A stretch of DNA of 64,000 nt, taken from positions 1-64,000 of IMG/VR virus record IMGVR_UViG_3300035670_000127. One strand, 5' to 3'. Below are positions 1 through 64,000 of the stretch, piece by piece; positions within the stretch are counted from its first letter, which is position 1, and each line of letters starts with the position of its first letter. The position numbers were made by a program, and so were the translations under genes. This DNA is from a virus. The notes below the pieces were generated by a model that was given only the letters and a program-made list of their open reading frames with translations, did no database searches and was not told the origin of the DNA.

Positions 1-1
1 A

Positions 2-1387
2 CCCGTCCCCTATTTGAACCCCACTTAGGTCGGGTGTCCCAGAAAAGGTAAAATCTACTGAGCTCCCTGACACGAAAGTAATAGCCGTGCAAGTGAGGTT
101 CATTAGGTAGCTATCTATAATACTCTCCATTTGTTCCCCGTCAACTGCATTAAGGCATGATGTCTTCACGGCGTTATCAGATACCGTTATCGTTCTAAAT
201 TCATTGTCTAGCCAGCCGACACGAGTCCTATCCGAAGCGTTGGCATTGGTCACACTGCCAGCGAGCCGGTCGGCTTCCTGTACCGTGTAATTTTTTTCAT
301 ACCCCAAGCGATAACGCCAGTAAGGAGGCGGGAGGGCTTTGATTTGGAGAGTATCCCGCACCCGCTTGTAATCGTAAATCACATCGGACGGGTTAGCAGG
401 GGAGGCTACTCTAACCACGGTAAATTTACCGTCAAAGTTGAAAAAATAGGCACAGCCTAGACCTTCAAAAATCTTATCCAAAACGTCTAGGATATTCTCC
501 CTTTGAGTCAGGTATAAACCAATGGGGTATGAGGGTAGGTTATTAAGTGAGGTTGCATTAATATCGTTGCTAGTTAAGCCTCCCCACACGGTTAAGATGT
601 GATTAACCAGTAAGCTAGGGGTGTTTAGAAACACGCCGCTATATTTCATACCTTGCACATCCATTGTAATCGTGCCAACGGGGCTGTTTACTAATGTAAT
701 CGTGCCGTTCACCAAATCCGTTGTGTATCCACTCGTTGGGGTTAAGGTGACGCCGTTATCATACACGTCGGCCACGGATTGCACTGCCCCGTCATTAAAC
801 TTGTAGGTCAAGGCATTTTCCACTGTTAGGATAGGTTCAATATTTCTAAGGTAGCCGAAGGCTAACGGGGTCGGCTCATTCTTTTTGGGCCCGGACGTCA
901 ATACATTGGAATTGAGAGCTTTGTCTAACAATCCGATTTTATCACGAATCGTTATGGAAAAAGTATAGAAATCTGAAAACTCCACATTTTCAATCGTGCC
1001 TATCAAAAACGGCTGTAAATTGAAGTCGGTATATGGCCATGAGGGGTCGCCTATCAAAATCTTAATTTCACGGCCTGCGAAGCTATAATTTATCCAATCA
1101 TCTAATGAACCGTCGGTGTTGTCAATATTTAAAGTACCGTAGGAGCTGTCGCCACGGGGTGAATCTAAGAAACCAATCTCTCTAGTAAACTCTAAACCCG
1201 CGTTTAATAGCTTAGGTAGGAATATCGCGTTAGCCGGGTTATCCGTCGGCTCAGTCGCATAATTTCTGTTAGAGATATAGAAGGTATTCTCTACTGAATT
1301 AGCTAAGGAATAGCCTTTTAAAATAAGCAATACGCAACGGTTTTTATCGTAAGAGGATAACCATGTCTGGTATTGGAGTAAGGTCAT
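2..1387 (-). CDS. Phage tail/baseplate-hub-like protein, 5' part (runs off the left edge of the window)
   Basis: Not in the ORF track. The first ~120 codons, translated by hand from ATG at 1387, read MTLLQYQTWLSSYDKNRCVLLILKGYS...SYGTLNIDNTDGSLDDW...; the rest is assumed open to the edge. It lies directly downstream of the tape measure gene. Confidence 0.7.
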   Translation of the reverse strand, partial: MTLLQYQTWLSSYDKNRCVLLILKGYSLANSVENTFYISNRNYATEPTDNPANAIFLPKLLNAGLEFTREIGFLDSPRGDSSYGTLNIDNTDGSLDDWINYSFAGREIKILIGDPSWPYTDFNLQPFLIGTIENVEFSDFYTFSITIRDKIGLLDKALNSNVLTSGPKKNEPTPLAFGYLRNIEPILTVENALTYKFNDGAVQSVADVYDNGVTLTPTSGYTTDLVNGTITLVNSPVGTITMDVQGMKYSGVFLNTPSLLVNHILTVWGGLTSNDINATSLNNLPSYPIGLYLTQRENILDVLDKIFEGLGCAYFFNFDGKFTVVRVASPANPSDVIYDYKRVRDTLQIKALPPPYWRYRLGYEKNYTVQEADRLAGSVTNANASDRTRVGWLDNEFRTITVSDNAVKTSCLNAVDGEQMESIIDSYLMNLTCTAITFVSGSSVDFTFSGTPDLSGVQIGDG

Positions 1388-1453
1388 ATTTTAGTACCTT
1401 TTTGGATAAGGGGTTTGGTAATTGAGTGGTTAGATATTGAGATACTATCTCTA

Positions 1454-1516
1454 ACTCACCTTACGCAAGGGGCTGTGAGAAACTTAGTTTCTATGGTGCC
1501 GTTGCGTAAGGTGAGT
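1454..1516. other. Long hairpin between the TMP stop and the next tail gene
   Basis: ACTCACCTTACGCAA (1454-1468) and TTGCGTAAGGTGAGT (1502-1516) form a 15-bp perfect inverted repeat around an inner AGAAAC-TTA-GTTTCT stem. Confidence 0.6.
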
Positions 1517-1527
1517 CTCTACAAAAA

Positions 1528-4500
1528 TCACTTACGGATAAGAGTAGGTTGCTGTCCTTTTTTGAGGGCGGCGACGACGGGGGCGGCTACCGTATTGCCC
1601 ATATTATTAACGGCATTTGCAATCATTGAGTCACGGCGTTCTCCACTTTGGTTGCCCATCTTTAACTCAGTCAGTAAAGCGGTCAAAAGCTCTTCAATAC
1701 GCTTGCTATTGCCAGTTTGCCCACTCTCGTTCGCCTGCGCCCGTATCCCATATTTTCTAAGATAACCGGCCGCTTCTGGGTCAATAATAATTTCTCCTTT
1801 GTGGACATTTGCGGGCATGTCTTTCGCCACATAAGGAGTGCCAACATCAAAGCTAGGCACGTCACTACTCGACCCTTCTTTACCCTTTTGTTCGTCCTCC
1901 GTCTCGGTAGCCGGTAAAGCGGCCTGTGTGACAGAAATTGAGATTCCATTGATAGCCTCTACCAATTCGTTATGGAATGCCAAATCTCTCTCGGTGGTGA
2001 AATTCCATTCGTATTGGTGTAAATCACTTAAAGATTTTTGATATTTCCCAGCCTCATAATGCCACATTAACGCGGTGGTTAAATCCTCATTTCTCCACAT
2101 TAACCTGACGGCATCTTGCATAGCCACTGCGGCCAAATCCTCCCCACGCCATGCTAATTCTTCAGCTCGCCATGTCGCCCAGCGTTGCCCTTCGGTCTCA
2201 ATTACAAAATCCCTGCTTTTTACATCTTCGTCTCGCCACTTGAGAGTCTGTTCCGTCGCCTCTTTTCTCAATTTTTCATTGGATTTAAGGTCGTCATCAC
2301 GTTGCACTTTAGTCAGGTCTTTCCATTGGATAAAGAGGTTATCTAATTTGATTATAATGTCCTTTGCCCCGCTAGATGACACACTGCCACCGATGCTGAC
2401 AGGACTACTGCCAATCCCCGCTTTAACGGCGGTGTTAGCAACATTTGAAATGCCAGTCGCCGTGCTAGTCAAAGCCGCCGGAGTTGCCTGCGACTGGGGT
2501 AGCTGTGCAAGATAATCTTGAATGCTAGTTGCCTTCATAGTCCCCACATTGGCACTGGTAAAGCCTGCTATATCCACTTTAGGGATGGTCGAGAGAGTGG
2601 ATTTAGTAGTGGCTAATTTACCATTCAGTCCATCCAAATCGGCCTTTAAGTCAGTCACCCCCATGAGGCTCTTTTTGAGTCCTTCTAGGGTCTCTTTAGC
2701 TTTTAGGAAGCTATCGTAGGTGTCTATCTTGACGTCGATCCCTTTGGCGTCAATCATTAACTGAGTCGACCTCTTATCCATAGCGGTGTATAATTCAGAC
2801 TCAGTACGTCCCTTATTAACAGTGGCCGACCCCATTTGCGATAACCCAGTCGAGAGTCCAGTAATGGCTAAATTCAACTCGCGGTACTTAGCAAGGTCTA
2901 TAGCTTTTGCATCATCTTGTTTAGCCTGGAACGCGGCGAGAAACTCCTTATTCGTTTGCAGATAGTTGGCTTTAAAGTTAGGCCAAAAACTATCCCAGTC
3001 AGTGTCTTTTCTATCCACTAGGAGTCTCTCCATAGCAGTGCCCAGCCCACCCATATCATCTCCCTTGAATCCGTAATCCGACTGTAGCATCTTTTTGATG
3101 CCTTCATTGTCTATACTACCACTGTAATCATAATCCCCATTAGTACCTCTTTTTTGAGTAGAGTATTTCGCCAGCTTATCAAAAATTTCATCAAAGGAGG
3201 CGTTGATATTATTCTTAGTGGCAAACCCACGAAAATCTGCAAACGCGGCAACGGCATTATCAATCGCCGTCTGATTATTAGCAAACCCCTTCTCCTTGGT
3301 GGCAATCTCTGCCTTAACCTTCTCCCCTTTAACCGCACCGATAAGCTCCCGCAACGGCCCCGTGATATTCCGTTGCATAGCCTCGTCAAGGCGTTGCGCG
3401 ACCTCCAATTGCTTTTCAGGGGATAACTGGGTCATCAATGCCGATATATTGCTATTAAGACTATCCTTAATCCCCATATCCATAGCCACTAAATAGTTCC
3501 CTAATTGAATCAATTGCCCCAGGGACGCTTGTTGCACGGCACTGATTTCAACTGCAAAAGCCGTGTCATCAAAGGTCTTAGCCGCTTCGGCCTCAAAGGC
3601 GACCTTCATAGCAACCAAGGAGGTATCTAATTTTTGTAACTCGTCCCTAGCGGCCTCTCGCAGGCCATTAATCTGCTTATCCGAATTTTCCCTGTCAGCC
3701 TGTATCTGCTTATCGGCATCCGTCTTAGTTTGTTCAATTAACTTATCCGTGTCAGTTTTTTGAGACTCAATGAGCTTAGTAAAATGCTCTTTTTGAGATT
3801 CCTGCATGGCAGTAAATTGTTCGTCTGGGATAGGAGTCGCGGCGGGGTTGGCTAGTTGACCAGTTAAGTCCCTATCCATAACTCCTAAGATAGAGTCCAC
3901 CGCTTGCAATTTATCATAAGCCGCTTGTTGCAAGGGTAGGAGGTTAGCCACGGCCTTACCTGTTTCTGTTTCGTCAATAGGCACGACCTTGGCAATCTCA
4001 GCCGCTTGCTTTTCAGCTTCGCTTCGCATCCCCTCTACATTTTCATTCACGTCATCAAAAATTTTGGCGTAGTCATCTGAACTGGCATAATAAGATTGTG
4101 CCTCTTTCAAGTAAGCCTGCGCTTTACCGGACACCTCACCCATAGCCGTCTCATCACCGCCCTTGGCTAAACGCATAGTTTCTTCATACTGGCGTCTCGC
4201 TTCCTCTAATCGTTTCGCAGGGTTAAAGGTGGACAGCTCTCCTAACTTCAAGTCATCTAAAAAGCCCTTGAGTTGCTTGGAAAAATCAATTAGCTTTTTG
4301 TAGTGGTCACGTTGCGTTTGCTGAGTCTTTTGTACCTCCTCAAAACGTTTATTCTCCGCCTCTATTTGTTCATTGAGTGACTCCAAAACGAGAGACTTAT
4401 ACTCCTCCAACTTCTTAACGCTCGCCTCGGTGACGGGCATGTTTTGAGAGATACTATCTTGAATAGCGGCTAACTTTTCAGCGGTGGAGGTGCCCGCTAA

Positions 4501-7500
4501 AGACATGTCCTTAGCTAACTTCTCAATATCGGTTGCGAGTGAGTCTTTGAAAGATGCGACGGCATCTTGAATCTTTTCAATTTCTTCACGTAGTTTTTTC
4601 GCGGCATCTTGTTGCTTCTCCGCGGTCTTTTGCTTCTCCTCACTTTCTTTTTCCAAAGCCTTGATAGCCTCGTCGCGGGTCTTTTCAATTGATTCTACTT
4701 GCTTATCGCGTGCCTCCTCTATTTTCTTTTGGGTTGCCTCATGGGCTTTGTTAATCCCATCAATCTCTTGTTCAAGCGCGGCCAGAATCGCCTTACGATA
4801 TTCCTCTCCTAATTTAACCGCCTGCTTCCCGTCTTCTATAGACAGGCGACTGGCCTCCTGTGCCGCTTTAATAGATTGCACTGCGGCCTCTCCTGACACA
4901 GCCAAAGCCGCACTGTTTTTCTGAAGGTCGGCCACCGTCAATCCTGCGTCCCTAATCGCCTCTGCGTCTAACTCGACGGGCTTACTTAATTGCAAGGGTT
5001 GGGTAATGGATTGGGTACTTTGCAAACTGACAGCGCTGGCTTGTGCAAACTCGCCTCTCGCTTTATCTCGCAATGCCACCTTAGAGGAGGTCTGATTAAG
5101 GTCGGTATTTATCTTGTCTATATCGTCCCCAATGGCGGACAACGTGCCTCCAAGGCTATCCACTAGCTTATTAAACTCACCTATGATTTCCTCATGGGCT
5201 TTTTGAGTCGCTTCCTTTTCTTTATTGATAGCCTCGATTTTGTACTTAGACTCATCCATAACCAGTTTGCGATATTTACCCAAATCCTCCACCGCTTTTT
5301 CAATAGCCTTTGGACTCTCCTTAGTCACCTCCTTAGCTAGGTCAAAGGATTGCAAGTCATTTAAACTCGCTTGCAAGGTCTTCATTTGGGCGGCGCGGCG
5401 ATTGGCTTGCAACGATTCAGATTGGGTATCAAAGGACTGAATATCAGACACGAGGTTATCAGACAGACTGGTCATCTTATCTGCCAACTTATTGAACACG
5501 TCAAAAAACTTATCAATCTGTTTCATCACCTCGGCCTCGGCGGCCTCGGCTTTCTTTTTAGCCTCTTCTGCGGCCTTCTCAGCCTCCTGTTTAGCTTTTT
5601 CCGCGGCCTCCTCTGCCAATTTAGCAGTTTCTTCTTCGTTGGATTTGACAGCACTGATATATCCTTTCGTGCTATTGATAAACTCATCCACCGTCACCCC
5701 AGCGGATTTAGCCATCGATTCCAGTCGACCTGTATCCATATTAGCAAGGGCATTGGCCATCGATTTAGAATCGCGGCCTAAAGAGGTGATAGCACCCGTA
5801 AGTGAGGGGTAGTCCTTTGCGGTTTTCTGAATAGTATAATCGGCGTCCTTTAATGAACTCCCCATTCTATCCATTTCGTCTTTGAAACCGTTTAAGGAAT
5901 CCGTGATGGCCTTAGCTTCGTCGCCCATTTGCTTCAGTGCGCCCACATAGCTATTCACGTCCCCTATGAACTCGTCTGTACTCACTCCCAAACCCTTAGC
6001 CATTTCAACTACCTTGTCAGGTGCCATTGAGGCAAACTGCCCGGCCACCTCCTCTGCGGTTTTGCCACTCAAGCCTAAAGACGAAATTAATCCGGGATAC
6101 TTGCTAGTCACCTCACTGATAGCAAACTGAGAGTCAGTCATACCACTGGTCATCTTTTTAAATTCGTTTTGCATCCCTTTGACGCTATTGATGGCACTCT
6201 TAGTTTCTTCCTCTTGAGAGGCAAGGGTATTGATATAGGTCGTGGCATTTTCCAAAAACTGGTCGGTGGTCATTTTACTGGCCGCGGCCATATCTGCCAG
6301 TTGCTTATCATCTAATTTAGCCAACTGAGTCGCCGCGTCTTTAGAGTTGCCACCGAGGGCTTGCATATTGGTGATTAATCCAGGGAACTGAGTCGTGAGC
6401 TTACTCATAACCAGCTCGTTTGCTGACATCACCCCTCCCAGTTTAGACATTTCGTCTCTAAAAGAGGTCATTTTCTCCGCTTGCGCCTTCGTCTCCTCTG
6501 CCTGTGCATTCAACACCCCGATATAGCTATCCACATCGGCCATTAAGGTTTCGACACTCACATTCAAAGACTTGGCCATGTCAGCAATTTGCTGTTCATT
6601 CATAGAATCGAATTGCTTACCCACCTCCTGGGCCGTCACCCCGACCTTAGATAACGAATCGGCTAAACTAGGGTACTTACTCTTGAGTTTATCCATAGTG
6701 GCTTCATTATCCGTCATACCTGTTGCCAACTGGTGCATTCTATCTTTAAACGACCCTATCTGCCCTTGCAATTCCTTAACAGCCCCTAAGTAAGCCAATG
6801 TCGCCTCCTTAGCTTCGTCGGCGGCGATACCGTTGCCGGTTGCCCATTGCGCCACCTCCTCATCGGTCATACTCTTAATTGCGGTGGCCGCTTCAGTGAC
6901 ATTCACGCCCATGGCATTCGTTGCAAGGTTAAGGGCAGGGTACTTATTAGCTAAGTCAGTAATTGTCTTTTCGGCCCCAGTGAGAGGGTTAATTAAATCA
7001 TCTAATCCTGTGCGTAGGCTTGCGAAAATATCAGTGGTAGGCAACGTGCTAACAAAAGACTGAATATCGGCCTTTAAGACATCCGTGGTGACTCCTAAAG
7101 AAGCGGCCAGTGCGTCTAAGTCGGCGTCACTCATATTGGCAAACTGGGTTGCCGCTTGCTGTGCTGTTTGACCAGAATTGAGAATTTGCTGTGACAGGGA
7201 GGGGTACTTATCGGCCAGTCCATTGAGAGTCACCTCATTATCAGTCATTCCCTGACCCAGTTTTAGCATAGCAGAATGAAACGAGTTGAAAGACTCCTCA
7301 TTGGCGGCCATGGTATTAACCCACGTCGTGCTATCCGTGCGCAATTCGTCAGTGGTCTTATTCAGTGATTTAGCCAGTGACTCAAATTCAGTGTCGCTTA
7401 AACTACTAAAGTAGGTCGCGGCATCTTTAGCTGACATAGAGGAGCTGTTAATGGTGCTCGCTAGGGTTGGGTAAGAGGCTGTTAGGTTTTTCAAAGCAAT

Positions 7501-10500
7501 ATCGTTATCCCCATACGTCCCCGTCGCCTTTAACATCGTTTCGGTATAACTAACCATTGCCTCCCGATTGGATTTGACCGCTTCATCATTGGCGGCCATG
7601 GCACCGACCCACGCTTGAGAGTCAGCTAAAAATTCGGCGCGTTTTTCGCCATAGATACCCAGTTGATCCATCAATGCCTCCATATCCATAGTTGCGAACT
7701 GAGTAGCGGCCTCCTTAGCCGTCATAGAGGAATCATTGATAGCAGACGATAGCATGGGATATTTAGCCGTGAGTCCTTCCATTGTCACTTGAGAGTCGTT
7801 GGCAACCCCTGCGGTTTTACGCATTTCATTTTGGAAGTCAGCAATCGATTTAGTGCTCTCCTTTAACGCCTCGTCCTGACTCTTAACCACTCCTAGCCAT
7901 GTAGAGGCGTCGGCCTTGAGAGTGTCAAAGTCAGTCCCCAAAGAAGCGGCGAGAGCCTTCAATTCGTCATCTGATAAACTATTAAACCGTTCCGCGGCCT
8001 CCTTAGCAGTGAGAGAGGAATCGTTAATGATACCTGACAGGGCTGGGTACTTGTCACTCAGGTTTTTGAGTGACACTTCATTTTCAGTCATTGACCCACT
8101 CATAATCGCCAGGCTATCTCTAAATTCCCTCATACTGGCCGCTTGTGCCTTAGCTTCTTCCGCTTGTGTTTTAGTCGCCTCCTCTATTGATTGGGTGGAA
8201 CTCACAAGCGTTTCAGCATCGGCCTTAAACTGGTCAGTGGTGACTCCAAAACGCACGGCGGCGCTGGCAATGTCGGCATCCGACATAGTTGAAAAATAGG
8301 TTGCTAATTCTTTAGATGACTTACCTTGAACCTCACTAAAGCCGCTATAAGTGCCGGCTAGTTTTTCTATACTAACCTGTGCATCCGTCGTCCCACTAGC
8401 AATCTGTGACATCTTGGTCCTAAATTCAATAAACCCTTGTGCTAAATTCTTAGTATCCTCCTCTATCGTTTTGGTGCTATTCACCCACGATTCAGTATCG
8501 GCCTCGAATTTTTCCACTGACACGCCATACTGGTTAGCCAATTGTTCAATTTGAGTGTTATCCATTGCACTGAAAAATTTAGCCATTCCTTTTGCATCCA
8601 TCCCTTGAGTCAAGTCGGTCAAATAGGGGCTCTTTTGAGACAGGTTTTTGACGTTTAGACTGGCGTCGGATTCACCTGTAGCCATTTGACCCATCTTGTC
8701 ACGCCATGAATCCATCCCTTGCTGTAACTCATTCACCGCCCCAAAGTAAGCCGTGGTCTTTTCTTTTAGCTGGTCGGTAGTGAGACCGTATTGTTCTGCA
8801 AATGCAACAAGCTGGTCGTCAGGCATGGCTAACATAGCTTTAGCCGCTTCCTTAGTATCCAAAGTCATAGCTTTAGCCGCAAGTCCTAAGCCGGCAAATT
8901 CTGAATCCAATTGGTTAATCGTTTGTTGCTTCCCTACCTTCTCCGGCGCGGCAAACTCTTGTAGAGAGTCACGGAAAGATTTCATAGCCTCTTCTTGCGC
9001 CTTCAAAGCCCCGACGTATGCTTCACCGTCTGCTAATAACTGTTCGACAGTCACACCTAAAGAAGCGGCGAGGCTCTCTAGTTGACCATCATTCATAGTT
9101 GATAACTGGGTAGCTAATTCCTTAGAGGTGACACTTTGGTCTGCAAACAATGCAGTGAGGGACGGATAAGACTCTTTCATTCTATCCAAAGTCAGTTGAT
9201 ATTCGGTGGTCGTCCCAGCCGTCACAGCCATCTTATTTCTAAACTCACCCATGGCTTTTTCGGATTGTTTCATCATATCCACTAATCCTAAAAAGTCACC
9301 CGTCACCTTAGAAACCTCCTGCCCCGTCGCAGTGGCTATGGCTTGCAATTCTTCAATACTCATATTTTGGAATGAAGCCATTAATTCCTTAGAGGAGTCA
9401 GCATTTAGATACTGCGCGGCACTGGTCTGCCCATAGACTTGATTCAACTCATACATGACCTTAGCATTGCCCTCTAATCCAAGGCTCATCATCTTAACGC
9501 CCGACCTAAAGTCATCTAAGTTTTTAGCCGCGGCCTTCGCTGCTTCTTGTGCCTCTTTCTTAGCAGCCGCTTCTTGTTCTCTCGCTTCTTCTTTAGCCCG
9601 TTTTTCCTCTTCTTTCGCTTGCTTCTCGGCCTCCCTTGCTTCCTCTTTCGCTTGCTTTTCAGCTTCTTTCGCACTGGCCTTATCTGATTCCTCTGCTTCC
9701 TTCGCGGCTTCAGAAGCGGTCTTTTCATTACGTGCTTGGAATATATACGGTGCGGCTGGTGATTGGTTAATGGTGTTGTATGCAGTCTCCCCAACGGTTG
9801 AGAATGTCTGTCCTATTTGGTCAAGTGCTCCGCTACTTTTCAGTTCACTCATTACCTGACCCATAACCTGTATCTTTTGCTTTGCATCTGCCACAATAGC
9901 GGCCAGGGCATCGGCGGCGAGTAAGCCACCTGTAGAAACAGCCGCCCCCGCCACCGTCCCGCCTGTTGCAACGTTAGTGGCCGACATCGTCCCGCTTTCA
10001 ATTAGGTTAGTGGCCGCGACGGTACTGCCAGTTGTCAGGTTACTTGTTGAAACGAGACTAGCGTCGGCTAAATTCGTTCCTGCGAGAGCGCCGGCGTCGG
10101 CTAGGTTAGTGCCAGCCATGGCGCCTCCTTCCGTGATATTCATAGCGGCTTGTGCTGAAGAGGATAGAAACGGCTCCACCACCCCTTGATAAATCGTTTG
10201 CATCACGCCGTTTAGCACCGTGCTAATCATTTGGTTATAGAATTGACTGGTGAAGTTGTCAGCAAACATTTTCCCAGCTTCCGCCGCCGACCCGACGTTG
10301 GCATCTGTGAGTACCTTCATTAAATCACCACCCAATGACTCCCCATTGATATTACTAAACATGTTGCTTTGTTCTTGTAGAATACCAATGTAGGTCTGGG
10401 TGTCGGCCATTAACGTCTCGACTGTTACCCCTAGCGCGTCGGCCATCCCCTGTAACTCCTCTGGACTCATTTGGTCAAAGAAGCCGGCCACTTGAGTGGC

Positions 10501-13500
10501 AGTCATTCCCGCGTTTTCAAGAGATTCAGATAGCTGTGGGTACTTGTCTTTTAGCTTAGTCAGTGCCGCTTCATTATCCGTTGCACCTGTTGCTAACTTG
10601 TGCATTTCGTCCTTAAACGAACCAATATTGGTTTGCAATTCAGAGGAGGCGTTTAAGTAATCCGTGGTCTTTTGGGTGATGTCTTCTATCGAAAGACCCG
10701 TCAACCCCATACTTTCTGCCCATGCCATCAGCTCCCCTTCAGACATGGTTGCCAATTGCCGTGCCGCTTCTTTAGTATTGAGTGTCAAAGCGGACGTACC
10801 TAGATTCAGATTAGGGAACTCCTTAGCTAAATCACGAATGGTCTTTTCTGCCCCGCCAGTGGAATCATAGATGCCTCTCATTGAGTCTCTAAATTTATCC
10901 ACTTGTTCAGAATTGGCATACAATTCGTCAAGGGCAGGGGCGAGTTTTAGAATAGAGTCATGTAGATTACGTTGCGACTCATTGGTCAAATCGAACCCTT
11001 GAACCAAATCAAACAGTCCCTTACGGGTCTTAGGTACCTCTAACCCCAAGCTCTTAAACGAGTTGCCAATCGACTGATTGAGGTCGGTGGCCTTCTTAGC
11101 TTGCTGTTTAAGGGAGGTGCCGGACGTGCCTCCAAATTTTTGATTGAAGTCCTCTATGGCTTTGTAGTAATTAGCAAACTGTGGGGCGCCTTTAAGGAGG
11201 GCACTGAAAGTCGCTTCACCATCTTTACCCAATTCAGAAACAGATTGAGTGAGTTTAAAAAACTCCTCACGGGTCTGTGGGAAGGCGGTATTGATGCCAG
11301 GCAACGTTTGTGACTGAATCTCTTTTAAGGAGGTGTTTAACCCAGTGAGACTGTTACTGAATTCGAGGTTAGTGCCTGACACTGAAGCGAAGTTATCCTT
11401 AAAGAAGCCAAGGGAAGCACTGAATTTATCCATGTCTCCAAAACCCTTAACAAGGTCTTCAGAAAAGACCCCCATGTTAAGACCAGTCTGTTTAAAGACT
11501 TCCTTCGTCTCCATCATTTTACCAATGAATGCCGTAAGCTCCTGTTCCGTTCCCTCGAAGCTACTTACCATAGATTTAAGTGTTTTGTAGAAACCCGCTT
11601 CGCCTTTATCTTTGATGATAGTTTCTCCGGTGACTTCCTCCCCGCTGGCAAGTTTAACGGCATCTTGAATACGGGTTGCGAACACCTCTGCTAACTCGCC
11701 ACTGATAGACTCAGGTAGGGCGATTCCAGTCAGGTCGGTGAAAATTTTACCTATCTCGCCCGTCAAGGTACCTTGCAATTCGTCAATAGGCATCCCCTTC
11801 ATTTGTTCGGCGGAGGCATTTACAAATTCAGTGAGACGTTCCCCTAATTTAGCAGACACGTCATCTTGCAACCCGCCCTTGACCGCGGTGTCGGCACTGG
11901 CAACGAATTTGGTTAAAACTCCGTCCCACGTCTCAGCCCGTGCGGCTTCACTAAAGGTACCATCTAAAACTTGTTTAAAGGTATTCTTAAACCCGCCTCC
12001 TAAATTCGTCTCGATGTCCTCGCCTGCAACCATGATATTATCGACGGCTGACTTGACCATCATCACACGCATCTTTTCAAAAGCCTTATCAAACCATTCG
12101 GGGCCTTTATTTTCCATAGCGGCGATGTGATAGCGGAAGTTATCCATTTTTCCTAAGAGACCGTTTTTATCCATTCCTAATGACTCACTCACGGCCTCAA
12201 TAGATTTTTTCGTTTCCCCTAGCATGTCACTAAGTTTTTTGACGCTGGCATCATCTAGGGATTCATGTCCCATTTTAGAACCGCCTAGCCATCCCTTCTT
12301 GGTTTCTTTAAAGCCTTTGCCAAAAGAGGCTGACATGCCCTTCATAGAAACCTCTACCCATTCGGCCTCACGTACCCATTTAGCACCGATACCGGATAAG
12401 GACACTAACTTGCCTGCTATCATTCCTCCAATCGGACCGAGTGGAGTCATAGACCCTAACAACTGGGCTGCCCCAGCGGCGGCGCCGGCCATGTCACCTG
12501 AGAGTAAAGAAGTGGCGGCTGACAGAGCCGACATACCTGGCGTCGAACCGCCTCCTAATAAAGAACTGATTCCTTTTCCAACCTCTCCAAATGAACCCGT
12601 GAGACTACCTAACTGACCGGACAAGCCACTGATAAATTTGCCAGCCTCCTCGGTGCCACCCATGAGTCCGCCTAAACTCTTAGTTAATGTGCCCGCTAGG
12701 TCGCCTTTGCCTCCTAATAAAGAGCCTATAGAAGACATGAGTCCACCACCTTCTTTACCCCCACCTCCAAATAAACTACCGATGCCTTTGGTGATAGATG
12801 ACATAAAACCGCCACCCTCACCTCCGCCACTGAATAAACTGCCAATGCCTTTGGTGATGGTACTCATGAAACCACCGCCTTCTTTACCGCCTCCAAATAA
12901 ACTGCCAATCCCACTGGTTATGGAAGATAGGAAACCTTCGCTTTTGCCACCAGCCCCTCCAAAGAGGTTACCAATACTACTCGCCATGTTTCCAAAAAAG
13001 CCCTTAACGCCATCCGTGATGCCCTTAAACATATCCATAATGCCACCGCTTTTTCCTTCGCAGGCGTCCTTTGCTACGTCCGTTGCTTCTTTTAGGTCGG
13101 CGGCCTTTTCAATAACGGGGTTGTTAGTGGCTTCGGCTAAACATTGTCCGGCGGCTTGTGACAACCCCTCCTTCGCTTGGTCTGCTATGTCGGCCACCTG
13201 TTTAGTGGCATCGCCCGTGGTTTGTACAATAGCCTCCCCTGCGGTTTGGGTACTGCCTGCGTGGGTTGTCATAGCCACGGTATCTTGAGTGATACTGGCA
13301 ACCCGCGACGCCTCGACTGCGGCCATAGCTTGGTCAAAGGAAGCGGCTGTAGAAACTTTAGTTGCACCCAAGGTAGCCTCCACCGCGGCCAGTTCCTGCT
13401 GGGCGGTGGCTTGGGCTTTGGATGCGTCGGCGGAAGCATTGGCGGCGGCTAAAACAGTTTGCGCATGTTTTTCAGAGGATTGCTTTTGAAGGTCGGTGGC

Positions 13501-16500
13501 GGCGACCTGCGTTTGCGCTTGTGTTTGCGCGGCTTTTGAGACGCCACCCAGTGCCTCTTGAACGTCCTTAGCGGCGAGTTTAAACGGGTCGGTGGCAAAC
13601 ATGGTTGCCTTCTTATTCTGTGCTAACCACTTATCTAATTCAGTCCATGCGACTCCACCGACTTGCTTGCCACCTTGTCTAATACTATGGGATTCAGAAA
13701 TACCCATTTTGCCCGTCACTTTATCCACCGTGACTTGCACGATGTGATCAATATTTTTGTCTATGTCACTCCCAGCGCGTACTCGACCTCTATCCCAGCC
13801 GTGGTCTCCTTTATCTAGGCCAATCATCATTCCTTCCCTTAATTGACCTTTGAAGTCGCCCGTTTTACGGCTGTCAATGAGGGTGCCTGTTTTATCTACT
13901 ATATTTTGAATGATGTTATGACTGGAATCTTGCAATAGCTTCATGTCGGCTTTATCAAACACCACCTCCCCCGCTTGTTGATTGATATTCTCAAAAGCGG
14001 TTTTGGTTAGTAGACTAACCCAGCCACTGCAATCAATTTTACCCAATTCGATATTCTTAGCACCCAGTTGATAGGACACGCCTTTCTGAATGTACTTGTT
14101 AGTGGTTTCTGATAACACGTCGAGGGTGCTATCATGTATTGCAACCCCTCCGCCGGTGGGTTGAGTGTGCGAAGGACTGCCTTTGATTGCTTTGGTGACA
14201 ACCTTAGTTGATTCCTCGGCCGCTTTGGCAGTAACAGTGACAACTCCTTTGCTAACCTCGCCTTGAAAGTCATCTTTAAATTGCGAAGGGAGGGGTAACT
14301 TATTCCATTTACCTATCCAACCCTGTATATATTTTTCAGCTAAGGCGACCCCACTGAGTCCTTTACCTTCACCTCCGACTAGATTTTTTTTGACGTTTCG
14401 TGTCACTTCACTACTAAGGTGATTAACGCCCGTGGTCAATGTTTTAAGTATCTGACTTAATCCGCCAGCCCCTTGATTATGCGCCATCCACGCCTTCAAT
14501 CCTTCATTGATATTCATTTTTTCAGCAGTCTCGCGCCAACCCTTGCTGAATTTATCCAATGTCTTCTGGTTAATCTCCCAATACTTAATAGCACCTTCCG
14601 CGGCGGCCCTTGGGTCATATTCTTTTCCAGAAATACCCACCTCTTTCGATGCCGCCCCCTTGAATTGGAATAATCCCATGTATCCAGAGGAGTTCTTTAC
14701 ATTCGCATTAAAGGAGGACTCCAATGACGCCATTCGACTTAATTCAAGAAGGCTGTAATTGAATTTTTTAGCCGCTCCCTCTAATGCAGATGCTACCTCA
14801 TCAGTGACCTTGACGTATTTTTGATTGGCAGATATAATCTCTTTATTGGTGGATACCACCTCTTTACTAGAGGTTGTTATTGCAGAGGGTGTTACGCCGG
14901 CAACGGATTGACTACCCACCACGCTACCTCCACCGCGACCTGCCCGACCAACTAAGACATCTGAAGCGGCCTCTTTTAAATTGGCGGCGGATTGTTCAAG
15001 GCTCTCCGCTTTACTGGCTAGAGTCGCCGCTTTTTGAATTGCCTCATTGACGTCAGCACCCAATTTATCAACTGTTTTGCCAATCCTCTCGCCGGCTTCA
15101 TTGACGGCTTTGGCGATGGTGCCAGCCGCGCTATTCGAAGCCTTCCCCACTTGTTCACCTGACTTCGCCAGGAACTGGGTAGCCTTATCCATATCGCGCT
15201 GGACAGATGAATTGGCATTCTCTTTCCCTAACCCAAATAAGCCTAAGAATTTTTCTTTTGCCTTATTTTGTAAAGCCTCTTGCTGTGATTTTAGAACGTC
15301 CTTAAAGAAACTTTTAAGGGCACTTTTAGCTGACATTTGGCCGCTTGAAAACGAATCAAAGTAGCCTCCCGCTTTTTCACGTAGGACTTCCAATGATTTC
15401 TTTTGGTCTTCTAACGCTTGCTTTTGTACGTTAGCAGATTGACGGCTTTGGATGATGCGTTGCCCCTCTTCCACCCCCACTTTACGCATAATTTCAAGAT
15501 ACTCAGTTTGCTTATCAGATAAAGTGGATTCTGATAGTTGCTTTTGCATCTCACTCAGTGCCTTCTTGCGTTCGGCCAATTCCTGAGTTTGGGATATTTC
15601 TAAAGCGATTTGTTCTGGGTATTTTTGCTGTAGGTCAAAGAGACGCGCTTGTGACTCTGTCATCGTTGCTTTAGCCAATTCATTTTTAGCCGCGGTCAAT
15701 TCTTGATTGGCATTTGCTAACAGCTTAACCTGTGCGATTTGTGGACCGTATTCAACACCTTGGTCTTTGACGGTCTGGAAGGTATCTCTCTGTTGGTCGG
15801 TGAATCCCGATATGGCCAATTCATCACGAGCATTGGACACCGTTTCATAAGACCCTTTCAGTTGCTTTGCATAATCCTCCGCTACCTTCGTCACCTCTTT
15901 ATATTTATCTGCCAACTTTAATAAATCTGATGCTTGGTCTCTTAAACTGTCTTTAATTTCACGGGCAGAATCTTTTGCGGCTTCGATGTTAGCTTTTTCC
16001 ATTTGCCTTGCGGCGGCCCCGGATTCCTTTAAAGCCTCATTCTTTTGTTTATAGACCTCCCCTAATTCACGAACCGCTTGCTTCGCTTCGTGCGCGACTT
16101 TACGGGCTTCCACTAACTCGGTGCTCTTAATCTGTTTCTTCTCCCTACGGCTACTGGTTTCTGCAATCTTTTGTTGAATCTCAAATACCTTATCCGAAGC
16201 CGCTTGCGCCTGCGCTTTAGCCGCTTCGAGGGCTTGTTTAGCACCATCGACGTCGGCTTGCAAGGCACTGACTGACGCACTCGAAGCCTCAGTTAAACCA
16301 GTTAATGCCGTCCCTGTTTGAGTGGCCATGTCTTGCACTGAACCTACTAAAGCACCGCTGTTTTGAGAGACGCCTTCGGCAAGGGTTGCAGGAATTGATT
16401 GACCTGACTTAGTGAGGTCTGATAACGGCCCCTCCTTAGCGTCTGAAAAGGGGAGATATTGACGAACCGCGGTTAACGAATCAGAAACGGTTTGGGTTAA

Positions 16501-19500
16501 TTGGGTAGCACCTTCTTTAATCCCAGTGCCTATAGTGGCAATCAATTTACGCCCTGACTCTGCAAAATCAATTGAGGTGATGTAATTCAATACCCCATCA
16601 AAAACCTCACGCGCCGACTCAATTAGGAGGCTTGCACCTCCTGCGATAGAGGTTTTTAGTTTATTAATTATTTGCGTCCCTTGGCCTATCCAATCGATTC
16701 CTGACAGGTAATTGGTCACGGCAGTAAAGAGACCTGTCACGGCATCTACTATTAAGGTTGGAACGCTTAGGATTCCATTTACGAACGCCTTGACCAAACC
16801 ACTGCCACTAGCAACCAATTGAGAGAACGGACCCTCTTTGGCATCGCTATTGGGGAATAGATTCCAAATGTAACTAAACACACCCGCAACCGCGTCATAA
16901 ACCGCTTTACCTGCGGATTTAATTCCACCCCAAAACGCTGTGAGGAGACCCACACCAGACTGATACCATGATTCAGGTAAAATGGCACTGATAGCCATTT
17001 TAACTAACCCTAAAACCGCGGAGGTTAGATTAGATGCGACTGACCAAATACCTTTAACCAATCCTGTTATCAGTGCCAATGCCGCGTCCCCAAAATTGCC
17101 ACTGCTAATTGCCGCGGTAACGTCCCCAATCATGGTGCCTACGATTCGAGTGAGGTCACTAAATAAGTTAGCAGGCGCCATGAGAACATCACCCAACCCA
17201 CGCCACATTTCATTAAGGGAGCCGGTGACTTGTGAAATCCCCGCTGGTAAATTTTGGAAAGAGGTCAGGAGGCCGTTAGCAAAGTCAGCAAATCTAAAAT
17301 TGGCAACCGCTGTCACTGCTATTTGAATAGCTTCACTGACGGCACGACCAAATTCTATAAACACACCTACCACTGCAATAGCTGAATCCTGGACTACTGT
17401 GAATTGACTATAAAGAAACGAACCTATCTGCCAACCGACGAAAAATGCCGCTAGGCCACCTGCGGCTGTGGATACAGCTGTGAATGCACCTCCTAGTGAG
17501 ACGAGACCCATAGAGATTGCAGTGAATGCACCCATTCCTACAACCTCCAAATTTTCCATAGCTAAAGCAAATCCATCTGTTAGAGGTTGCAGTAAGCCAA
17601 AAGAGGCTAACATCTCCTCAAAATCTCGTTTAAACTTCTCCTTGATTTTGCTTAAATCAAATGCCGACTCTAGGTTAGCTTGGGTTTGTTGCGTTTGTGC
17701 GCTATTGTCAGGTAACATCCCCATTTCTGAAGCGGAGGCATCCTGACTTGAAAACATAGTGAGACCCACAGTGCCAGCCACCGCGGCTGTCATTATTGCG
17801 GACTTCTTGCCTAACATCCCACTTAATCTTGAACCCGTGGTCGCGGCGGCAACTTCCCCTTGAGTGGTGAACCGTGCCCAGAAATTGGCAGTGTATGCAG
17901 AGGCGGCAGTGAACGCACGTCCTATGAAACCACTGACTGGGGCAATAGCAGGGGCGGCTAAACCTCTAAACCGTGCCCAGAAATTGACAGTCGATGCCGA
18001 TGCAACCGTTAGACTTCGGTTAAGTAACCCAGTCGTCGTCGCTATTGCCGCAGTCCCCATGGTTTTGAAACTCGCCCAAGTGTTTATCATTAGGCCGCTT
18101 CCGGCAACCCACATTCTATTCAATAATCCCACACCACCTGACGTAGCCGTCTTTAATTTGGTTACGAATGAGGAGAATAGGATTGTAGAATGGGCACTTC
18201 CTGCAATCCACATTCTTTGAATAAAACCAGTTGCTGAAGTGGTTGCTAACGCCGCTTGTTGACGGAATCGTGTCCATAGACTTTGGATATTAGGTGACAA
18301 TCTTTGATAAGAGGCGGATAGATAGGTCGAGGTGGTTGTTATCGTTGCCAACGCTTTGGTTTTAAACCCCTGCCATAGAATCGAACCACCTACAGTTCCC
18401 ACTACAAACATGCGTTGCAAAACCATTCCCGTGCTACGTGCGGCAACAGTGGCAGACTGGGTAAAGGACGCCCACAAAACAGGAATGCGGGTCATAGACG
18501 CATTCCAAAGGTTTAGCATAAACGGCTTAAACCCGGCGATTGCGGCTGTCCCCATGGCTTTGAATTTTAGCCATGCGGTATTCCATAAATTGACAAACGT
18601 TGCACCCATAACAGTCATACTGCGTTGCAACATCTGTCCAACCCCTGCTAACGCCGCTTTTGCGCTGAGTTTAAAACTCTCCCAAAAACGAATTGGATAG
18701 GCACTCGCCACGACCCACATTCGTTGCATATAACCTTGCATTGCAACCACGGCACTGCTATTTTTGAATGCAGTCCAAACACGATTCATCTGTGTGGTCG
18801 CGAAGGTGCTAATTGCGGTCCATGCCCGTCGCCAAATTGAAACAGTTTCATCTGCCGAACGGCGGCCACCGCTTCTTTGTGGAGGCGGTGGCGGTGGTAC
18901 CGGAGCTTGTTGCTGACTCTGTTGACCCATTGGCAACCCCTGCATCCCACCTCCTTTATTTTTGGTCATTGCTTTTTTAATAGAGGAGGTAATCGCAGAG
19001 GAGATTCCGTAACTTAATGCACCAGCAAAAACGGCCGCTAACGCCACAGCCGCTGGTTTTCCTAAGTCCTCTACTTTCTGAAGTGCCCATTCCAAACCAC
19101 TGGTGATACCACCTCCTATGGATTGGCCAAAATCACCAAATAGAGATACCAAACCACGGGTGATTAAATCACCAAGCGCACGGCCAATTTCACTGATGCC
19201 GTTTTGTTTTATGGTCTCAATAAACGCCTTAACCTCGTCCTTATAATTAGCTAATGCACCCAGTGCCGTTGGAATAAAACTTAATACCAGGGTCAAGGGA
19301 TTCGTGGCCTTTAACAACAATGGAACTAACGTCATAAAAACAGGGACGAAAGCCGCTATACCTGCTATACTTGCAATAGCAATTTTTGACATGCTATCAA
19401 GGTCTTTCCACCATTTTATAATTCCGCTGATAGCATCTCCTATTTCAGTTTTAAAAGCCCAAACCGCCTGGATTCCATTGTACAAAAGACCCCATGAGAA

Positions 19501-22500
19501 TTTACCGCCCGCAATCAATGCTATGTTAATCAATTCGTTCCCTAGCGATTTGATTAACTTCAATTGGTCTTTTGAGAAAATAGGGTCTTGTTCCATCACC
19601 AATTCTTGACTGGCTTTAGCAATCCCTTTCACCCCATTCTCTGCACCTACGGCATCTTCTTTTATTAACCCAAAGGACTGCCCTAACGCAATGAAGGCAC
19701 TGGCATTTATCGCCGTCGCTTTGATGACAGTGTCGGCTGTCATCTGCATAGAAATTCCTAAGCTCTCTATCTTTTTAGTGGTGAAGCTAATCGCAACCGG
19801 AATAGACTCCTTGAAGTAATTTATCACCACACTGAGCTTATCATGCACCATGAATGCAATCTGAGAGAAAATACCACCGATTACATCACTTACTTTATTA
19901 AAAGCGAAGCCGATTTTTTGGGCAATAGACATCCCTTGGGTCGCCTCTTGAAACCCAATGAATATTGACTTTACCTTGGTTTGCAATGCATTGATTCGTT
20001 CTAGGAAGGGGGCTATGATTGCGGCGTTAAACGATTTAGAAATAGTCGCCCAGTATAACGCTGTTACCTCCGCTGTCTCGTCCCAAAAATTACGCACTGC
20101 ATAAGAAATTTTTGGCCATATACTTGCGAACTTAGATAAAACCGGGATGACCCGTGCTAAGTATATTTCAGTGATAATTGCACCCACCGTAGTGAGGGAT
20201 GCGAGTATTGACTGAGCTGATAAAATAACGAGATTACGAATGGATAAGAATGCCGTTGCAATCGCAACACGGGTTAGTTGAATAGCCGTTGCTAATCTTT
20301 GACTGTGAATCACCATGTTTGCTATCGCAATGATATACCCTTCCGCAAAAACTGACAGTGTGACACCGGATAAACCAATTAGGAGACCTGAGATAACTAC
20401 CTTTTGAGTGGTATCAAGTTGATTGAAAAAGTTTATGGCCGTGTCACTCCAAATCTTAATTTCATTTAGGGAACGGTTTAGATTTTCTGTTACTGACACC
20501 TCTGCAAAAGTAGGGTGCCAATACTCACTCACTGATGCAAATAAGTCACGTACTACATTATTAAATTCTCTCCCCTGACTCCTTATCCCGGCAAGCATTG
20601 TTTCAATTAATGCCTCTCCACTTTCGTATAGAGTAGAAAACGGCCCCTCCTTTGCATTGGAATGGGGAAAGAGATTTGCCACATAATTGAATATACTTAA
20701 CACCGAGTCATAAATGTCTTTACCGGCTTGTGCAATCCCAGAGGCAAAAGTTGTCACCAGAGCGCGACCAGCGGAACTCATATCTATCATCATCAATGTG
20801 GATAGATTTTGTTCAATTTGGTCAAGAAAACTGAAATTCATTGCCAGGCTAAACTGCGCGGCAAGGTAGGCTACGCTTTGAATAAGAGAGTTTATTGAAC
20901 TTACAGCTAAAAAGATAACGGGCGTGAATAGCTTTATTCCTTCAACTAGCGGCACGATTCCAATGCTAACTACTTTTCCTAAAACAGTCCCCAATGCGTA
21001 GGCCGTTGCCCCAAATACCATGAGAGGCTCTGTCTCTCCAAATAATTTACTTAATTCATTTGACAGTGGGGCGAAGGCTTCACTTAAAATTTTTATTGAA
21101 GGTGCAAGGGCATCAAACAAACCTTCAAATGCGAGTTGAATGGGTTCAATACCGGCTAAGAATCCGTCTTTAAATGCAGTAATGACGGGGACGACTGACT
21201 GAATAACATCGACTATAGCTTGGATACTGGCAGTGCCTAATCGCACGATAGGGCGAAGAATAGGGACGACTATATCGAAAATGGATAATGCCATTTCCTC
21301 CATATTGCCAGTCAATTGATTCCAGTCTCCTTTGAGGTTGTCTAACATCTTTTTAGAGGCTCGGTCTGCAAACCCTGTGCTATCAGTCACGGTGGTTCTG
21401 AACTCCTTAAATTCTGTCGTCATAACCTTAACTGCTTTACCGCCTTGAATCACAGTTTTTTCAAATTCCTTTGACTTCTTAGCCAACTCCAACATAGCAG
21501 GCGTTGCTTCGACCCCAAATAGGGTTTTGAAGGTATCTAATTTGTCAGCATCCGTCATCTTTTCGGTGACTTTATTCAAATCTGCCATGATGTCGGCAAA
21601 ATCACGAATTTTACCTTTACTGTCAGAAACCTTTAACCCTAAGCCACCTATAGTCTCCGCGGCTTTATCGGTCGGCCCAGCTAACCTTAACATGGCCATT
21701 CGTAAAGCTGTGCCACCTGTGGTGTCGCCAATAGCAACGTTAGCTAACATACTGGTTGCCGCAGTGAGGGTTTGAATGGATTGGTTAGCCGCGGCAAAAA
21801 CGGGGGCACTGTATTTCATACTCTCCCCTAACTCACCCACACCCACATTACTTGCATTTGCCGCTTTAGCAAATAAGTCGGCAACCATAGTTGATTCTTT
21901 TGTTTCCAACCCAAATGCACGTAGCATTTTTGCCGCAATCTCACTTGACGTTGCCAAGTCCTCACCGGATGCCGAGGCTAAGTTCAATACGCCCGGCAAA
22001 GCTGACATGGTTTCATTAACTGTAAATCCTGCCCGTGCTAAATTAAGTCCGGCATCTCCCACCTGCGTCGCACTGAAAACAGATGCCTTGGCTAGGTCGC
22101 GCATCCCCCCCCCTAGCATACTCAATTGCTGGTCGGTTGCGTCTGATACAGCCGCTATAGTGGACATCCTAGATTCAAATTCAGAACCAATGACAACGAC
22201 CTTTTTAAAAGGTTCTGCCATTTGGCTAACTGAATCGATAATATTTTTTATGCTAAAGGCGAATTGGCCTATGGAATTAATAGAGTCCTTAAAACTCTCC
22301 TTAACCCCATTCGAAAAATCTTTGATTTTAGAATTTAAAGAAGTGAGAGGTTTTAAAGAATCAGTGGCAGAATCTTTAATGGCAGTAAAGCCACCTGCCA
22401 CCTCTTTCAATTGCTTATTGACATCGGCCATTTTCTCCTTAGTTCCCGTAAGCAACCCGGACTGTTTCTTAATTTCTTCAGATGACTGTCTATTGGCATT

Positions 22501-22686
22501 AGCCACTTCTTTAGCATTAGCCACAGCCGCGTTAGAGGAGGCCGCGGCGATTTTCGCCATCTCCTTTAAATAGCCTGCTATTTCTTTTAAAGAATCGAGT
22601 AATTCGTTATTTGCTTTTGATACGTTGCCAGTGTCGGCCTGAAACTTAACACTGACTACCATTGTGCTATTGCTTGCCGTGCTCAT
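1528..22686 (-). CDS. Giant phage tail tape measure protein (7,052 aa) with TP901-type core, SLT-like and NlpC/P60-like domains
   Basis: N-terminal TMP core (FESRMSTIAAVS...FSATQVGDAGLNLARAGF...LPGVLNLASA...ELGESMKYSAP); three (D/N)AKEGP motifs; Trp-periodic repeats; LESSFNANV..GLFQF..AHNQGAGG (SLT-like); IDCSGWV..IDHI (NlpC/P60-like); C-terminal PSFDVGTPYV..VHKGEIII, typical of TMP ends. Confidence 0.92.
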   Translation of the reverse strand: MSTASNSTMVVSVKFQADTGNVSKANNELLDSLKEIAGYLKEMAKIAAASSNAAVANAKEVANANRQSSEEIKKQSGLLTGTKEKMADVNKQLKEVAGGFTAIKDSATDSLKPLTSLNSKIKDFSNGVKESFKDSINSIGQFAFSIKNIIDSVSQMAEPFKKVVVIGSEFESRMSTIAAVSDATDQQLSMLGGGMRDLAKASVFSATQVGDAGLNLARAGFTVNETMSALPGVLNLASASGEDLATSSEIAAKMLRAFGLETKESTMVADLFAKAANASNVGVGELGESMKYSAPVFAAANQSIQTLTAATSMLANVAIGDTTGGTALRMAMLRLAGPTDKAAETIGGLGLKVSDSKGKIRDFADIMADLNKVTEKMTDADKLDTFKTLFGVEATPAMLELAKKSKEFEKTVIQGGKAVKVMTTEFKEFRTTVTDSTGFADRASKKMLDNLKGDWNQLTGNMEEMALSIFDIVVPILRPIVRLGTASIQAIVDVIQSVVPVITAFKDGFLAGIEPIQLAFEGLFDALAPSIKILSEAFAPLSNELSKLFGETEPLMVFGATAYALGTVLGKVVSIGIVPLVEGIKLFTPVIFLAVSSINSLIQSVAYLAAQFSLAMNFSFLDQIEQNLSTLMMIDMSSAGRALVTTFASGIAQAGKDIYDSVLSIFNYVANLFPHSNAKEGPFSTLYESGEALIETMLAGIRSQGREFNNVVRDLFASVSEYWHPTFAEVSVTENLNRSLNEIKIWSDTAINFFNQLDTTQKVVISGLLIGLSGVTLSVFAEGYIIAIANMVIHSQRLATAIQLTRVAIATAFLSIRNLVILSAQSILASLTTVGAIITEIYLARVIPVLSKFASIWPKISYAVRNFWDETAEVTALYWATISKSFNAAIIAPFLERINALQTKVKSIFIGFQEATQGMSIAQKIGFAFNKVSDVIGGIFSQIAFMVHDKLSVVINYFKESIPVAISFTTKKIESLGISMQMTADTVIKATAINASAFIALGQSFGLIKEDAVGAENGVKGIAKASQELVMEQDPIFSKDQLKLIKSLGNELINIALIAGGKFSWGLLYNGIQAVWAFKTEIGDAISGIIKWWKDLDSMSKIAIASIAGIAAFVPVFMTLVPLLLKATNPLTLVLSFIPTALGALANYKDEVKAFIETIKQNGISEIGRALGDLITRGLVSLFGDFGQSIGGGITSGLEWALQKVEDLGKPAAVALAAVFAGALSYGISSAITSSIKKAMTKNKGGGMQGLPMGQQSQQQAPVPPPPPPQRSGGRRSADETVSIWRRAWTAISTFATTQMNRVWTAFKNSSAVVAMQGYMQRMWVVASAYPIRFWESFKLSAKAALAGVGQMLQRSMTVMGATFVNLWNTAWLKFKAMGTAAIAGFKPFMLNLWNASMTRIPVLWASFTQSATVAARSTGMVLQRMFVVGTVGGSILWQGFKTKALATITTTSTYLSASYQRLSPNIQSLWTRFRQQAALATTSATGFIQRMWIAGSAHSTILFSSFVTKLKTATSGGVGLLNRMWVAGSGLMINTWASFKTMGTAAIATTTGLLNRSLTVASASTVNFWARFRGLAAPAIAPVSGFIGRAFTAASAYTANFWARFTTQGEVAAATTGSRLSGMLGKKSAIMTAAVAGTVGLTMFSSQDASASEMGMLPDNSAQTQQTQANLESAFDLSKIKEKFKRDFEEMLASFGLLQPLTDGFALAMENLEVVGMGAFTAISMGLVSLGGAFTAVSTAAGGLAAFFVGWQIGSFLYSQFTVVQDSAIAVVGVFIEFGRAVSEAIQIAVTAVANFRFADFANGLLTSFQNLPAGISQVTGSLNEMWRGLGDVLMAPANLFSDLTRIVGTMIGDVTAAISSGNFGDAALALITGLVKGIWSVASNLTSAVLGLVKMAISAILPESWYQSGVGLLTAFWGGIKSAGKAVYDAVAGVFSYIWNLFPNSDAKEGPFSQLVASGSGLVKAFVNGILSVPTLIVDAVTGLFTAVTNYLSGIDWIGQGTQIINKLKTSIAGGASLLIESAREVFDGVLNYITSIDFAESGRKLIATIGTGIKEGATQLTQTVSDSLTAVRQYLPFSDAKEGPLSDLTKSGQSIPATLAEGVSQNSGALVGSVQDMATQTGTALTGLTEASSASVSALQADVDGAKQALEAAKAQAQAASDKVFEIQQKIAETSSRREKKQIKSTELVEARKVAHEAKQAVRELGEVYKQKNEALKESGAAARQMEKANIEAAKDSAREIKDSLRDQASDLLKLADKYKEVTKVAEDYAKQLKGSYETVSNARDELAISGFTDQQRDTFQTVKDQGVEYGPQIAQVKLLANANQELTAAKNELAKATMTESQARLFDLQQKYPEQIALEISQTQELAERKKALSEMQKQLSESTLSDKQTEYLEIMRKVGVEEGQRIIQSRQSANVQKQALEDQKKSLEVLREKAGGYFDSFSSGQMSAKSALKSFFKDVLKSQQEALQNKAKEKFLGLFGLGKENANSSVQRDMDKATQFLAKSGEQVGKASNSAAGTIAKAVNEAGERIGKTVDKLGADVNEAIQKAATLASKAESLEQSAANLKEAASDVLVGRAGRGGGSVVGSQSVAGVTPSAITTSSKEVVSTNKEIISANQKYVKVTDEVASALEGAAKKFNYSLLELSRMASLESSFNANVKNSSGYMGLFQFKGAASKEVGISGKEYDPRAAAEGAIKYWEINQKTLDKFSKGWRETAEKMNINEGLKAWMAHNQGAGGLSQILKTLTTGVNHLSSEVTRNVKKNLVGGEGKGLSGVALAEKYIQGWIGKWNKLPLPSQFKDDFQGEVSKGVVTVTAKAAEESTKVVTKAIKGSPSHTQPTGGGVAIHDSTLDVLSETTNKYIQKGVSYQLGAKNIELGKIDCSGWVSLLTKTAFENINQQAGEVVFDKADMKLLQDSSHNIIQNIVDKTGTLIDSRKTGDFKGQLREGMMIGLDKGDHGWDRGRVRAGSDIDKNIDHIVQVTVDKVTGKMGISESHSIRQGGKQVGGVAWTELDKWLAQNKKATMFATDPFKLAAKDVQEALGGVSKAAQTQAQTQVAATDLQKQSSEKHAQTVLAAANASADASKAQATAQQELAAVEATLGATKVSTAASFDQAMAAVEASRVASITQDTVAMTTHAGSTQTAGEAIVQTTGDATKQVADIADQAKEGLSQAAGQCLAEATNNPVIEKAADLKEATDVAKDACEGKSGGIMDMFKGITDGVKGFFGNMASSIGNLFGGAGGKSEGFLSSITSGIGSLFGGGKEGGGFMSTITKGIGSLFSGGGEGGGFMSSITKGIGSLFGGGGKEGGGLMSSIGSLLGGKGDLAGTLTKSLGGLMGGTEEAGKFISGLSGQLGSLTGSFGEVGKGISSLLGGGSTPGMSALSAATSLLSGDMAGAAAGAAQLLGSMTPLGPIGGMIAGKLVSLSGIGAKWVREAEWVEVSMKGMSASFGKGFKETKKGWLGGSKMGHESLDDASVKKLSDMLGETKKSIEAVSESLGMDKNGLLGKMDNFRYHIAAMENKGPEWFDKAFEKMRVMMVKSAVDNIMVAGEDIETNLGGGFKNTFKQVLDGTFSEAARAETWDGVLTKFVASADTAVKGGLQDDVSAKLGERLTEFVNASAEQMKGMPIDELQGTLTGEIGKIFTDLTGIALPESISGELAEVFATRIQDAVKLASGEEVTGETIIKDKGEAGFYKTLKSMVSSFEGTEQELTAFIGKMMETKEVFKQTGLNMGVFSEDLVKGFGDMDKFSASLGFFKDNFASVSGTNLEFSNSLTGLNTSLKEIQSQTLPGINTAFPQTREEFFKLTQSVSELGKDGEATFSALLKGAPQFANYYKAIEDFNQKFGGTSGTSLKQQAKKATDLNQSIGNSFKSLGLEVPKTRKGLFDLVQGFDLTNESQRNLHDSILKLAPALDELYANSEQVDKFRDSMRGIYDSTGGAEKTIRDLAKEFPNLNLGTSALTLNTKEAARQLATMSEGELMAWAESMGLTGLSIEDITQKTTDYLNASSELQTNIGSFKDEMHKLATGATDNEAALTKLKDKYPQLSESLENAGMTATQVAGFFDQMSPEELQGMADALGVTVETLMADTQTYIGILQEQSNMFSNINGESLGGDLMKVLTDANVGSAAEAGKMFADNFTSQFYNQMISTVLNGVMQTIYQGVVEPFLSSSAQAAMNITEGGAMAGTNLADAGALAGTNLADASLVSTSNLTTGSTVAATNLIESGTMSATNVATGGTVAGAAVSTGGLLAADALAAIVADAKQKIQVMGQVMSELKSSGALDQIGQTFSTVGETAYNTINQSPAAPYIFQARNEKTASEAAKEAEESDKASAKEAEKQAKEEAREAEKQAKEEEKRAKEEAREQEAAAKKEAQEAAKAAAKNLDDFRSGVKMMSLGLEGNAKVMYELNQVYGQTSAAQYLNADSSKELMASFQNMSIEELQAIATATGQEVSKVTGDFLGLVDMMKQSEKAMGEFRNKMAVTAGTTTEYQLTLDRMKESYPSLTALFADQSVTSKELATQLSTMNDGQLESLAASLGVTVEQLLADGEAYVGALKAQEEAMKSFRDSLQEFAAPEKVGKQQTINQLDSEFAGLGLAAKAMTLDTKEAAKAMLAMPDDQLVAFAEQYGLTTDQLKEKTTAYFGAVNELQQGMDSWRDKMGQMATGESDASLNVKNLSQKSPYLTDLTQGMDAKGMAKFFSAMDNTQIEQLANQYGVSVEKFEADTESWVNSTKTIEEDTKNLAQGFIEFRTKMSQIASGTTDAQVSIEKLAGTYSGFSEVQGKSSKELATYFSTMSDADIASAAVRFGVTTDQFKADAETLVSSTQSIEEATKTQAEEAKAQAASMREFRDSLAIMSGSMTENEVSLKNLSDKYPALSGIINDSSLTAKEAAERFNSLSDDELKALAASLGTDFDTLKADASTWLGVVKSQDEALKESTKSIADFQNEMRKTAGVANDSQVTMEGLTAKYPMLSSAINDSSMTAKEAATQFATMDMEALMDQLGIYGEKRAEFLADSQAWVGAMAANDEAVKSNREAMVSYTETMLKATGTYGDNDIALKNLTASYPTLASTINSSSMSAKDAATYFSSLSDTEFESLAKSLNKTTDELRTDSTTWVNTMAANEESFNSFHSAMLKLGQGMTDNEVTLNGLADKYPSLSQQILNSGQTAQQAATQFANMSDADLDALAASLGVTTDVLKADIQSFVSTLPTTDIFASLRTGLDDLINPLTGAEKTITDLANKYPALNLATNAMGVNVTEAATAIKSMTDEEVAQWATGNGIAADEAKEATLAYLGAVKELQGQIGSFKDRMHQLATGMTDNEATMDKLKSKYPSLADSLSKVGVTAQEVGKQFDSMNEQQIADMAKSLNVSVETLMADVDSYIGVLNAQAEETKAQAEKMTSFRDEMSKLGGVMSANELVMSKLTTQFPGLITNMQALGGNSKDAATQLAKLDDKQLADMAAASKMTTDQFLENATTYINTLASQEEETKSAINSVKGMQNEFKKMTSGMTDSQFAISEVTSKYPGLISSLGLSGKTAEEVAGQFASMAPDKVVEMAKGLGVSTDEFIGDVNSYVGALKQMGDEAKAITDSLNGFKDEMDRMGSSLKDADYTIQKTAKDYPSLTGAITSLGRDSKSMANALANMDTGRLESMAKSAGVTVDEFINSTKGYISAVKSNEEETAKLAEEAAEKAKQEAEKAAEEAKKKAEAAEAEVMKQIDKFFDVFNKLADKMTSLSDNLVSDIQSFDTQSESLQANRRAAQMKTLQASLNDLQSFDLAKEVTKESPKAIEKAVEDLGKYRKLVMDESKYKIEAINKEKEATQKAHEEIIGEFNKLVDSLGGTLSAIGDDIDKINTDLNQTSSKVALRDKARGEFAQASAVSLQSTQSITQPLQLSKPVELDAEAIRDAGLTVADLQKNSAALAVSGEAAVQSIKAAQEASRLSIEDGKQAVKLGEEYRKAILAALEQEIDGINKAHEATQKKIEEARDKQVESIEKTRDEAIKALEKESEEKQKTAEKQQDAAKKLREEIEKIQDAVASFKDSLATDIEKLAKDMSLAGTSTAEKLAAIQDSISQNMPVTEASVKKLEEYKSLVLESLNEQIEAENKRFEEVQKTQQTQRDHYKKLIDFSKQLKGFLDDLKLGELSTFNPAKRLEEARRQYEETMRLAKGGDETAMGEVSGKAQAYLKEAQSYYASSDDYAKIFDDVNENVEGMRSEAEKQAAEIAKVVPIDETETGKAVANLLPLQQAAYDKLQAVDSILGVMDRDLTGQLANPAATPIPDEQFTAMQESQKEHFTKLIESQKTDTDKLIEQTKTDADKQIQADRENSDKQINGLREAARDELQKLDTSLVAMKVAFEAEAAKTFDDTAFAVEISAVQQASLGQLIQLGNYLVAMDMGIKDSLNSNISALMTQLSPEKQLEVAQRLDEAMQRNITGPLRELIGAVKGEKVKAEIATKEKGFANNQTAIDNAVAAFADFRGFATKNNINASFDEIFDKLAKYSTQKRGTNGDYDYSGSIDNEGIKKMLQSDYGFKGDDMGGLGTAMERLLVDRKDTDWDSFWPNFKANYLQTNKEFLAAFQAKQDDAKAIDLAKYRELNLAITGLSTGLSQMGSATVNKGRTESELYTAMDKRSTQLMIDAKGIDVKIDTYDSFLKAKETLEGLKKSLMGVTDLKADLDGLNGKLATTKSTLSTIPKVDIAGFTSANVGTMKATSIQDYLAQLPQSQATPAALTSTATGISNVANTAVKAGIGSSPVSIGGSVSSSGAKDIIIKLDNLFIQWKDLTKVQRDDDLKSNEKLRKEATEQTLKWRDEDVKSRDFVIETEGQRWATWRAEELAWRGEDLAAVAMQDAVRLMWRNEDLTTALMWHYEAGKYQKSLSDLHQYEWNFTTERDLAFHNELVEAINGISISVTQAALPATETEDEQKGKEGSSSDVPSFDVGTPYVAKDMPANVHKGEIIIDPEAAGYLRKYGIRAQANESGQTGNSKRIEELLTALLTELKMGNQSGERRDSMIANAVNNMGNTVAAPVVAALKKGQQPTLIRK

Positions 22687-22810
22687 AGGTTCACCTGTCT
22701 TAGGGTTGCGTTTTAAATGATGTCCTTACTCTATAATTGTAATGTGCATTAATCACAAGAAAGAGGCTTTGACAAGATAAGTTTTAGGGTGAAAAAACTA
22801 ACCTATTTTT

Positions 22811-22839
22811 TTGACAATAAACTAAGGCTTTGCTAGTAT
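22811..22839 (+). promoter_or_regulatory. sigma70-type promoter
   Basis: TTGACA-17 nt-TAGTAT with a TGn extended -10, upstream of ORF 22914. Confidence 0.65.
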
Positions 22840-22913
22840 TATAGACTATATACTACTCCCTTTTTAAGGTGATTAGTAACCACTAACTTTGCACTTAACA
22901 AGAGGTACGCAAA

Positions 22914-23156
22914 ATGACACAAAACGAAAATACGGTGGGCTTACGCCTGACAGGTAAAACCGACCCTTTGATAAGGGAGGCAATGAGACAATTGAATGCG
23001 ACTGGACTCAGTATAGACTGGGACGATAAACCGCAACGAGAGAGTCATTACAGCTATATCGTTGGCCGACTGGCTTTGGATGGTGACTTCGGTAACGAGT
23101 CGCCACTACCCACTTATCAATTAAGACCTGAAATATTTCACGGGGCGAGGGTATAG
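22914..23156 (+). CDS. Small hypothetical protein, possibly ribbon-helix-helix-like DNA binding
   Basis: GAGG RBS and promoter upstream; N-terminal alternating strand VGLRL followed by helices. Confidence 0.5.
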   Translation: MTQNENTVGLRLTGKTDPLIREAMRQLNATGLSIDWDDKPQRESHYSYIVGRLALDGDFGNESPLPTYQLRPEIFHGARV

Positions 23157-23160
23157 GGTT

Positions 23161-23349
23161 ATGGAATTGGGTAAATCGAATTCAGCTCCTGTCGGCAGTT
23201 TAAGCGCTTTGGAACTTGAGATAGAGGGGTTAGAGGCGTTAGCACGTCGCCTTGCTAATTTGGAGTTGCTTATCAAGTCTCAATTAGACTTCCTGACAGA
23301 CGCGACGTCGCGCTTTTTGGAGGTGGAGAGGCAACGCGGTGAGAGGTAA
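23161..23349 (+). CDS. Small coiled-coil hypothetical protein
   Basis: Starts 4 bp after the previous stop; leucine heptad pattern. Confidence 0.5.
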   Translation: MELGKSNSAPVGSLSALELEIEGLEALARRLANLELLIKSQLDFLTDATSRFLEVERQRGER

Positions 23350-23353
23350 AAAG

Positions 23354-23392
23354 ACGCGGGCAGTAAAGAGGATTTAAGAAATCTGCCCGCGT
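23354..23392. terminator. Hairpin after ORF 23161 (possible terminator)
   Basis: ACGCGGGCAG and CTGCCCGCGT form a 10-bp stem with a 19-nt loop; no clear U tract on the + strand. Confidence 0.35.
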
Positions 23393-23519
23393 TATACAAT
23401 ATCAAAATGATGTTCACGAGGTGTACGTTGGCAATATGGGGTTGCAGTGCATAAATATCAATCCATATCTAGTTTAAATCTAGTTACTGAATTTATTTTA
23501 ACTTTTTTTCAAAAAAGAC

Positions 23520-23548
23520 TTGCATTTGTTTTTAGGAGGTGCTAGCAT
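23520..23548 (+). promoter_or_regulatory. sigma70-type promoter upstream of iscB
   Basis: TTGCAT-17 nt-TAGCAT with a TGn extension, the same design as the 22811 promoter. Confidence 0.55.
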
Positions 23549-23558
23549 AAACCACAGC

Positions 23559-23584
23559 ATAACATTGGCGAGGAGACCATTACC
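23559..23584 (+). ncRNA. Probable 3' remnant of an IscB omega RNA
   Basis: ATAACATTGGCGAGGAGACCATTACC immediately before iscB resembles, from recall, the conserved 3' end of IscB-associated omega RNAs. The upstream scaffold is not recognisable. Confidence 0.45.
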
Positions 23585-23599
23585 TTTTTTATAAAGTGT

Positions 23600-25007
23600 A
23601 TGAATCAAGAAACATTAGTATTTACCACCTCTCCTAAAAAAGAGGTTAAAGTTAATCGGCCGGCCGTGTATGAAGCGGGGCCGATAGGTGGAGTATTTCT
23701 ACTTAACCATGATAAGTCACCATTGATACCAGTCACCAATGACAGGGCGCGGTGGCTGTTAGATAACAAACAGGCCGCTGTTTATCGGCGCTATCCATTT
23801 ACTCTCATACTGAATAAGAGTCACCAATCCCTTGAACAAGCGTACCCAATCGAGTTCAAAGTTGACCCAGGTAGCAAAACAACTGGATTGGCTTTGGTTG
23901 CCTACATCGATGGAAAATATACCGTCATTTGGGCGGCGAATCTAAGGCATAGAGGTGATATTAAAAGTGGACTGGAATCCCGTCTGTCAATTCGACGTGG
24001 GAGACGCAACCGACATACTCGTTATCGCCCGGCGCGGTTTATGAATAGGGTAGGTTCTAAAAAGGAGGGTTGGTTAGCACTGTCATTGTTATCAAGGGTG
24101 CGTAACGTAGCCAACTGGTTAACGAAGCTAAGAAAGTACGTCCCCATCACTAGCGTCGCAGTGGAATCTGTGCGATTCGATATGCAAAAACTACGCAACC
24201 CAGAGATTAACGGGGTTGGCTATCAACAAGGCGAGTTAATGGGGTACGAGGTACGAGAGTATCTACTTGAAAAGTTTAATCGCAAGTGTGCTTATTGTGG
24301 AAAGGATGGCGTCAAAGAGAAGGGCGTCAAATTACAGATAGAACACGTCACCCCAAGGTCAAGAGGAGGCGCAGACTCAGTTTCCAACCTCGTCATTGCG
24401 TGTCAAAAATGCAATCAGAAAAAGGGGTCGCAGTCCATTGAGGAGTTTTTAGCAAGCCGCACCGACGACCTTAAAAAAAAATCAAGACCCAGTTAAAGAC
24501 ACCTTTGAAAGACGCGGCGGCGGTAAATGCAACCCGTTATAAAATTTTAGAGGTGTTGAAACAAAGCGGCCTACCAGTGACAGACTGGACTGGGGTGCGG
24601 ACGAAAATGAATCGCATTAAACAAGGCTACCCTAAAGACCATTGGATTGATGCCGTTTGTGTGGGTGAGACTGGGGAGGCTGTTAGCATCCCTGATTCTT
24701 TAAAACCATTGCAAATCAAGGCAATGGGGCGAGGCAATCGTTTAATGCAAAGCCATGATGCTTACGGGTTTCCTAATAAGAAACCTAATAACAAAGCCAA
24801 GCGAGTGCATGGGATACAGACGGGGATATAGTGGAAGTGGAAGGGGTAACCGGACGAGTATCTGCTATTTCAGTCAACTCGCACTCTGTCAGCATCCCAG
24901 TCGATGGTAAACGTAAATCCTTCTCTCTTAGAAAAAGAGAGGCTAAAATTATACAACGGACTGATGGGTATAAGTACGATAGAATTAAGCAAGTGCCCTT
25001 TTTGTAA
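23600..25007 (+). pseudogene. iscB: IscB (IS200/IS605 OMEGA RNA-guided nuclease) with two frameshifts
   Basis: PLMP-like PLIP..RARWLL..RRYPFT; RuvC-I VDPGSKTTG; bridge helix RRGRRNRHTRYRPARF; RuvC-II VESVRFDMQ; HNH EHVTPRSRGGADSVSNLVIACQKCN; RuvC-III HWIDA. Frame breaks occur at the A9 run (24473-24481) and the G4 run (24822-24825). The repaired frame reads ..KIKTQLKTPLKDAAAVN.. and ..QTGDIV..QRTDGYKY..stop at 25007. Confidence 0.9.
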
Positions 25008-25203
25008 AGAGGGCGTAATGACGAGGCGTGTTATATAGGGAACGCATACCTATAAAGGTCGCAGTATCACGGTGGATCAACCGGGTGAGTTTTGCAACCT
25101 TTGTGAAGAGGGTATTCTAAATGGTGATGATTTAAAATCCACCTCTGAAATTATTGTGGAGTTTCAGAGGGTAGTGGACGAGGGTAAAGCAACTTTAACT
25201 TGA
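24964..25203 (+). pseudogene. MqsA/YgiT-type zinc-finger protein with an in-frame TAG
   Basis: Hand translation gives MGISTIELSKCPFCKEGVMTRRVI*GTHTYKGRSITVDQPGEFCNLCEEGILNGDDLK..., with two CxxC motifs and TAG at 25036-25038. There is no C-terminal HTH. Confidence 0.7.
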
Positions 25204-25254
25204 GTTAAGGAGGTGTAGTAATCAGCTAGTTATTGTCTATTTTTTAACCCAGTG

Positions 25255-25290
25255 CGGACGCCATATTTAACTGCCCATGGCGTCCGTTTT
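25255..25290 (+). terminator. Rho-independent terminator
   Basis: CGGACGCCAT and ATGGCGTCCG stem followed by TTTT. Confidence 0.6.
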
Positions 25291-25294
25291 ATAG

Positions 25295-25348
25295 GTTAAG
25301 AAGTGCGTCCCTCAATTAGGATTCATGCGGGTTGAGGAGGTGGGAAGG
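25295..25348 (+). repeat. ~54-bp imperfect direct repeat, copy 1 (left of the HAD gene)
   Basis: GTTAAGAAGT..CCTCAA..ATGCGGGTTGAGGAGGTG.GAAGG; shares 18 consecutive identical nt with 26013-26066. Confidence 0.7.
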
Positions 25349-25389
25349 AGGAGGGTTTGAGGGTTAAGAAGAATGAAAGGTAAGAAATT

Positions 25390-26010
25390 ATGAATGTAAA
25401 AAACTATGCAAGAATACTCTACTTTGGAAAGTATATATCTGTATTTTGCGATAGAGAGTGTCCACCAGACGACCATACATTTGAAGGGCGAGATGGGCGA
25501 CCTGAAACTCCAGACTCATTCCCGAACAAATGGTGTGTGAGACGGTGTGGGAAATGCGTTCTTTGCTATTTACATATCTTTGATGCGGATGGTACGTTAC
25601 GCCGTGCGAAGTCAAATTCGTTTGCGCCGTCCAGTCCGGATGATTGGGAGCTTTTACCGGGGGTCAGGAAATGGTTTATAGATAATAAACCATTATGGGG
25701 GATTGCAAGCAATCAAGGAGGTGTTGCTTTTGGAAAGGTGAAGAGTGAATACGCTTATGAAGCACTGCAAAGAACAGCAGCTTCATTAGGAGGGTTACCA
25801 AATGAGGCTATTCGTATGGAAACTTCCTTTGATAAAAGGAATCCACGACGCAAACCAAATCCATGGATGTTGGTAGAGTTAATAGAACACTACAATATAT
25901 CGTCCGAGAGGACATTGATGGTTGGTGATATGGAAAGTGATAAACAGGCGGCGGAAGCTGCTGGTTGTCATTACATTCATCCAAGAGATTTGTTTGGATG
26001 GGAAAATTGA
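25390..26010 (+). CDS. HAD-IIIA family phosphatase (GmhB/PNKP-3'-phosphatase-like) with a Cys-containing N-terminal extension
   Basis: IFDADGTL (DxD), SNQGGV, RRKPNPWM and MVGDMESDKQAA motifs. Confidence 0.85.
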   Translation: MNVKNYARILYFGKYISVFCDRECPPDDHTFEGRDGRPETPDSFPNKWCVRRCGKCVLCYLHIFDADGTLRRAKSNSFAPSSPDDWELLPGVRKWFIDNKPLWGIASNQGGVAFGKVKSEYAYEALQRTAASLGGLPNEAIRMETSFDKRNPRRKPNPWMLVELIEHYNISSERTLMVGDMESDKQAAEAAGCHYIHPRDLFGWEN

Positions 26011-26012
26011 AA

Positions 26013-26066
26013 GTTAAGAAGTACCTCCTCAAGCCTCTATTTATGCGGGTTGAGGAGGTGAGAAGG
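26013..26066 (+). repeat. ~54-bp imperfect direct repeat, copy 2; contains an ACCTCCTCAA/TTGAGGAGGT hairpin
   Basis: Direct comparison with 25295-25348. Confidence 0.7.
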
Positions 26067-26099
26067 GAGTTAATCTAAGCGTTATTTCAAAGGTGACAC

Positions 26100-26480
26100 A
26101 TGAATTTAAAATCGGAAAGAAAGAGGGTGAAAAAGTTAGATTTTCAAATAAATGAAAGAAGAATGTTGGATGCTTACGAATTACATTTTAAATCATCTGG
26201 TTCTGACATATTCCTGTTTGATACACCTAGTAAAGAACTTGCATTCGCCGCTGAACTTATTGCAAACACCTATAGGGTTGGGGAAGGGAGGTATGAGGTC
26301 AGCGTAAATACTGACACAGACCGATACATAGTTTGCCCAAAGGAGTGGGTGAGTGAAGTCGATGTGGTGGATGTTGATTCTCTTGAAAAAACGGGAACGG
26401 AAGCAATTCTGAAAGTTAAGGAGCACCTACCTAAAACGAAGATTAGAATTGATGAGAGAATGCGTATCATATTTTTTTAG
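26100..26480 (+). CDS. Hypothetical protein
   Basis: AAGGTG RBS; operon-like position. Confidence 0.6.
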   Translation: MNLKSERKRVKKLDFQINERRMLDAYELHFKSSGSDIFLFDTPSKELAFAAELIANTYRVGEGRYEVSVNTDTDRYIVCPKEWVSEVDVVDVDSLEKTGTEAILKVKEHLPKTKIRIDERMRIIFF

Positions 26481-26503
26481 ACTATCCGAAGAAGGAATTA
26501 ATT

Positions 26504-26863
26504 ATGCCAACTAAACAAAGGTCAATTGGAATCAATCCCCTTTATGAAACTATAGATAAGGTACTCTATGAAGCCCTTACTTCTTTACAGGAAGGCGGAC
26601 TGATTTATGGGGAGGAACTTTTTAAAAAACTACAAAAAACCGAGGCGTTCAAGGGAGTTAGAAAGACTCAAAAAACCCTCTTAGGAATGGTTAGCCGTTC
26701 CTACAAAAGGGGACGGGCGGCTGGTCAATTCAAAGGAGTGGATAAAATAAATGTGAGGTTGTACAATATCAATGGTACTGTGTCCAATATCGTTGCTTAC
26801 GAAAGAGGAATAATCAATGAATCAGATTCAAATGTGGCAGACTCAGTTCCTGACGGTGGATAG
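26504..26863 (+). CDS. Hypothetical basic protein
   Basis: AAGGA RBS; overlaps the start of the helicase. Confidence 0.6.
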   Translation: MPTKQRSIGINPLYETIDKVLYEALTSLQEGGLIYGEELFKKLQKTEAFKGVRKTQKTLLGMVSRSYKRGRAAGQFKGVDKINVRLYNINGTVSNIVAYERGIINESDSNVADSVPDGG

Positions 26864-28100
26864 GAGTCAAAACGAATTAGGAAGGGAGGCTATTATTCAG
26901 TTTTTAAGAAGCGGGCACTCGGTCTTTTTAACCGGCGGTGCCGGTAGTGGTAAGACCCACATGCTTAAACAAATAGTCTCTCAATTTCAGCAGGCCGCTA
27001 TCTTAGCACCGACTGGAATTGCCGCGTCGAATGTCGGTGGGCAGACCATTCATAGCTTCTTTAATCTGCCACCGCACTTGCAGAAACCTAGCGAATTGAA
27101 TGTTAAAATCAAGAACGCATACCTCATTAAGAGGTTGCAGTTATTGGTGAATGACGAGATTAGCATGGTCAATCCGCTCCTTTTGGACTGCATAGATAAT
27201 TTGATGCAACGAATAAGAGGTTGCGGTCTTCCGTTCGGTGGGTGTCCAGTCCTTTTTTGTGGTGACTTGGCACAGCTACCGCCCGTTATTCAAGATAAGA
27301 AAACAGGGGACGGGTTAAGTCAGCGAGAGGTGTTAAGCAAGATGGGTTACCCCTCTACTTTAGTTACTGATTCCAAAGCGTGGAGGAGTATAAAGTACGT
27401 GGTAGATTTGCAAGGGAGCTGGCGTCAAGATGGCGACCCGCATTTCTTTAACCTCCTTTCTGATATACGAAACCACTTATTGGATAAGAAGAGGGACTCG
27501 TTAAGAAGTACCTTTTCTGAAATCAATAGTCAATGCGTGGGTCGTAACCTACCTCCTCAATTCACTACCCTTGCCTCTACTAATAATCGAGTGCGAGAGA
27601 TTAACGGTATTGAATTGGATAAGATGCAGGGGAAGGAATGTTGTTATGATGCCACTGTGGTAGGTGAATGGCGGGACGAATTTAGCCGGGCACCTCGACA
27701 GTTAATTCTTAAAGAAGGGGTGCAAGTAATATGTGTTGCTAACGACCCACTGAAGCAATTTGTGAACGGTTCAATTGCCGAGGTGGTCGAATTAGAACCG
27801 AAGGCGGTTTGGGTTAAGTTAGAGGATAAGCAAGTTATCAAAGTGCAACCTAATCGCTGGGATAACTGGCAGTACAAGTGGGATGAGGAGAGTGGTCGAA
27901 TGTCAGTCCAGTCAGCCGGCCACTTCATTCAACTCCCTTTTCAAGTGGGGTACGCCCTCACTATTCACAGTTCCCAGGGACTGACTTTGAAACGAGTTAA
28001 TTTTATGACAGAGCGGCTGTTTGATAAACGGTTAGCTTACGTCGCTTTGTCAAGATGTCCCAGTTTGCAGTCCCTGAGTTTGTCTCAATCGCTACATTAG
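26817..28100 (+). CDS. Pif1/RecD-like SF1B DNA helicase
   Basis: GGAGSGKT, APTGIAA, GQTIHSFF, DEISMV, GDLAQLPP, YALTIHSSQGLT and YVALSR motifs. Confidence 0.9.
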   Translation: MNQIQMWQTQFLTVDRSQNELGREAIIQFLRSGHSVFLTGGAGSGKTHMLKQIVSQFQQAAILAPTGIAASNVGGQTIHSFFNLPPHLQKPSELNVKIKNAYLIKRLQLLVNDEISMVNPLLLDCIDNLMQRIRGCGLPFGGCPVLFCGDLAQLPPVIQDKKTGDGLSQREVLSKMGYPSTLVTDSKAWRSIKYVVDLQGSWRQDGDPHFFNLLSDIRNHLLDKKRDSLRSTFSEINSQCVGRNLPPQFTTLASTNNRVREINGIELDKMQGKECCYDATVVGEWRDEFSRAPRQLILKEGVQVICVANDPLKQFVNGSIAEVVELEPKAVWVKLEDKQVIKVQPNRWDNWQYKWDEESGRMSVQSAGHFIQLPFQVGYALTIHSSQGLTLKRVNFMTERLFDKRLAYVALSRCPSLQSLSLSQSLH

Positions 28101-28111
28101 AGGAGTTACTT

Positions 28112-28303
28112 ATGAGTTTACCGTACACTACCAGAGCCGCGGGTTTGGTTGCGTTTTTGGTGTTGGTTGCGGATTACTACCTTGTCAATTTTGGATGGTT
28201 AGAATGGCAATGGGGTAATTTGTTATTTGAGGTGTTTTGCCTCGTTTTGGCACTGCCAACCTTAACCGAGGGGTTCAATAAAGTGAGGGGGGTTAAGGAA
28301 TGA
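28112..28303 (+). CDS. Small two-TM membrane protein
   Basis: GAGGAG RBS before ATG 28112; two hydrophobic segments. Confidence 0.6.
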   Translation: MSLPYTTRAAGLVAFLVLVADYYLVNFGWLEWQWGNLLFEVFCLVLALPTLTEGFNKVRGVKE

Positions 28304-28704
28304 GGTTGTTATTTTTGATTCTCTTTTTGCCTCTCTTGACGGCCTGCCCTACCCAACCTGTGTGGGACGTGCAATTTGATTACAAACCGCCACCTGACAG
28401 TCAGTCGGCTTGTGTAGAGGGTTGCAATAAAACAGCGAAGCTCATAGGGTTGCAATGCACACTCTGCAATCAAAAGGAGTATAACTTGCGCCGGGATGGG
28501 TTTTTCCAAGCTAAAATGAAATGCACGAATCAAACGTGCCGTGATTTATTGGAATTAATTAGGCCAACGGCAGATTCTCATTATGAGGTATGCAATGACC
28601 AGTGTGACGACGATAAGGCTAAATTTAACGCCTGCTATGTGGGTTGCGGTGGGGAGGTCAAGGAGAGTAGGATGTGTGTAAGTAATTGTGGGAACGTGCA
28701 ATAA
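28300..28704 (+). CDS. Cysteine-rich lipoprotein
   Basis: Signal peptide with LTAC lipobox; 12 further Cys in CxxC/CxxxC pairs. Confidence 0.75.
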   Translation: MRLLFLILFLPLLTACPTQPVWDVQFDYKPPPDSQSACVEGCNKTAKLIGLQCTLCNQKEYNLRRDGFFQAKMKCTNQTCRDLLELIRPTADSHYEVCNDQCDDDKAKFNACYVGCGGEVKESRMCVSNCGNVQ

Positions 28705-28743
28705 AAAACGGCCTGTATTGATGCCACAATACAGGCCGTTTTT
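28704..28743. terminator. Bidirectional Rho-independent terminator
   Basis: AAAAACGGCCTGTATTG and CAATACAGGCCGTTTTT between convergent genes. Confidence 0.85.
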
Positions 28744-28745
28744 AT

Positions 28746-28940
28746 TTAGCCGTGCGTCAAGTAAAAGTTAAGAAGGGTACCCAACACCTCCTTATTGCTA
28801 AGGTGGCCGCTATCACTAGGTCTGCCCTTTTCCATTTTCGCCCTCGTCTTCTGTAAAAGGGCGGTAATGGGGTCTTTTTTTGGCCAAATAATCGACTTCA
28901 AGGGTTCTTGCTTCAGTTTTTGGTTTTCTTTCATTTGCAT
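28746..28940 (-). CDS. Small hypothetical protein
   Basis: GAGG RBS; ends at the terminator. Confidence 0.55.
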   Translation of the reverse strand: MQMKENQKLKQEPLKSIIWPKKDPITALLQKTRAKMEKGRPSDSGHLSNKEVLGTLLNFYLTHG

Positions 28941-28949
28941 ACCTCTTAG

Positions 28950-29333
28950 TTAGAACGGTATAATATGGTTGTCTCGCACCTCTTCCATTTTGGAATGGAA
29001 GTGTTCCTTACACATTTCCCTTAACGCGGTGTCAATCTCCTCGTCAGTTTCAGCCTCGGCCTCCGCTACCCACTCCGGCGCGTCGTTTTGATACGCATGG
29101 TAAGTCAGGTCAATCGCTAGGAAGTAAAACCCGTCCCCTGCGAGTTTGCGCTTCTCGGTAAGCCAGTCACCCTCCTCTATACTCCAGTAGCCGCCGTGGT
29201 CGGGGTTATAAGTAAGGTAGCAAGGGGAGGATAGCGTTTGCAGAGGTTTCTTTTGAAACGCCTCAAATACCGATTCTAATGAATCACACCCCTGTTTATT
29301 GGCGGGGCATATACTGCATTTGTGGTCACACAT
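28950..29333 (-). CDS. Hypothetical acidic protein
   Basis: ORF track; GAGG upstream; tight operon spacing. Confidence 0.6.
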   Translation of the reverse strand: MCDHKCSICPANKQGCDSLESVFEAFQKKPLQTLSSPCYLTYNPDHGGYWSIEEGDWLTEKRKLAGDGFYFLAIDLTYHAYQNDAPEWVAEAEAETDEEIDTALREMCKEHFHSKMEEVRDNHIIPF

Positions 29334-29414
29334 TTTTATTTATAACCTCTTTACTGATACACTGTGATTAATTAATATATAAATATATTATATATGTGTT
29401 CTGTGGCGTATACC

Positions 29415-29451
29415 ATAGAAAATATACCTATTGTGTAGGTATATTTTCTAT
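29415..29451. terminator. 16-bp perfect hairpin after ORF 29456
   Basis: ATAGAAAATATACCTA and TAGGTATATTTTCTAT. Confidence 0.55.
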
Positions 29452-29455
29452 TTAT

Positions 29456-29734
29456 CTACGCTTCTGTGAGGGTTTCTACATACCCCTCTAAATTCTTCAG
29501 TTTTTCCAAAACCTCCGCGTCGTCTGCGAAATTCTCAATTCCCACCATATTTAAGTAGTCATCCATTACCTCGGTTTCCGTCAGTGTTTGTAATTCGTTC
29601 ACTTCGTCAAGTACTTTATAGTAACTCCCTTTTTCTGTGCGATAATACATCCATCCAGTTTCGTCTACCCCTTTGTAAAAAATCTCAGTGGAAGTGGAGG
29701 TATTGTAAATTTTACCGTTTTTTACGATTTTCAT
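29456..29734 (-). CDS. Hypothetical phage protein
   Basis: AAGGTG RBS; MKIVKNGKIYNTSTS..YYRTEKGSYY pattern, recalled as common in small phage genes. Confidence 0.65.
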   Translation of the reverse strand: MKIVKNGKIYNTSTSTEIFYKGVDETGWMYYRTEKGSYYKVLDEVNELQTLTETEVMDDYLNMVGIENFADDAEVLEKLKNLEGYVETLTEA

Positions 29735-29790
29735 AAATCACCTTTTGTAGTATGTGGATTTTTGTTTTAGCAGTATTCCCTGCCCATATC

Positions 29791-29825
29791 CTATATATAT
29801 GGGCAGTTTTTTATTTTTCAATACT
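29791..29825 (-). promoter_or_regulatory. Putative promoter with GTATTGAAAAAT -35 region
   Basis: The minus strand reads AGTATTGAAAAATAAAAAACTGCCCATATATA; the same 12-mer occurs in both promoters at 46565 and 46862. Confidence 0.45.
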
Positions 29826-30180
29826 TTTTTATAAAAATATTTTTATATATTTTTTAGGCACGAGTTAGCTATGCTTATTTATTATAAATATAGAAATAGT
29901 ATGCACAAGCTACCCTCCATTCATTCTGGAATAATAAGCGGCAGGTGGTGCCGGGCGACCTTAATGGCAGACCGTTTTACGCACCCCATACAAAGCGATG
30001 GCGGTTATGATTACTGTGTTCTAAATTCGTTCAATATAGCCTCTAAAATTCGATTTTACCTACACGGGTGATGACAGGCACTACACAATCACTGATTTAC
30101 TGAAATTGACGAAACCTCGCGTCATTACAGCGTTTTGTGTCTAGGATACGTCAAGTGCGTGTCTATGCAAAACTCGTTTT

Positions 30181-30429
30181 TGTATAGACTGTATAGACTC
30201 TGTCATCAACCCCTAGACGGTGAAAACCCGCGCCGTTATTGGCTTGTATGGACTGTATAGGGCCAACGGGTGTTTTTTCCATTTACTTATATATCCGGCG
30301 ATATAAAATACTTTCTTCTATATTAATCATGTAATGTAGTGTATACACTCTATACAGTCCATACAAGCCTTTAAATTCGTGCCTTCCCGTTGTATAGGGT
30401 TTAAACAGGTACTCTATACACCCTATACA
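30181..30429. other. Putative replication origin: TGTAT(A/G)G iterons in inverted arms around an AT-rich core
   Basis: Iterons at 30181, 30190, 30245, 30254 and 30391 (forward) and 30350, 30359, 30414 and 30423 (reverse). A perfect 20-bp inverted repeat (30241-30260 / 30350-30369) flanks an 89-bp AT-rich spacer. The site lies just 3' of the D5 helicase gene. Confidence 0.75.
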
Positions 30430-30475
30430 GGTTTAAAGTAATGTTTTAAAGGGTTTGTTAATTGGTTTCTGTCTT

Positions 30476-32146
30476 TTATCCCTTCGCTTTCTCTTCTAAA
30501 ATCCCCAGCCAATCCGTAGTCCAGTTCCTCTCGTTTTCCATCAAATCCTGACATATCACCCGTGCGACTTTAACCGGGTGCGTAGCCAGTAATTTAGCGA
30601 CGTGGGATACCACTACCCCCTGCACCCCAGTGTGATATTCCATTGCCGTGCAAAGTTCCTCTGCCAGTTCTGCGATTGCCCCGTCAACTGATTCAGTCAC
30701 CTCACTACCCAACCCTTCGTTTTTAAATGCGTACTCTACAATTGAGTTTTCAGTGCCCTCTACTATCTTGAGTCCAATGAATCCCGACCTTGTCTTTTCG
30801 CCCGGCACCCTCATCTGCCTCTTTCTTTCTACACCGTCCACACCCAGAATGATGGTAATCACTTCCTCCAACTGAGTTGAAAAAGTATTGGTGCTAATCT
30901 GCCCCTTCCGCCCGTTTTGTTTGCACCAGCGAATGAAATTTGGATACAAATAGTTGTCTGCTAACTCAAACATATTCTCCGTACTCACACCCAAAGCACC
31001 GACTTGCACTCTCACTTCAGGTGAAAACTCGACGTTTTGAGATAACCAAGCGATAAGTGGGTTGGTTTCGATCAGGGTTGCCATTTTGGCATCTTGGGAG
31101 GATTTCACTAGGTGGTCGGTATTGCGTAATAGGCTCTCCATTCGGCTAACATCCATCCCCAATACCCAGTTCAGCAAGCCAGGTATCTCACCCTCAAAAT
31201 CCTCAGACAAATTACGCCGTTTTGAGGGGTGTACGACATGGTCAAGCCTCGCCGATATACGTCGCCGTGCAATTGCACTGGATGTATCTGAAAAATAAAT
31301 GGGTGCATTGGCCGCGATAACAACCATGCCAGTGAATGTAAACGCCTCGTCCTGCTGTTTATTTTTCACCTCCTTTCGCAGCTTATCCTGCCCAGTGAGT
31401 GATTTAAAAATGGAACCCTCCCCACCGTATTTGGATGCGTCATTAATCAGAACCAGTCTCTTACCTTGGATAGCCGCTGTCTCAAAACGGTTTTCTTCAA
31501 GGTATTTCATTGTGGTGATATAGTAATTGGGTTCGCCAATCATAGAGGTTAGCAATCGCGTTAACGTCCCTTTCCCTGACCCGCCTGGACCTACGATTTC
31601 CATATACCGTTGCAAGTCATACCGCCCCAATAACACGGCCAGAAAGAAGGCACGAATCAACTCTATCAACTCCTTATCCCCTTTCGTTGCTTCGAGTAAC
31701 CATTTATGAATGGTTGGGCACGTTGCATCCTTATTGAAATCGTAAGGCAACTGCCAGGTGATTCTATTCATAGGGTCGTGGGAGGGTGTAAATTCATGGG
31801 TGCGAATATTAAGAGTGCCATTAGGGAACGGTATGAGGTCAGGACATACTTCATTATCCCATTTATCAACGTAGAGGTCGCCCATCAGAAATTGGGTGAC
31901 ACCCTGTGCAAAATTAATACTAAAATCGGAGGTAAATCGTGAGTGGATAGCCTCCCGTATGATTTGCTGAATGTGGACTTTTTTAGCCTTGGTCCAAACG
32001 GCGTCTTGATACATCCGCCATTCGCCGGTATCTGAATCAAACGCGAGTGTGGAGGCGAAAGAGGGCGCTAATTGTCTAGCTATTTCGTTTTGGCTAGGCT
32101 TTCTAGGAGAAGCGGCAGGTTTGCCATTTTGTGACTTTTTAGACAT
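30476..32146 (-). CDS. D5/P4-alpha-type SF3 replicative helicase (no N-terminal primase domain)
   Basis: D5_N-like LIPFPNGTLNIRTHEF; Walker A GPGGSGKGT; Walker B LVLINDA; FKSLTGQD; motif C IAAN; AIARRRI; C-terminal wHTH-like LYPNFIRWCKQNG. Confidence 0.9.
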   Translation of the reverse strand: MSKKSQNGKPAASPRKPSQNEIARQLAPSFASTLAFDSDTGEWRMYQDAVWTKAKKVHIQQIIREAIHSRFTSDFSINFAQGVTQFLMGDLYVDKWDNEVCPDLIPFPNGTLNIRTHEFTPSHDPMNRITWQLPYDFNKDATCPTIHKWLLEATKGDKELIELIRAFFLAVLLGRYDLQRYMEIVGPGGSGKGTLTRLLTSMIGEPNYYITTMKYLEENRFETAAIQGKRLVLINDASKYGGEGSIFKSLTGQDKLRKEVKNKQQDEAFTFTGMVVIAANAPIYFSDTSSAIARRRISARLDHVVHPSKRRNLSEDFEGEIPGLLNWVLGMDVSRMESLLRNTDHLVKSSQDAKMATLIETNPLIAWLSQNVEFSPEVRVQVGALGVSTENMFELADNYLYPNFIRWCKQNGRKGQISTNTFSTQLEEVITIILGVDGVERKRQMRVPGEKTRSGFIGLKIVEGTENSIVEYAFKNEGLGSEVTESVDGAIAELAEELCTAMEYHTGVQGVVVSHVAKLLATHPVKVARVICQDLMENERNWTTDWLGILEEKAKG

Positions 32147-32248
32147 AATACTGTCCCTTTAGTTAAACTAAAAAATATGAAGGGCAGTATAAAGTATAAA
32201 TATGGAGGGGAGGGTACTAAATTTTTTTGAAAAAGTTTCAAAAAACGC

Positions 32249-32277
32249 TTGACAATTTAGAATTGTGTAGCTATACT
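32249..32277 (+). promoter_or_regulatory. Near-consensus sigma70 promoter for the antisense RNA
   Basis: TTGACA-17 nt-TATACT, with no ORF downstream on the + strand. Confidence 0.8.
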
Positions 32278-32283
32278 ATAGGT

Positions 32284-32396
32284 ATAGTCAATAAGAAAAG
32301 CTGATTTGCCCTTCAATCAAAAATCGGTTTTTCCTTTGACTACCCTCCTAGAACCTGACGCACTGCTTATGAAAGGAATTGCGTCAGGTTTTTTTT
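32284..32396 (+). ncRNA. Predicted ~110-nt counter-transcribed antisense RNA complementary to the helicase mRNA leader
   Basis: It has its own promoter, a long stem-loop (32285-32342, with G-U pairs favouring the + strand) and an AACCTGACGCA/TGCGTCAGGTT-U-rich terminator (32352-32396). Confidence 0.7.
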
Positions 32397-32410
32397 ATGC
32401 TTATGAACTT

Positions 32411-32439
32411 ATTATAGCATAAGTGAATCTGAAAGTCAA
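32411..32439 (-). promoter_or_regulatory. sigma70 promoter for the D5 helicase gene (~255-nt leader)
   Basis: Minus strand TTGACT-17 nt-TATAAT with a TGn extension. Confidence 0.8.
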
Positions 32440-32456
32440 GGTTTGGATTGCACAAT

Positions 32457-32495
32457 AAAAAAGCGGTTATAGCATGTCTGCTTAATCGCTTTTTT
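32457..32495. terminator. Terminator after the WD40 gene
   Basis: AAAAAAGCGGTTA..TAATCGCTTTTTT; it insulates the helicase promoter. Confidence 0.65.
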
Positions 32496-32499
32496 ACCA

Positions 32500-33468
32500 T
32501 TATTTAATCCTACCCTTTAACCCCGTCAACTTCGGTATAATCCGAAGTCTAACCTCCCCCGTTTCCACATCCCAAATGCGCACGGTTCTATCCCATGAAC
32601 CCGATGCGACGGATTTACCGTCCGGACTGAATGCCACCGAGGTCACCCAGTCACTGTGGCCTGTCAGGGTGTGAATCAATTGCCCGTCCTGAACTTCCCA
32701 AATCCGTACCGTTTTATCGTAGGAAGCGGAGGCAACTAATTCTCCATTTGGACTGAATGCGACTGAGGTGACGATGTCGGTATGACCTTGCAATTCAATT
32801 TCTATATTCTCTTGCGAGAATAGACGAACCGTGTTATCTGTACAACCCATTGCCAGAATACCATAGCAATTGAATGCAAGGGAGGTGGCATACCCAGTCA
32901 CATTGTAATTAAGAATCCGATACTCTTTTTCGACATCCCATACGGAAACCACACCGTTCCTTGATGCCGACACGAGTCTATTGCCGCTGTTATTAAATGC
33001 CACCGCCGCCACACCGACGTCGTGTCCTTTTAACTCAGTTACCTCGTCCGTAATGAGATTCCATAATTTCAAATTATGAACTGCGTTATCGACCCCGATG
33101 GCAACCACCTTGTTATCCGGACTGAATGCGACGCTTGTGATTCCACAAGGATAGCCTTCTTCTTCCACTCGAATGGGAATGGGTGTTACGCAAAATTTGG
33201 TTAGGTACTTCCCGTCTCTGTCCCGAAGCATCACGGTATTATCTCTTGACCCGCTGGCAATAATACCTAGACCATTAATAGCAATTGCCTCAATTGTAGA
33301 GTGATGACCGTCCATTTGCTGAATTATGTCGCCACTATTTATGTCGAATACACGGATTAGGCCGTCATTGCAACCAGCGACTAATTGGGAGTAAGCATTG
33401 AAGGTAATCGAGTTAATTCTATGAGTTTCACTTTCATAGAATGGTAGTCTGCATATATTGTGTGTCAT
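32500..33468 (-). CDS. WD40-repeat beta-propeller protein
   Basis: About seven GH..V.SVAFSP.G..LASAS.D.TVRIW[DE] repeats. Confidence 0.92.
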   Translation of the reverse strand: MTHNICRLPFYESETHRINSITFNAYSQLVAGCNDGLIRVFDINSGDIIQQMDGHHSTIEAIAINGLGIIASGSRDNTVMLRDRDGKYLTKFCVTPIPIRVEEEGYPCGITSVAFSPDNKVVAIGVDNAVHNLKLWNLITDEVTELKGHDVGVAAVAFNNSGNRLVSASRNGVVSVWDVEKEYRILNYNVTGYATSLAFNCYGILAMGCTDNTVRLFSQENIEIELQGHTDIVTSVAFSPNGELVASASYDKTVRIWEVQDGQLIHTLTGHSDWVTSVAFSPDGKSVASGSWDRTVRIWDVETGEVRLRIIPKLTGLKGRIK

Positions 33469-33471
33469 GTT

Positions 33472-33667
33472 TCAGTTTCCTCTGTGGAGGATAGAATTAA
33501 AGTCAATTCTCTCCTTATAATCTTGCCCGAATAAGTTTTCAACATCCTCGTTGTACCTTCTAACCAATCCCTCTACCTCCTCAATATCCTTTCTTAGTCT
33601 GTCACAGTGACATAAAAGCAGTCTCTTCTCCTCAGGAATTGCGGATTTGTTCTTGCGTCCATTTCAT
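33472..33667 (-). pseudogene. Probable frameshifted small gene
   Basis: ATG 33667 (MKWTQEQI..) stops early, but another frame reads AIPEEKRLLL..ILHRGN* to 33472. The span is 3n+1 and is bounded by near-identical junction repeats. Confidence 0.35.
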
Positions 33668-33670
33668 GTT

Positions 33671-33871
33671 TCAGTTCCCTCTTTCTGATAATTGTAAAAT
33701 ACTCGCCTGATTCTCTAATGGGCATTCCAATACCCTTTTGAGTTCTTCTTTGATTTCATCCCTACCTTGTTTTCGTTTAGCTTTTTTACGAGCCCTGTCA
33801 CCTCCTCTAATTTCAGAGTATAAGCACCTTCCATCATCTACTCTGGCAGTTCTATTTGAGTATGGTTTCAT
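33671..33871 (-). CDS. Small basic hypothetical protein
   Basis: ORF track; operon context. Confidence 0.5.
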   Translation of the reverse strand: MKPYSNRTARVDDGRCLYSEIRGGDRARKKAKRKQGRDEIKEELKRVLECPLENQASILQLSERGN

Positions 33872-34026
33872 AATTAAAGCCTAGATAGTCTTCTAATTGG
33901 CGTTCCAGTACCCTCCCTAGCCTACTAATCACGTAGCACATTCCTTGCCGACCATTTCTGTTTCACACCACTCAGGCTTTGGCAAACCGACGTGGTATCC
34001 CATGTTTATCTGTTAGCAAGAATGAT

Positions 34027-34269
34027 TTATAAATCATTATAAGCGTAGCTTGAATCAGAGGATTTATAGAGAAACCGTCGCCTCCCAGACCATGCCAACC
34101 AACATTCTAAATCGGTCAACTCTTGCCATCGACGGAGTTGTAAAAATCTACTCTGCTTACTCCAACCTGTTTGCCATCCATAATACCCAGTTCTGTTTCT
34201 GGGTTTTAAATAGGTATCTTCGTGATACATATCGTTTGAATACCAAGGTTTTGCTATAATACTCGCCAT
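34027..34269 (-). CDS. Small aromatic-rich hypothetical protein
   Basis: Strong AAGGAGG RBS. Confidence 0.45.
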   Translation of the reverse strand: MASIIAKPWYSNDMYHEDTYLKPRNRTGYYGWQTGWSKQSRFLQLRRWQELTDLECWLAWSGRRRFLYKSSDSSYAYNDL

Positions 34270-34327
34270 CCTCCTTTCCTCTTGTTAAACCCCGCCTTCG
34301 CTTTCGCAGTAGCGGGGTACTGTGTTT

Positions 34328-34933
34328 TTATTCTGGTATGCCGTAACGGCTTGTTATTTTCACCCATGCTTTCAACGCCGCGATGGCGTCGTATCGCGGG
34401 TTATGCGGACTACCGTTTGGTGGAATTACACCCTCCTTCTTTAAGAAGGAATCCACTGAATGCGGATTCTCTCCTTTTAACAGGAGAAGCGTACCTACAT
34501 CATGGATGCACATGGGTGACGGTTTTGGTGAGCTTGCATCCCAAATGTTGTATCCCTCTAGCATCCCACGGTTTTTAAGGGATTGGGCAAAATACCCCTC
34601 AGATGCAATTGTGTTAAATAACCCCGTTTCCACCGGATTTGGACAATGTGCGATGACAACGAGTTGTTCGTCTACCGTCCCTACTTGCATGTCCAACCAC
34701 CAATCTGAAAAGGATTGGTAAAGTTCGGTAGTGTCTTCCACCGTTTCAACAATCACCTGGCACTGAGGCCAAACGTTTTCTTTTACCCACTGGTCTGGCC
34801 AGTGAGTCGGCTCTTCTGCGATTCTCTTTTCAAAGAGAATTTGAGAACCATCGGTGGTGTGAGTGACAACCGATATAGCGAATGCCTTGTCACGTAAAGC
34901 AAAAGTTTCTGCGTCAATCGATATTAATTTCAT
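34328..34933 (-). CDS. DEDDh-type 3'-5' exonuclease-like protein
   Basis: ExoI ISIDAET; ExoIII HNPRYDA. Confidence 0.65.
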   Translation of the reverse strand: MKLISIDAETFALRDKAFAISVVTHTTDGSQILFEKRIAEEPTHWPDQWVKENVWPQCQVIVETVEDTTELYQSFSDWWLDMQVGTVDEQLVVIAHCPNPVETGLFNTIASEGYFAQSLKNRGMLEGYNIWDASSPKPSPMCIHDVGTLLLLKGENPHSVDSFLKKEGVIPPNGSPHNPRYDAIAALKAWVKITSRYGIPE

Positions 34934-34979
34934 TGTAGTTTCCTCTTACGTTTTGTGTTTAAAACCTTGACGATGTTTG

Positions 34980-35378
34980 TCAGCTTGGGCATGCAATTCC
35001 AATTCTGCAATAGCCTTCTGTTTCTCGTTTCTTCTCCGCGTCTCTGCATGGTGCAATGCGTCTTTCCTTTCGGCTACGCTCCATAACAAGCACCGTCAAA
35101 GCGTTTGCTAATACCCCAGCCGCCACCCTCTCAATCGTACCTACGAAAGGAGAATTGGCGACTACCTTATCTTGCAACTTAGCAATCACATCACCACCGC
35201 CTAAATGATTGCTAATCAATTGCACTGCCCTTTCAGTGGGTGTTACTCCAATCCTATCTGCCTCTGCGGCCAGGCAACCATACAACTTCGGATAAAGAGA
35301 TAATTCTAAGTTATATGGGTCTGGTAAAGTGCAATGCACAGTGCCAGCTAATCCCGTCATCTCATTGAACATATTCAC
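34980..35378 (-). CDS. Hypothetical protein
   Basis: ORF track; 4-bp overlap with the upstream gene. Confidence 0.5.
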   Translation of the reverse strand: MNMFNEMTGLAGTVHCTLPDPYNLELSLYPKLYGCLAAEADRIGVTPTERAVQLISNHLGGGDVIAKLQDKVVANSPFVGTIERVAAGVLANALTVLVMERSRKERRIAPCRDAEKKRETEGYCRIGIACPS

Positions 35379-35746
35379 ACCTCTCCATCCATTCTGTCAC
35401 TCCTGCTATACAAGGTATGATTCAGTTTCTTAAATAAGACCGTAACCTTACCATTGTTATCGTATCCTTTTTGCACGGATAGCAGGCATAAATGGATAGC
35501 AAAGCTAATATGTAACCACTTCTCCTCTGTTGGACTCAATCCTATACTTGCTGCACCCACTACCGCATAATGCGACTGAATATAATTTATCACTTGCGAT
35601 GGTAAGGTGTGCTCGTCCTCACCCATACAACATGCCCATAATTTATGTGACTGGGTAACCATATCATCCCAGTCTAATACCCCTAAGGCACCGTAAACTT
35701 CACTTGCTAATATATAATTAGCACCATAGTAATTAATTACTCGCAT
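35375..35746 (-). CDS. Hypothetical protein
   Basis: ORF track; RBS present. Confidence 0.55.
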   Translation of the reverse strand: MRVINYYGANYILASEVYGALGVLDWDDMVTQSHKLWACCMGEDEHTLPSQVINYIQSHYAVVGAASIGLSPTEEKWLHISFAIHLCLLSVQKGYDNNGKVTVLFKKLNHTLYSRSDRMDGEV

Positions 35747-35760
35747 ATCACACCCTTTCG

Positions 35761-36609
35761 TTAAAATAATCCCGTTTGCTTCGCCTCATCTTTTTTGAGG
35801 GATGGAGGCAATTCCTTACACCCAAGCACCTCTTTATATTGGGTCGCGTTAATTGGGTGGGCACTCTCAAAAACTGAGCCTAGCTGTTTCAAAAAGAAGT
35901 AAGTCCCGGCTACATGGCAAGCCGCCATTAAATCCACTGCCCAATCTAACAGCATGGGTCGCGCCTTCGCTTTTTGAGTGCGTTCTCCACCACAAACTAC
36001 CCAGTCAACCTGACCTAATTGCGACCTATCAAACTCAATATGGGTTAGCATAGGTTCAATAGATAGCCACATGTTTGTGGCACTGGAATTAACCAGTGAA
36101 TCGATTTTATACACCTCCTCTTGACTGCAAATTGTCACCCCGACCCAAAGGTTAGGGATAGCTAAATCGTAGTGTTGCAACGATTCGTGCCTCTTAGTCA
36201 GAATAAGGAACTGCTGTTGCGGCCTCGTCCTGACAAAAGCTAATACCTTATTGACCACCTCGTCGGCCATAGACTGAGTTACTTTTTCTTTGCCGCCATC
36301 TAACTTTTCATCGAAGTGATAAAGATAAGTCGCCTCATTATAAAACTCCCTTAACCCTAGCAAATCGCACATGTCGCCAATAAAAACAACTTCTTTTTTA
36401 GGCGCGTACCTGTTAGGATTATCCAACTCCCAACCTTTGATAGACGGCTTAAATCCAAATTGGCTATAATGAAGGTTGGGCATGTTAGACAGCCTCCTTT
36501 TTACGATAGCCTCTGCATAGCAGTTGTCACACCCATTAGATACTTTGACCATTCCGCAACCCGTAACTGGATTCCAAGTATGGTCACAGTATTCAATTTT
36601 CGTTGGCAT
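35761..36609 (-). CDS. Phage Gp37/Gp68 (DUF5131) family protein
   Basis: TKIEYCDHTWNPVTGC..SNGCDNCYAE, FLILTKR, WVGVT, LSIEPML, DWVVCGGE and FFLKQLG motifs. Confidence 0.88.
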   Translation of the reverse strand: MPTKIEYCDHTWNPVTGCGMVKVSNGCDNCYAEAIVKRRLSNMPNLHYSQFGFKPSIKGWELDNPNRYAPKKEVVFIGDMCDLLGLREFYNEATYLYHFDEKLDGGKEKVTQSMADEVVNKVLAFVRTRPQQQFLILTKRHESLQHYDLAIPNLWVGVTICSQEEVYKIDSLVNSSATNMWLSIEPMLTHIEFDRSQLGQVDWVVCGGERTQKAKARPMLLDWAVDLMAACHVAGTYFFLKQLGSVFESAHPINATQYKEVLGCKELPPSLKKDEAKQTGLF

Positions 36610-37009
36610 TTTCGTTACCTCCAGTGCTTAATGTCGTTAGATGCCCTGAATCTAATATGATTAGACCGGCATCATGTAGCTTAGTATCTAATTGAATGAT
36701 TTCGTCATCTGTGAATGTCTTCTTTAAGAATGACCTTACTCTGTATATAGTCCTCTTTCTTGCATCCTCTTTTCTGATAACCTCCGCCTCTTCATCCGAA
36801 TAAGGTTCGGCTCTGCAACTATCGCAACTAAATTTTGAACTAGGCATTGTATCTGTGCCATCTATTCGTCTAAACCGATGGCCGCCCGCCTCAAAATAGT
36901 TTTTGGTGACATGATTCACTACATGAATCGATTTCTGTTGGCCGTGGTATGTACTCCACTTAACCGCAATTACCTTGTCACCCCGTGATAAATCTTGGAA
37001 TTTTGTCAT
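36593..37009 (-). CDS. Hypothetical phage protein (paralogue of 37019-37408)
   Basis: Shared KF..GDKVI..H.T..F..RFR..G..PY..FL..FT.DE..L pattern. Confidence 0.7.
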   Translation of the reverse strand: MTKFQDLSRGDKVIAVKWSTYHGQQKSIHVVNHVTKNYFEAGGHRFRRIDGTDTMPSSKFSCDSCRAEPYSDEEAEVIRKEDARKRTIYRVRSFLKKTFTDDEIIQLDTKLHDAGLIILDSGHLTTLSTGGNENANEN

Positions 37010-37018
37010 TTCACCTCC

Positions 37019-37408
37019 TCAATCTTGGTCGTTATCTTTACCCAATCCCCATGCGTTAGCTTCGGTAAGTATGTCATGCAATTTCAGCAACTCATCAGGT
37101 GTGAACCTCCTTATTAGGAATCCTTTTGTTTTCGATATAGCCCGCCGTTGCCGATTTTCAGATTCAACTTCGTCGGCGAGTTCCTTTGTATAAGGAGTTG
37201 CCGAATAACTCCATGAGTCAGAAGTTCCACCTCCTTTTTCGTCACCATTATCTTTTCTAAACCGTGTCTGTGTTCCATGATAATCCACATCAAAGAAATG
37301 TGGTGTAATATGAATAACATTAGATACTGTTCTAAGACTGATGTAATTGCCGTAAGCGGTAACTATCACCTTGTCACCAACTGACACGCTCTCAAATTTA
37401 CGTTCCAT
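37019..37408 (-). CDS. Hypothetical phage protein (paralogue of 36593-37009)
   Basis: Same shared pattern as 36593-37009. Confidence 0.7.
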   Translation of the reverse strand: MERKFESVSVGDKVIVTAYGNYISLRTVSNVIHITPHFFDVDYHGTQTRFRKDNGDEKGGGTSDSWSYSATPYTKELADEVESENRQRRAISKTKGFLIRRFTPDELLKLHDILTEANAWGLGKDNDQD

Positions 37409-37475
37409 TTTAGCCTCTTAATTAAGTTAGTATCATCCTCTAATCCACTCACTAGAATGGACTAGAGGCTAACAG

Positions 37476-37811
37476 CTACCGTCTATTCGGCGACCTCCTC
37501 GGTTCAGCGACATCATGGGTCTTGTCAAAGGATTGAAAGTATTTTAAAATTGTGCCCCAATTCAAGTCTTCTTGTCTTTTTACAATTTCGGTTGCGTACT
37601 CAATCGGCATCCAAACCACTTCACCACTGCGTACCATGTTCACATCCTCGATAAGGTTGAGGTGATGGGTATTGCAAAGTACATCGATTGATCTGTATTG
37701 GTAAAACTTCGCTGTCGCATTGAGTGATACACACCACTCCAAATCGCCACCAACCATCTGTTTTTCCACCGGCAACACCTTTTGCATTGCATCGATTTTC
37801 ACTTGATTCAT
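37476..37811 (-). CDS. Hypothetical protein, weakly AntA/AntB antirepressor-like
   Basis: VSLNATAKF..LIEDVN..WMPIEYATEI loosely resembles AntA. Confidence 0.45.
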   Translation of the reverse strand: MNQVKIDAMQKVLPVEKQMVGGDLEWCVSLNATAKFYQYRSIDVLCNTHHLNLIEDVNMVRSGEVVWMPIEYATEIVKRQEDLNWGTILKYFQSFDKTHDVAEPRRSPNRR

Positions 37812-37879
37812 AATAACTGCCCTTTTAGGTTAATTTGTTAAACACACTTAGCTTATTTCACAGTTTATGCCAAAACGAA

Positions 37880-37915
37880 AAAAGCTATTGGATTCAAATA
37901 CATCCAATAGCTTTT
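37880..37915. terminator. Terminator after ftsK
   Basis: AAAAGCTATTGGAT and ATCCAATAGCTTTT. Confidence 0.75.
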
Positions 37916-37951
37916 CATTGGTAGTGTCAAGGCATGTGTCCAATTTTTGGA

Positions 37952-39991
37952 CTACGCTTTACACTTGCTAATTTCTGATTTTATATGGCCAATATACCTG
38001 TCTATAAGCCCGTCATTATCAGTGTGGTTTCTACTAAAAACAGGGGTGTGCAATCTCGTTACTTTGTCACCCGTATCTCTCAGCAATGCGTCCCCCGTTT
38101 CAATTAGCTTATTCGCAGGGAAGTTCGCCCCTCCAAAGGTATAAGCATCCTTCGGGCTGTTAAGCAAGAATGATAGCTTGGTCGACTCCTCTATCAATCT
38201 ACTGCCACTCGCGCCAAATATCCCTTTCATTGCAAACGTGCCGACGGAGTAGAAAAAAATTCCGTACTTACGGCCAGTGGTGACAATACTAGCGATAATC
38301 GACCCCAGCCGCTCCCTAGTGCCTTTATCATTAAACAAGGCACCTACCTCCTCCAATACAATAAAGATAATAGGAAGCGTGTCTTTACCCTCTTTGGTCA
38401 ACTTCGCATTTACCGTGGTGATGTGCTGACATTGATATTTCTGTAGCAATGCCACTCGATTCTGAAGCTCGTTAGCCAACTTCTCAAGCATTTTCACCGA
38501 CTCAAGGTGAGAGGTTGCCGTCCCCTGAATAAAACTATCTTTTAGCGGCGCATACTTCATTGCCGTCGCCCCGTTTATATCACTGATATAATAGGCTAAC
38601 TTGAGTCGCTTGGTCTTAATTGACCACAGCATTTGGTAAATCAAAATAGAGTGCAATAAGCTACTTTTGCCACTCCCTTTACGTCCCACGATAAGAAGGT
38701 CTTGCAGTTTAAATCCGCACTTGATAACACGGTTAGCACCTACGTCTGTGCCTAGTAAAATTGGCAATTCAACACCTTTAGGAATTGATGCAATACTCCC
38801 TTTAATTAACTCCTTAAACAACACCGTTCCCCTGGCGTCGCTTGGTTTATTCACCACGTACACGTAATGGCTATCCTGCACCTCAAAAGTGACATCGTTT
38901 TGACCTACCCCCATTAACCTAGCTATCTCCCCTTCTGCTTTACGCCACGTCTCCTGCTGGCCGATAACAGCGGAGGTGGGAGACATGGTAAAACGAGTGG
39001 TAAAGATTCCATCGTGGCGGTTAAGGTCGGTGAAGCCTAACCCTAAAGTGATTAACCCGTCCCTTATCTTATCCTCTATTACATCTCCCTTGCTAGGGTT
39101 TGGTAATTGAGTGGTTAGTTTAGGTGACACGGCCTTAACCACTTGCAACTCCTTCTTAGGAGGTGCGGCCTTAGCCACTAGCCTGACTGGTTCTGTCACT
39201 TTAGGAGGTGCGGGCATAACAGGCGTGGTCACAATGTCTGTCAATACCGGCACCTCGTTTTGAAACGGTTTAGAAGTTATCCCAATCCTCTGGTGGCTGC
39301 TGCTGATTGGGTCGGCTGTTTCCTGAGTTAACGGCATGGGGTCTGTCGTTTCTATTGCCTGAGTTCGTTGGCCTCTCACTCGGTCTGCCCATGCGGGGAG
39401 CGTGAGAGGTGGGATTTTTTTTTTAACAGCGATTTGTATTCTATTCACTACCGGCTCCATACGGTGGCCATAGAGGTCGTAGCCCAAGACAAACATGCTT
39501 AGGCAACATACCGCAATAATCGCCAATCCCCCTAACATAACAAGCGACATAGTAACCCCAAACCACTCGACTGGGTATAACCACACCTGCCCCACGATAT
39601 TCAACATATTGCCACTTCTGTCAGTAGGGATAGGCCATTGATTCTCGATAATCTTAATCACCTCCCAACCCGATATGAAAAACTGGGTAACTATAAGGCT
39701 AACGCCTCCTTTTACCAGCACCCAAATTGTTTCGCCTTGAGTAATAATGGCCTGACATGACCCTAGCCAAAAGATGATAGACGACAGGATAATAAAAGTA
39801 TCCAAATAGTATCTGCCAAATACCATCTCCAACGTCAAATAGACAGGTACTGCCACCGTACCCACATCCCCAGGTGCGACATTGAGTGTGATAGCGTCTT
39901 GCAAATGCAACATCCCTTTGATATACCAGAAAGATATATACGAGACAATTGCACAACCCGCAAGAACTTTAATCGATCCATGTTTTTCCAT
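37952..39991 (-). CDS. FtsK/SpoIIIE-family DNA translocase with N-terminal TM segments and a Pro-rich linker
   Basis: LPILLG, LLIVGRKGSGKSSLLHSIL, IVLEE, GRKYGI and ANKLIETGDALL motifs. No C-terminal gamma domain is evident. Confidence 0.85.
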   Translation of the reverse strand: MEKHGSIKVLAGCAIVSYISFWYIKGMLHLQDAITLNVAPGDVGTVAVPVYLTLEMVFGRYYLDTFIILSSIIFWLGSCQAIITQGETIWVLVKGGVSLIVTQFFISGWEVIKIIENQWPIPTDRSGNMLNIVGQVWLYPVEWFGVTMSLVMLGGLAIIAVCCLSMFVLGYDLYGHRMEPVVNRIQIAVKKKIPPLTLPAWADRVRGQRTQAIETTDPMPLTQETADPISSSHQRIGITSKPFQNEVPVLTDIVTTPVMPAPPKVTEPVRLVAKAAPPKKELQVVKAVSPKLTTQLPNPSKGDVIEDKIRDGLITLGLGFTDLNRHDGIFTTRFTMSPTSAVIGQQETWRKAEGEIARLMGVGQNDVTFEVQDSHYVYVVNKPSDARGTVLFKELIKGSIASIPKGVELPILLGTDVGANRVIKCGFKLQDLLIVGRKGSGKSSLLHSILIYQMLWSIKTKRLKLAYYISDINGATAMKYAPLKDSFIQGTATSHLESVKMLEKLANELQNRVALLQKYQCQHITTVNAKLTKEGKDTLPIIFIVLEEVGALFNDKGTRERLGSIIASIVTTGRKYGIFFYSVGTFAMKGIFGASGSRLIEESTKLSFLLNSPKDAYTFGGANFPANKLIETGDALLRDTGDKVTRLHTPVFSRNHTDNDGLIDRYIGHIKSEISKCKA

Positions 39992-40003
39992 AACCTTAAC
40001 CTC

Positions 40004-40606
40004 CTAATAGTAGTGATGAATGACATTCCCCTTGTTACCCCCTCCTCTACGGCGGTTGCCGTGCGACTGGTTAGGGCTATACACAAAGTAGGTTAGGGCA
40101 CTGATTGCCATGGCGATAGCGACTGCCAAAATAAACATAATTGCAAGGAGGTGCTCTTCGGTTGACCAAGTGGGTCTCAGTGCGACAGACTCCTCAATCA
40201 TGCGGCTTAACGTGCCGCTACCTATGTATCCACCCGCATTGACCACCTCCTTTTCATTGAGGGTATAAGAGTAGGTAAAGTAGCTGGGCATCCAACTCGT
40301 TGGAATAGAAGTGGCTTGCAAGTACACATTCCAAGCTCCCGCTATCGTCGACGCGGCGACTGCTATCACCAGAAAGACAGCAATAACAAATGCTCTCCAT
40401 ACGGGTTTTGAGAATGACAACATAATAATGAACGCGAGGGTGGTAAGCATGGGGACGACATACCCCACTCCCCCAAAAAGCAAAGTGAGTACCCTAGTTA
40501 GAGGTTCAAATGCCCCTGCATACAGGGAGGTAGTGAGACCGAGGCTTCCTACTATAACAAGCCCGTTGGCTATGGAAAAAAAATTTTTTTGCGATTTATT
40601 ACTCAT
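40004..40606 (-). CDS. Four-TM membrane protein resembling the FtsK membrane domain
   Basis: Hydrophobic helices; LLFGGVGYVVP and AGGYIGS patterns. Confidence 0.6.
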   Translation of the reverse strand: MSNKSQKNFFSIANGLVIVGSLGLTTSLYAGAFEPLTRVLTLLFGGVGYVVPMLTTLAFIIMLSFSKPVWRAFVIAVFLVIAVAASTIAGAWNVYLQATSIPTSWMPSYFTYSYTLNEKEVVNAGGYIGSGTLSRMIEESVALRPTWSTEEHLLAIMFILAVAIAMAISALTYFVYSPNQSHGNRRRGGGNKGNVIHHYY

Positions 40607-40640
40607 AAAATCCTCTTTAAAATGAAACGGTTACGGGAGG

Positions 40641-40800
40641 TTGACACAAATTGCGTTAGTTTGTGTTCGGTTGACACAGGTTGACACAGTTTGACGCAAT
40701 CTGCTATTATTTTACACAAGTTGATACAGTTTAACACAATTTGTGTCAACCTGTGTTAATTTAGCACAAATTGACGCAATCTGTGTCAACTTGTGTAAAG
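40641..40800. repeat. parC-like centromere: ~16 phased 10-bp units of TTGACACA or its inverse
   Basis: Exact 10-bp periodicity (ttgacacaaa, ttgacacagg, ttgacacagt, ttgacgcaat, ttgatacagt, ttgtgtcaac, ctgtgtcaac and others), directly upstream of the actin-like ATPase. Confidence 0.8.
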
Positions 40801-40854
40801 TATCGTATAAAAATTTTTACCTGTCAAGGTATATTAAAAAGAGGGTTTATAAAC

Positions 40855-42009
40855 ATGCAGAATTTATCTGAAATATTACTACATGGAATCACCAACGGGT
40901 TAAGAAAACCGAATATTGTTTTCGGAGGCGTCGACGCTGGGAATGGTTATTCAAAGGGGCTGTTTTACGTTTTAGTAAACAACCGCTATCAGGTGGTTGA
41001 AGTATGTATCCCATCGATAGTCGCCGCGGGTCGAATCGAGACTAATCCGTTCCTTGCTAGTAATGAGGGGATTCAAGAGAAGCTATTGCAACTAACCAGC
41101 GGTGATGGCCTCCCTTTCACAGTGGCAATGGACATGTCCGTCGATGCAAACAAAATGAATGCGCTACCAACTGGAGGAGATGTGTATCAATCCTCTATCG
41201 CACGAGGCGCATTGGTTCACGCCGTTATTACGAAAGCATTGACTAGCATCGATGCTAATTTTGGAGGTCAGGAAATCACCTGCTATTTAGCGGGTACGAC
41301 CATGGCGAGTAACTATTGGGTGGATAATGGTTTGCAAAAAAATCAGCAACGAATCGCAGAGGTTGCCGCGGCTATTGGGTCTCCTTTCAGTACCTCTAAT
41401 CAGTACCCAATTATCAATATTGCCCGTACCGAGGTCTTTGGAGAGACTTTGGCCGCAATGTTATCTGTTACCATCGATGAGAATGGAAACAATAACGGGG
41501 AGTATGCAGATGGTAGTGAAATTGTCTTTGTTGACGTCGGACATACGGACACTGTGATTTTGGTTGCGGAGATTAAAAACGGTCTCCCAAACATTATCAA
41601 ACGTCAATCTATCCGAATGGGGATAGGTAGTGGTGTGTTAGAGGTCGTAGCGCATCGCGTCGGACATGTCACCGAAAAACCAGTATCCGCCGAACTAGGT
41701 TTATTATCTCGTCCTTCGGTAAAACATCGTGGCCGGACGATAGATTTGCTTCCCTTCCAAAAGGAGGCAATGAACGGGTTAAGTCAACAAGTGCTAGGCT
41801 ACATATCCAAAGCGATAGGTAGGGGTGATGATTTTGATGCGACTTACTTGGTCGGCGGTTTCCCACAAGTCGCCATCAAGTTATTCGGGCCGGGTTACTT
41901 TACCAATTACGGGCAGATACATAACTTGCAAGTGCCCGACCTGCCCATCTATGCCAACGCACGGGGCGCATTGCGGGGGCTCATTAAACGAATTATCAAC
42001 AAGAGGTAG
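40855..42009 (+). CDS. parM: ParM/StbA-family actin-like partition ATPase
   Basis: Phosphate-1 GVDAGNGYSK; phosphate-2 FVDVGHTDT; adenosine YLVGG; connect-2 YANARG. ATG 40855 has a GAGGG RBS. Confidence 0.85.
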   Translation: MQNLSEILLHGITNGLRKPNIVFGGVDAGNGYSKGLFYVLVNNRYQVVEVCIPSIVAAGRIETNPFLASNEGIQEKLLQLTSGDGLPFTVAMDMSVDANKMNALPTGGDVYQSSIARGALVHAVITKALTSIDANFGGQEITCYLAGTTMASNYWVDNGLQKNQQRIAEVAAAIGSPFSTSNQYPIINIARTEVFGETLAAMLSVTIDENGNNNGEYADGSEIVFVDVGHTDTVILVAEIKNGLPNIIKRQSIRMGIGSGVLEVVAHRVGHVTEKPVSAELGLLSRPSVKHRGRTIDLLPFQKEAMNGLSQQVLGYISKAIGRGDDFDATYLVGGFPQVAIKLFGPGYFTNYGQIHNLQVPDLPIYANARGALRGLIKRIINKR

Positions 42010-42015
42010 GAAACG

Positions 42016-42429
42016 ATGCCTAAACAACGAATGACTAAACAAAGAAGGAAGGCGAAAGGAGCGGCCAAAGTGAGACGACTTAATTTGAATTTACATCCTG
42101 AGACAAACCAGCGACATGCGCTGATAGCACACCTATTAGACAGAATGGGTATCCCCACTTCGCAGGCAACTTACGAGGTGCTGTTAGAGTGGGCACTAGA
42201 CACAGCGAGACTGATAGCTAAGGAGAAGTATAGGCTTGATGACATGACAATTAAACACATGTCGCCAGGCGATTTACTAAGGGTAATCACAGACGATTAC
42301 GTCCCTCCAATTGCCACCGTCAAGGTGGTCCGTGAGACGACAGTTATTCCGCAAATTCCAACTGAAAGAGGACAATACAATGAAATTCAGACTGACACTA
42401 GCGACGACTTTGACATTGACAGCATTTAA
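42016..42429 (+). CDS. Putative ParR-like centromere-binding adaptor
   Basis: Directly follows parM; basic N-terminus with RHH-like RRLNLNLHP; acidic C-terminal tail DDFDIDSI. Confidence 0.6.
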   Translation: MPKQRMTKQRRKAKGAAKVRRLNLNLHPETNQRHALIAHLLDRMGIPTSQATYEVLLEWALDTARLIAKEKYRLDDMTIKHMSPGDLLRVITDDYVPPIATVKVVRETTVIPQIPTERGQYNEIQTDTSDDFDIDSI

Positions 42430-43156
42430 TGTCTATGCACAAGCGTATGACATTTGCACGACGCCGAATGGAGGTACTACCTTTTGCAAAACAGCGGCAC
42501 CTTCTAACATAATACCGCAACCCATGGCTTCGGCCAGCTTTATGCCGCAGGTGGCACCAATAACACCGCCGCCGGTTCAAATGGCAACCCCACAAGCGGC
42601 CACGGCGCCGTGGTGGTGCAGTAATGGGAGGCCACAGAATCCAACTGAAGCGACTATTTGCCAAAACCCGTCGCTACATGCGTGGGATTCAGCTTACAAC
42701 CAAGTGTGGAAGACCTTGCCGTCAAGTAGTAGGCCAACGAAGGCGACCTTAGCAGACCGCGATAAACATGGCACGGATGTAGCGGCTATCCAATCATGGT
42801 ATATGTCTGCTATTCAACAAATGCAACAACAACCAGCGACTCCCACTGCTGAGCAACCAGTCGCATTGAGTAGTGGGGCGGCAACCTTCGATTGGTGCCG
42901 GAAAAGACTCAATGAATCTGAAAGAGTCTTATGTCAAGTCGGCACCGATGAATTGGCGAACTTGGATAGACAATTGCAAGCCGCATTTAATCAAAAAAAA
43001 GCGGCTTTAAAAGGGAAGCCGGGCGAACTGGTTAGTCAGCAACGGGAGTGGATAAAGCAAAGGAACTCGATTGTATCCGCAGGTGTTTCCAACCCACAGG
43101 CGGTTCAATTACAACTAAAACAGGCTTACAGCCAACGGCTCAGTGAATTACAATAA
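42380..43156 (+). CDS. Secreted protein with two LprI (DUF1311, lysozyme-inhibitor-like) domains
   Basis: Signal peptide MKFRLTL..VYA; WWC..TEATICQNPSLHAWD and FDWC..SERVLC..LANLD..QQREWIKQRN. Confidence 0.7.
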   Translation: MKFRLTLATTLTLTAFNVYAQAYDICTTPNGGTTFCKTAAPSNIIPQPMASASFMPQVAPITPPPVQMATPQAATAPWWCSNGRPQNPTEATICQNPSLHAWDSAYNQVWKTLPSSSRPTKATLADRDKHGTDVAAIQSWYMSAIQQMQQQPATPTAEQPVALSSGAATFDWCRKRLNESERVLCQVGTDELANLDRQLQAAFNQKKAALKGKPGELVSQQREWIKQRNSIVSAGVSNPQAVQLQLKQAYSQRLSELQ

Positions 43157-43178
43157 CTTTTAAAGAAAGGAGGGTGAT

Positions 43179-43835
43179 ATGAATCAAACAACGAACTTAC
43201 TAATGATTATCATAACCCTCCTTTCTTTATTAATGCTTGATAACGGTGCCGGTGTACTGCAAACTTCAGCGGCATCCAAAGAGGTAAAAGCCACTCTCTA
43301 TCTGACCCAAGTAAATGCCTCCCTTAGCTACCCACAATCTAACTATATCAGCGGACTGGGTTATATCGGTGGGGGAGATATGAAGTCGTTATTAGGTAGT
43401 TATGAGGGGTATCGTAATTGCAGGTATAGTGATACCAAAGGGATTCCAACGATAGGTATTGGGTGGAATTTGGAGGCGAACCGTGGGATTACGGGTCGAT
43501 TAATTGGTGTTAGTATGCCTAATTGCATAAACGACGGGGAGGTCAACACACTGTATGAATATAGCGTCAACCGCGCTACCGACGAGTTATACGATTACCT
43601 CCCATGGGCACGTAATTTACCGGTCGGTGTGAGAGAGGTACTGGTTAGAATGTCGTTCAATATGGGGATTGGCAACGATAGCCGCGGCCTCCTTAGTTTT
43701 AAGAATACCCTGGCCATGCTGAAAAGAGGTGACTATCGAGGGGCGGCGGAAGGGTTTAGAAATTCTCAATGGTGCCGTGATGTCAAATCGCGGCGGTGCA
43801 ATGAGGAAGCGGATAGAATAGCAAGAGGAGTTTAA
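43179..43835 (+). CDS. T4-type (GH24) lysozyme with an N-terminal signal/anchor
   Basis: EGYRNCRYSDTKGIPTIGIGWNL (E-8-D-5-T triad); MSFNMG..LLSFKNTL..SQWCRDVKSRR. Confidence 0.85.
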   Translation: MNQTTNLLMIIITLLSLLMLDNGAGVLQTSAASKEVKATLYLTQVNASLSYPQSNYISGLGYIGGGDMKSLLGSYEGYRNCRYSDTKGIPTIGIGWNLEANRGITGRLIGVSMPNCINDGEVNTLYEYSVNRATDELYDYLPWARNLPVGVREVLVRMSFNMGIGNDSRGLLSFKNTLAMLKRGDYRGAAEGFRNSQWCRDVKSRRCNEEADRIARGV

Positions 43836-43837
43836 TA

Positions 43838-44743
43838 ATGGAAACCACACAAACTACACAAACCACAGACGGTCAACATATTCATGTCCACATTCACCTC
43901 TCACCTAATGAGGTGGTATCAATACCAGGAAGCAAGGGCGAGGGTGTGACAGAAACTAAAAAAGAGACACCGAAGGCAACACATCTTAACTCTCTTTTGA
44001 CTGTTTTTATCATGGTGTTGCTAACCGCGGTTTTACATAAGTACGGGTTAGTTAATTTGGGTGATGTGGGGTTAAATCTCAATGAGTTAAAAGTCGCTTT
44101 GAACCCGTTCCCATCGTCCCCATTGCCTCCACCGTTAATGTCGTCACCTCCCACGAATAGCGGCGGGTTGCAGGCCGTGAATTACAGTCCCGCGGTATTA
44201 ACAACTCAGCAGTGCATAGCAAGCGGGGTGTCCCTCCAGTTAAGTGGGTACTCAGTTCCCGCTTCGGATAGCAACATAGCGGGACTACCTAAAGAAGTAT
44301 GCCACAATGGTTGCATCTATACCGTAGTGGAGAATGAGTCGGGGGTTGGAATTGAGGGAGGTAAAATGAGATTCGTAGGTCGGTTTATGCCGGTCCCACG
44401 GGCTTGCAACGAAGGCAACCTAATTGAAAATAACGGAATGCAAAAGGCGAGTTTGACTATCATTCCTTTATTGTATGGATACAAGTCATTGTGGGAATAT
44501 TTTACGGGCGGCGACCCTGCGAGTGAACCGAGTGGCAAAGCAATACCACACATTCAAATCCCCTTTGTTGAAAAAAAGATTGAGGAGGCACGGATTAAGG
44601 TGGGCGAGTGGGTTAAGGCACTGACTAAATGGATAGTTATCTTTATCGGGGGGGGTGTGATTCTGATTGGATTATTCACTAATAGATTAAGTAGGTTAAT
44701 CCTTATTATAACAGGTGTTACTGCGGTATGGTATGTCTATTAG
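43838..44743 (+). CDS. Membrane protein with a Cys-containing extracytoplasmic domain
   Basis: One N-terminal and two C-terminal hydrophobic helices. Confidence 0.65.
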   Translation: METTQTTQTTDGQHIHVHIHLSPNEVVSIPGSKGEGVTETKKETPKATHLNSLLTVFIMVLLTAVLHKYGLVNLGDVGLNLNELKVALNPFPSSPLPPPLMSSPPTNSGGLQAVNYSPAVLTTQQCIASGVSLQLSGYSVPASDSNIAGLPKEVCHNGCIYTVVENESGVGIEGGKMRFVGRFMPVPRACNEGNLIENNGMQKASLTIIPLLYGYKSLWEYFTGGDPASEPSGKAIPHIQIPFVEKKIEEARIKVGEWVKALTKWIVIFIGGGVILIGLFTNRLSRLILIITGVTAVWYVY

Positions 44744-44749
44744 GGAGAT

Positions 44750-44788
44750 AAAAAAAGCCCCGCTGTTTTTGAAACAGGGGGCTTTTTT
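44750..44788. terminator. Bidirectional terminator
   Basis: AAAAAAGCCCC..GGGGCTTTTTT between convergent genes. Confidence 0.8.
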
Positions 44789-44799
44789 ATTGGTGGTGA

Positions 44800-45300
44800 T
44801 TAGGATTCTTTCCCAAGCCATTGGTCTCTCATTCTTTCATACTTCTTGAACCTTTCGGGTTCAAACAACCTACATAATTCCATTTCTTCTCCTTTTATCC
44901 ATGCGAATGGGGCTCTTTCAGCACCATCTCCGAAGTAGTGGCCCAAATTTTTGACCACGAATCCTTCGTGGTCTTCCAGCGCAACCATATAAACGGTTTC
45001 GGCTGGTGCGCCTATCCTTGCCACAACAACTTGTCCGCACCTCACCCCTCCTTTTGGGGTTGCGGAGTACGGTGTGTATCCGGTTTCCTCGCACACCTTA
45101 TGGACAAGCTGAATTGCAGGGGTGATGAGTCGATTTAAATCTGCGAAATGAGGGAGTCGTGTTATCTTGTCAACCCTTATGATCCTGTCATCTTCATCAC
45201 AAATGAGTCTCTCGAACCCGCGATGACGGTAAGAGAGTTCTACTGCATGGGTTTCCGTTTTTTCAAACGAAAATAAATCTGAAAAGCTGTCTAAAAACAT
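44800..45300 (-). CDS. Hypothetical protein
   Basis: AGAGGA RBS. Confidence 0.65.
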   Translation of the reverse strand: MFLDSFSDLFSFEKTETHAVELSYRHRGFERLICDEDDRIIRVDKITRLPHFADLNRLITPAIQLVHKVCEETGYTPYSATPKGGVRCGQVVVARIGAPAETVYMVALEDHEGFVVKNLGHYFGDGAERAPFAWIKGEEMELCRLFEPERFKKYERMRDQWLGKES

Positions 45301-45378
45301 GGTCGTTTCCTCTTTATTTTATTGGCGATAGTTAGGTTAGAAAATCACGTCCTCTTTTGGGGTTTGTTAAATTGGTTA

Positions 45379-45436
45379 GTGTTACTCTAAAATCACCCTG
45401 TGCCGGTCCCACGGAGTGACTTTAGACTAGCGGCTA
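45379..45436. repeat. Intergenic palindromic element, copy 1
   Basis: GTGTTACTCTAAAATCAC..GTGACTTTAGA..GGCTA. Confidence 0.75.
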
Positions 45437-45673
45437 ATCACCGTTAGAAAACAGCACCGTATCTGCCGCGTAATACCTCCCTTTGTCGTGCCAAAACGCG
45501 GTGATTCTATCCATTCCTTCGCAAAATCCGAAGGATGCAATGACCGTTTGGCCATTCGTTAATTCCACCTCTCGCTTAAAGAACTTCGGCGGGAGTGCGT
45601 TTAAAAAGGAATCAAACTCCTCCTCTGTTACCTCTACAATCTTTCCTTCTTGAATCTCTTTCCAGTTAATCAT
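45434..45673 (-). CDS. Small phage protein
   Basis: GAGGA RBS; EVTEEEFDSFLNALPP pattern. Confidence 0.65.
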   Translation of the reverse strand: MINWKEIQEGKIVEVTEEEFDSFLNALPPKFFKREVELTNGQTVIASFGFCEGMDRITAFWHDKGRYYAADTVLFSNGD

Positions 45674-45693
45674 ACTGTAGTCCTCGTTTATTG

Positions 45694-45742
45694 GTGTTAC
45701 TCTAAAGTCACCTCTAACCGAGTGACTTTAGAGTAACGGCTA
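45694..45742. repeat. Intergenic palindromic element, copy 2
   Basis: GTTACTCTAAAGTCAC and GTGACTTTAGAGTAAC form a 16-bp perfect stem. Confidence 0.8.
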
Positions 45743-46138
45743 TTACCGAGATGCCATGCAAGCCGCATCCGAGTTCCTGTGAGCTTTTCTTATGAGACCC
45801 ATCGTTTTGGAATTTTTTGGGAGTGGTGATAAAACGAAGTTGCCTTCGTGCGTCATCACCTCCAATACCTCCTTCTCTTTCACCGTCTTTGTAATCCCGT
45901 TGCCTTCGTAATAGGTTTGCCAAGTCACTCGGCAACCTTCATAGGTATCCCCAGATACAAACCCAAACCCACATTCACCCGACAAGATAATCCATGCCAC
46001 CGTTCTGGCGGTTTTTTCAGATACGGTGACTCCTTGTTTTCTTGATTCTCTCAAGATACTTCTAACGTAAACTTGAGTTGCTTCCTTAGAGTAAGAGGCG
46101 GATTGTTCTGCTAATGTTTCTGCTAGTGAGTATTTCAT
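45743..46138 (-). CDS. Hypothetical protein (MKYSLAET...)
   Basis: AAGGTG RBS before ATG 46138. The track start at 46180 lies inside the ribozyme. Confidence 0.65.
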   Translation of the reverse strand: MKYSLAETLAEQSASYSKEATQVYVRSILRESRKQGVTVSEKTARTVAWIILSGECGFGFVSGDTYEGCRVTWQTYYEGNGITKTVKEKEVLEVMTHEGNFVLSPLPKNSKTMGLIRKAHRNSDAACMASR

Positions 46139-46162
46139 GTAACACCTTGTTAATTTTTGAGG

Positions 46163-46229
46163 TAGCTGCCTCGTCAGCACCGGGAGTCAATTCTCGGTGG
46201 ACTCCCCAAACATCGGGGAGTTTCGGCTA
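46163..46229 (-). ncRNA. Type II hammerhead ribozyme
   Basis: Minus strand: GCC-GAAA-CUCCCC(loop)GGGGAG-UC-CACCGAGA(loop)..CGGUG-CUGACGA-GGC. The complete core is present (CUGANGA, GAAA, GUC cleavage triplet). Predicted cut between 46200 and 46199. Confidence 0.88.
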
Positions 46230-46474
46230 TTTATTTTGGGATGCAAGTTGAATTGCATCCGCTGGACTAACCCTATACCATTTGTTTGGGAAGTGTACCC
46301 ACATCGGGGAATCCAATACTATTGCTACGAAGCGACTTAAAACAGCACAAATTCCATTCTCTCGGTTTATAAATCCTTATGCAGTCTCGCGACTCTATAT
46401 CCATACACTTTACGCTTAACCGTGTCTCATCCGCGCTTCGCTGGCAATTGATAATTTTTTAGATTGTTACTTCA

Positions 46475-46510
46475 GTGTTACTCTAAAATCACCTCTAAAC
46501 GAGATGATTT
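46475..46510. repeat. Intergenic palindromic element, copy 3 (degenerate)
   Basis: GTGTTACTCTAAAATCACCTCTAAACGAGATGATTT. Confidence 0.65.
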
Positions 46511-46564
46511 CGTGGTTATTCGTTTGTAGTTACTTCGCTATCCATATAATAAGTCCATCCCTAA

Positions 46565-46882
46565 ATTTTTCAATACACTTTACTTTAAATATTTTCTATA
46601 CTAAAGTTTTCGTGTTATACTTTTTATTATTCAAGTATTGTGCCACACGCCAAAAGCTAATGAAAATGCGCCTGTAGCGAATGTGGCGGTTTTCACTTTT
46701 ATGACATTTTGTCAGCCTGTATTAGCATACTAATCGTGGGTCGGCGCATAAATAAAGGGTTTGCGGTATATTTGGCTGTTATGGCATTTTGTCACCTAGT
46801 CCAAGAAAGTTAATGGTGACGCGGGTTTTGATTATGACAAAATGTCAAAGCGATATTTTATAAGTAAAGTGTATTGAAAAAT
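46565..46882. promoter_or_regulatory. Divergent control region bounded by a 21-bp perfect inverted repeat, with three TGACA-N3-TGTCA operators
   Basis: AAGTAAAGTGTATTGAAAAAT at 46862-46882 and its inverse at 46565-46585. Palindromes at 46702-46714, 46782-46794 (one mismatch) and 46835-46847. Confidence 0.7.
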
Positions 46883-46942
46883 ATCAGATTGGCACTATAT
46901 TATAATCAATAAAATAATTCACATAAGCGCGGGTGTACACGC

Positions 46943-48301
46943 ATGAAAAAAGTAGCTAAGGTGCTGATTGTATCACCAAATCATCAGTTGTCATTACACA
47001 TCGGGGGTGTGGTAAAAAGGTGTGGTTATAGCGCACGGGTTATCTCGTCCGCTTTTGATATGAATGAATTGGATGAATACCAATTCGTTCTGGTTGACGA
47101 AGAATTTGTAGAGTTTGCAAGTGAGGGTTGGATTATCCTTTGCCGACAAGAAACCGCTGATTATCACCGTCAAAACGGCCTTATTCCTATCGTTAAGCCG
47201 TGCCTGCCCCATGATATTTACCGGTGCTTAGGGGTGTCCCCACCTAGCTTGTTAGTGGGCAGTTCCGAAGCGATGGTGTTGCTTCGGAAAATGGTTAGCA
47301 GACTTGCACCCCACGGGTTGCCTATTTACATTCATGGTGAGACGGGCGTGGGTAAAGAAGTGGTTGCAATGGAATTGCACAACCTGTCAGGCCGTCAGGG
47401 GGAGTTGGTCGTGGTCAATTGCGCCGGCTTTAGCAATGAGCTGTTAGCAAGCGAGTTGTTTGGACATGAAAAAGGCTCTTTCACGGGCGCGGATAAGGAG
47501 AAGAAGGGGTTATTTGAACTGGCGCACGGCGGAACTATCTTTTTAGATGAGATAGGTGATATGCCTCTCCAGTGCCAGGCGAAGTTATTGAGGGTTTTGG
47601 AAAATGGTACTTTCATGCGGGTGGGAGGGACTAAACAACTTTCCTCCAATGCCCGCGTGGTGTGCGCAACCCATTACTCGCTTCCTCAATTGGTTAAGGA
47701 GAAGCAATTTAGGGGTGACTTATACCAACGGTTAAACGGCTTTACGATTAACATACCACCTCTTAGGGAACGGCTAGGTGACGTGCCCGGACTGGTTCAG
47801 TCATTCCTGCCGGGCGTCGGCTTTACTGGGGAGGCAATGCAATACATGCAATCGCTTCGCTGGCCGGGCAATGTCAGGGAACTGAAACAGGTCTGCCAAC
47901 GGATTGAGATTTTTAGGGATGGGGAGGTGACTAAGGGTGTGGTCAAGATGGTCACCGACATTGACATCGTGGTTAATGATGCACTCCCACTACCTGAGTC
48001 CAAAGGAGGGGATCATCAAGAGATTATCGGTGCGTTAGCTAACCTCACTGCGACGCTATCTAGTATGCAAGCCGGCGGGGCAGTCAAGACAGTGGTGGCA
48101 GTTGAAAAAGAAGAGAGGTCGGTTAATAATGGTGTGGTGTTGAGATTTAACGGTGTACCCACTCGAAACGACGTAATGAGGGCTTACTTCAAGGAGGTTT
48201 ACGACCTTTGCGGGGGTAACATGAAACGAGTGGCAGAGGCAATGGGTATCTCTCGCACCACGTTGTACACAATGAGAAGCGAGTTAGAGTTAGAGGAATA
48301 A
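46943..48301 (+). CDS. sigma54-type enhancer-binding protein (NtrC family AAA+ with Fis HTH and a degenerate receiver)
   Basis: GETGVGKE; SELFGHEKGSFTGA; FLDEIGDM; FRGDLYQRL; WPGNVREL; GNMKRVAEAMGISRTTLY. Confidence 0.92.
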   Translation: MKKVAKVLIVSPNHQLSLHIGGVVKRCGYSARVISSAFDMNELDEYQFVLVDEEFVEFASEGWIILCRQETADYHRQNGLIPIVKPCLPHDIYRCLGVSPPSLLVGSSEAMVLLRKMVSRLAPHGLPIYIHGETGVGKEVVAMELHNLSGRQGELVVVNCAGFSNELLASELFGHEKGSFTGADKEKKGLFELAHGGTIFLDEIGDMPLQCQAKLLRVLENGTFMRVGGTKQLSSNARVVCATHYSLPQLVKEKQFRGDLYQRLNGFTINIPPLRERLGDVPGLVQSFLPGVGFTGEAMQYMQSLRWPGNVRELKQVCQRIEIFRDGEVTKGVVKMVTDIDIVVNDALPLPESKGGDHQEIIGALANLTATLSSMQAGGAVKTVVAVEKEERSVNNGVVLRFNGVPTRNDVMRAYFKEVYDLCGGNMKRVAEAMGISRTTLYTMRSELELEE

Positions 48302-48305
48302 AGGT

Positions 48306-48815
48306 ATGACTACCACAGAAAGAAGTAAGGGATTGATAGAAAGGGAGATGTTGAAGTTCCTTAGAAAACATCCACAGGCCGAGCTATTTTCAAGGGAGGC
48401 TATACTGGGTGAAGTTTTCACAAAAGGGGAATCTAACCTGTTAACACGGGTGCTAAAAAAGCATGGGTTCTATCCAATCAATTCACCGCAAGGGAGGCTT
48501 TGGAGCCGCAAGCCGCGTGGTGAAAAGTGGATTAACCCAAGGAGGGCGGTTTTAGAGGCGGTATTGGATTTATATCTAAGAAGCGAGAACCCAGAGGAGG
48601 TCACGACTCAAGAGTTCCTAACCCGCTTTTTACCCGATGCCGTGGCAACCCGGATGTCTGATAAACACCTCCTTGCAAGGATTTTGGAGAGTAAGGGATG
48701 GGCTAGGAAAAGTGAGGCTATGCCGCTTCTGAGAGGCACTCGAACGGCAATGGCTAGGGTGTGGATTAAACCTAAACCAAGACCCAAAAGACAGGAGGTT
48801 AAACCAGTAGAATAA
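48306..48815 (+). CDS. Basic DNA-binding-like protein with two winged-helix-like repeats
   Basis: Two similar ..L.R.L...G[FW]..R.W units, reminiscent of primase/VapE C-terminal domains. Confidence 0.5.
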   Translation: MTTTERSKGLIEREMLKFLRKHPQAELFSREAILGEVFTKGESNLLTRVLKKHGFYPINSPQGRLWSRKPRGEKWINPRRAVLEAVLDLYLRSENPEEVTTQEFLTRFLPDAVATRMSDKHLLARILESKGWARKSEAMPLLRGTRTAMARVWIKPKPRPKRQEVKPVE

Positions 48816-48821
48816 GTGAGA

Positions 48822-48850
48822 GGCCGTCAGCTAAATTGACGGCCATTTTT
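48822..48850 (+). terminator. Rho-independent terminator
   Basis: GGCCGTCA and TGACGGCC followed by a T run. Confidence 0.7.
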
Positions 48851-49701
48851 TATTGCCCAGAGGCGGTGGCAAAATCGGCTTTGACAGTGGGTTGTATATA
48901 AGCTGGTAGGGTACTCACTCTGCTTTGTATTGCCTCGTTTGCTACTTGAGTGCCTCCCAGTCCCTTCGCATAGTTGAACCCAGGGGAAGTGCCGACTGGA
49001 ATAGATTCTGTTTTGCCAGTGTGGGGATTGGTATGGGTATAAGTGTCCTTCATACTCACTTGTTTAGTCTCCCCATTTTTCCCCTTGTAGGTCATCTTAT
49101 CGTTATCCGGGTCGAATGGGGTTAAGCCGTGCCTTTCCATTTGAGAGACTGAAAAACTCCTTAATTCGCAACGGCAACGGTGGTGAAAAGGCGGACCCCC
49201 GCGACTACCCCATTGCTGAATAGTCATACTCACACCTCCCATCATTGCACAATTGCCACATGTCCTTGCGCCGCCAGCCGTCATTAGGCTGGCATAAGGG
49301 CGAGTGTCAGCCGTCTCCCGCATACGTTGCATAATCCCTGCATTTAACGCGGTGTGTAAATTCGTCTCATAAACCACCTCTGCGCGGCGTGCGATTCCCT
49401 CGCGGGGTTGGAATCCAGTTTTCTCTGCAATGGCCTTAAAATCGCGTTTAAAGTCGGCTAACGTGCCTCCGTTAGTCAACACGTTGTTTAGACTTTCGTG
49501 TACTTGTGTAATCGCGTCGGCACGTACCATTCCGGTTACATAAAAAGTTGTTTCTTGCAAGGCCGCTGCTACCTGCCCACGCATTTCAACTGGAATATCT
49601 AGTTTATTATTCAGTGTGTCAATCGCCTCGGTAAACTGCACCGTTTGCCAATCAAAATTACTGCCAGTGGATTGGGTTAAATTAGTTTCGTTAGGGTTCA
49701 T
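48850..49701 (-). CDS. Mu gp30/MuF-like head morphogenesis protein
   Basis: GGTLADFKRDF..RAEVVYETNLHTA..PPFHHRCRC..PGFNY. Confidence 0.88.
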   Translation of the reverse strand: MNPNETNLTQSTGSNFDWQTVQFTEAIDTLNNKLDIPVEMRGQVAAALQETTFYVTGMVRADAITQVHESLNNVLTNGGTLADFKRDFKAIAEKTGFQPREGIARRAEVVYETNLHTALNAGIMQRMRETADTRPYASLMTAGGARTCGNCAMMGGVSMTIQQWGSRGGPPFHHRCRCELRSFSVSQMERHGLTPFDPDNDKMTYKGKNGETKQVSMKDTYTHTNPHTGKTESIPVGTSPGFNYAKGLGGTQVANEAIQSRVSTLPAYIQPTVKADFATASGQ

Positions 49702-49768
49702 TTAAGTCACCTAGAGGGTTTGGTTAATTGATTGCTTGTCTTTGGGTAGAATACCCCTTTAGAAAATC

Positions 49769-50144
49769 TGTATAGACTGTATGCAGTCGGTTAATCGAAC
49801 CCCATACACGGAACCCTGCATATCTACAAGCCCCTATCCGTGCGGGTTTCCACCGTATAGGGTTCGATAATGGAGTGCATACGGTCCTATACAAATTCAC
49901 TTTTGTATTGGCCAACCCCATACTGGCAGTTTCATAAGAAACCTAGCAACGGCGCGGTGTTTAGTTAAATTAACCTCGCTGTCAGTGCGTATAGGGTTGT
50001 ATGCCGTAGTGGGTCTGTATAGACTGAAAACAGGATTTTACCGAATCCTAGAGTGCCCTGTTTATGCGGGTCTAGGGGATTCGATAATTGCGTTTAAAGA
50101 CCCTATTTTTACCAAACCCTATACAAGTCTATACAGTCTATACA
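49769..50144. repeat. Second cluster of TGTATAG-family iterons
   Basis: Copies at 49769, 49778, 49802, 49854, 49887, 49988, 49998, 50016, 50119, 50129 and 50138, in both orientations. Confidence 0.75.
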
Positions 50145-51952
50145 CTCACATCCGCCCATTGTTTTTCCTTTTCGTACCCCAATAGCCATGCCAAAACCAT
50201 CGATTCAGTCAAGGCGGTTTGCGCCTCTTTACGTGGGAGTTGATAGAATCGGATTAACTGAGTTTGTAGGTCGGCGACCGAGTCGGCTTTTTCAACTATG
50301 TCCACTAATCGTTCTAAGTCTTTAGCTAAGAAACGGCTGTAGCTTTTTGCCGACCTTAGTTTGATAATATCCAGTGGGTCATTAGGGGATAAGGTACTCA
50401 CCCAATCTCTATTCCCGGCACTGTATTCATGACCACATTCACCGCATTGGCAACCCTCCCCATGGTATGCTGAAAACGCCACCGTGTCTCGATGTTCAAG
50501 GTCGTCAGGAAGTGCGAGACCATCTTCAATTTGTCTCTCTTCTTGAGGTAGGTCGGCCTCTACCACATCTTGAACCGTTGGTTCATTGCTATCTGATTCA
50601 CTGCCAACCTGAGAGGATTCAGTCACCACCTGAGTCGCTTCCTCTAGCGAATCCCATTCACCCTCATACCCAGGTAAAATCGCCTCACCTTTGGTTGCTA
50701 ATTCTACTTGCAATCTATCGCTTACAAATTGCAATGGTAAGGGTAGGTACTTACGGATAATATCAAAACTCTCAGCCGCGGTCTTTTTAGCCTCACTTTC
50801 CTCGTAAAACTCAAAATAAGGAGATCTAACCTTCTCTCCAAAGTTAAACCGCGTGACTAAGAAAAAGAGGTGATTCATAGTGGAGGCTATCATCTTACGA
50901 TGCGCCTCGGTGACCATCCCTTCGGATTCCAAATGAGTAGCGGCGGCGGCCCGTGAGCCTTGGTCTGTGATTTCAACTCCTAAAGTAGAGGATAGAATCG
51001 CTTTGGATAACTCACTATTCACTAGGTCAATAAAGCCACTGTGAATCATTTTCTCACTCGTCTTAGCCTCCATAAATTCGACGGCGACGTTATCCGGGAC
51101 GGCGGCGCAAGCCGAATCTAACATGTTGCTTAACTGATTCAGAATGGTATCAATTGCCTCCGCTTTGGTGCCGGGTGGGTATTTACCAATTGCCCATGGA
51201 CTGCCATGCCGTTCGATAAATTTGACATAATACTCCATCACCATGCGCTTGAAATTCACTAGCCAATAGCAGGAGGATAGAGCGGCAAAACCGTAGGGAT
51301 TATCCACTGTCGCACGGTGGCGAGTAAGGAGGTAATTATTGGGGTGCAAGGGTTCACCTAAGAAGTTCCCACGAGTCCTGACCAAAGGGAGGCCGTAAGG
51401 TGTGAATAACACCCGTCGCCTGGGCACGTCAATCAATTCGATAGGTAACAGATACTTGCCTTTGTAATCCCAAACAATCTCCTTTAAATCAAAACCATAA
51501 AGGACGCATTCATAAACCTTAAAATAGAAGTCATCCCAGCTAAAGTTAGGGGAGGGTGGCGTATCCAAAATCTTTTCACACAATGCCGCGGCCAGCTTAT
51601 CTACTTTACGCAACCCGCCCGGCTGTACGTGCGTCTCAAAACGTACTAAACCGGCATACATTCTTTGGATAATGCCAGCGACATGCGCATCCTCTGCCAA
51701 CCTCTCATACACGGGCACGGTCTGGGCGTACCCTAGCCTAGCCAACGTTGGGTCGGGGTTAAGGACGTAAGGGAGAGCGTGAATGAAGTCAGGGTCGTTG
51801 TCGACGCTAGTGACTCGTTGCCCGGTCATCTCCCCAGTTGTATTCTCTTCCCCTTGTTGATAGGTTGGGATAGATAACGTTGGAAACGGCGCACTGAATT
51901 GATAGGCTTTTATTAACGAATCGTAAAGACTGGGTCGGTTAATGCTTTTCAT
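50138..51952 (-). CDS. Mu gp29-like (DUF935) portal protein
   Basis: NPDPTLARLG..DAHVAG..NPYGFAALSSCYW..FIERHGSPWAIGKYPPG..ELSKAILSSTL..GSRAAAATH. Confidence 0.9.
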   Translation of the reverse strand: MKSINRPSLYDSLIKAYQFSAPFPTLSIPTYQQGEENTTGEMTGQRVTSVDNDPDFIHALPYVLNPDPTLARLGYAQTVPVYERLAEDAHVAGIIQRMYAGLVRFETHVQPGGLRKVDKLAAALCEKILDTPPSPNFSWDDFYFKVYECVLYGFDLKEIVWDYKGKYLLPIELIDVPRRRVLFTPYGLPLVRTRGNFLGEPLHPNNYLLTRHRATVDNPYGFAALSSCYWLVNFKRMVMEYYVKFIERHGSPWAIGKYPPGTKAEAIDTILNQLSNMLDSACAAVPDNVAVEFMEAKTSEKMIHSGFIDLVNSELSKAILSSTLGVEITDQGSRAAAATHLESEGMVTEAHRKMIASTMNHLFFLVTRFNFGEKVRSPYFEFYEESEAKKTAAESFDIIRKYLPLPLQFVSDRLQVELATKGEAILPGYEGEWDSLEEATQVVTESSQVGSESDSNEPTVQDVVEADLPQEERQIEDGLALPDDLEHRDTVAFSAYHGEGCQCGECGHEYSAGNRDWVSTLSPNDPLDIIKLRSAKSYSRFLAKDLERLVDIVEKADSVADLQTQLIRFYQLPRKEAQTALTESMVLAWLLGYEKEKQWADVSV

Positions 51953-51954
51953 AT

Positions 51955-52299
51955 TTAGGTTACCTCTTTAGGTACGCTTCGCTTCAGCTCCCCATTGGCT
52001 TGCATGTACTCAACTAAGAGGTTCACGGCGGTACTCAATACACCGTCTTTTAGAGTGTACACGTTAGACAGTAGCTGGTGTTGCATGTCATCAATTCGCC
52101 GCATAACATACTTCTTTTTTTCTGCGCTACTGATGTCCAAACGAGCCGCCTCCCTAATCAGTTCATAGATAAGGGATTGTATGTCAGGGGTAATCAGTTT
52201 GTTGATAAGCAACCAAAGGAGGTCGGTATCATTTTGTGCATTAACCAACCCCTTTAACCACACCCATATCAACTTCAAATAATAGCTAAGAGTCTGCAT
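51955..52299 (-). CDS. Hypothetical protein
   Basis: GAGGAG RBS before ATG 52299. Confidence 0.6.
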   Translation of the reverse strand: MQTLSYYLKLIWVWLKGLVNAQNDTDLLWLLINKLITPDIQSLIYELIREAARLDISSAEKKKYVMRRIDDMQHQLLSNVYTLKDGVLSTAVNLLVEYMQANGELKRSVPKEVT

Positions 52300-52807
52300 T
52301 TTGCTTCTCCTCTTTGAATTTACATTTCGCACATTTGCACTTACGGCACTTAGATTGATGCCAGTTACTTTGGGTATATAATCGTCCCTTTAGAATCCGT
52401 GTAATAATCCCTTCCTTGCTATGGGGGTCGGTGGACTCATAAAAATTCAGTTCTAAATTGACTTGGAAAATGAGGTATAGTAACACGATGCCCTGGATAC
52501 TCTCCAATAGAGTCCACAATACATCAAGCGTATCACCAATTAACCCGCCGCTACCTTGCAACACCCAGCTCGTTTCTAGGAGGGCATACATGATAGTATA
52601 GAAAATGATAAGCACCACCCCGCGTCCCCGTTCCTGTTTGGTGATAGCGGGATTCTCCCACTTCTTTCTATTCATACGATACAGCGTGTAGATTCCAAAA
52701 GAAGCGGTGATTAGAAACAGTATGATGTTCCCTACCCCATTAGGGAATGCGAATAATAGCACTCCAATGGCAATTAAAAAATAGAGCGTCTGCCAATTAA
52801 TATTCAT
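52286..52807 (-). CDS. Multi-TM membrane protein (holin-like candidate)
   Basis: About four hydrophobic helices and a charged C-terminus. Confidence 0.55.
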   Translation of the reverse strand: MNINWQTLYFLIAIGVLLFAFPNGVGNIILFLITASFGIYTLYRMNRKKWENPAITKQERGRGVVLIIFYTIMYALLETSWVLQGSGGLIGDTLDVLWTLLESIQGIVLLYLIFQVNLELNFYESTDPHSKEGIITRILKGRLYTQSNWHQSKCRKCKCAKCKFKEEKQNADS

Positions 52808-53205
52808 TTGTCCTTACCTCTATTTGAATCATCAGTGGTGAGGGTTGTTTGCACTGGTGATTGGTCGACGTCGGTACGCTTTACGCTAGTTCCTCCCATT
52901 TCAATAGTCCCCTTCATATTATCAAACCGCCTCCTTAATAAAAAGAGAGCCTCATCGTGAAAAGCACCGGATAATACCGTAAATCCCATTTGCAGTTTAA
53001 CATCCACAAAGCCTGCGAGTAGGATATAGATAGTGGGTGACACAAAGCTAACTGACAATATGATTCGTCCTACTTGAAACCCGTTTCTAAAATCCTTTTT
53101 GGAGAGTGCGTTGACGAATGCACCTAGCAACCCTAATGTACATGAAATAGCTAAATTTACAATATGGTCGTGGTTTTCATTAATTAATTCCAGAATCACA
53201 TCCAT
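52804..53205 (-). CDS. Putative holin (three TM segments)
   Basis: Short TM helices with LGLLGA and SGAF motifs; hydrophilic tail. Confidence 0.55.
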   Translation of the reverse strand: MDVILELINENHDHIVNLAISCTLGLLGAFVNALSKKDFRNGFQVGRIILSVSFVSPTIYILLAGFVDVKLQMGFTVLSGAFHDEALFLLRRRFDNMKGTIEMGGTSVKRTDVDQSPVQTTLTTDDSNRGKDK

Positions 53206-53217
53206 TTAAATCTCCCT

Positions 53218-53577
53218 TTAATTTTTATCACCTGCCCGTTTCAAAGTGCGATTCCATACCGTGGTGAATCGTGGAACGTTCAATTGGCAGCCACGGTATT
53301 GCATAAGGAGTAGGGTGCGCGACTCAGTGGGCAGGGAGAGTAAAATTTGATAGATAGGATTATTGTGGTTACGTTGTAAAGTCGCCTCCTTTTTAGGGAT
53401 TCGTAGCTTGGTAGTGAGTAGGCAAATTTGCAAGGTACGGTCAATTCCAATAAGTGACACGAGAGGTCGAATCGCCTTTGGGAAGCAATCCGTGTCCACT
53501 CGTTCGAAAAAGACCTGTACCTTGTATTGCATACAGGCCGACATCATACCTTGTAATTCCTTACTTATGCTTTTCAT
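53218..53577 (-). CDS. Mu Mor/C-like transcription activator (N-terminal-domain-like)
   Basis: LVSLIGIDRTLQI..LRIPK..LLMQYRGCQLNVPR pattern. Confidence 0.5.
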   Translation of the reverse strand: MKSISKELQGMMSACMQYKVQVFFERVDTDCFPKAIRPLVSLIGIDRTLQICLLTTKLRIPKKEATLQRNHNNPIYQILLSLPTESRTLLLMQYRGCQLNVPRFTTVWNRTLKRAGDKN

Positions 53578-54004
53578 TCAACACCCGTCTCGCTTCGCGT
53601 TCCATAATCTCTATACCCTCTATCATCAATAAGGACACACGTCCGAAGCCATAACGCTCTCGCACCTCTTCCTCTGGGGAGAGGTGATAAAGATTCACTT
53701 TGGCGTACAAAACCGACCAGTCCAATCCCAGAATGCCCCCCATGGCACCGTATAACCAATGACTGGATACACGTTGCCAAAAGAGGAAGGTTTCCCAGTT
53801 TTTAGGGAGGATATGACATTCGTCAGGGGTTGCCATTTGCCTAAATTGTTCGGCTAACTTAGCCGCGGTATCGGGGTCAACAAGGAGGTTAATATCAGAC
53901 TCAACCTCCTCTATAGGTTTATCGTCGCCCCCTTGACCGCTGGCCCAATAATTGGCAACCTCAACTAAATTATCCTCCTCAAATTGATTGCGGTACGACC
54001 CTAC
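53561..54004 (-). CDS. Tail assembly chaperone frameshift extension (gpT/DUF1799-like), reached by -1 frameshift
   Basis: The -1 frame is open from 54004 (VGSYRNQFEEDNLVEVANYWASG..) into NWETFLFWQRVSSHWLYGAMGGILGLDWSVL. Confidence 0.8.
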   Translation of the reverse strand, partial: VGSYRNQFEEDNLVEVANYWASGQGGDDKPIEEVESDINLLVDPDTAAKLAEQFRQMATPDECHILPKNWETFLFWQRVSSHWLYGAMGGILGLDWSVLYAKVNLYHLSPEEEVRERYGFGRVSLLMIEGIEIMEREARRVLNEKHK

Positions 54005-54507
54005 TTTTTTTTGTCGGGTTGGTGAATATTAATGACATTCTTTGAGTAGTATTCCACTACTTGCTGAACCGTGGTGACAAAGCTAAAGAAGGCGTCTAAC
54101 ACCTCCCCTTGCATAGCGTCGCCTTTCTTTAATTGGGCAGTCACTTTACGAGTAATGGGTTTATCATACTCGTCTTTCAGTGGGTTGCCGTCGCCGTCGG
54201 TTTCCGGAACTGACAGGTCAATAACCAGTCCGTCCTCACTCAATACCACGACCTCTGTGCAAACCTCTAATACAGCCTTTTTGTTAGACCGCAGGGTATC
54301 TACAAATTTTCGTTTAGGGGCTTTGACTACCTCGCCGCCCTCGTCAACTGTGTCCTCTGTGTCAACCATCTCGCCGATGTACTCACCCCATTTTTCGGCA
54401 TCCATCACATAAAACTTGACTCCTAACATGACAGCATTTCGTTCGCCGCGACCTAAGCTAATCTTGACGCTTTTCTGATTCGTGATATTACTAAATGTTA
54501 AAGGCAT
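54001..54507 (-). CDS. Tail assembly chaperone (gpG-like)
   Basis: Follows the tail tube gene; AGAGG RBS before ATG 54507; ends AAA AAA AAG TAG (slippery A-AAA-AAG). Confidence 0.8.
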   Translation of the reverse strand: MPLTFSNITNQKSVKISLGRGERNAVMLGVKFYVMDAEKWGEYIGEMVDTEDTVDEGGEVVKAPKRKFVDTLRSNKKAVLEVCTEVVVLSEDGLVIDLSVPETDGDGNPLKDEYDKPITRKVTAQLKKGDAMQGEVLDAFFSFVTTVQQVVEYYSKNVINIHQPDKKK

Positions 54508-54580
54508 ATTTGAACCTCTTGTAATGAAATAAATTGAGGTTAATGCCAGCGACTTTATCACTAGCATTAACCAGTCGACA

Positions 54581-56077
54581 CTAGACAAAAAGGATATAGA
54601 ACTCGTCGTCTCCTTTGTTGCCAGTGCAAGTGAAATTTAAGTTATAGACTACCAGTTCCTCACGGTCTCCTAATTCTGGCATGTCCAACTGAGCATAAGG
54701 GATAACCACTTTAAATCGGTTGCCGTGCGTACTCCCAAACAAAGCCTCAATCCTTAACTTGGTGCCGGCTTTCGCAATTGCGATAGGGTTAAAGTCAGCC
54801 AACGAGGAGGGTGCAAGCGGGTCAATTGAACCCGTGGGTTTCCGTCCCGTGATACCGACACTGGACATACCGTTAGCATCAGATAGGTCCATGTGTTTAG
54901 TGACGGTGTTGGCTAATTTCAGTTCCAACTTACTGCACGCCATCAAAGTGGGAGACAAGTCGCCAATTACGATGGTTGCACCCATAAGAGGGAACGGTAA
55001 AATACTAGGTACGGTTGCTGTTGGGGGGCTGGTATCGGTGGGGTCGGTGTAAAGACCTGTCAAGGCAAAGGAGGCGGTGGCCAATTTACCCACTTCAAAG
55101 GTAAACGTCGGGTCGGCTCGCATTCCAGTTGAAATATGCTTCATTAGGTCTCGTACATAATGCAGTGTCATTGATTCCATTTCACTGCATGAACTGGTTG
55201 GCACGTACACAATACCATCAGACGCCGTTGCCACCGTGGCAGAGCCTCCCCCCGCCCCTGTCACTGCACCGATTCCAAAGCTCCCCGTGGTAACAACCGT
55301 CAAGGTTGCGGCCCCGCCTCCGCCCGTCTTCGCATCCAATAGCGTCCCAGTCACCGCCGCGGTGCCGGTATAAGTGCCCGCCGTCCACCCTAAAGTGGCG
55401 AGTGCGTTAGGACTGCCAGCGGCTAAAATAAAGGTTTGTGTACCTCCTGCCGTGGTTGTGCGAATGCCGACGTAATTGGTGCTGGCATACGCCTCCACAC
55501 CTGTTACGTTCGCCGTGCCCAATTGGGCATTAATTTCAGTGACCACTTCAGCTACATTTGCACATGCACTGTCAAGGGTGACCTCGGTGGCCCCGGCGTT
55601 ATTCACGTTAATAGAAAAGGTTTGCGACGTGCCACTCCAATCGTGTCCACTAGACAAGTTAACCGTGCCGACGTGCGTTGCTTTCGTGGCCGCTTGGGTT
55701 ATCGTTTCAGTGGTGACCCAGCTTCCTGTACTGCCCGTGCAAGTGAGTAAGTAGGCCGCTTTTTTCACTAACCCACTGGCTTGCATTAAGTCGTCATAGA
55801 AAGGAGCTTGCACCTTGTTACTTTGGTCAACTCCACCTCCTAAAAATTCAACTGCAATCGTAGAGGTAGCCGACATCGCACCACTGAGTTTGCCAACTGG
55901 GGAGAAGTTAGGCATCATCATGGTACGCTCTTGCATATCATTTTCCATTTTAAAGTCGGCACCGCTATTCACTGGGATAGTGGTATATCCACTTAATGGG
56001 TCGACTCCGTATTGGGATTCAAGGACGGTTAACGCTCCTATTTTTTTGGACATCAGTCCACAATTTTGAAAGGCCAT
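54581..56077 (-). CDS. Major tail tube protein with an inserted Thr/Gly-rich domain
   Basis: ESQYGVDP..APFYDDLMQASGL..FEVGKLATASFALTGLY..GITGRKPTGSI..GDDEFYI; position after the tail terminator. Confidence 0.8.
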   Translation of the reverse strand: MAFQNCGLMSKKIGALTVLESQYGVDPLSGYTTIPVNSGADFKMENDMQERTMMMPNFSPVGKLSGAMSATSTIAVEFLGGGVDQSNKVQAPFYDDLMQASGLVKKAAYLLTCTGSTGSWVTTETITQAATKATHVGTVNLSSGHDWSGTSQTFSINVNNAGATEVTLDSACANVAEVVTEINAQLGTANVTGVEAYASTNYVGIRTTTAGGTQTFILAAGSPNALATLGWTAGTYTGTAAVTGTLLDAKTGGGGAATLTVVTTGSFGIGAVTGAGGGSATVATASDGIVYVPTSSCSEMESMTLHYVRDLMKHISTGMRADPTFTFEVGKLATASFALTGLYTDPTDTSPPTATVPSILPFPLMGATIVIGDLSPTLMACSKLELKLANTVTKHMDLSDANGMSSVGITGRKPTGSIDPLAPSSLADFNPIAIAKAGTKLRIEALFGSTHGNRFKVVIPYAQLDMPELGDREELVVYNLNFTCTGNKGDDEFYILFV

Positions 56078-56094
56078 GGTTTAATTCCTCAAGG

Positions 56095-56889
56095 TTAAAA
56101 AGTCACTGGCTTAGGTCGGTTTCTATAACTACAAATTTGAGAGGTACAAGAGAACTGGTCAAGCCAGTGATATGAGTCCAGTTCTAAACCGTAAGCCGTC
56201 CCGCCGCGGTAGGTTAAGGGCATGGTAGGACGGTCAAATTCAGTGGTAGGGAGTTGCCAGCCCAGCAGGGAGTCCACTATCTTAGTATGCAATGCCCAAA
56301 TAATATCCATTGAGTTCACGCCATACTCATCTGTCACATTGTCTGCCACTAACAGGATTCCAAAATAGTCCTCCACCTGCTGTCGCACTTCATACCCTAA
56401 CGTCTGATTAGCAGTGGACTGAGTGCGTAATCGCATCACAAAAACCGCTGGTGTGGAGGCCACTTGGTCTTCGGTTAGAAGCCCTCTAAAGTCAGTCGTG
56501 CCCTCTACTTGAGTCACCTCGTTTTTGAAGTCATCAATGGCGATTTGACCATAGAGGTCTTCCCTTAGTTTCAACACAATATTACGCCTGGCGGTGGAGG
56601 CTAAGGTCTGATTAAAAGTCGGCTGTAACTCTAACGTGCCTGCTAACTCTAAGGAGGGGTTGGTTAATAAGTTTATGTCACTTATTAACGTCACCTCCCC
56701 TGCTAGGGTTTGGGTACTCAATTCATAGTTTTGTGTCTCACCCGTACTAGATTGCCTCCCACTTGCACGGCGACTGACTATGGGAGTGTCGGTGGCAGAC
56801 GCGGCACTGGCCGACCTGCTATTGAGGTCGGCTTGTGCAATTGCACCCGCTGTCACAGTCGCGCTGGAGGTGGAGGTGAAATTAATCAT
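56095..56889 (-). CDS. Mu gp37-like tail terminator/completion protein
   Basis: TPAVFVM..FGILLV..LLGWQLP..WLDQF; synteny. Confidence 0.7.
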   Translation of the reverse strand: MINFTSTSSATVTAGAIAQADLNSRSASAASATDTPIVSRRASGRQSSTGETQNYELSTQTLAGEVTLISDINLLTNPSLELAGTLELQPTFNQTLASTARRNIVLKLREDLYGQIAIDDFKNEVTQVEGTTDFRGLLTEDQVASTPAVFVMRLRTQSTANQTLGYEVRQQVEDYFGILLVADNVTDEYGVNSMDIIWALHTKIVDSLLGWQLPTTEFDRPTMPLTYRGGTAYGLELDSYHWLDQFSCTSQICSYRNRPKPVTF

Positions 56890-57266
56890 ATCGTGTCGAT
56901 GTTAATCACTATATCCCCACTGTCAAAAAACAGCGGTTTACCGGGCGTAAGTACCGCGGGGTTGGTCAGAGGAGCGGCCCATAGAATCTTATCGGCATCG
57001 GCGTCCAGGATACCGATATAGGTGATGGTGACCTCGGTAGGGGGGCCTGCGAAAAAGACTGGACTATTCACACCCGTACCATCAAACGTAATCACCTTGC
57101 GTTCATAACCCACGTAAGACGCTTCCTGACTTGCATTGTTTTCTCTAATTCCGTCGCTTCCTGTATAGGCCGCTATGTGTAAAGTGGTAGGGAGTGCAAA
57201 CGCATCTGCCCCTTGAACCAATTTCTTTAATTTATTTGCAGTGTAAGCCGTGAATATGCCTGCCAT
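56886..57266 (-). CDS. Small virion/tail protein (paralogue of 57276-57659)
   Basis: LHIAAYT..EASYVGYERKVITF..ITYIGILDA pattern. Confidence 0.65.
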   Translation of the reverse strand: MAGIFTAYTANKLKKLVQGADAFALPTTLHIAAYTGSDGIRENNASQEASYVGYERKVITFDGTGVNSPVFFAGPPTEVTITYIGILDADADKILWAAPLTNPAVLTPGKPLFFDSGDIVINIDTI

Positions 57267-57275
57267 AATGAAGCC

Positions 57276-57659
57276 CTATATATCTGTCAACTCCAGTGTG
57301 ATTTTACCAGTCTCATACCAAAGCGGTTGACCTATTAAAGGAGTGACTGGCAGTTCAAAAGGAATAGCTATTAAGATTCTATCCACCTCCTCCATCGTGC
57401 CTACTAAGGCTTGGTGCGTGATACTCACTTCGGTGGCAAAACCGTCAAAATGAAACGGCTTGCTTATCATACTTTCGTCAAATAGCACCGGCTGTTTCTG
57501 ATAGTTGACGTCGGCCACCTCGCCCGTCGGGGTATCTGTCTCAATGCCGTTGCCACTGGTATAAAGCGCGAGTCTCAAATTGGTGACAGGTGGGAGTGTT
57601 TCAATTCCAAGGAGGTGTTTAACTAACCTCTCTTTCATATAATCTGTGATAATTGCCAT
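57276..57659 (-). CDS. Small virion/tail protein (paralogue of 56886-57266)
   Basis: TDYMKERLVKHLLG..LALYT..EVADVNYQKQPVLF..ITHQAL. Confidence 0.65.
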   Translation of the reverse strand: MAIITDYMKERLVKHLLGIETLPPVTNLRLALYTSGNGIETDTPTGEVADVNYQKQPVLFDESMISKPFHFDGFATEVSITHQALVGTMEEVDRILIAIPFELPVTPLIGQPLWYETGKITLELTDI

Positions 57660-57665
57660 ATTTTC

Positions 57666-58106
57666 TTATCCTCTCAAACGTAGGAATTTTTCAATGATAC
57701 GTTGCGCTTCGTCTATGTCATCTTGATTAATGCCTAAATAGGGTCGCGCAGGTAAATTCAGTCTATGTCCTTTTCCGGTTCGCCCACCGTATTGGTGAAT
57801 ACGTGCATACACTGGAAAATTGCCGACTCCTATTTCAACCTCATCTTTACTCGCTTTATAGTTAATAGCTTGTCTTAGCATTCCTTTATCCACTAGCGTT
57901 TTACCGCCGTCGCGGATGGCGCGTTTTGACTTTAGCCACGGTTTGCCATCGGGGTCGACTCCTTTGTCAAAACGCATGGCAATCTCTGTCATCATATACT
58001 CCCCTATTTCTTTAAAGGGGTAGCTAAGGTCGCGGATGCGTGAATTTAATTCCCGTATTCCTTTCTCACTTCTATTTGTATCCACTTCTATCTGTAGCGG
58101 GACCAT
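57666..58106 (-). CDS. Virion morphogenesis protein (Mu gpG / P2 gpS family)
   Basis: RFDKGVDPDGKPW..LVDKGML..YARIHQYGG..LPARPYLGI. Confidence 0.9.
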   Translation of the reverse strand: MVPLQIEVDTNRSEKGIRELNSRIRDLSYPFKEIGEYMMTEIAMRFDKGVDPDGKPWLKSKRAIRDGGKTLVDKGMLRQAINYKASKDEVEIGVGNFPVYARIHQYGGRTGKGHRLNLPARPYLGINQDDIDEAQRIIEKFLRLRG

Positions 58107-58621
58107 GCGATTTTACTTACACTCTGTTTAACTGAAAAAGGAGGAGAAAGGGAAGGGTAGGTTAGGGTGATGTTAGCTTCCTCTTCTCCTAAACTGAGTC
58201 CTCCGCGGTTGCCAGTGGTGATACCGTCTAACCAGCTAATTGAAGTATCGTAGGCCGACTTAATCGTGGCACTGGGTTTATGCGCGGCTAGGAGGTAGCG
58301 TGCGATAAAATTGGTATGCCGTCTTAATAACTCAAGGTTTGCTGAGAGGAGGTCGTCACTCAAAGGGACTTGATAGCGGCGTATGAGGTAGGCGTTCACC
58401 ACACTCTCAGCCGCTGTAATATTCTCCTCTAACCGCGTCAATGCACCCTGCCCTAATTCCAATTGTTCATTGGAAAAAGAAGAGGTGTCGCCACCTGTAA
58501 TGATTGCCCTTAGCACGGCGGCTGGGACTACCTTAATCACCACCGTGTCGATTGGGGAGGCGTACTTAGTAAGCCGTTGGACTCCAAATTGTTGCATCAT
58601 TGCAAGCGGCGACGTGTACAT
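58088..58621 (-). CDS. Mu gp36 (DUF1320) head-tail connector
   Basis: MY.S...M...FG..AESVVNAYLIRRYQVPL..IARYLL..YDTSISWL. Confidence 0.85.
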   Translation of the reverse strand: MYTSPLAMMQQFGVQRLTKYASPIDTVVIKVVPAAVLRAIITGGDTSSFSNEQLELGQGALTRLEENITAAESVVNAYLIRRYQVPLSDDLLSANLELLRRHTNFIARYLLAAHKPSATIKSAYDTSISWLDGITTGNRGGLSLGEEEANITLTYPSLSPPFSVKQSVSKIAWSRYR

Positions 58622-58633
58622 GGGGTATGCCTC

Positions 58634-59752
58634 TTAAACCGCCTTGATACTAGCGAAGCATTCGGGCCGCACCATGATGGGCAGAGGTGCCGACTGAATC
58701 ATTAGCATTTGTGCAGACGGTTCCTCAGTGAACCACGTTTTTGGAAACCGTGACATAGCGTATAGGTTATTACGTGGTAAAGTGGGGAGGGTGTTAGGCA
58801 TACGGGAAGCATTGGTGGTGGCCGTCGGGCTTTGAAAATCTTGAATAGCACCGTAAGCAAAAATATTACGGGCGCCGCTAAAACCGATGAAGATTTTATC
58901 CGCCGGCATCATGTCACAAGTGTTGCCATTATCATCTTCATAATACTGGTTGTAAGCATACAAATTGAGACCACCCATGCCTTTAAGGGTACCTAAAAAC
59001 TCAGCCCCATTGGCTTGAATGACAGTAGGGTTAATCACGCCTAAGTCCACTCGCAGTGTGTTTAGAAGGGAGGTGGCATTAGCAGAGATTTTCGGGTGCG
59101 ACAAAAAGGCATCGCGGACATTTCGACCCATGATAACGAAGTCAGCCGGGCCCATTTTACCGTCTTGCTGAATAAGGCGTTGCCATGCGGTAAAGAGTGC
59201 AATCGGGTCGCTGTTAGAACTGCTAAATAGGTCGTTGCCGGTGAGGATGATTTTGTGGGTCGACGGCATCTCGTAGTCTATTATCTCGTTAACACCGTCT
59301 CCTCCAATGGTGATAGACCCCGTATCAAGTAACTGGCTAATCATCCATTCCTCACGGCGAGAGATACGGTCACTCAGGTCTTGCAGTTCCCAACCCAGTA
59401 ATTCCATTGCCCGTTGCTGTTGATTAAACGCCCCGCCCGTGGTAAATGGCAGTTCACCTGGTAGACGGTTAAGAGCATCAATCGCTTGCAGACTCTTTTT
59501 CGCCTTGACTAAAGGAGGCCGATAAATTTTGGTGCTAATGGGTAATTTTTCCACATTAGGGGCGACGGTGTTACTGGCAACAAATGGTGCGAGGCGCCGG
59601 CTACCGATAAGCTCATCAATAGCCACCGATAGGGTTTGCGATTGTTGCGTCTCCTTAAACAAAAAGTCGCGCAAAAAAGTAGAGAGCGGTGGGATAGTTT
59701 TAACCGCGCTCAGTAGCGTAATGGGGTTAAGTAATAATTCAGTGACAGTCAT
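58634..59752 (-). CDS. Major capsid protein (lambda gpE family)
   Basis: FLRDFLF..RRLAPFV..RISRREEWMISQLLDTG..SDPI..FPKTW..PSAQMLMIQSAPLP. Confidence 0.9.
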   Translation of the reverse strand: MTVTELLLNPITLLSAVKTIPPLSTFLRDFLFKETQQSQTLSVAIDELIGSRRLAPFVASNTVAPNVEKLPISTKIYRPPLVKAKKSLQAIDALNRLPGELPFTTGGAFNQQQRAMELLGWELQDLSDRISRREEWMISQLLDTGSITIGGDGVNEIIDYEMPSTHKIILTGNDLFSSSNSDPIALFTAWQRLIQQDGKMGPADFVIMGRNVRDAFLSHPKISANATSLLNTLRVDLGVINPTVIQANGAEFLGTLKGMGGLNLYAYNQYYEDDNGNTCDMMPADKIFIGFSGARNIFAYGAIQDFQSPTATTNASRMPNTLPTLPRNNLYAMSRFPKTWFTEEPSAQMLMIQSAPLPIMVRPECFASIKAV

Positions 59753-59775
59753 AATTTAGTTCCTCTCTCGTCTCG

Positions 59776-60420
59776 TTAAGTCGTCTGAAAGGCTACGGCG
59801 TGAATGCCTAAAGCCCGTAATGGCCATTTCACAGTACCGAAGGTATGACCCGTTCCGTAGCTAAGGTCGCGGGCGTTAACCCTCCCTGCTAATAAGACAG
59901 GGGCAGTTTGTTCGGCGGAGGTTGCGTCGGTATCTTGCAGTAGGATAGCCACTGGCGTAGCTGACCCGTCCACCGCGGCACTGGCTGACAATTTGTAGTT
60001 AGAGGCTAGGACTGGTACGGTGATAACGTCATCAGTTGCAAACGCCGTCCCGCCCGCCGTGATGGTAAATATCAAGTGGGTCGTGGTCTGCTGGGAGCCG
60101 GTGGCAATCGTAGTACTAATCACGTTGCCTAGTGGGTCGGTTAATGTGAATTTAGCAGTGCTTCCCGACGTAGGTGCCGTGTTGCAAATAAGACCGTACA
60201 CACCCCCAATCACTTGTGCGCCGAGACTAATCGACCCTATCGTGCCGTTGCCGGTATTGTCAGCACCGTAAGCAGGAGTGCCAGCGGCGGTGGCGATTCG
60301 ACCTAGCACTGCACCAGCGGTTAGGTTGCCCGTGGTGATAATGCCCGACTCAGTATGAATAGGGTAGTTGCCGTCTAGGAGATTGGAAGGTGCTAATTCA
60401 ACTTTCGTGTATAGGTTCAT
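59776..60420 (-). CDS. Head decoration protein (gpD-like) with an inserted domain
   Basis: GAVLGRI..DGSATPVAILLQDTDAT..LRALGI; between the protease and capsid genes. Confidence 0.8.
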   Translation of the reverse strand: MNLYTKVELAPSNLLDGNYPIHTESGIITTGNLTAGAVLGRIATAAGTPAYGADNTGNGTIGSISLGAQVIGGVYGLICNTAPTSGSTAKFTLTDPLGNVISTTIATGSQQTTTHLIFTITAGGTAFATDDVITVPVLASNYKLSASAAVDGSATPVAILLQDTDATSAEQTAPVLLAGRVNARDLSYGTGHTFGTVKWPLRALGIHAVAFQTT

Positions 60421-61634
60421 GGGTGCATTCCTCTATAGGTAGGGGTAAATGCCGTCGGCGGTTGTCGGTAGCCGGCTGTGATATGTTGCACAACCTCGTT
60501 AAATTGTTGTGCGGGGTCGGCGACAGGCATGGCGGTGTAATCGTGCCGACTGTTTTGATATTGAGTAGGGAGCTTCTCTAAAAGAGACTTAAAGAAATCG
60601 ACGGGTCTCGCTTCGATCATTTGCCCACTCTCGTTTTGATACGTCACTTTCTTAGCGGCCAATTTGGGATTAACCGAAGCGGCGTAGGCAAAAATAGGAT
60701 TGGGGCTGTCAATTCGTTCTAAGAAGCAAATGAAGTCGGCAATCCCGTCGAGTAGGGCGGGGGTGACTTTACCGGCGGCTTGCAATTGACTCACGAATAA
60801 CTGGGCACTGGCAAGCATTGCTTCGGCGGCGGAGGCGACCCCTTGATTTAACAAGAGTTGCCTTTCGTGCTCACTCATTATCACCATGCCGGGCGGCGGG
60901 GTAGCTGGCGCCGGCGGTTTCATGGGTTTGGGCGGGGGAGGTGGACTGGCGTCGGCAACCACTGGGGGTTGGTCGATTGCCAATTCGTAATTGAGAGGTT
61001 CTTTTTCGTTGGCGGCTTGTGGGTCGCCCGTCTTTTTTGGTGGAGTGGCGGCTTCAGAAACAGTTTTGTCAGGCTGTTTAGTTTCCGTTTCCATTGCCAC
61101 TTCTTTACCGTCAGGTTGTTTGATAGGCATGGCCATAGTTAATTCTCCTGTCATTAAGGATAAGGGTTGAGTCGGTGAGGCTTCGGGGGACGGTACGGGG
61201 AACTCGTGGGAGCTTATATACCGTTTAAATTGAATCGCGGGTTGCAATTCTATTGCGGGGGGGACGGCACCTAGAAAAGCTAGGTGACCTAATTCAAAAC
61301 CGCGGTCTGTCTGGTCTATCCTGACAGAGCGATTGGGATATTGTTTGTTTTTAAAACTGATTGCAAATGTTTCTAATACATTTGCTAATTTTGCGTAGAG
61401 TCTGTCACCTTCTTTTTTGAGGTGAGAGACCCATCCATAGGCGGGAGAAGCGTCCGAAGTTTGATGGCCTAAGACGATTGGAACGGAGAAGGTATTAGGT
61501 TGAAAGTTGGCCACTATGTCGTCAAGGTTGCCCTCTGTCCAAGTGGTCTCGTTGCCCTGGCTATCAATATGTTTGCCAGCCCTAAAAACCTCCATCCATT
61601 CAAACAGCTCAGGCACCGTGTCTTGAATATTCAT
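60417..61634 (-). CDS. Mu-like head maturation protease/scaffold
   Basis: EVFRAGKH..PIVLGH..PAYGWV..YPNRSV..HLAFLGAVPPA; Pro-rich linker and scaffold-like C-terminus. Confidence 0.88.
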   Translation of the reverse strand: MNIQDTVPELFEWMEVFRAGKHIDSQGNETTWTEGNLDDIVANFQPNTFSVPIVLGHQTSDASPAYGWVSHLKKEGDRLYAKLANVLETFAISFKNKQYPNRSVRIDQTDRGFELGHLAFLGAVPPAIELQPAIQFKRYISSHEFPVPSPEASPTQPLSLMTGELTMAMPIKQPDGKEVAMETETKQPDKTVSEAATPPKKTGDPQAANEKEPLNYELAIDQPPVVADASPPPPPKPMKPPAPATPPPGMVIMSEHERQLLLNQGVASAAEAMLASAQLFVSQLQAAGKVTPALLDGIADFICFLERIDSPNPIFAYAASVNPKLAAKKVTYQNESGQMIEARPVDFFKSLLEKLPTQYQNSRHDYTAMPVADPAQQFNEVVQHITAGYRQPPTAFTPTYRGMHP

Positions 61635-61721
61635 TCGGTGTGCCTTTTAGCTTGCTTTAATACTATATTATATAGTGTGATAGGTTTTTTTCACTTTGTC
61701 AATAGGTAGTGAAAAAATATT

Positions 61722-62747
61722 TTACAAGAGGCGATATTGTTTTGGTGACGGGGTTTCGTTTGAGGTCACGTCGGTCTCACTGGCATCGTCAACGGTGCCC
61801 GTTGCTATCCTTTGACGGGCAATTTCAAAGTAACCTGGGTCTAATTCTATCCCAATGAAGTCGCGACCTAAATTTTGACAGGCCAAGCCCGTGGTGCCAC
61901 TGCCCATGAAGGGGTCTATGATGACCTCGCCCGGCTTTGTAGTCAAGTCGGCTAACCATTCCATTAATTTGATAGGTTTAACCGTCGGGTGTTTGATATT
62001 GTACTCGCCTTTGCCTTCGCCGGAGGGGTCGTAGCCGACTAGATTGTGTGGCAGAAATGAAACAAGGTTTTGAGGTGGCTTACCCATTACAACTGCACCC
62101 AAAACAATAGTATTTGCTGGCACTCTTTTCATTCGTCGTTGTTTGTTGAAACTTGCATTTTGTTCATTGTTGCGTGAAAAATCCTCAATTAAAAATTGTT
62201 TAATAGATGTATTATTTTGCTTTGCTTCTAAATAACGAAGTGCCTCCTCATATTTCATTTTGTCACGATAGGGAGTTATCACTTTATTAAAAGCCCCTTT
62301 AATACCGCTAAGGTTCGTAATATCCGCCATGCTTTCAATAAAATCAAGATAGGGTATCCTAGTCTCGTTAAATCGCTTGTTATCCCCCTTGCACACTATC
62401 ATTATATTCTCATACACTCTCCCCATGTCCCCCATTGGGGATGACCGGAACCGCTTATACCATATCACCTCATTCTTATACCTAAAGAGCTTAAACGCTT
62501 CGGTATTCCAGAGGGTGAGGGTGGGCTGACGCCCAAAGTAAATAAGGAAGCAATTCGGCTTCAGAATACGGTAGCACTCTTGAAGGAAGCGGGGTATGTC
62601 AATGCCTGTCTCGATTTTATGTTTCAAAATACCGTAGGGCGGGTCCGTCACCACCGCGTCCACTGACTCATCGGGCAGTGACTTCAAAACTTCAAAGCAA
62701 TCCCCACGGTAAAGTGTAGATTGCTTAACTTGATATTTGTCTGTCAT
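61722..62747 (-). CDS. N4-cytosine/N6-adenine DNA methyltransferase (beta class)
   Basis: VTDPPY precedes HPTVKP and DPFMGSGTTG. Confidence 0.92.
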   Translation of the reverse strand: MTDKYQVKQSTLYRGDCFEVLKSLPDESVDAVVTDPPYGILKHKIETGIDIPRFLQECYRILKPNCFLIYFGRQPTLTLWNTEAFKLFRYKNEVIWYKRFRSSPMGDMGRVYENIMIVCKGDNKRFNETRIPYLDFIESMADITNLSGIKGAFNKVITPYRDKMKYEEALRYLEAKQNNTSIKQFLIEDFSRNNEQNASFNKQRRMKRVPANTIVLGAVVMGKPPQNLVSFLPHNLVGYDPSGEGKGEYNIKHPTVKPIKLMEWLADLTTKPGEVIIDPFMGSGTTGLACQNLGRDFIGIELDPGYFEIARQRIATGTVDDASETDVTSNETPSPKQYRLL

Positions 62748-63277
62748 TCAGACTCCTCTTTCAAATTCTTTTCTAACAGCCGGCCTAGTAACCATAGCAG
62801 GTCGGCCAACCTATTCAAGTACACAGGCACGTATGGATTAACATACTCTCCTGTTTCTTTTAATGCAACCACATTGCACTCTGCACGGCGGCAAATGGTA
62901 CGGGCGACTTCTAAAACAGCAACGTCTAGTCTATCGCCAGGCACTGACCATTCATAGCGTACCCCTTGAGATTCAATAGCGGCGACGTGTTTATCAAGGG
63001 ACTGGACTATCTCTAGCCCGACCTTTTCTTGAATACTTGTGCCTTCAATAGGGGTTGCCAGTGAGGCGCCTAAGTTGAATAAATCATATTGCACCATCTT
63101 AATGATACATGCAACTTTTTTATCACTGCAAAGCGCACGGGCGACTCCCAGCTGGGCGACTAATTCGTCAAGGCTACCCATTGCAATAATCCGTGGGGAG
63201 GCTTTAGAAACCCGTCCCTCTGCTATCAATCCAGTCAGGCCGTCGTCGCCTTTTCTAGTCACAATCGATTTTGGCAT
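62744..63277 (-). CDS. pduO: PduO-type ATP:cob(I)alamin adenosyltransferase
   Basis: TRKGDDGLT, GSLDEL, QYDLFNLGASLA, ARTICRRAE and YLNRLADLLW motifs. Confidence 0.9.
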   Translation of the reverse strand: MPKSIVTRKGDDGLTGLIAEGRVSKASPRIIAMGSLDELVAQLGVARALCSDKKVACIIKMVQYDLFNLGASLATPIEGTSIQEKVGLEIVQSLDKHVAAIESQGVRYEWSVPGDRLDVAVLEVARTICRRAECNVVALKETGEYVNPYVPVYLNRLADLLWLLGRLLEKNLKEESE

Positions 63278-63341
63278 AATTGATTCCTTATGGCAATACC
63301 TATTCTCTTAGGGTTTGGAAAATAGGTATTGTCTCTCACTG

Positions 63342-63998
63342 TTAGTTGATTAAGTCTATACTGCATTGCCCTGATTTGCAATCTTCGGATTCGGCTGCAA
63401 CCCGTCGGTCAAATTGTCTGTCTAAATTGGTGTTATCCCAATCAATCGACTTGATTAATTCCGAACGCCGTTGGTATTCGGCGGCTGTCACTGGGGTTTG
63501 TGGGAGGTACGACTTGTTATCAATACTATCATAATTTTCGTATTTAAGCATAAATGCAGTGCTCACGTAGTCATCCCAATTTCGATAAATCCAGTTGGCC
63601 ATGCCGTCAAGCTCTGGTTCCGTAAAAGTGACGGTGCTACTTACGCTGGTGCCGGAGTAGTTTCTTATTAGCACTTGATAGCGATTAAGTTGGTCAAGTG
63701 CCGTCTCAGCGCACATGTCGATACCAGCCGCATTCGTCTGCCATTTGAAATCACCTTCCCAATGAATTGGAAACCCAATGATTACTGAACCCTCTATGTG
63801 AGGATTGGGTCGCACTTCAAGGCCGTGCGATTCTAGTAACGGCACCACCGGATCCGAGCCTGCAAAATTAACATAGTTAATTAAGTGTTTTGCAATTGGA
63901 TGGTGTGTACCCTCAGATGTCATAAATATACCTTTGCCGACGGTGCCATCTGGTTTAACTGTTGTGTACGTTGCGGAATGAGGTAAATCTAATTCGTC
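63342..63998 (-). CDS. nrdJ: Class II (AdoCbl-dependent) ribonucleotide reductase, C-terminal part (5' end outside the window)
   Basis: The frame extends upstream of the track ORF as ..PHSATYTTVKPDGTVGK..EGTHHP; also YLPQTPVT..EY and a C-terminal CKSGQC redox pair. Confidence 0.82.
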   Translation of the reverse strand, partial: DELDLPHSATYTTVKPDGTVGKGIFMTSEGTHHPIAKHLINYVNFAGSDPVVPLLESHGLEVRPNPHIEGSVIIGFPIHWEGDFKWQTNAAGIDMCAETALDQLNRYQVLIRNYSGTSVSSTVTFTEPELDGMANWIYRNWDDYVSTAFMLKYENYDSIDNKSYLPQTPVTAAEYQRRSELIKSIDWDNTNLDRQFDRRVAAESEDCKSGQCSIDLIN

Positions 63999-64000
63999 TG

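Follow-up and report, generated by a model that had tools for sequence, protein, structure and literature searches.

Why would a virus carry the gene for a complete activator of sigma-54 RNA polymerase, and which promoters would such an activator serve? Enhancer-dependent transcription with sigma-54 is regarded as a cellular device for stress and nitrogen control. The textbook means by which phages take over transcription are polymerases and sigma factors of their own, sigma appropriators and antiterminators. The locus that raises the question lies in the IMG/VR record IMGVR_UViG_3300035670_000127 of an uncultured phage, which is 81,363 bp long. Its first 64,000 bp form the stretch of DNA analysed here, called the window. 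The features discussed below are collected in Table 1, in which bEBP stands for the sigma-54 enhancer-binding protein.

Table 1. Positions of the bEBP gene, its surroundings and the putative promoters (coordinates of the window unless stated otherwise).
Feature	Position	Strand	Description
21-bp element, left copy	46565-46585	-	Perfect; holds the -35 of PL
21-bp element, right copy	46862-46882	+	Perfect; holds the -35 of PR
PL, sigma-70-like	46573-46546	-	TTGAAA 46573-46568, 16 nt, TATTAT 46551-46546; reads leftward, downstream of P1
PR, sigma-70-like	46874-46901	+	TTGAAA 46874-46879, 16 nt, TATATT 46896-46901; reads into the bEBP gene
P1	46645-46630	-	TGGCACAATACTTGAA, TGGCAC-N5-TTGAA; reads leftward; GA for GC at -12
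P2 and P3	72.8-72.95 kb, outside the window		TGGCAY-N6-TGAA
P4	37872-37857	-	TGGCATAAACTGTGAA; 45 nt before the ATG of ORF111 (37811)
Dyad 1	46702-46714	.	TGACATTTTGTCA, perfect TGACA-N3-TGTCA; centre 64 bp upstream of the GG of P1
Dyad 2	46782-46794	.	TGGCATTTTGTCA, one mismatch; centre 144 bp upstream of the GG of P1
Dyad 3	46835-46847	.	TGACAAAATGTCA, perfect; centre 197 bp upstream of the GG of P1
Element B dyad	37938-37952	.	GTCCAA-N3-TTGGAC, part of a 30-nt block with a second copy at 72.87 kb
bEBP gene	46943-48301	+	452 aa; ORF call, Pfam and PDB alignment
ORF169	48306-48815	+	Starts 4 bp past the bEBP stop; no family found
Terminator-like hairpin	48822-48844	+	Between the convergent ORF169 and Mu F-like gene
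Leftward unit	44800-46138	-	ORF131, ORF79 and ORF166; putatively served by P1 and PL
ORF131	46138-45743	-	Shine-Dalgarno AAGGTG
ORF79	45673-45434	-	Leftward unit
ORF166	45300-44800	-	Leftward unit
Type II hammerhead ribozyme	46160-46228	-	Leftward leader; RF02276 covariance model

Judged by its sequence, the bEBP gene codes for an intact sigma-54 enhancer-binding protein of the NtrC/FleQ type. The protein is composed of a pseudo-receiver (residues ~1-100), an AAA+ sigma-54 interaction domain (residues 102-329), a long linker and a Fis-type helix-turn-helix (HTH) domain (residues ~408-447). Pfam searches retrieved Sigma54_activat (PF00158; 7.9e-62, 208 bits for a cut-off of 20.2), AAA_lid_14 (1.2e-10) and, at the C-terminus, HTH_8 (PF02954; 4.7e-05, 23.5 bits for a cut-off of 22); the HTH also aligns with that of homologue P0007. 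FlrA, FleQ, NtrC1 and PspF are PDB sequence matches to residues 102-329, with E-values from 1e-60 to 1e-56. The AAA+ motifs are present (Walker A GETGVGKE, the loop GSFTGA, Walker B FLDEIGD, FRGDLYQRLN and WPGNVREL), and the arginine fingers and sensor II are intact in the PDB alignment. The Pfam and PDB alignments thus bear out the initial annotation, which had described a complete AAA+ activator with a GSFTGA loop and a Fis HTH. The loop aligns with the GAFTGA of FlrA and FleQ, and the GSFTGA form is shared by 66 of 118 cellular or metagenomic homologues. Among eight natural variants of the protein (92-98% identity), the AAA+ and sigma-54-contact motifs are invariant, and the loop of one of them, P0002, is the canonical GAFTGA. 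The named homologues nearest to the bEBP are proteobacterial. That a host gene had been caught at the edge of a prophage was considered and rejected, the gene being internal to the 81-kb record of this virus and having a syntenic counterpart in another.

The N-domain is less conventional. Pfam has no Response_reg match in the bEBP, nor in the whole record at E<=10, and the hhalign alignment of the domain with receiver domains was weak (probability 6.7%) yet in register. An AlphaFold2 model of residues 1-105 has a (beta-alpha)5 fold (pLDDT 86, pTM 0.77), and its top Foldseek matches in the PDB are receiver domains, namely 3jte (TM 0.72), CheY4 and the receiver of DctD (TM 0.66-0.75). This fold result refers to residues 1-105, as the full-length model, based on eight near-identical rows, had a pLDDT of 37 and was left unused. 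S-P-N takes the place of the acidic pair after strand 1; D52, the aspartate following strand 3, is retained, and the lysine position after strand 5 is occupied by N in the bEBP of the relative described below. As modelled, the N-domain is a receiver fold devoid of its acid pocket, in line with the eroded receiver recognised at the outset. It represents a short (~100 aa) family with only six matches among 1.84 billion representative proteins. The earlier remark that the window harbours no kinase can be extended to the whole 81,363-bp record, in which no HATPase_c domain was found. With no acid pocket in the receiver fold and no kinase gene in the phage, the bEBP is probably active without phosphorylation.

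FleQ of Pseudomonas aeruginosa and FlrA of Vibrio cholerae, the best PDB sequence matches (E-values from 1e-60 to 1e-57), are not known to be phosphorylated. They share the three-part architecture (receiver-like domain, AAA+ domain carrying a GAFTGA-type loop, Fis-type HTH), likewise without a cognate kinase. The protein described here differs from them in that it is phage-encoded, has an N-domain of the short ~100-aa family and has putative target sites with GA at -12. The next gene, ORF169, has no Pfam or PHROG family and no recognisable DNA-binding family, and a structure atlas search gave scores of at most 0.85. Its product may be considered a candidate partner of the bEBP or a candidate DNA-binding protein.

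Which promoters might the bEBP open? The initial annotation had reported no convincing -24/-12 promoter nearby. It had missed P1, on the minus strand, although its caution is still apt as every site found has GA at -12. A scan of the genome for TGGCAC-N5-TTGC identified no exact site, and TGGCAY-N5-TTGC has no match in this phage or in its relative. When one mismatch was allowed, TGGCAC-N5-TTGCW had only two matches in 81 kb, about the estimated chance count; what stands out is their placement, both being intergenic and facing genes. The scan did reveal a variant motif, TGGCAY-N6-TGAA, in front of four gene blocks (P1 to P4). This motif occurs four times in the genome for 0.42 expected, a count reached in 1 of 300 Markov simulations, but these chance figures are too favourable because the motif was defined after viewing the data. 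All four copies are intergenic and face genes, in a genome of which 13% is intergenic.

A -24 element with GG and the correct spacing to -12 is found at 4/4 sites here and at 3/3 sites in the relative. The C of the -12 GC is conserved in sigma-54 promoters; it is replaced by A in all seven sites of the two phages. P4 deviates further, with G for T at -15. A sigma-70 reading of the motif, with TTGAAA as the -35, was rejected, since none of the four sites has a -10 hexamer at 16-18 nt. Neither sigma-54 (rpoN domains) nor sigma-70 genes were found in the 81-kb record; the phage encodes no sigma factor. The genes behind P3 form a block for recombination and replication, with a PDDEXK nuclease, a Rad52-like annealase and a primase. 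At both P3 and P4, the element B dyad is located 62-63 nt before TGGCAT. Over all the sites considered, dyads are found 50-197 bp upstream of the -24/-12-like sequences.

A contig scan with the portal protein as query identified a relative, G304, whose portal and Mu F proteins are 72% and 79% identical to those of this phage. Its bEBP gene is syntenic and codes for a 422-aa protein with a GAFTGA loop, 47% identical over residues 1-441, and a homologue of ORF169 (51% identity) follows in the relative too. Scans of genome and metagenome contigs with the bEBP as query returned only relatives at no more than 51% identity. The 16-mer TTATGACATTTTGTCA was abandoned as a route to relatives, as 61 of the 62 viral stretches that it retrieved were single-match; they were taken as chance. 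In G304, TGGCAY-N6-TG[AC]W occurs three times, always as TGA, and the reversed control gave none. Two G304 sites correspond in location to P3 and P4; each is followed by an ORF after 49-50 nt, and the intergenic DNA around them has otherwise diverged. A further site, TGGCAA-N6-TGAA, mirrors P2. The relative has no TGACA dyads, no P1, no leftward unit and no divergent layout, while the bEBP is kept. Since bEBP, ORF169 and the counterparts of P2 to P4 persist there without TGACA dyads or P1, the conserved partnership appears to be that of the bEBP with promoters of the P2-P4 type.

A survey of bEBPs in viral databases, proposed in the initial annotation, proved informative. In the IMG/VR loci, 27 of 45 small (<=300 aa) bEBP-like ORFs are paired with a canonical sigma-54 promoter, TGGCA[CT]-N5-TTGC, 3-46 bp past the stop codon. 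At -12, these loci have 39 TTGC for 2 TTGA. In locus L032, the genes behind the canonical promoter encode an exonuclease, a Sak4 annealase and an SSB, comparable to the block behind P3 in the present phage. The bEBP gene of locus L012 codes for 485 aa, and 120 bp upstream of it is a canonical site in divergent orientation. These minimal phage bEBPs (PHROG 7998, 'unknown function') resemble our case in that a phage AAA+ activator is encoded beside -24/-12 promoters of replication or recombination genes. They are 220-300 aa long, devoid of HTH or N-domain and encoded directly upstream of canonical TTGC promoters, whereas the protein described here is full length, with dyads placed like enhancers and TTGA promoters.

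In the divergent intergenic region, the initial annotation had described three TGACA-N3-TGTCA palindromes between mirror-image promoters sharing a perfect 21-bp element. The arrangement is real and unique in the genome, except that dyad 2 has one mismatch. Each copy of the 21-bp element, of which no further copy exists in the genome at up to four mismatches, holds one of the two outward-facing promoters, PR and PL, and the dyads sit between these promoters without overlap. Dyads 1 and 3 are the only perfect TGACA-N3-TGTCA copies in the genome. With up to one mismatch, the window contains eight copies for 1.81 expected, a number reached in none of 100 shuffles. Position 46784 is A in contigs of two other metagenome runs, which makes dyad 2 perfect there; this comparison used contigs of four runs, which cover the stretch in part, and five differences in the 287-nt piece of X4. 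The bEBP gene of the relative is preceded by an identical GTGTATTGAAAAAT-N13-TATATT, as at PR.

On balance, we consider it slightly more probable than not that the bEBP is expressed from early promoters of a sigma-70-like kind and goes on to fire a middle regulon of the sigma-54 type. The host sigma-70 RNA polymerase would read a small set of early promoters (GTATTGAAAAAT, 13 nt, TATATT-like), including the mirror pair PR and PL, and PR would express the bEBP and ORF169. With ATP and its GSFTGA loop, the AAA+ ring would open the host sigma-54 polymerase waiting at P1 to P4. The three TGACA-N3-TGTCA dyads would be the enhancer of the bEBP for P1, and the transcript from P1 and PL would be trimmed by the hammerhead ribozyme just before ORF131. 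In broader terms, these sequence features make it probable that the phage relies on the sigma-54 machinery of the host to turn on some of its genes. Such a use of host sigma-54 had been proposed initially, and it is supported by the intact activator, the motif before four gene blocks, the sites kept in the relative and the IMG/VR pairings. Bacterial bEBP genes divergent from sigma-54 operons include pspF-pspA and zraSR-zraP. Like them, the locus would combine an activator gene transcribed by sigma-70, a divergent sigma-54 target and enhancer sites in between. It departs from them in having a second, sigma-70-like promoter downstream of P1 in the same direction, and a hammerhead in the leader.

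Since the TGACA dyads are absent at P2 to P4, and the relative has neither them nor P1, what links them to the bEBP is adjacency and geometry. There is a minor but real chance that the sigma-54 regulon holds but that these dyads are operators of another protein, ORF169 or a leftward product, which would tune the divergent sigma-70-like promoters. The bEBP would then act at P2 to P4 via GTCCAA-N3-TTGGAC or from solution, in the manner of bEBPs that have no DNA-binding domain. In addition to the make-up of the relative, this alternative is favoured by the presence in both phages of a dyad 56-66 nt before TGGCAT at P3 and P4. The sequence of this dyad differs in the relative (CTATACA-T5-7-TGTATAG), and so does the second HTH helix. 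The 45 small viral bEBP-like ORFs, too short for an added DNA-binding domain, also point that way. Nevertheless, the TGACA dyads are 13-bp inverted repeats located between the bEBP gene and the divergent P1 at enhancer-typical distances, one of the two upstream dyads of the relative also resembles the terminator of the preceding gene, and ORF169 belongs to no recognisable DNA-binding family.

The A at -12 in 7/7 sites may also be viewed, rather doubtfully, as a private promoter dialect and not as decay. The sigma-54 of the host clade would then read the -12 region differently, or a conserved partner, possibly ORF169, which always follows the bEBP, would retune or replace this reading. If so, host activators would leave the phage promoters silent and only the phage bEBP would fire them, as an orthogonal, virus-owned enhancer-dependent system. 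In the extreme form of this idea, the host would have no rpoN and the phage would supply an unrecognised substitute for sigma-54.

It is distinctly unlikely that the bEBP is cargo intended for host sigma-54 promoters, for instance those of envelope, motility or stress genes, with TGGCAY-N6-TGAA being read by another factor. The consistent GA at -12, unlike canonical promoters, and the flagellar master regulators FlrA and FleQ as the nearest solved AAA+ relatives are compatible with this idea. The Htm preprint similarly proposes that a phage AAA+ protein remodels host transcription, Htm being described there as devoid of a GAFTGA loop and an HTH. However, both the -24 half and the spacing are exactly those of sigma-54 promoters, and no -35/-10 of the sigma-70 type fits. 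The phage encodes no sigma factor, and motif and bEBP are retained together in two phages.

As for the host, the phage genome has 14 copies of GATC for 312 expected and is devoid of at least 18 palindromic hexamers; such avoidance of restriction sites fits a host rich in restriction systems. The metagenome runs with matching DNA include lake water and 'fungus'. A passage of PMC12316311 describes rpoN as rare in cyanobacteria. Portals roughly 70% identical exist, but none belongs to a named relative. Terminase and portal are at most 43% identical to those of named phages, which include Streptomyces, Burkholderia and Curvibacter phages, and the portal has matches of only 32-38% identity in a 301-genome sample of the order of genome G001. 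A search with the WD40 protein gave 30-45% identity to fungi, Nostoc, Fischerella and others and was uninformative on the host. No tRNA was found in the window. A Mu-like transposable phage was considered and rejected: the replication genes are those of a clamp, a primase, a D5 helicase, PIF1 and Rad52, and no transposase was present among the ORFs scanned.

The extreme avoidance of restriction sites with its GATC depletion, the origin of the metagenomes and the rarity of rpoN would suit a host without sigma-54, such as most cyanobacteria, in which the ATPase ring would have another role or an unrecognised phage partner. We find this very improbable, given that two lineages only 47% identical both retain the loop that contacts sigma-54 and every other motif. 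GGAG, GAGG or AGGA precedes 38 of 72 ORFs, the closest named homologues being proteobacterial, and the relatives known to function independently of sigma-54 (TyrR and Rhodobacter NtrC) lack the GAFTGA-type loop that is present here.

The other initial proposal, a lysis/lysogeny switch run by the bEBP, is not supported, as no integrase was found in the 81-kb record, the sole HTH_3 match of the CI/Cro type is sub-threshold (11.8 bits, cut-off 23) and falls on the bEBP's own HTH, the dyads are off the promoters and the relative has neither dyads nor divergent layout.

Use of host sigma-54 by a phage has a precedent in YuA, which depends on it according to a 2008 work cited in bioRxiv 10.1101/2023.10.13.562163. 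As described there, YuA similarly uses host sigma-54 promoters beside sigma-70 promoters, and the passage on YuA mentions no phage-encoded activator. A search of the main texts of openly accessible literature found no description of a phage-encoded bEBP with both a GAFTGA loop and an HTH. A full-length phage activator and a promoter set kept in a distant relative, together with the IMG/VR pairings, would represent a further, undescribed way of timing middle genes. Until the phage has produced its ATPase, such sigma-54-type promoters would stay tightly silent. The consistent GA at -12 bears on how sigma-54 reads a promoter and may yield an orthogonal activator-promoter pair for synthetic biology.

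Lastly, the leftward unit has no Pfam or PHROG family, and a search of the 21.8 kb around the bEBP gene of the relative found no homologue of it. The leader of this unit contains a predicted type II hammerhead ribozyme, matching RF02276 over model positions 1-66 of 66 with 48.6 bits for a gathering threshold of 37. The CUGAnGA and GAAA cores and the GUC site are present, and cleavage is predicted after the GUC near position 46200, by our own count, ~60 nt before the ATG at 46138. Type II hammerheads are known in phage and prophage DNA, as stated by Perreault et al. 2011 (PMC3088659). Like these, the present one is full-length, above the Rfam threshold and located in an intergenic phage leader. 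It differs from them in preceding a unit that is probably under sigma-54 control, and in that the 5' arm of one of its stem-loops is repeated 91 nt upstream.

Pfam searches of the 452-aa product of the sigma-54 enhancer-binding protein (bEBP) gene recovered Sigma54_activat (7.9e-62), an AAA lid and, barely above the cut-off, HTH_8. The structures of FlrA, FleQ, NtrC1 and PspF align end to end with its residues 102-329, and in this alignment the Walker A motif, GSFTGA loop, Walker B motif, arginine-finger region and sensor II are intact. All motifs are kept in eight of eight natural variants (92-98% identical), one of which has GAFTGA. The GSFTGA loop is no oddity, since it occurs in 66 of the 118 next-best homologues; GAFTGA is found in 31 and GAYTGA in 3, and 18 were missed by the pattern.

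Residues 1-100 matched no Pfam family, and only six proteins among 1.84 billion representatives match them. An AlphaFold2 model of this N-domain, whose input alignment included the bEBP of a relative phage, is confident (pLDDT 86) and has five beta-alpha units. Receiver domains, among them that of the bEBP DctD, are the PDB structures that match it best. The magnesium-binding acidic pair of receivers reads S-P-N, and the aspartate that follows strand 3 does not vary. As no histidine-kinase ATPase was found in the whole record by Pfam family searches, the eroded receiver without a kinase described in the initial annotation is a fair picture, and it points to an activator that may be constitutive or controlled by a partner. 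Residues ~47-101 also match six to eight separate stretches in each of the proteins P0291 (2694 aa), P0293 (1650 aa) and P0295 (634 aa), as though the half-domain were repeated along them.

The gene lies in a single, linear record of 81,363 bp (45.6% GC, 92% complete according to CheckV), whose first 64 kb form the window. Its gene content is that of a tailed phage (Mu-type portal, Mu F-like protein, large terminase, lysozyme) with its own replication genes, namely for a sliding clamp, primase, D5-type helicase, PIF1, Rad52-like annealase, PDDEXK nuclease and thymidylate-synthase fusion. The same Pfam searches of the whole record found no sigma-54 DNA-binding or core-binding domain, no sigma-70 region 2 and no second sigma-54 activator. 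A very long ORF and a WD40 protein are also encoded (see the table); the metagenome relatives of the latter are 75-84% identical, and its cellular matches only 30-45%.

The three TGACA-N3-TGTCA dyads upstream of the bEBP gene and the 21-bp inverted repeat around them match their first description and occur nowhere else in the genome. The -35 boxes of two outward-facing sigma-70-like promoters sit within the copies of the 21-bp element. Their build (extended -35 GTATTGAAAAAT, 13 nt, then TATATT, TATTAT or TATATA) occurs three times in this phage and once in the relative, and we read these sequences as a small class of putative early promoters. The initial annotation saw no convincing -24/-12 promoter nearby, overlooking TGGCACAATACTTGAA (P1). 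Only two sequences in the genome match the sigma-54 consensus with a single mismatch, both of them intergenic, and this leftward-facing site is one. Measured from its GG, the centres of the dyads are 64, 144 and 197 bp upstream. Judged by its sequence, the arrangement of P1, dyads and bEBP gene would be the classical layout, with the bEBP gene divergent from its putative target. Contigs from two runs, one from a lake and the other labelled 'fungus metagenome', have A at position 46784, which turns an imperfect dyad into a perfect one; in a 287-nt lake contig, with five of its seven differences listed, the other four lie outside the dyads and P1, and the run contigs hold 202 further differences from the window beyond those listed. 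The sigma-70-like promoter that precedes the bEBP gene has a second TGGCAC in its spacer (46890-46895); where a -12 element would lie, TGA is missing (TGGCAC-N6-ATAA). Speculatively, the early promoter could face competition from sigma-54 polymerase that docks at this sequence.

Predicted features of the phage record and its relative (window or record coordinates unless stated)
Feature	Position	Strand	Remarks
7,052-aa ORF	1528-22686	minus	
Sigma-70-like promoter	~29790-29826	minus	GTATTGAAAAAT-13 nt-TATATA
WD40 beta-propeller protein, 322 aa	32500-33468	minus	
P4	37872	minus	heads block including ProQ-C-like protein and DUF5131
Type II hammerhead ribozyme, full-length	46228-46160	minus	48.6 bits, threshold 37
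Sigma-70-like promoter	46546-46585	minus	21-bp element copy
P1	46645-46630	minus	TGGCACAATACTTGAA
Sigma-70-like promoter	46862-46901	plus	21-bp element copy, before bEBP gene
bEBP gene	46943-48301	plus	452 aa
P2	72828	minus	faces 61-aa ORF
P3	72950	plus	heads small ORFs, then PDDEXK nuclease, Rad52-like annealase, DUF2325 protein, primase
Sigma-70-like promoter of the same build	~14520-14565 of relative locus L293		before relative's bEBP gene

The motif TGGCAY-N6-TGAA occurs four times in 81 kb (P1 to P4), compared with 0.42 in Markov simulations, one in 300 of which reached four; it was picked after viewing the data, so these counts overstate the significance and the comparison with the relative is the better test. 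All four copies are intergenic (13% of the genome) and each faces a gene. P3 and P4 have in common a block of 30 nt that carries the dyad GTCCAA-N3-TTGGAC, 62-63 nt before TGGCAT and in the same orientation, and this block stands between the divergent P2 and P3.

When IMG/VR was searched with the portal protein, a second phage emerged on two contigs: G304, of 83,384 bp and 91% complete, and one of 27 kb whose sequence does not differ from it across the 16.7 kb of overlap compared. Its portal and Mu F-like proteins are 72% and 79% identical to those of the first phage. It also has a bEBP gene behind its Mu F gene, placed convergently as in the window. The 422-aa product shares 47% identity with the first bEBP over residues 1-441, a span that takes in the N-domain, and has a GAFTGA loop and a differing second HTH helix. 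The next gene codes for a homologue (51% identical) of ORF169, which also follows the bEBP gene in the window. TGGCAY-N6-TG[AC]W matches at three places in G304, each time as TGA, and its reversed control at none. Two are intergenic, 49-50 nt before ORFs, at the places of P4 (after an FtsK-like gene) and P3 (in a divergent region); alignments there show similar promoter blocks in diverged surrounding DNA. The third, inside an ORF of >1,000 aa, is probably a chance match. P2 has a mirror counterpart in a TGGCAA-N6-TGAA of the opposite strand. The counterparts of P3 and P4 each have a dyad 56-59 nt upstream, of different sequence (CTATACA-T5-7-TGTATAG), one of the two being terminator-like as well; these dyads lie at ~11990-12060 and ~46730-46790 of G304.

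No TGACA-N3-TGTCA dyad was found anywhere in the relative, and neither P1 nor the leftward unit is present upstream of its bEBP gene. Homologues of the three leftward ORFs were absent from the 21.8-kb locus searched, as was a hammerhead from the 27.9 kb scanned. Since the relative keeps the bEBP, ORF169 and the sites with GA at -12 without these elements, the bEBP, ORF169 and the putative GA-type promoters appear to be the core conserved in both phages, and P1 with its three dyads, the ribozyme and the three ORFs an apparent addition in the lineage of the first.

Overall, the analyses confirm and extend the initial observation. The most likely mechanism, which we favour by a little over even chances, is a cascade in which the early sigma-70-like promoters would express the bEBP, which would then fire sigma-54-type middle promoters. 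In the open literature searched, the only precedents found are phage YuA, which uses host sigma-54 (bioRxiv 10.1101/2023.10.13.562163), and Htm, a phage AAA+ protein with neither a GAFTGA-type loop nor an HTH. The full-length phage bEBP with its conserved set of putative GA-type promoters would be a new form of a known type of system.

One argument against reading these sites as sigma-54 promoters comes from their -12 element, where all sites of the two phages have A in place of the C of the GC. Sigma-54 promoters conserve this C strongly, in agreement with the 39 TTGC versus 2 TTGA sites that we counted in 43 viral loci (400 kb). The nature of the host also matters, as rpoN is rare in cyanobacteria (PMC12316311). 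Against a cyanobacterial host stand the retention of the sigma-54 contact loop in two lineages, the proteobacterial origin of the bEBP's closest named homologues, and the core Shine-Dalgarno sequence at 38 of 72 ORFs. The whole record contains 14 GATC sites versus 312 expected; of the palindromic hexamers, at least 18 are missing (11-23 copies expected each) and four more occur once. Such extreme avoidance points to a host probably rich in restriction systems. Lastly, the lysis/lysogeny switch first proposed for this divergent region is not supported, as no tyrosine integrase was found in the whole record by Pfam family searches and its sole HTH_3 match is sub-threshold (11.8 bits, cut-off 23) and falls on the bEBP's own HTH.

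The cascade reading can be set beside other viral bEBPs. Using the bEBP as query, 66 IMG/VR loci were collected, and in 59 of them an ORF combines a GAFTGA-type loop with a Walker A motif; 45 such ORFs have at most 300 aa (37 distinct sequences). A canonical TGGCA[CT]-N5-TTGC follows the stop by 3-46 bp on the same strand for 27 of the 45 small ORFs, although the 27 are not independent cases, many of the loci being near-duplicates. Loci L015-L064 code for small (220-300 aa) AAA+ proteins with GSFTGA or GSYTGA and without HTH. The one in locus L032 matches PHROG 7998, annotated 'unknown function', and the promoter behind it heads genes for an exonuclease, a Sak4-like annealase and SSB, a block that parallels that of P3. 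On an unrelated viral contig of 8,280 bp from IMG/VR (L201), the 16-mer TTATGACATTTTGTCA occurs three times without mismatch within 92 bp (168-259).

Downstream of P1 come the left sigma-70-like promoter, a leader of ~340-420 nt, the hammerhead ribozyme, and ORF131, ORF79 and ORF166, which belong to no known family. The hammerhead, the sole Rfam match above threshold in the 83 kb searched, is located in the 5' leader ~60 nt before the ATG of ORF131 (start 46138), which has a good ribosome-binding site. Hammerheads are already known in phage intergenic regions (PMC3088659). In one stem-loop of the ribozyme, the 5' arm of 10 nt (ACATCGGGGA, plus strand, 46210-46219) has an exact copy 91 nt upstream in the leader (46301-46310), which could compete for the 3' arm and thereby gate cleavage. 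One contig of the metagenome run X2 diverges from the window at 46207, inside a ribozyme stem-loop; past this point its letters can again be read, by eye, as a C4/G4 stem with the conserved core behind it.
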